Below, in pieces: positions 1 to 19,716 of a stretch of 19,716 nt of DNA (its first letter is position 1; every line of letters starts with the position of its first letter). The translations under genes were made by a program, and so were the position numbers. Source of the DNA: Myxococcota bacterium (GTDB lineage Bacteria; Myxococcota_A; Polyangia; Polyangiales; Sandaracinaceae). The stretch is taken from NCBI GenBank assembly GCA_036149055.1, contig JAYZQJ010000199.1:1-19716 (forward strand), read 5' to 3'. The notes under the pieces were generated by a model. The model had not been told where the DNA came from. It did no database searches and worked only from the letters and a program-made list of their open reading frames with translations.

Positions 1-236
1 CCGCGACCCCAGCGACGGGGCGCTGGGGGCCCTGCGGCTCGCGCTCGCGCGGCGCGCGCGCGGGCCGCCCACTGCCGCGGGATCGAACGACTCGAGTGGC
101 GCGTGCGGCGACCTCGCTGCGCTCGTCGCCTGCCGTCGTCTCGGGTCAGCGTCGTGGAAGCGGGCGGGGGTGCCCCGGCGCCATCGTTGCCACCTCTCGA
201 GAGCCGGGAGGCTCGATGCAAGAGGAGCCGTCGGGC

Positions 237-725
237 TCAATGCAGGAGGATCTCGTCGGCGCCTTCGTCGTGCACGGGGGACTGGGCGACGGGGACGCGG
301 AGGGGCTTCATCAGATCGACGCGATCGACGTCGATGCGGGTGCCGCGCTCGGGGATGGCGAGCTGCCCGTCGACCCACTCGGGCACGAAGAGGATGGCGC
401 GGGCCTGGCCGTCGTAGCCGAGCTGCACCAGCGAGTCGGCCTCGAAGAGGCGGCACTGCTTCGCGCAGCAGTGGAAGGGCGAGACCACGCGGTAGAAGCC
501 CTCGGCGGCGAGCGGCTCGAGGTGACGCACGTCTCCGGGCGACGGCAGCAGGTGGCCTCGAGCGGAGAAGCGCGCCCGGTTTCCCCGCCACTCCGACGGC
601 AGATAGAGCCCGGGGCCCGGGTCACCGTGGTTGTGGAAGTAGACCAGGCGGTCCTGGGGGACGGTGCCGAGGGGCGCTCGGGTCCGGTAGATACCGCAGG
701 GCGGGAGATCCACGTCGTCGGCCAT
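237..725 (-). CDS. Hypothetical protein (~162 aa) with an internal two-fold repeat and a CCxxxC cluster
   Basis: Globular composition (MADDVDLPPCGIYRT...YFHNHGDPGPGLYLP...HCCAKQC...ILLH) and GC-rich third codon positions. Start could be ATG 725 or ATG 737. Confidence 0.8.
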   Translation of the reverse strand: MADDVDLPPCGIYRTRAPLGTVPQDRLVYFHNHGDPGPGLYLPSEWRGNRARFSARGHLLPSPGDVRHLEPLAAEGFYRVVSPFHCCAKQCRLFEADSLVQLGYDGQARAILFVPEWVDGQLAIPERGTRIDVDRVDLMKPLRVPVAQSPVHDEGADEILLH

Positions 726-824
726 GCGCCTCACCATAGGGTGCGCGGGGCGAGGACGAAACCCCTTTGATTTCGCGTTCGACGCACCCCTTCGCGTGAG
801 TTTTCTCAGGCGATCTGCGATCTT

Positions 825-867
825 CGTTCAGCACTGAACGCACAAAACTGGACTCGCGTTCAGTGCT
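825..867. promoter_or_regulatory. Operator-like nested inverted repeats, including a LexA-box-like site CTGGAC-TCGC-GTTCAG (848-863)
   Basis: CGTTCAG-ca-CTGAACG at 825-840. Perfect 12-bp inverted repeat AGCACTGAACGC (830-841) / GCGTTCAGTGCT (856-867). Lies in an AT-richer spacer between divergent genes, about 20 nt upstream of ATG 884. Confidence 0.55.
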
Positions 868-883
868 CGGGCAGGGTCGACTC

Positions 884-1141
884 ATGACCACCCGCAAGCG
901 CACCACCTCCGACGAAGCCATCACCCTGATCGGCGCCATTCACGACCTGAGCCGCGCCACCCTCCCCATCGACCTCGGCGTGCTCGCCGGGCGCCTCGGC
1001 TGGGGCGTGGGCCGGGTCGTCCGGGTCCTGTCGCACCTCGAGAAGAAGGGCCTGGCGGATCGCGGTCGATGCCGCCTCAGCCTCGCCGGTCTCGCGGTCG
1101 CGACCATGCTCGAGGCGAGCCGCGCCACCGCTGCGGCCTGA
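884..1141 (+). CDS. Small winged helix-turn-helix protein (85 aa), putative DNA-binding regulator
   Basis: IDLGVLAGRLGWGVGRVVRVLSHLEKKGLAD...RLSLAG matches the wHTH pattern (LA..LG.....V...L..LE.KGL...LT..G). ATG 884 is preferred over GTG 863. Confidence 0.75.
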   Translation: MTTRKRTTSDEAITLIGAIHDLSRATLPIDLGVLAGRLGWGVGRVVRVLSHLEKKGLADRGRCRLSLAGLAVATMLEASRATAAA

Positions 1142-1173
1142 GCGCGCAGCTCGAGCGCGCGGCCTGAGCGCGC
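1133..1173 (+). repeat. Perfect 15-bp direct repeat GCGGCCTGAGCGCGC duplicating the stop-codon region of the wHTH gene
   Basis: Copies at 1133-1147 and 1159-1173. Confidence 0.7.
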
Positions 1174-1182
1174 GAGCGCGGA

Positions 1183-1905
1183 TCACTCGCGGGACAGCCC
1201 GCAGGCCTCGGCGACGTCGTCGCGGTAGGCGAGCCAGCGCTCGAGCGCCCGCTCCATCGCCTCCACCACCGCGGGGCGATCGGCCTCGGGCACGTGATCG
1301 AGCATCACCTTCCACGCGGCGGCGCGGTGCTCGCCCTCGACGCTGCGGTGAGCCTTGGTCAACGCCAGGTGCTCCACATCGAGCCCGTAGTGCTTCACCA
1401 GCGGGTGCTCGCTCAGCGCGGGCTCCGGGCGGGGCGGCGCGTCGGGATCGAGCACGCTCCGGTCGTAGGGCGTGCCCTCCAGGAAGAGCGTGGTGACGGC
1501 GGCCGCCACCGACCAGCCGCGCTCCGTCGTCGCCTCGTCGAGAAAAGCGCGGTAGCGCGCCGCGCCCTCGAGCAGCTCCACCCGCTCGAAGCGGGACAGA
1601 TCCATGCCGAGCCCGCGCGGGTACTCCAGGAACAGCTCGGGGTGCGGGCGGCCGGCGACCAGCCCGCCGGTCTCCTCTTCGTAGATGTTCTCGGCCAGCT
1701 CCCGCCGCACCGCGGCGATGGGGCACTGCACGTAGGCGCGCGCGACCAGCACCGGGAAGTCGCGCACGTAGACCTCGTACTCCTGCTCCAGGTGCACGTG
1801 CAGGCGCTCTCTCGCCACCTCCCCCGAGGTGAAGCGGGGCCACGCCCAGTGGACTTTGCGCTCCATCACGGACAGGAGCGCCTCGCGGAAGGCTTCCGAG
1901 CTCAC
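1183..1905 (-). CDS. Heme-oxygenase-like diiron enzyme (PqqC/CADD/TenA-like, iron-containing redox enzyme family), ~240 aa
   Basis: All-helical sequence with ENIYEEE-x9-H, LFLE and H-x3-E-x2-H (HRSVEGEH), the ligand pattern of CADD-type diiron proteins. Likely GTG start at 1905; the upstream extension overlaps the divergent gene. Confidence 0.8.
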   Translation of the reverse strand: MSSEAFREALLSVMERKVHWAWPRFTSGEVARERLHVHLEQEYEVYVRDFPVLVARAYVQCPIAAVRRELAENIYEEETGGLVAGRPHPELFLEYPRGLGMDLSRFERVELLEGAARYRAFLDEATTERGWSVAAAVTTLFLEGTPYDRSVLDPDAPPRPEPALSEHPLVKHYGLDVEHLALTKAHRSVEGEHRAAAWKVMLDHVPEADRPAVVEAMERALERWLAYRDDVAEACGLSRE

Positions 1906-1974
1906 ACTCGGAGGATAGCTTCCTCGCGGAGGGGTCCCCAAAGAAGGCGTGCGGCGCCGTTCGAGGTCACGCAG

Positions 1975-2373
1975 ATGTTTCGAGCCATCGATGACGAGCT
2001 CCTGTGCAGCGAGGTGCTGGAGAGCGAGCGCGTCCTGGTCATCACCCGGAAGAACAGCCGCGTGGAGGAGCCGGACGCCTTGCGTCGCTCCTACTTCGCC
2101 GCGGTCGCGGACCCGCCGCCGGATCACGCGCGATGGACGGTGATCGTGGACAGCCGGATCGCGCCGCCGCCGCGGGGCGCGGAGACCGAGGCCGCCATCC
2201 AGGCGTCGCGGGACGAGCTGCTCCGCGTGTTCGGCCGCATGATCGTCGTCATCCGGAGCGCGGTCGGTCGCCTGCAGGCGACGCGGTATCAGAAGAGCGA
2301 GATCGTCTGCGACGACATGGACCGCGCGTTCGAGATCGCGCGCGCGCCGCTCACAGCCGCGCGTCGAGGCTGA
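1975..2373 (+). CDS. Small alpha/beta protein (132 aa), STAS/SEC14 (SpoIIAA)-like hypothetical protein
   Basis: ATG 1975 preceded by GAGGT. VIVDSR...EAAI...FGRMIVVIRSAVGRLQ...DDMDRA resembles myxobacterial STAS/SEC14-like proteins. It is the C-terminal part of track ORF 1294..2373. Confidence 0.65.
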   Translation: MFRAIDDELLCSEVLESERVLVITRKNSRVEEPDALRRSYFAAVADPPPDHARWTVIVDSRIAPPPRGAETEAAIQASRDELLRVFGRMIVVIRSAVGRLQATRYQKSEIVCDDMDRAFEIARAPLTAARRG

Positions 2374-3112
2374 AGCGCGGCGACGCCGTGTCGAGGGACG
2401 TGGCGTCGACGGCGAAGGTGCCGCTCCGGGTGACGCTGAGCGGCCCGATGCCCGCGGACGCGGTGGCCCGGCCCTGGAGGTGCACCCGCGGGCGCGTCGC
2501 GTTGCCGGTGACCGAGGTCAGCTCGAGGCGGCCGACGCCGCCGGGCCCGGCGACGAAGGAGATCCGGCCGGCGGCGGCGTCGAGCGCGTCCCCGGGGGTC
2601 AGCCGGACCGTCTCGGCGGTGGCGACCGGGTCGCGGGCCCGCAGCACCTCGGCGCGGCCGACCGTGGTCGGCGGGAGGCGCATCCCGCTCAGCTCGCTCA
2701 GCCCCTTGATGAGCCCGGCCATGCGCTGCTCGAGGCCGAGCCGGGACAGCTCTCGCGCCCACCGGTCGCCGCCGCGCACGTCGCGATCGCGGAGCACCAG
2801 GCGGATCGACGGAGCGTCCACCGCGGCCGGCTCGAAGCCCTCCAGGGTCACGGTGGCCGGCTCGAGCAGCTCGATCACCTCCACCAGGCCGTCCGCGCGG
2901 GTGCAGCGGGTGGGCGCGAGGGTGGCCTCGTCGAGCAGCGCGGAGAGCTCGAGCGCGAACCGGTCGTCGCAGGTCAGGCCCCGCGCCTCGAGCTCCCCGA
3001 CCGCGATCGAGGTGGCGATCGCCCCGCGCGCCAGCCAGACGGCGAGCGGCGCCCCCACGAGCACGACGAGCAGGACGGCGAAGACCACCGGCTTCTTGGA
3101 CGAGCTGGCCAT
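2351..3112 (-). CDS. Hypothetical membrane-anchored or exported protein (253 aa)
   Basis: N-terminal KKP followed by a hydrophobic helix (VVFAVLLVVLVGAPLAVWLA), a beta-rich remainder and typical codon bias. Confidence 0.75.
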   Translation of the reverse strand: MASSSKKPVVFAVLLVVLVGAPLAVWLARGAIATSIAVGELEARGLTCDDRFALELSALLDEATLAPTRCTRADGLVEVIELLEPATVTLEGFEPAAVDAPSIRLVLRDRDVRGGDRWARELSRLGLEQRMAGLIKGLSELSGMRLPPTTVGRAEVLRARDPVATAETVRLTPGDALDAAAGRISFVAGPGGVGRLELTSVTGNATRPRVHLQGRATASAGIGPLSVTRSGTFAVDATSLDTASPRFSLDARL

Positions 3113-3164
3113 GGCGCCGGGAGTCTACACGGGAGGTGCCGCGAGGATTCCCATCAGCGCGCTG

Positions 3165-4364
3165 CTACGGAGTCACCGGGCGGAGCCGGCCGAGCACGAC
3201 CTCGAAGCGCGCGCCGCCGAGCGGGCTGTCCGAGACCCCCACCCGTCCGCCGTGCGCTTCGGCGAGCTGCCGCACCACCGCGAGGCCGAGGCCCGAGCCC
3301 GAGAGGCCCTCCTCGTGGGCGCGCGCGTACGGCTCGAACACCCGATCGCGGGCCTCCGGGGGCACGCCGGGGCCGTCGTCGTCGACCAGCAGGCCCACCT
3401 CGGAGCCGCGCCGCTGGAGGTGGATCTGCACCCGGTCCTCGGCGAAGCGCTGGGCGTTGGTGACGAGGTTGGTGAGGACGCGCTCCATCGAGTGGAGGTC
3501 CACCTGATGGATCAACGTGCGCGGGGCCTCGCCGAGCGCGATGCGGTCGTCCCGCAGGTCGTCGATCAGGTCGCGAGCCATCGCCACGAGATCGGCCTCG
3601 CGGAAGTCGAAGGTCATCGCCCCGTGCTCCAGGCGGTGCAGATCGTGGAGGTCCTCGACCATGCGCGAGGCGCGGACCGCGTTCCGGTGGATCAGCTGGG
3701 CGATGCGCTGGAGCCCGGGCTGCGCCTCGAGCTGCGGGTGATCGAGCAGCAGCTCGCTGCCGTTGACGACCACGCTGAGCGGGGAGCGGAGATCGTGGGT
3801 GACGCTCCGGGCGCGCCGCCGCTCGGCGTCCCGCTGTCGCTCCGCCTCCTGGCGCTGGGCGGACTGGATGTCGACCTGGAGCCGCAGCTCGATCTCGGCC
3901 ACCACCGCGTCGGCGAGGCCGCGGAGCACGTCGACCTGGGCGTCGGTCCACCGGCGAGGCTCGACGTCGATCACGCAGAAGCTGCCGAGCAGCTCGCCCC
4001 CGGCCAGCCGGATGGGCACGCCCGCGTAGGCGACGACGTTCAGGTCGCGGATCGCGAGGTTGTCGCAGACCGCGGGGTGCTCGCGCGCGTCCTCCACCAC
4101 CAGCGGCGCCTCGCTGAGGACGACGTGCTGGCAGAACGAGTGCGAGAGCGGCGTCTGCCGCTCGGCCGCCCACGGCTCCTCGAGGCCGACCTGGCTCTTG
4201 AAGAACTGACGGTGATCGTCGACGAGCGACACCAGCGCCACGGGGGCGGAGAGCGCGCGCGAGGCGAGCCGGGTGAGGCGATCGAAGACCTCCTCCGGCG
4301 GGCTGTCCAGGAGCCCGGTTCGCTTCAGCGCGGCGAGTCGATCGCGGTCGTCCAACCGGGGCAC
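3165..4364 (-). CDS. GAF-domain sensor histidine kinase (soluble, 399 aa)
   Basis: GAF: RLAAL..TGLLDSPPEEVFDRLTRLA...SFCQHVV...YAGVPI...GSFCVID. H-box THDLRSPL, N-box NLVTNA, G1 DDDGPG, F-box RVFEPY, G2 GSGLGLA. Confidence 0.95.
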   Translation of the reverse strand: MPRLDDRDRLAALKRTGLLDSPPEEVFDRLTRLASRALSAPVALVSLVDDHRQFFKSQVGLEEPWAAERQTPLSHSFCQHVVLSEAPLVVEDAREHPAVCDNLAIRDLNVVAYAGVPIRLAGGELLGSFCVIDVEPRRWTDAQVDVLRGLADAVVAEIELRLQVDIQSAQRQEAERQRDAERRRARSVTHDLRSPLSVVVNGSELLLDHPQLEAQPGLQRIAQLIHRNAVRASRMVEDLHDLHRLEHGAMTFDFREADLVAMARDLIDDLRDDRIALGEAPRTLIHQVDLHSMERVLTNLVTNAQRFAEDRVQIHLQRRGSEVGLLVDDDGPGVPPEARDRVFEPYARAHEEGLSGSGLGLAVVRQLAEAHGGRVGVSDSPLGGARFEVVLGRLRPVTP

Positions 4365-4404
4365 CGCTGCGAATTAAGTCCCGATCGGCGGGGCCGTCAA
4401 ATCC

Positions 4405-5121
4405 TCATGAGTCGGCCGCGAGCGCCCGCAGGGTGACCACGTGCCCGGCCAGGGCGCCGCCGACGCAGAAGGGCACGATCCAGGCGTAGGGCGCGTGCAG
4501 GGCGAGGAGGAGATCGGGCGTGTCGTAGGCCTTGATCGGCAGCGGCGCCGAGAGCACCGCGATGGTCGCGACCGCAGAGAGCAGCGCCAGGCCGACCGCG
4601 TTCACGACCACATAGGCCGCCCGGGGCGGATCGCCGAGCCGGGCCCAGAGCAGCAGCGCGCCGGCCAGCACTCCGGTCACGATGTCGAAGTTGTGCCCCT
4701 CGAAGGTCATCTGCACCGGGATGACGCCCTGCGCGTGCCACTCGTGCAGCACGAGCTCGAGCGGCAGCCGGAAGACCTGGAAGCCCACCAGCGCCGCGAG
4801 CGGGAGGCGGGCGAGCTGGCGGCCGAGCGGAGACAGGGCCACGCCGAGCGCCACCGCCATGCTGGCCGCGAAGAAGATCATCAGCGGCGGGGGCGGCCCC
4901 GGGCGCCGCATCAGCTCGCTCTCGGCGAAGAGCGCGGTGACGCCCAGCCAGAGGGCCGCGCCGACGGCCACCGCCAGGGCCCACCGCCCGACCCGAGCCC
5001 TCGGCTCGCCTCGCCGTCGGCCCGCCCACACCACCCCCGCCACCAGCGCGGCGACCACGAAGGCGACGACGCTCAGGAACACGATCGTCGAGCCCGGCCC
5101 CGGCTGCACCCACTCGCTCAT
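4405..5121 (-). CDS. Polytopic membrane protein of unknown function (~238 aa, about 7 TM helices)
   Basis: Multiple hydrophobic helices with conserved-looking polar motifs FQVFRLPLE and GHNFDIVTG. ATG 5121 is preceded by GGGAGG. Confidence 0.8.
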   Translation of the reverse strand: MSEWVQPGPGSTIVFLSVVAFVVAALVAGVVWAGRRRGEPRARVGRWALAVAVGAALWLGVTALFAESELMRRPGPPPPLMIFFAASMAVALGVALSPLGRQLARLPLAALVGFQVFRLPLELVLHEWHAQGVIPVQMTFEGHNFDIVTGVLAGALLLWARLGDPPRAAYVVVNAVGLALLSAVATIAVLSAPLPIKAYDTPDLLLALHAPYAWIVPFCVGGALAGHVVTLRALAADS

Positions 5122-5237
5122 CGACGCCCTCCCCGCGCCGGGATCTGGTCCATCGCGCCCCACCGGGAAGGGCGTGCGCGATCGCACGCGTCCAACCCCG
5201 CGACATCGCGAGAAGAACGCGCCGCGACCGCCTCGGG

Positions 5238-5267
5238 TTGACACGCCTCGGGCGCCGTCCGTAGAAC
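5238..5267 (+). promoter_or_regulatory. Putative sigma70-type promoter of the lipA operon
   Basis: Perfect -35 TTGACA (5238-5243), 18-nt spacer, TAGAAC (5262-5267), about 90 nt upstream of the lipA ATG. Confidence 0.5.
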
Positions 5268-5358
5268 ACGCTCGACCGCTCGTCCGAGCGGGGGTGGGCG
5301 CGAGTCTCCGCGCGTCCTAGATCCCGAGCATCGCCCCCGCGGACGAGAGGAATCATTC

Positions 5359-6303
5359 ATGTCGCAGCCCGCCCCCAAGAGAGAGCGCAAGCCCGAGTGG
5401 CTGAAGGTCCGGCTCCCCGGCGGAGACCGCTATCAGCGCCTGAAGGAGACGTTCCGCAAGCTCGACCTCCACACCGTCTGCGAGGAGGCGCGCTGCCCCA
5501 ACGTCGGCGAGTGCTGGGGCGAGGGCACCGCGACGCTGATGATCCTCGGCGAGACCTGCACCCGCGGGTGCCGCTTCTGCGCCGTGAACACCGGTGACCC
5601 CGGCGGCATGGTCGACCCGCGCGAGCCCGAGAACGTCGGCCGCGCGCTGTCGCAGCTCGACCTCGCCTACGTCGTCCTGACGATGGTCGATCGCGACGAC
5701 CTGCTCGACGGCGGCGCGGCCCACGTCGCGCAGACGGTGCGGCGCATCAAGCACTACAGCCCGGAGATGCTGGTCGAGGTGCTGGTCGGCGACTTCGCCG
5801 GGGTGCGGCGCGACGTCGAGACGACGGTGCGGGACGGCCGAGCGGACGTCTTCGCCCACAACGTCGAGGTGGTGCCGAGCCTCCAGCGCAAGATGCGCGA
5901 CGCGCGCTGCAGCTGGGAGCGCTCGATGGACGTGCTCCGCTGGGCCAAGGAGGCGGGCGCGAACATCACGAAGAGCTCGCTGATGGTGGGCTGCGGCGAG
6001 GCCGAGGACGACGTGTACGAGGCGATGGAGTCGCTGCGCGCCAACGACGTCGACGTGCTGACCATCGGCCAGTACCTGCGCCCCACCAAGAAGCACGCGG
6101 AGCTGGTCCGCTACGTCGAGCCGGCGGAGTTCGATCGCTACCGCGAGAGGGGCCTCGAGATGGGCTTCCGCTACGTGGCGTCCGGCCCGCTCGTCCGCTC
6201 GTCCTACCGCGCGGCGGAGGCGTTCCTGAAGGGGATCCTGAAGGGCGCGGGCGACTACGACGATCGCTACGGAAAGAAGACCCGCCTCGCGGTGGTGAGC
6301 TGA
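5359..6303 (+). CDS. lipA: Lipoyl synthase (radical SAM)
   Basis: RKPEWLK, auxiliary cluster motif CEEARCPNVGEC (Cx4Cx5C), radical SAM motif CTRGCRFC, HNVEVV, TIGQYLRP, SGPLVRSSY. RBS GAGAGG. Confidence 0.98.
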   Translation: MSQPAPKRERKPEWLKVRLPGGDRYQRLKETFRKLDLHTVCEEARCPNVGECWGEGTATLMILGETCTRGCRFCAVNTGDPGGMVDPREPENVGRALSQLDLAYVVLTMVDRDDLLDGGAAHVAQTVRRIKHYSPEMLVEVLVGDFAGVRRDVETTVRDGRADVFAHNVEVVPSLQRKMRDARCSWERSMDVLRWAKEAGANITKSSLMVGCGEAEDDVYEAMESLRANDVDVLTIGQYLRPTKKHAELVRYVEPAEFDRYRERGLEMGFRYVASGPLVRSSYRAAEAFLKGILKGAGDYDDRYGKKTRLAVVS

Positions 6304-6311
6304 GGGAGAGC

Positions 6312-7208
6312 ATGGAAGCCGGAGCCATTTCGAGCCCCACGACCGAGCGCGAGGCGCTGCACGCGCTCTACGAGCAGATGGTGCGGGTGCGCACCGTCGA
6401 CGCCCGCCTCGCCGCCCTCGGAGACGCCGGGCGGATCGGCTTCCTCCCCCGCACCCTCGGCCGGGAGGCGGCGCTCGTCGGCGCGCTCGACGGGCTCGAG
6501 GACGGCGACTGGCTCTTCCCGACCCACGCCGACTGGGCGCTCGCGCTGCTGCGCGGCATGGACGTGGCGACCTTCGCGCACCGGGTCTTCGGCACCGCGA
6601 GCGATCCCCTCAAGGGCCGCGACATCCCGAGCGGGGTGAGCGCCAAGGGGCTGAACGTCGCGAGCGTGAGCGCGCCCGCCGCCACCCACCTCCCCCACGC
6701 GGTCGGCGTGGCCTGGAGCGCGCGCCGGCGGGGCGAGGACGTCGTGAGCGTGGCGCTCTTCGACGGCCCCGAGGTCGACGCCGCCGACTTCCACACCGGC
6801 GTGAACTTCGCCGGCGTGATGAAGGCGCCGACGATCTTCCTCTGCCGCGTCCGCGAGGGCGAGCCGGGCAGCGCCGAGCACGCGGTGGCCTACGGCGTCC
6901 ACGCGGTCGAGTGCGACGGGACCGATCCGGCGGCCGTCTCTCGCGCGGTGCGCGAGGCCCGGGAGCGCGCGCTCGCCGGCGAGGGCCCCACCCTGATCGA
7001 CGTCGTCCTGAAGGGCGACGACGACGCGATGGCGCGGGTCGACGGCGTCGACGAGGCCGGCATCCGCAAGCGCACCGAGGAGTCGCTCTCGAGCGCGTTC
7101 GACGCGGCGACCCGGGCGAGCGAGCCCGCGCTCGGCACGCTCTTCAGCGACGTCTACGAGGCGGTCCCGCCTCACCTCGACCGCCAGCGCGACGAGATCG
7201 TGCGCTGA
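6312..7208 (+). CDS. 2-oxoacid dehydrogenase E1 alpha-like protein with a degenerate active site (298 aa)
   Basis: E1alpha scaffold motifs GRIGF..GREA, DWLFP, KGR, HAVG.AW, DFH..VNFA.V..P.IF, AYG....DG.D, ARERA..GEGPTLI, LFSDVY...HL..Q, plus operon position. The GDG...NN motif and the YR...HS.DD loop are missing. Confidence 0.9.
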   Translation: MEAGAISSPTTEREALHALYEQMVRVRTVDARLAALGDAGRIGFLPRTLGREAALVGALDGLEDGDWLFPTHADWALALLRGMDVATFAHRVFGTASDPLKGRDIPSGVSAKGLNVASVSAPAATHLPHAVGVAWSARRRGEDVVSVALFDGPEVDAADFHTGVNFAGVMKAPTIFLCRVREGEPGSAEHAVAYGVHAVECDGTDPAAVSRAVREARERALAGEGPTLIDVVLKGDDDAMARVDGVDEAGIRKRTEESLSSAFDAATRASEPALGTLFSDVYEAVPPHLDRQRDEIVR

Positions 7209-7243
7209 GCCTGCCCTTCAGAAGAGATCGATCGGAGAAGACC

Positions 7244-8218
7244 GTGGCTGAGATGAACATGGTGCAGGCGATCAACGGCGCGCTCGCGAGCGAGATGCGC
7301 CGTGACGATCGCGTGGTGGTCCTCGGTGAGGACGTCGGCAAGGTGGGCGGCGTCTTCCGCGTCACCGCCGGGCTCTACGACGAGTTCGGCGAGGATCGCT
7401 GCATCGACACGCCGCTCGCCGAGGGCGGGATCATCGGCACCGCGATCGGCATGGCCCTCTACGGCATGCGGCCCGTCCCGGAGATCCAGTTCGCGGACTT
7501 CATCTTCCCCGCGTTCGACCAGATCGTGAGCGAGGCGGCGAAGATGCGCTGGCGCTCCGGCGGCGAGTACAGCTGCCCGATGGTGATCCGCACGCCCGTG
7601 GGCGGCGGCATCCGCGGCGGCCTCTACCACTCGCAGTCGCCCGAGTCCCTCTTCATCCACACCGCCGGCCTCAAGGTGGTCTGCCCCTCGAACCCCTACG
7701 ACGCGAAGGGGCTGCTCCTGGCGTCGATCCGCGACGAGGACCCGGTGCTCTTCATGGAGCCGAAGCGGGTCTACCGCGCGGTGAAGATGGACGTGCCCGA
7801 GGACGACTACACCGTGCCGCTCGGCAAGGCGAAGGTCGTGCGCGAGGGCGACGGCGTCACCGTCGTCAGCTGGGGCGCGATGGTCTACGAGGCGCTCAGC
7901 GCCGCCGAGCAGGTCGCCAAGGACGGCGTCGACTGCGAGGTGATCGATCTCCGCACCCTGTGGCCGCTCGACCTCGACACCATCGTCGAGAGCGTGAAGA
8001 AGACCGGCCGGCTGGTCGTGGTGCACGAGGCGCCGAAGGCCTGCGGGTTCGGCGCCGAGATCATGCAGCTCGTCACCGAGAAGGCGTTCCTCCACTTCGA
8101 GGCGCCGCCGGCGCGGGTGACCGGCTTCGACACGCCGTTCCCCTACACGCTCGAGAACGAGTACCTGCCGCTGGCGCACCGCATCGCGCCGGCCGTCATG
8201 ACCACCGCCCGCTACTGA
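7244..8218 (+). CDS. 2-oxoacid (branched-chain or pyruvate) dehydrogenase E1 beta subunit (324 aa)
   Basis: GEDVG..GGVFRVT.GL, DTPLAE.GI.G.A.G, EIQFADF, GGLYHSQSPE, FMEPKR.Y, EVIDLRTL.PLD, SVKKTGR. GTG start at 7244 after GGAG. Confidence 0.97.
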   Translation: MAEMNMVQAINGALASEMRRDDRVVVLGEDVGKVGGVFRVTAGLYDEFGEDRCIDTPLAEGGIIGTAIGMALYGMRPVPEIQFADFIFPAFDQIVSEAAKMRWRSGGEYSCPMVIRTPVGGGIRGGLYHSQSPESLFIHTAGLKVVCPSNPYDAKGLLLASIRDEDPVLFMEPKRVYRAVKMDVPEDDYTVPLGKAKVVREGDGVTVVSWGAMVYEALSAAEQVAKDGVDCEVIDLRTLWPLDLDTIVESVKKTGRLVVVHEAPKACGFGAEIMQLVTEKAFLHFEAPPARVTGFDTPFPYTLENEYLPLAHRIAPAVMTTARY

Positions 8219-8229
8219 CCACCGCCCGC
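8199..8229 (+). repeat. Perfect 14-bp direct repeat TGACCACCGCCCGC duplicating the E1 beta 3' end
   Basis: Copies at 8199-8212 and 8216-8229. Confidence 0.7.
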
Positions 8230-8252
8230 AACCGAGAACCGAGGAGCCCCCC

Positions 8253-9677
8253 TTGTCCACGTTCGAGTTCAAGCTGCCCGACATCGGTGAGGGCGTCATG
8301 GAAGGCGAGATCGTCAGCTGGCTGGTCGAGCCCGGCCAGGACGTCCGCGAAGACGATCCGATGGTCGAGGTCATGACCGACAAGGCGACCGTGACCATCG
8401 GCGCGCCGAAGACGGGCACGATCCAGGAGCTCTTCGCTGGCGTGGGGGACGTCGTCGAGGTCGGCTCGGTGATCGTGACGCTCGCGACCAACGGCGCCGC
8501 GGCCGCCGCCCCGGCGCCCGCCGCCCCCGCCCAGAAGAGCGACGAGGGCACCAAGAAGCACGCGGCTCCGCCGCCGCCGTCGGAGCCGCCGAAGGCGAAG
8601 GACGACGGCCCCGCGGCCACCGCGGTCGGCGACATCAAGGAGAGCCTCCCCGGCTCCTCCTACTTCGCCAAGACCGACTCCGCGGTGAGGAGCGCGGCCG
8701 CCTCCACCGGCGAGGTCGTGAGCGACAAGCCGCTCGCCACCCCGGCCACGCGCAAGCTCGCCCGCGATCTCGACGTCGACCTCCGCTACGTGACGCCCAG
8801 CGGCGACGGCGGCCGGATCACCAAGGACGACGTGAAGGCGTTCGCCGCCGGCGAGTCCGCGCCCACCACGCCCGGCACCACGAAGGCCCCCACCGCCGAG
8901 ACCCGCGCGGTCGGCAAGCCGGCGAGCGGGCGCGCCCCGGTCAAGATCGAGGCGCCGACCCCGGCCCAGCAGTCGCTCGAGGAGCGCAAGCCGTTCGTCG
9001 GCATCCGGCGGAAGATCGCCGAGCGGATGCAGACCACGAAGAACACCGCGGCCCACTTCACCTTCGTGGAGGAGTGCGACGTCGCCAAGCTCAAGGAGCT
9101 GCGCGGGCGGCTCAAGGGCGCGGCCGAGGAGGCGGGCGTGAAGCTCACCTTCCTGCCCTTCATCGTGAAGGCGGTCGTGGCCGCGCTGAAGAAGCACCCC
9201 GTGCTCAACAGCGCGCTCGACGAGAGCACCAACGAGCTGGTCTACCGCCGCTACTACAACATCGGCATCGCCGCCTCGACGGATCAGGGCCTGATGGTCC
9301 CGGTGGTCAAGGACGCCGACCGCCGCTCCATCGTCGAGATCGCGGCCGAGATCGCGCGCCTCGGCGCCGCGGCCAAGGAAGGCAAGATCGCGAGCGAGGA
9401 CCTCAGCGGCTCGACCTTCACGATCACCAGCCTCGGCAAGCAGGGCGGCCTCTTCGCCACCCCGGTGCTCAACTTCCCCGAGGTCGGCATCCTCGGCGTG
9501 CACCAGATCAAGCAGAAGCCGGTCGTTCGCGACGGCTCGATCGAGATCGGCGAGGTGATGCTCCTGAGCCTCTCGTTCGATCACCGCATCGTCGACGGCC
9601 ACGTCGGCGCGGCCTTCGCCTACGACATCATCGCGTACCTCGAGGACCCCGACCGCCTCTTCCTCGAGATGGCGTAG
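8253..9677 (+). CDS. Dihydrolipoamide acyltransferase, E2 component (474 aa)
   Basis: Single lipoyl domain (LPDIGEG...VMTDKA), Ala/Pro linkers, peripheral subunit-binding domain (ATPATRKLARDLDVDL...GRITKDDV) and catalytic DHRIVDG. TTG start after GAGGAG. Confidence 0.97.
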   Translation: MSTFEFKLPDIGEGVMEGEIVSWLVEPGQDVREDDPMVEVMTDKATVTIGAPKTGTIQELFAGVGDVVEVGSVIVTLATNGAAAAAPAPAAPAQKSDEGTKKHAAPPPPSEPPKAKDDGPAATAVGDIKESLPGSSYFAKTDSAVRSAAASTGEVVSDKPLATPATRKLARDLDVDLRYVTPSGDGGRITKDDVKAFAAGESAPTTPGTTKAPTAETRAVGKPASGRAPVKIEAPTPAQQSLEERKPFVGIRRKIAERMQTTKNTAAHFTFVEECDVAKLKELRGRLKGAAEEAGVKLTFLPFIVKAVVAALKKHPVLNSALDESTNELVYRRYYNIGIAASTDQGLMVPVVKDADRRSIVEIAAEIARLGAAAKEGKIASEDLSGSTFTITSLGKQGGLFATPVLNFPEVGILGVHQIKQKPVVRDGSIEIGEVMLLSLSFDHRIVDGHVGAAFAYDIIAYLEDPDRLFLEMA

Positions 9678-10368
9678 CTCGAACGGCGCAGGCGCGGGCG
9701 GCCGAGGCGACCCAGGACAGGGCGGCCTCGTGCTCGGCGCGGATCGCGCCGTCCGGCGGCACCTCGATCGTCCCGAGCTCGGCGTGGATGCGCTCGAGCT
9801 CGGCGGGCCAGTCCTCGAGGGAGCGGACGACCGCGAAGCGCTCCTCGAGCTCCGGCGCCTCGGCCACCGCCCGCGCGAGGCGCTCGAGGGCGACGCCGGC
9901 CCAGGCTCGCTCGGCCTGGCACGCGTAGGCGGGCTCCGGGTGTCGGGCGAGGATCGTCTCGAGCGCCCGCCCGAGGCTCATCAGCGCGTAGGACGCCGAA
10001 TTGCCGGGCGGCTCGTCCGTGCGCAGGAGGAGGTCGCCGTCGTCCGCGCAGCCCTCGCACCCGAGCTGGTCGAGCAGCGCCCTCGCGCCGAGCAGGGCCA
10101 CCCGCGCCGCGTGATCCAGGGCGACGAGCTGCGCCTCCGACGGCGCGTCCCCGCCCCACGCCGCGTGATGCAGCAGATCGAGCTCGGCGACGAGCTCGTT
10201 CAGGCGACGCCAGGCCTCGGCCCGACCCGCCGCGGCTTCAGAGGCGGCCGACTCGGAGGCGGAGGGCGGCGGCTGGGAAGGCGACGGCCGTGAGGGCGGC
10301 GGCTGCGGCGCGCGAGACGGAGCGCTCGCGCACGCGACCAGCAGGACCGCGAGCGGGGCCAGCCTCAC
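9628..10368 (-). CDS. Hypothetical lipoprotein, helical (~246 aa)
   Basis: GTG 10368 overlaps the upstream TGA (GTGA) and has a GGAGG RBS. Signal MRLAPLAVLLVA-C, then a Pro/Ser linker. The 3' end overlaps E2 by 50 nt. Confidence 0.65.
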   Translation of the reverse strand: MRLAPLAVLLVACASAPSRAPQPPPSRPSPSQPPPSASESAASEAAAGRAEAWRRLNELVAELDLLHHAAWGGDAPSEAQLVALDHAARVALLGARALLDQLGCEGCADDGDLLLRTDEPPGNSASYALMSLGRALETILARHPEPAYACQAERAWAGVALERLARAVAEAPELEERFAVVRSLEDWPAELERIHAELGTIEVPPDGAIRAEHEAALSWVASAARACAVRATPSRGRGGRGPRGTR

Positions 10369-11384
10369 TGCGCCTCCTGGAGAAGCGGGGCGAGCCGAGG
10401 GTCGCGACGCGCGTCTCGGAGCGCCGCCTCGCACGCCGCGCACGCCGCGGAGCGGAGGGCCTCGAGCACCGCGGCCGCGCGCGCCGGCTGACCGTCACGC
10501 GCGAGCCCCCGGGCCAGGTGGTAGCGCACGTACGCGTTGCTCGGGTCGACCGACGCCGCCTCGACGAGGAGGGACATGGCCGCCGCGTCCCGGTCGCCCC
10601 GCTGGTGCGCGAGGGCGTCCCGCACCAGCCGCTGCGCCCGGGTGCGCGCGAGGAACGGGACCCGCGCCGCCGTGAAGGCCGGGAGCGCGACCATCGACCA
10701 GTGATCGGGAGCCCGCTCCCGTCGTTCCGCGCGCCGCAGGGCGGGCAGATCCACCCAGTGCACGGTCGTGTCGAAGTGACCGGTCCCCGGCGCGGTGTCG
10801 TGCCCACGGACCAGCACCGCCGCGCGTCCGCCTCGCGGCGAGGGCCACACGCCGACGACGATCGGGAGGTCGGCCCCGCTCTCGAGGACCGGCTCGTCGT
10901 AGGTCTCGGGGGCGCCCCGCAAGATCGTGAGCCGCAGGAGCTCGCGCCACCCCTCGATCGCCAGCACCTCCACTGTGAGGAGCTGCCGCGCGCGCCCCTC
11001 CTCGGTGGGCGGAGCGTCCGTCAGGTGCGCGCGCACGAGGCCGGCGTCCAGGGGCCGCGCCGCGGACGAGAACGGGCCGGCCGACCAGCGCCGCGCCGAC
11101 GCCTCGCCGCCGTCTCGCATCGGGGCGTCGCAGGCCACCGCGCGCGCCGGGTCGGCGTGCAGGTCGAAGCACTCGGCGCGCGCCCCGTCCGGGCGCCAGA
11201 CCTCGACGTAGCGGTGGCTCTCGCAGCCCACGTAGGAGCGGACCTCGACGGCGAGGCGCCCGTCGGCCGACCACCCGCGCGGCGCGCGCTCGGTGTGTCC
11301 GTCACAGCACGCGCAGGCCGCCGCCACCGACGGGGAGGCCAGCCAGACGAGCGCCAGCGCGCCGATCGTGCGGGGCCCGATCAC
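10365..11384 (-). CDS. Secreted protein with N-terminal CACC motif and C-terminal TPR-like helices (~339 aa)
   Basis: C-terminal part of track ORF 10365..13706. GTG 11384 overlaps the upstream TGA. Signal peptide ...LASPSVAAA-CACC. C-terminus AASVDPSNAYVRYHLARGLARDG...CAAC...ARRDPRLAPL. Confidence 0.75.
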   Translation of the reverse strand: MIGPRTIGALALVWLASPSVAAACACCDGHTERAPRGWSADGRLAVEVRSYVGCESHRYVEVWRPDGARAECFDLHADPARAVACDAPMRDGGEASARRWSAGPFSSAARPLDAGLVRAHLTDAPPTEEGRARQLLTVEVLAIEGWRELLRLTILRGAPETYDEPVLESGADLPIVVGVWPSPRGGRAAVLVRGHDTAPGTGHFDTTVHWVDLPALRRAERRERAPDHWSMVALPAFTAARVPFLARTRAQRLVRDALAHQRGDRDAAAMSLLVEAASVDPSNAYVRYHLARGLARDGQPARAAAVLEALRSAACAACEAALRDARRDPRLAPLLQEAQ

Positions 11385-12703
11385 TCGCCCGGGAGGAGCC
11401 AGTCCATCCCGCCGGGCGCGTGGGGATCGATCTCGCCGGCGAGCGCGTCCTGGGCGTCGGCGGCGGCCGTGTCGCCCGACGCGCGGTAGATCGCGGCCGC
11501 GGTCGCGTGCAGCTCCGCCGTCCGGTAGGCGGTGGCGAGCGCGCCCTCGATGCGGGTCCGGGCGTCGTCGACGCGGCCGGCGCGGAGCAGGGCCTGCGCG
11601 AGCTTCACCGTCGCCTCGCCGCCCGGCCGGAGCGCGTGGTTCGCCTCGGCGAGCTCCAGCGCGCGAGCCGCCTCGCCGTGGGCCAGGAAGTGGTCGAGCG
11701 CGTGCCCGTAGGCCGCCTCGGGGAGCGTCTCGAGCTGCGCCTCGTAGGTGGCCCGGGCGCGCGCCCTCCACTCGGCCGCCTCCTCGTCGCGGCCGCGCTC
11801 GAGGAGCACGTCGGCGAGCGCGTCCATCAGCTCCGGGCTGTCGGTGCGCGCGACCACGTCGCGGTAGGCGACCTCGGCCCGGCGCCAGTCCTCGCGGAGC
11901 GCGTGGATCTCGGCGACGTGCTCGTCGACCAGCCACCACCCCGAGAAGACCGCCTGCGCGTCCCGGTAGTGCGCGAGCGCCTCGTCCCAGCGGCCGCGGT
12001 CGAGATCCATGATGCCCATCTGCAGGTGGGTCCACGCGCGACCCTGATCGGCGTCGCCCACGATCCGGCCGAGCGAGGTGACCAGCCAGCTCTCCGCCTC
12101 CATGAAGCGGCCGGTCTGCCAGAGGTCGTACGCGATTCGGAACGCGCCGGAGCTCGACTCCCAGGTCTCGTCGGCCCGCCGATGGAGGCGCTCCGCCTCC
12201 TCGTAGCGGCCGGAGTGGAAGGCCACGTCGCCGCGGAGATGGTCGACGGCGATCTTGGTGGTGTCCGACAGGATCACGCCGGCCTCGATCCGATCCAGAT
12301 CGGCCGCGGTCCGATCGAGACGGTGAAGGGTGAAGTGCAAGCTGGCGCGCGTGAGCAGCGGACCGGAGCCCTCCGCCGCGAGCTCGAACGCCCGGGACAG
12401 CGCCTCCTCGGCGCGTCGATAGTCTGCGTAGTCGCCGGTGAGCTGCGCGCGGGCGGCGTAGAGGGCGGCGACGGTGTCGAGCCGACCCCAGTCGTCGTCG
12501 AAGCGCTCGGCGGCGCGCTCGGCGGCGGCGATGCGCGCGTCCAGGTCTCGGACGGCGCGATCGTAGTCCGTGTCTCCCGTCGGCGTGGGCGCCGCGGCCT
12601 CGCCGCTCGCTTCGAGCGGGGGCGGCGCGTCGTTCGGGTTGCTGCAGCCGCAGCCGACGGCGGCGAGCGCGAACAGGAGCGCGAGGGGAGCGGGACGGTG
12701 CAT
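11381..12703 (-). CDS. Tetratricopeptide-repeat lipoprotein (440 aa)
   Basis: Lipobox (LAAVGC) and many TPR-like helical pairs (GDVAFHSGRYEEA, GIMDLDRGRWDEALAHY, LAQALLRAGRVDDA). Lies directly downstream of the DUF4331-like genes. Confidence 0.88.
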   Translation of the reverse strand: MHRPAPLALLFALAAVGCGCSNPNDAPPPLEASGEAAAPTPTGDTDYDRAVRDLDARIAAAERAAERFDDDWGRLDTVAALYAARAQLTGDYADYRRAEEALSRAFELAAEGSGPLLTRASLHFTLHRLDRTAADLDRIEAGVILSDTTKIAVDHLRGDVAFHSGRYEEAERLHRRADETWESSSGAFRIAYDLWQTGRFMEAESWLVTSLGRIVGDADQGRAWTHLQMGIMDLDRGRWDEALAHYRDAQAVFSGWWLVDEHVAEIHALREDWRRAEVAYRDVVARTDSPELMDALADVLLERGRDEEAAEWRARARATYEAQLETLPEAAYGHALDHFLAHGEAARALELAEANHALRPGGEATVKLAQALLRAGRVDDARTRIEGALATAYRTAELHATAAAIYRASGDTAAADAQDALAGEIDPHAPGGMDWLLPGE

Positions 12704-12717
12704 GAGTCGATGCCTCG

Positions 12718-12775
12718 AAAGAAAAGGAGAAAGGGAAAGCGCCGCGGCGGGCAGCGCGAGCCACCCGCCGCGACG
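12718..12775 (-). terminator. Intrinsic terminator or attenuator inside the exported-protein operon
   Basis: Minus-strand RNA CGUCGCGGCGGGUGGC-UCGC-GCUGCCCGCCGCGGCG forms a 16-bp stem with 3 G-U pairs, followed by CUUUCCCUUUCUCCUUUUCUUU. Begins 6 nt after the stop at 12782. Confidence 0.75.
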
Positions 12776-12781
12776 TGAGGG

Positions 12782-13933
12782 CTACGGCGTGTGCGGCGCA
12801 GCCAGGTAGGGGAACGTGTCGAGGAACTCGACGTCGTTCGCGGCGGGGTTGAGGGCGCCGACGAGCGACGTGGCGTCCTGGCCGGGCACGCCCAGGTCGA
12901 GCAGCACCACCGCCAGGGTCACGTCGATCACCGGATCCGGGAGGGTCCGGCCGTTCGGGAACCCGGGCGCCATCGAAGGATCGATGGTCAGCGTGTCCGG
13001 GATGATGAGCGGTCCGCCCTGCGAGACGCACGAGCCCACCGCGCCGCCGCTGCAGGGCACGAGCGAGCGGTCCAGGAGGTCGTCGTCGAGCGCGGCGTGG
13101 ATCGCGTCGATGTTCGCCACAATCTCGGGCACGAAGGTGCCGGCCACGTCGTCGGACGGATCGCCGTCGTTGTACTGGTTCTTGGTGGTGCCGGCCGAGC
13201 CGCTGATCAGCGCCGTGGCGACCGCGGGCATGCCCATGCGGTCGACGCGGGTGTAGTCGCCGGGATCGTCGGTCCGGAAGGTCCAGCCGCCGGTGCAGAC
13301 GCCGCCGCCGCTCGCGCCCGCGTGCGGGCAGTGAAGCGCGGTGTCGTCGGAGCGGATGGCCACGCCGAGGTGGTAGAGACGGCACTGCACGGTGTCGCCC
13401 TCGGTGACGCCGATCTCGCCGGTGTCGTCGAGCGCGGCGCAGGTGGTCATGCACTCGGCCATGTCGCCGTACTGCGCGTCGCCGCCGGTGCAGACGTTCA
13501 TGACGGTGCCGCAGTAGACCTCGCACCAGTCGCCGCAGACGTTGGCGCCGGTCTCGCCCGCGTGCGGGCAGTGCATCACCGGGTCGTCCCCGGCGGGCGC
13601 GCCGCCGTGGTAGGTGCGGCAGCCGATGGTGTTGCCCGAGGCCGGCCCGCTGGTGGTGACCTCGTCGCCCGCCTCCCAGCCCGCGCTCGTGCACACGTCG
13701 ATGCACTCGTCGCGGTCCGCGTAGATCTCGTTGTCACCCGTGCAGGTCATCTGCACCGTGTCGCAGTAGGTCTCGCAGGTCGGCGTGCTGCCGGTGTCCG
13801 AGTCCGGCATGTCCATGCCCGTGTCCGGGTCCTCCATGCCGCTGTCCGCGGGGGTCTCGCCGTCGTCACAGCCGAAGGCGACGACGCCGAGCGCCAGCAC
13901 CAGGCTCGTCCAGAGAATCGTGTTCGTACGCAT
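12782..13933 (-). CDS. Lipoprotein with two Cys/His-rich repeats fused to a DUF4331 C-terminal-like domain (383 aa)
   Basis: Lipobox VAFG-C and acidic linker. C-terminal motifs RVDRMGMPAV.TALI, PDTL.ID, GFPNGR.L.D.VIDVTL and FPYLAAP. ATG 13933 lies 7 nt after GGAG; GTG 13939 is an alternative start. Confidence 0.85.
   Translation of the reverse strand: MRTNTILWTSLVLALGVVAFGCDDGETPADSGMEDPDTGMDMPDSDTGSTPTCETYCDTVQMTCTGDNEIYADRDECIDVCTSAGWEAGDEVTTSGPASGNTIGCRTYHGGAPAGDDPVMHCPHAGETGANVCGDWCEVYCGTVMNVCTGGDAQYGDMAECMTTCAALDDTGEIGVTEGDTVQCRLYHLGVAIRSDDTALHCPHAGASGGGVCTGGWTFRTDDPGDYTRVDRMGMPAVATALISGSAGTTKNQYNDGDPSDDVAGTFVPEIVANIDAIHAALDDDLLDRSLVPCSGGAVGSCVSQGGPLIIPDTLTIDPSMAPGFPNGRTLPDPVIDVTLAVVLLDLGVPGQDATSLVGALNPAANDVEFLDTFPYLAAPHTP
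13295..13777 (-). repeat. Two tandem ~80-aa protein repeats: CxxYC-x6-C-x6-Y-x5-C-x3-C...G[ND]TxxCRxYH...HCPHAGxxGxxVC
   Basis: Repeat 1 at 13535-13777 and repeat 2 at 13295-13525. All 8 Cys and 3 His are conserved between the copies. Confidence 0.9.
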
Positions 13934-13935
13934 GG

Positions 13936-14595
13936 TCACGCTCCGATCCGCGAGGTGGTGGCCCAGACGTCGAACGCGCCCGAGGAGAGATCCTCGGTCT
14001 CGAGCTCGATGACGATCGCGCTGATGTTCTTGCCCGCGAAGAAGTCGCGGTCGTTCACGAAGCTCAGCGTCCCGGTCGAGAAGGTCTCCTGGAAGCCGGT
14101 GAGGTCGAAGAAGAACGGATCCTCACGGAGGCCGACCCAGAAGAAGCCGTCGGTCACGCCGTCGATCGAGTTCTGGAAGGCCACCGGGCCCGCCTGGGTG
14201 GCGGGATCGCCGCCCGGGATGCCCTCGACCTGGATGCCCCAGTTGCCCGAGGCGTTCTGGCCGAAGCGCACGTAGATGTCGTGGTCGGCGGCCTGGTCGT
14301 CGTCGTTGTCGATGTGGATGCCGTAGAGCACGTCCGCGTCGTACACGGCGGTCTGGCCGTCGACCGGGTCGACGGGGCCGGCGTAGGTCAGCACGATCAC
14401 CGTCTTGCCCTCCGGCGTGGCCCAGGCGTACAGGTCGCCGATGTCGGCGGCCCGATCCCCGTCCACCACGCGATCCGGCGGGTCGTTGTGATCGGCGGCT
14501 TCGGCGCGTTCCGGCGTGGAGCTCCCCACCCAGACGACGCTCCCCAAAAGGCCAAGCGTCAATGCACCGATGAGCACTCTCTTGGTGTGTCTCAT
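13936..14595 (-). CDS. Secreted DUF4331 N-terminal-like protein (219 aa)
   Basis: ATG 14595 after GGAGGAG. Signal peptide ending AEA-ADH. Motifs ADHNDPP, ADIGDLYAW, YGIHIDN, GLREDPFFFDL.GF, DFFAG.NISAIVIE. Confidence 0.87.
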   Translation of the reverse strand: MRHTKRVLIGALTLGLLGSVVWVGSSTPERAEAADHNDPPDRVVDGDRAADIGDLYAWATPEGKTVIVLTYAGPVDPVDGQTAVYDADVLYGIHIDNDDDQAADHDIYVRFGQNASGNWGIQVEGIPGGDPATQAGPVAFQNSIDGVTDGFFWVGLREDPFFFDLTGFQETFSTGTLSFVNDRDFFAGKNISAIVIELETEDLSSGAFDVWATTSRIGA

Positions 14596-14744
14596 CTCTC
14601 CTCCAAGTCGTTGGTCGATCGGAGGAGGCGAGCACAGCGGTGCCGTCGCTCCCCCCGAGCGAATCACCAGGATACGCATACCCGATCGAAAAACGCTACG
14701 GAGTCGGGAGGATCCCCGCGCTGACGCGCCGCCCCCGGCGTGCC

Positions 14745-15641
14745 ATGGTGCCGGCGGTGAGCGATCCCGACGACGAGATCGAAGGAGCTCCGGAGGGCGC
14801 CAGCTGCGCGGAGCACCCCGAGCGGACGGCCCTCGTCACGTGCCCGCGCTGCGGCAGCTACTGCTGCGTCGCCTGCTGGCAGCCGACCTCGCAGCGCTGC
14901 CACCGCTGCCTCGTCCTCGACCCGCCCGAGGTCACGCCCTGGGCGGACCGGAGCCGCGGCCTCTTCCCGCGCCTGCTCGCGACCCTGGTGGACGCCGCCC
15001 GGCCGACCGCCTCGGCGGTGGGCTTCGCGAGCGGGGAGTGGCGGGCGGGGATCTCGTTCGCGCTCTTGACCTTCGTGCCGCTCGCGCTGCTCGCCGGCGT
15101 GGTCCCGCTGACCCACACGCTCGGCTTCCTGCCCCCGTTCCGGGTGGTCACGCTCGGCGCGCCGTCCGAGGCTGCGCTCGGCCTCGACGTGGCCCAGGCG
15201 GTCGGCCTCGGCTTCGTGGTGAAGACGCTCGAGCTGATCCTGCTCGGCCTCCCGTTCCTCAGCCTCTGCCGCGCCTACGGCAAGCCGGTCGCCAGCGAGC
15301 CCGCCCGCCAGGTGCTGCTCTACCGGGCCTGGCTGCTCCCGCTCGGCGGCCCGATCGGCATCCTGCTCAGCTTGCTCGTCTGGGGCGTGCCCCTCGAGGG
15401 CAGCGACGCGCTCACCGCCGCGGCCCAGGTCCTCTCGCTGGCGCCGCTCCTCGTCTTCCTCTGGGCGATGAGCGCGACCGCGCGGGTGCAGGGCGTGGGC
15501 CCGGTGGCCGCCATGGTGGTCGTGCTCGTCTCGTTCCTCGTCATGTACTTCGGCGAGGCGCTGCTCGTGCAAGAGCTCCTCGCGCCGCTGATGCCCGACT
15601 CCGAGACCAGCCGCGAGGCCCTCGAAGCCGCGATGCAGTGA
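14745..15641 (+). CDS. Membrane protein with N-terminal B-box-like zinc finger (~298 aa)
   Basis: CAEHP-x6-TCPRCGSYCCVAC-x7-CHRC, then PW.D and about 5 hydrophobic helices (Yip1-like layout). Start is ATG 14745 or GTG 14757. Confidence 0.8.
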   Translation: MVPAVSDPDDEIEGAPEGASCAEHPERTALVTCPRCGSYCCVACWQPTSQRCHRCLVLDPPEVTPWADRSRGLFPRLLATLVDAARPTASAVGFASGEWRAGISFALLTFVPLALLAGVVPLTHTLGFLPPFRVVTLGAPSEAALGLDVAQAVGLGFVVKTLELILLGLPFLSLCRAYGKPVASEPARQVLLYRAWLLPLGGPIGILLSLLVWGVPLEGSDALTAAAQVLSLAPLLVFLWAMSATARVQGVGPVAAMVVVLVSFLVMYFGEALLVQELLAPLMPDSETSREALEAAMQ

Positions 15642-16193
15642 TCAGCCAGCGGGGAGCGAGAAGGGCTCGCCTTCGACCGCGTGGGCCCGGCTGCAGCTCC
15701 GGATGACGAAGCGGTAGGTCCCGGCGGGCGCGTCCGGGCAGCGCCCCTCGCACTCGCACTGGGTGGTCCCGGTGGTGCCGTTCCACGCCGGCGGAAGGAG
15801 CACCGCGCCCGGGGCCAGGGTCAGGCACTCGGGGATCTCCTCGTCGCACGCGAACCGGAGATGCAGCTCGCCTCCGTCCACGTCGACCCAGCCGTCGCCG
15901 TCGCGCCGCTGCAGGGCCACCGAGGACGAGAGCTCGGCGGGCTCGTCGCCGCGGCTCTCCACCCGCGGGGTCACGGCCCGCGCGTGCGCGTCCACCACGC
16001 CCACCACCCGGACCTCGGGGACGGGCCCCGGATCGACGGCGGGCGCGATCTCGTCGACCTCCCCACCGCTGGCCTCGGTGCGCTGGGCTTGCCGGTTGTC
16101 GCGGGGCGCCTCCTCGGGCGTGCCGGAGCAGCCGCCGCCGCAGCCGGCGATCACGAGACAGGAGCCGAGGGCGAGGATGGCGCGAGAGCTCAC
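15642..16193 (-). CDS. Hypothetical lipoprotein with a Cys-containing beta-rich C-terminal domain (183 aa)
   Basis: Lipobox VIAG-C. C-terminus C...CLTLAPG...W.G...CEC..C..APAGTYRFV..C. Confidence 0.78.
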   Translation of the reverse strand: MSSRAILALGSCLVIAGCGGGCSGTPEEAPRDNRQAQRTEASGGEVDEIAPAVDPGPVPEVRVVGVVDAHARAVTPRVESRGDEPAELSSSVALQRRDGDGWVDVDGGELHLRFACDEEIPECLTLAPGAVLLPPAWNGTTGTTQCECEGRCPDAPAGTYRFVIRSCSRAHAVEGEPFSLPAG

Positions 16194-16231
16194 GGCCCGA
16201 AGGATAGAGCGTCGATCGCCGGGGTCACGTT

Positions 16232-16645
16232 TCAGGGGATCGGCGGCGCCCCGTAGGCCCCGGCGCCCTGCTGTACGGCCTGGTCGATCTCGTCGCCGGG
16301 CTCGTCGTCTCCGGCCGGCTCCGGCTCCTCTTCTTCGGGGGGTGGAGGCGGCGCGCCGTAGGGCGCGGCGATCGCGGGCGGCGAGTCGTCCTCGGGCGGC
16401 GGCGGCGGCGGCTCCGGATCCGGGGGCGCGCCGTAGGGCTGGGCGATGGTCTCCTCCGGAGGCGCGTCGACCCCGCAGGCGGAGGCGACCGACGCGCCGA
16501 AGTAGAAGATCGCGGCGCGGGTCAGGTTGCCGACCCGGGGACCGGCGGCGCGAGGGGGGCGGGCGACGAGCGGCGCGTCACAGAAGACGCACGCCGCGGC
16601 GTCGGCGCGGACGTGACGACGGCAGACCTCGCAGGGGACCAGCAT
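16232..16645 (-). CDS. Zinc-ribbon protein with a hydrophobic helix and three YGAPP repeats (137 aa)
   Basis: C-terminal part of track ORF 16232..17578. MLVPCEVCRRHV...CVFC, then LTRAAIFYFGASVASAC and an acidic Pro-rich tail. YGAPP at 16421-16435, 16346-16360 and 16241-16255. Confidence 0.82.
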   Translation of the reverse strand: MLVPCEVCRRHVRADAAACVFCDAPLVARPPRAAGPRVGNLTRAAIFYFGASVASACGVDAPPEETIAQPYGAPPDPEPPPPPPEDDSPPAIAAPYGAPPPPPEEEEPEPAGDDEPGDEIDQAVQQGAGAYGAPPIP

Positions 16646-16699
16646 GCGGCGAGGATACCGCACTGGAAGGTCGCCGGAGCCGAGGCGTATGTTGCCGCG

Positions 16700-17575
16700 A
16701 TGATCCTGCTCCCGTACGGACACGATCAGTCGGTCTACGGGCGGCAGTGGGCGACCTGGGCGCTGATCGTGCTCAACGTGCTCGTCTTCCTCTTCACCTG
16801 GGTCAGCGGGTTCGGGGTCGAAGACGAGCTCGAGCGACGCACGCGCGCCTTCGAGTCGGTGCTCCTGACCTACCCCGACGCGCAGATCGACGTGTCCGTG
16901 CTCGACGGCGCGCCGGGAGAGCTGCGCGAGGTGCTCTCGGATCTGGTGCAGCTCGACGCCACCGCGCCGCTCACCGAGGGCGACATCGCGCTCGAGGACG
17001 CCACCCGCGACCTGCTCGAGACCTACCGCGGCCTGCCGGCGCAGCGCTTCGGCTACCGCCCCGGCGACCCCTCGGCGCTGAATCTGATGAGCAGCCTCTT
17101 CGTGCACGGAGGCTTCTGGCACCTCTTCGGCAACATGCTCTTCCTCTGGCTCGCGGGCGCGGTCATCGAGTGCTTCTGGGATCGCGGCCTCTTCCTCGGC
17201 CTCTACGTCCTGGCCGGCGTGGGCGCGACCCTCGCGCAGCACCTCTCGGAGCCGCACAGCCTCGTCCCCATCATCGGCGCGTCGGGCGCGATCAGCGGCA
17301 TGCTCGGCGCGTTCGTCGTCGGCTACCCGAAGACCCGGGTCCGCATGCTCTGGGCCGCGATCCCGTTCGGCGTCGGCCACTTCCACGTCCCCGCCTGGCT
17401 GCTGATCCCGCTCTGGGCCGCCATCCAGCTCTTCTGGGCCCTCCTCACCCCACACGACGGCGTCGCGCACTGGGCCCACCTCGGCGGCTTCGCCGTCGGC
17501 GTCGTCGCCGCGGTCGTGGTCAAGCGCATGGACTGGGACATCGCCGACGCCGGCGACGGTCGCTCCGGTATTTGA
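16700..17575 (+). CDS. Rhomboid-family intramembrane serine protease (291 aa)
   Basis: SLFVHGGFWHLFGNMLFLW, catalytic GASG and AHWAHLGGF. ATG 16700. Confidence 0.95.
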   Translation: MILLPYGHDQSVYGRQWATWALIVLNVLVFLFTWVSGFGVEDELERRTRAFESVLLTYPDAQIDVSVLDGAPGELREVLSDLVQLDATAPLTEGDIALEDATRDLLETYRGLPAQRFGYRPGDPSALNLMSSLFVHGGFWHLFGNMLFLWLAGAVIECFWDRGLFLGLYVLAGVGATLAQHLSEPHSLVPIIGASGAISGMLGAFVVGYPKTRVRMLWAAIPFGVGHFHVPAWLLIPLWAAIQLFWALLTPHDGVAHWAHLGGFAVGVVAAVVVKRMDWDIADAGDGRSGI

Positions 17576-17613
17576 CACTCGCGCATTCCTGGTTGCGCAG
17601 CTAGGCTCGCCGT

Positions 17614-19716
17614 GTGCGTCGCACGTTGTTCCTGATCTGCCTGCTCGGCTGCAGCGCGCCCGAGCCCGGCCCGGCGCCCCACCCGCTCCTCGGCGAGCCC
17701 TCCCTCCGGAGGGCCGGCGTCACCCTCGACCTGCCCGAGGAGCGGCTGCGTCGCGGCGACGCGATCGAGCAGCGGTGGCGCGTGCCCGAGCGCCCCGCCG
17801 GTGGAGGCCCGCTGGTCGTCGAGGTGCCGTTCGAGGGCGCGCGAGAGATCCAGTCGTCGCCGACGGGGCTCTCCGTTCGCACGGACACCAGCGCGTTCCA
17901 CTACGGCCACGGGACCTGGATCGACGCGCGCGGTCGACGCCACCACCTCCCGGTGAAGCCCGGGCCCGGCGGCGCTCGGATCCTGGTCCCCGAGGCGCTG
18001 CTCGAAGCGACCGACTACCCCGCGCTGCTGGACCCCGTGGTGAGCCCGGTTCACCAGCTCGCCGTTCCGCCGGCCATGGTCCCGAACCGAAGCCAGCCGA
18101 TGGGCCTGGGCTGGGACCCCGCGTCGCGGCGCTGGCTGCTGCTCCAGGCGGTCGAAGAGAGCGCGCACCGCCTCCGTGAGCTCGGCCCGCGCGGCCACCC
18201 GGTCGCAGAGACCGACACCTGGCTCGGCGCCTCGACGCCTGGGAGCGTCGCGCGCGTCGAGCTCGCGGCGCGAGAGGGCGAGGTCCTGATCGTGCGGGAG
18301 CTCGACGGCCTCATGACGCGACGGTGGCGTGAGGGCGCGTTCGTCAGCGAGCCGCGTCATCTCGATCCCGTGGGTGGATTCGGGCTCGGGCGTGGGCTCA
18401 CCGCGACCGCCGAGGGCTACCTGCTGCCCATCGAGTCGCGGCGCGGCGCCGAGGTCCTCGGGCTCGACCCCGAGGGGAACATCGTCTCGCGGCGCCGCTT
18501 CGGGGAGGGCCGTCCGGGGCTGGCCTGCGGGGCGGGCGCGTGCCTGGTCGCCTTTCGTGACGCCAGCGGGCTTCACGCCCAGCGGATCGACGCCCGAGGC
18601 ACCCCGCTCGAGCCCGCGCCCCGGCTCCTGGCGGCGTTCGCCGACTCCGACGACGGCGCGGTCGCGGTCGCGGCCGACGGCGACGTCTTCCTCGTGCTCA
18701 CGGAGACCCGGGAGGGGAGCCGGGCGGCGCTGCTGGCGCCGGACGGCTCCGTGACGTCCGTGGACGCGGGGCCGGGAGCGACCGAGGTGGTGGGAGGGCG
18801 GGGCGTGTTCCTCACGCTCGGGGAGCGGCTGACCTGGATCTCGCGGTCGGGCGCGCCCCTGGCGAGCGTCATCCCGGACGGCTACCGGAGCCCACGGCGA
18901 CACGCGGTGGGCGCCTTCGACGGCACCCGGTGGATCGTGCTCGGCTCGGAGCCGGTGGTGGGCTTCGTGTTCGACGCGCCGGGATCGCTGGAGGCGGTCG
19001 TCCCGCTCGGCGAGATGACGGCGGTCCCGTGGCGCCCCCGGGTCACCTGTGGGCCCGACGCGTGCCTCGCGGTCTGGTACGAGCGCTCGTACGACCGCGA
19101 CGAGAGCGTCGTCCGCGCGAGCTGGCTGGACCCGGACGGCCGCCCCGAGGCGCCGTTCGAGCTGCCCGCGCCGTCGAGAGCCGTCGTGGTCGTCTCGGGC
19201 ACCGACTCGCACGCGGTCGTCGGGTGGGCCGGGCCGCCCGCGCGACTGCAGACCTGGGACCGCGGCACGAGAGCGCGAAGAGACGTCTCGGTGCCCCCCG
19301 GCGTGATCGGCGCCCCACACTGCGGACCGGACACCTGCCTGGTGCGAGGCCCGACCGTCGGCGCCTTCTTCGACCCGGCCGCCGAGACGTGGTCGGACCT
19401 CGACACCGACCTCCCCGCGGACCCGACGGTGATCGCCGGAGGGCCTCGGGGCTTTCTGGAGGTGTCGAGCGCGGGGGTCACCCTGCTCTCTCCGAGCGAG
19501 CGCCGTGGGATCTCGGGCCTCCCCTTCACCCCTCGGGCGGCGGCCGGAACGGCCGACGGCTGGTTGACCTGCGCGGGGACGAGCCTCGTCGCGGTGGACG
19601 CGGACGGCGCGCCCCGGCGCGCCCACGCCCGGCCGCGCGGCTGCCACGCGATCCCCAGTGGGGACCGCCCCGGCGGGGGGCGCGGCGCGGGGGCCCAGAC
19701 GAGCGCGCTGGTCCGC
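17614..19716 (+). CDS. Large secreted lipoprotein, beta-repeat or propeller-like (at least 701 aa, 3'-truncated by the window)
   Basis: Absent from the ORF track because it has no stop in the window. I read the frame from GTG 17614 to the end without a stop. MRRTLFLICLLG-C lipobox, N-terminal domain EQRW...P.G.GPL.V...HYG.GTWIDARG...VP..LL...YPALLDP, and recurring CGxxxCL motifs. Confidence 0.85.
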   Translation, partial: MRRTLFLICLLGCSAPEPGPAPHPLLGEPSLRRAGVTLDLPEERLRRGDAIEQRWRVPERPAGGGPLVVEVPFEGAREIQSSPTGLSVRTDTSAFHYGHGTWIDARGRRHHLPVKPGPGGARILVPEALLEATDYPALLDPVVSPVHQLAVPPAMVPNRSQPMGLGWDPASRRWLLLQAVEESAHRLRELGPRGHPVAETDTWLGASTPGSVARVELAAREGEVLIVRELDGLMTRRWREGAFVSEPRHLDPVGGFGLGRGLTATAEGYLLPIESRRGAEVLGLDPEGNIVSRRRFGEGRPGLACGAGACLVAFRDASGLHAQRIDARGTPLEPAPRLLAAFADSDDGAVAVAADGDVFLVLTETREGSRAALLAPDGSVTSVDAGPGATEVVGGRGVFLTLGERLTWISRSGAPLASVIPDGYRSPRRHAVGAFDGTRWIVLGSEPVVGFVFDAPGSLEAVVPLGEMTAVPWRPRVTCGPDACLAVWYERSYDRDESVVRASWLDPDGRPEAPFELPAPSRAVVVVSGTDSHAVVGWAGPPARLQTWDRGTRARRDVSVPPGVIGAPHCGPDTCLVRGPTVGAFFDPAAETWSDLDTDLPADPTVIAGGPRGFLEVSSAGVTLLSPSERRGISGLPFTPRAAAGTADGWLTCAGTSLVAVDADGAPRRAHARPRGCHAIPSGDRPGGGRGAGAQTSALVR

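Follow-up and report, generated by a model that had tools for sequence, protein, structure and literature searches.

A lipA-E1α-E1β-E2 operon of a Sandaracinaceae bacterium raises the question of what use a cell has for an E1α gene which is open from end to end, yet codes for a protein apparently lacking its active-site motifs. The operon lies in a window of 19,716 nucleotides, i.e., the whole stretch of DNA analysed (contig JAYZQJ010000199.1); its features are collected in Table 1, and the E1α product (P0001) is called α′ in the following. A preliminary description had noted an uninterrupted reading frame with a ribosome-binding site and normal codon bias, an E1β with its Glu and His, and an intact-looking LipA and E2, all of which held up. 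The frame is open over 298 amino acids and is preceded by the purine-rich stretch GAGGGAGAGC, its GC3 of 0.97 is similar to that of the neighbouring genes, E60 and H129 of β are unchanged across 20 aligned β sequences, LipA passes its family cut-off, and all three Pfam domains were detected in E2. A separate contig, obtained independently from a public run, extends over positions 5184-10266 and contains α′ without an indel, which rules out an assembly artefact as the source of the deletions described below. Contigs from RNA libraries of two studies also include α′, but contigs alone can neither rank genes nor demonstrate a transcript. A promoter scan gave no result, and no plasmid match was found at E 1e-40. 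Elsewhere in the window, two DUF4331 genes are followed by the gene for a TPR protein (minus strand, 11381-14679). Further genes code for a heme-oxygenase-like iron redox protein, a GAF histidine kinase and a rhomboid protease (1183-2127, 3165-4364 (minus) and 16613-17575 (plus)), for which no connection to the α′ finding was noticed.

Table 1. Features of the operon and motifs within the α′ gene, in window positions
Feature	Positions	Strand	Basis or remark
lipA, lipoyl synthase	5359..6303	+	TIGR00510, 372.9 bits vs. cut-off 310
Purine-rich ribosome-binding region of α′	6300..6311	+	sequence; overlaps lipA stop
α′, catalytically dead E1α paralogue (putative), 298 aa, P0001	6312..7208	+	
PTHA in place of diphosphate-contacting P-x-Y-R	6519..6530	+	human E1α alignment
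GRDIPSG in place of GRQMPxH	6615..6635	+	
FDGPEVDAA, destroyed GDG ThDP/Mg motif	6759..6785	+	
DFHTGVNFAGV, retained post-GDG helix	6786..6818	+	D159 equivalent to proton-wire Asp180
CRVREGEPG, NN and inner active-site loop deleted	6843..6869	+	human N221-N222 aligned
LIDVVLKGDDDA, catalytic-His outer loop deleted	6993..7028	+	
LFSDVY, retained C-terminal motif	7140..7157	+	identical to human residues 363-368
E1β, intact, P0003	7244..8218	+	GTG start at 7244; E60 and H129 present
E2 acyltransferase	8253..9677	+	lipoyl, subunit-binding and catalytic domains

The motifs of α′ were read from an alignment to human BCKDH E1α. Human Y113-R114 correspond to H72-A73 of α′, QMPVH to DIPSG and GEG (192-194) to DGP, with the codon for F150 at 6759, and there is no counterpart to human residues 285 to 333, which include the His291 loop. 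The alignment thus bore out that GDG, NN with the inner loop, GRQMPxH and the outer His loop are lost, as had been claimed from the letters alone. The same description had counted the P-x-Y-R site among the losses; it indeed reads PTHA, but the missing Tyr has no diagnostic value, since it is absent as well from the intact partner α described below, which reads PALRE (Tyr in 0 of 39 copies). The claim of a preserved E1α scaffold agrees with a confidently predicted structure (AF2, pLDDT 91.3) that matches 1ols with a TM score of 0.88 (Foldseek). Pfam E1_dh (PF00676) recognises α′ with 112 bits over residues 21-232 only, and the NCBIfam scores are far under their cut-offs (160 vs. 411). Therefore, α′ belongs to the E1α fold family by sequence and structural homology, and it lacks what marks an active E1α, namely GDG/GEG, NN with the inner loop, and the outer loop with His271/His291. 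The LFSDVY motif, which presumably plays a role in tetramer assembly, is retained.

For a wider comparison, we used 97 dead copies (P0001 and 96 profile-search matches), which had been selected for absent motifs, so that their motif loss is no independent count. The outer-loop segment has a median length of 13 residues in the dead copies vs. 36 in intact ones. Among the 97, FHxxxNF is retained in all, [AG]YG in 95, the C-terminal Phe in 92 and Asp159 in 96%. Retained activity through a shifted DG or another mode of cofactor binding may be thought of in view of Asp151-Gly152 of P0001, one residue off the motif, and of the diphosphate Arg kept by 54 of the 97. We consider this hardly credible because only 11 of the 97 have D/E-G in the shifted window and none has NN; QMPxH and the His loop are likewise absent from all. 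In Geobacillus E1, the GDG, NN, QMPxH and His-loop elements serve to bind Mg and ThDP and assist in catalysis, according to the accessible part of the structural study (PMC2663715). The dead copies also share new residues: His126 (92%), His129 (79%), Asp156 (90%) and Pro46 (100%). In the family, the first three (window positions 6687-6698 and 6777-6779) stand where intact α subunits have Gln, Gln and Ser, and may form a new ligand or metal site. Their position near the old pocket, together with the kept Asp159, would suit an α′ that serves in a mixed tetramer mainly as a sensor, with a metabolite or metal bound in its emptied pocket to tune the working site. The other pocket and loop residues are highly variable and Asp156 is not shared by the dead copies of other lineages, and we regard this role as improbable.

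The operon α is dead, with GDG/GEG missing, in all 24 copies from the 25 genomes of the family, none being identified in the remaining genome (G018, 82% complete), and the closest named homologues of α′ are Sandaracinaceae proteins. Because pairwise NG86 estimates are distorted by GC3 values above 0.9 (0.09-0.75 for α′), we used a codon model on 21 genomes, which gave ω values of 0.102 for α′, 0.035 for β and 0.061 for the intact α. For α′, ω = 1 was rejected (lnL −12248 vs. −13013, 2ΔlnL about 1530). Two checks suggested beforehand, on whether relatives share the dead copy and whether dN/dS lies below 1, thus both came out in favour of a selected non-catalytic role, as proposed in the preliminary description from the preserved fold and now extended by dead copies across lineages. 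Recent decay is excluded by the all-dead family copies and the ω of 0.10. One might still see α′ as a relic heading for loss, its frame kept by the operon context, since it evolves faster than β and the intact α, and the operon α has been lost altogether in several lineages. This reading is already largely refuted and in our judgement very improbable: beyond the rejection of ω = 1, the open frame and the fixed motifs persist in copies just 34-45% identical to P0001, and the contig of a second strain differs from α′ by two listed changes, both synonymous, with no indel. By these sequence measures, α′ is not decaying, and the lost catalytic residues, kept fold, purifying selection and conservation across lineages mark it as a presumptive pseudoenzyme. 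One genome in these comparisons (G023) is unpublished; it contributes a single row to alignments and counts and is the sole basis of no claim.

If α′ cannot bind the cofactor, an intact α should be encoded elsewhere, and it had been suggested to search for an orphan E1α lacking its own β. The genome with α′ (G000) contains three further stand-alone α genes. Two of them (contigs C38 and C140) each have their own β, and we take the C140 pair to be esg-like. The third (P0002, contig C187) is 33% identical to α′ and has GDG, NN, QMPSH and the His loop; its contig holds no β, as expected of the orphan, and the gene lies directly before lpd (E3) with lipB nearby. Together, the α′ operon and the C187 locus supply lipA, lipB, α, β, E2 and E3. 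This lpd-type α was recovered from 24 of the 25 family genomes (all but G012, 84% complete), with lpd as the next gene in 20 of 24 fetched loci. Among solved structures, P0002 matches BCKDH E1 best (283 bits), with Geobacillus PDH E1 close behind (258 bits); branched-chain 2-oxoacids are therefore the most likely substrates, although the closeness of PDH keeps this from being decisive. At P0002 residue 89, all 39 lpd-type copies, also those whose partner is intact, have Leu in place of human Tyr113 (e.g., L001:7978-9081), where other α subunits have a Tyr near the cofactor. In locus L001, lipB near the intact α is followed by two genes for acyl-CoA dehydrogenases (13247-15596), which may give a hint at what the complex produces. 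The same genome as α′ also contains a 748-residue frame ending in a part which we take to be E1β-like, before genes presumably for TCA-cycle enzymes (C277:18542-20785), and an 884-residue frame ahead of an E2, which we assume to resemble homodimeric AceE (C71:6715-9366).

Across the wider sample, 39 of the 41 genomes that have a dead or half-dead copy also yielded an intact α; the two with a dead α′ only are incompletely assembled (G012, 84%, and G025, 70% complete). In some assemblies, the intact α is interrupted, by a stop in G005 and by frameshifts in G010, G037 and G107 that also affect neighbouring genes. In six genomes (G101, G106, G107, G225, G251 and G214), a fully dead and an intact α occur in one operon around a single β. 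Among 76 genomes sampled from the order and classed by their identity to P0002, 42 have the lpd-type α, 28 of them together with a full-length operon α, while 31 have the operon type only and three neither type; motifs were checked for 20 of the 28 two-α genomes, and for others separately. An α1-β-E2-α2 arrangement with both α intact is found in a Planctomycetota record and in 18 of 20 fetched operons of relatives of the Haliangium record (G101). These relatives show that the ancestral operon was lipA-α1-β-E2-α2-lpd, with two intact α and one β. The two intact, differing α flanking one β (L142:871-6124; L295-L313) are a first of the QMP[V/D/N/I]H and YRE type and a second of the QMP[S/C]H and ALRE type, possibly making up a two-substrate E1. 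The intact operon α of family f17 (L231, L232, L234 and L238) start their outer loop with HRLSGH instead of YRxxxH.

Between the intact and the dead state stand half-dead copies in some Polyangiaceae-like records, which keep GEG/GDG and NN and have lost the His loop in 11 of 11 cases, with an intact α present in all five genomes tested. These half-dead operon α (L085, L089, L092, L097, L103, L117, L119, L123, L137, L146 and L153) also lack QMPxH and may still bind ThDP without catalysis. The β tree forces at least three origins of the dead state and rejects a single one (p-AU 3e-7, 45 rows). The α tree, calculated with the motif columns removed, needs three changes, two of them forced; the dead copies of the Haliangium group nest among intact kin, and the remaining dead copies cluster with a support of 92, which may reflect long-branch attraction or a shared origin. 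The safe statement is that α1 appears to have died independently at least two to three times. Seven genomes (G068, G094, G095, G153, G173, G192 and G221) have the lpd-type α alone, with no α′ found, so that this α type can do without a partner in some genomes.

A further clue to what α′ may do comes from the intact partner. The helix following GDG lies on the tetramer interface of human PDH E1 (residues 172-186), according to the part of the preprint available (bioRxiv 10.1101/2022.05.17.492373). At its end (182-186), α′ keeps NFAGV, but P0002 has TFAAK. Of 30 intact α with a dead partner, 28 no longer have Val186, compared with 1 of 63 whose partner is intact, half-dead or absent (omitting four rows of unknown partner state), and the canonical N-[FL]-A-[GAQ]-V occurs in none of the 30 vs. 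49 of the 63. The pattern was first found in the family and G040, and then also in G035 and the Haliangium record. Among 128 conserved columns, only 186 is changed in each of the four lineages of the initial comparison, and in all three outside the family the change is to Arg. An advance prediction that Arg186 signals a dead α′ held in both genomes concerned (G225 and G251). Its second half did not hold: f32 genomes with TFAGV were expected to have a loop-keeping partner, and in four of them none was found; in two f32 genomes whose partner is intact, the residue at that position is Asn. Only four independent pairs lie on well-supported branches, giving p 0.125, and four pairs cannot reach significance. 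Counterexamples are G210 and G171, in which Val186 is kept beside a dead α′ and Phe183 is changed, and G045 (91% complete) has Arg186 with neither α′ nor lipA found. A loss of Asn182 is seen as well in 8 of 51 α whose partner is intact, and the seven lone lpd-type α all have Val at 186. Trp152 of the partner was considered as another reciprocal site; it held within the family and failed across lineages. Taken together, these data suggest that many myxobacteria combine a dead E1α copy with a working copy encoded elsewhere, which is changed at a presumed contact surface and points to a lopsided, one-site enzyme.

We therefore regard α′ as probably a non-catalytic structural subunit of an asymmetric α/α′/β2 E1 with one active site. 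The intact α encoded before lpd would bind ThDP-Mg and form the only active site with β, and α′ would fill the second α position, pack on β and use the retained post-GDG helix to brace the working site, both α being part of one tetramer. In a symmetric pair, the helix of each α would brace the active-site loop of the other, and position 186 would contact that loop. In an α/α′ pair, only α has the loop, so α′ must keep its helix and α is free to refit its own; the helix end of the partner would thus have been freed or refitted once the facing α′ loop was lost. Paralogue lock-in occurs in other complexes, and by analogy the refitted partner may no longer pair well with itself, which would have made α′ indispensable. 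A prediction of the complex of α, α′ and two β N-terminal domains scored 0.91, but still 0.79 with an unrelated protein replacing α, and is counted neither for nor against the assembly.

The preliminary description had named this assembly as one option beside a free inhibitor and a chaperone, and it is now favoured because either of the others leaves a working α2β2 and does not predict a change of the partner. As a negative regulator, α′ would compete for β and form inactive or half-active tetramers beside normal α2β2, with the operon ratio setting the flux. The separate loci of the two α in the family would allow separate control, and the lpd-type α occurs alone in seven genomes. On the other hand, α′ shares its operon with β and E2 and, in six genomes, with the intact α as well, which leaves little scope for such control, and a loss of interface residues by the working α is not predicted; we consider this role unlikely. 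A transient assembly chaperone would hold new β and pass it to the intact α, leaving α2β2. That the α′ gene lies immediately before β in every case seen and that the β-facing C-terminal motif is kept would suit such a function, but the final α2β2 should retain symmetric helix contacts, which the working α has lost in nearly every case with a dead α′, and this role seems rather improbable to us.

Returning to the asymmetric enzyme, the observation is solid and wide, and the mechanism likely, if unproven. With little more than even confidence, we would extend it to a general view: in Myxococcota and the Planctomycetota record, E1 would use two different α on one β, and in several lineages one α would have become an obligate pseudo-subunit, so that nature would offer a ThDP decarboxylase with a single site and no partner cofactor. 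The steps on the way there (two intact, half-dead, dead, lost) would all be visible in living genomes, and the partner interface would have converged on Arg. This graded series with its matching partner change offers a system for studying paralogue lock-in into a heteromer, and position 186 of the intact α may serve as a simple predictor of a dead partner. The annotation of such copies needs correction, as the one of Sandaracinus amylolyticus (AKF03734.1) is filed as an ordinary dehydrogenase α subunit, and reconstitution from the visible operon alone is predicted to yield a dead enzyme. Pseudo-subunits in heteromeric enzymes are already known; a dead E1α as one appears new, since no report of it or of a two-α E1 was found in the literature searched, which omits most subscription journals, among them the classic E1 structure papers.

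Compared to the known α2β2 enzymes, i.e., BCKDH E1 (human 1dtw/2bff, Thermus 1um9, Pseudomonas 1qs0) and Geobacillus PDH E1 (1w85), α′ has the same fold (TM 0.80-0.89), and the system shares the sequence family, the catalytic residues of β and an operon context of β, E2, lipA and lpd. Those enzymes have two identical active α and two sites, whereas here two different α genes, one of them dead, go with one β. Half-of-the-sites E1, in which one site works while the loops of the other are disordered, is a close mechanistic parallel in the accessible portions of two reports (PMC2663715; bioRxiv 10.1101/2022.05.17.492373): α′ lacks precisely the inner and outer loops that are disordered there and keeps the equivalent of Asp180. 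In the proton-wire model, as presented in the same portions, each ThDP is the acid/base partner of the other and the asymmetry alternates; in the proposed enzyme, the asymmetry would be genetically fixed and a second cofactor would be absent. A natural one-site tetramer, if true, would directly test the need for a second cofactor and thus half-site and proton-wire catalysis. For the BCKAD of Myxococcus xanthus, the section available of PMC4048283 names esg (MXAN4564/4565) and MXAN4217 as E2. As far as that section goes, it is likewise a myxobacterial branched-chain complex with E1 and E2 genes apart. Unlike in that system, the esg-like α-β pair is a separate locus here (C140), and is 22-30% identical to the two α. 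The E3-binding protein (E3BP) of the eukaryotic PDC, an inactive E2 paralogue, offers a parallel to the role proposed for α′, since it too has no catalytic activity and serves a structural purpose within a 2-oxoacid dehydrogenase complex. E3BP is derived from E2 and tethers E3, whereas α′ is derived from E1α and would sit in the decarboxylase itself.
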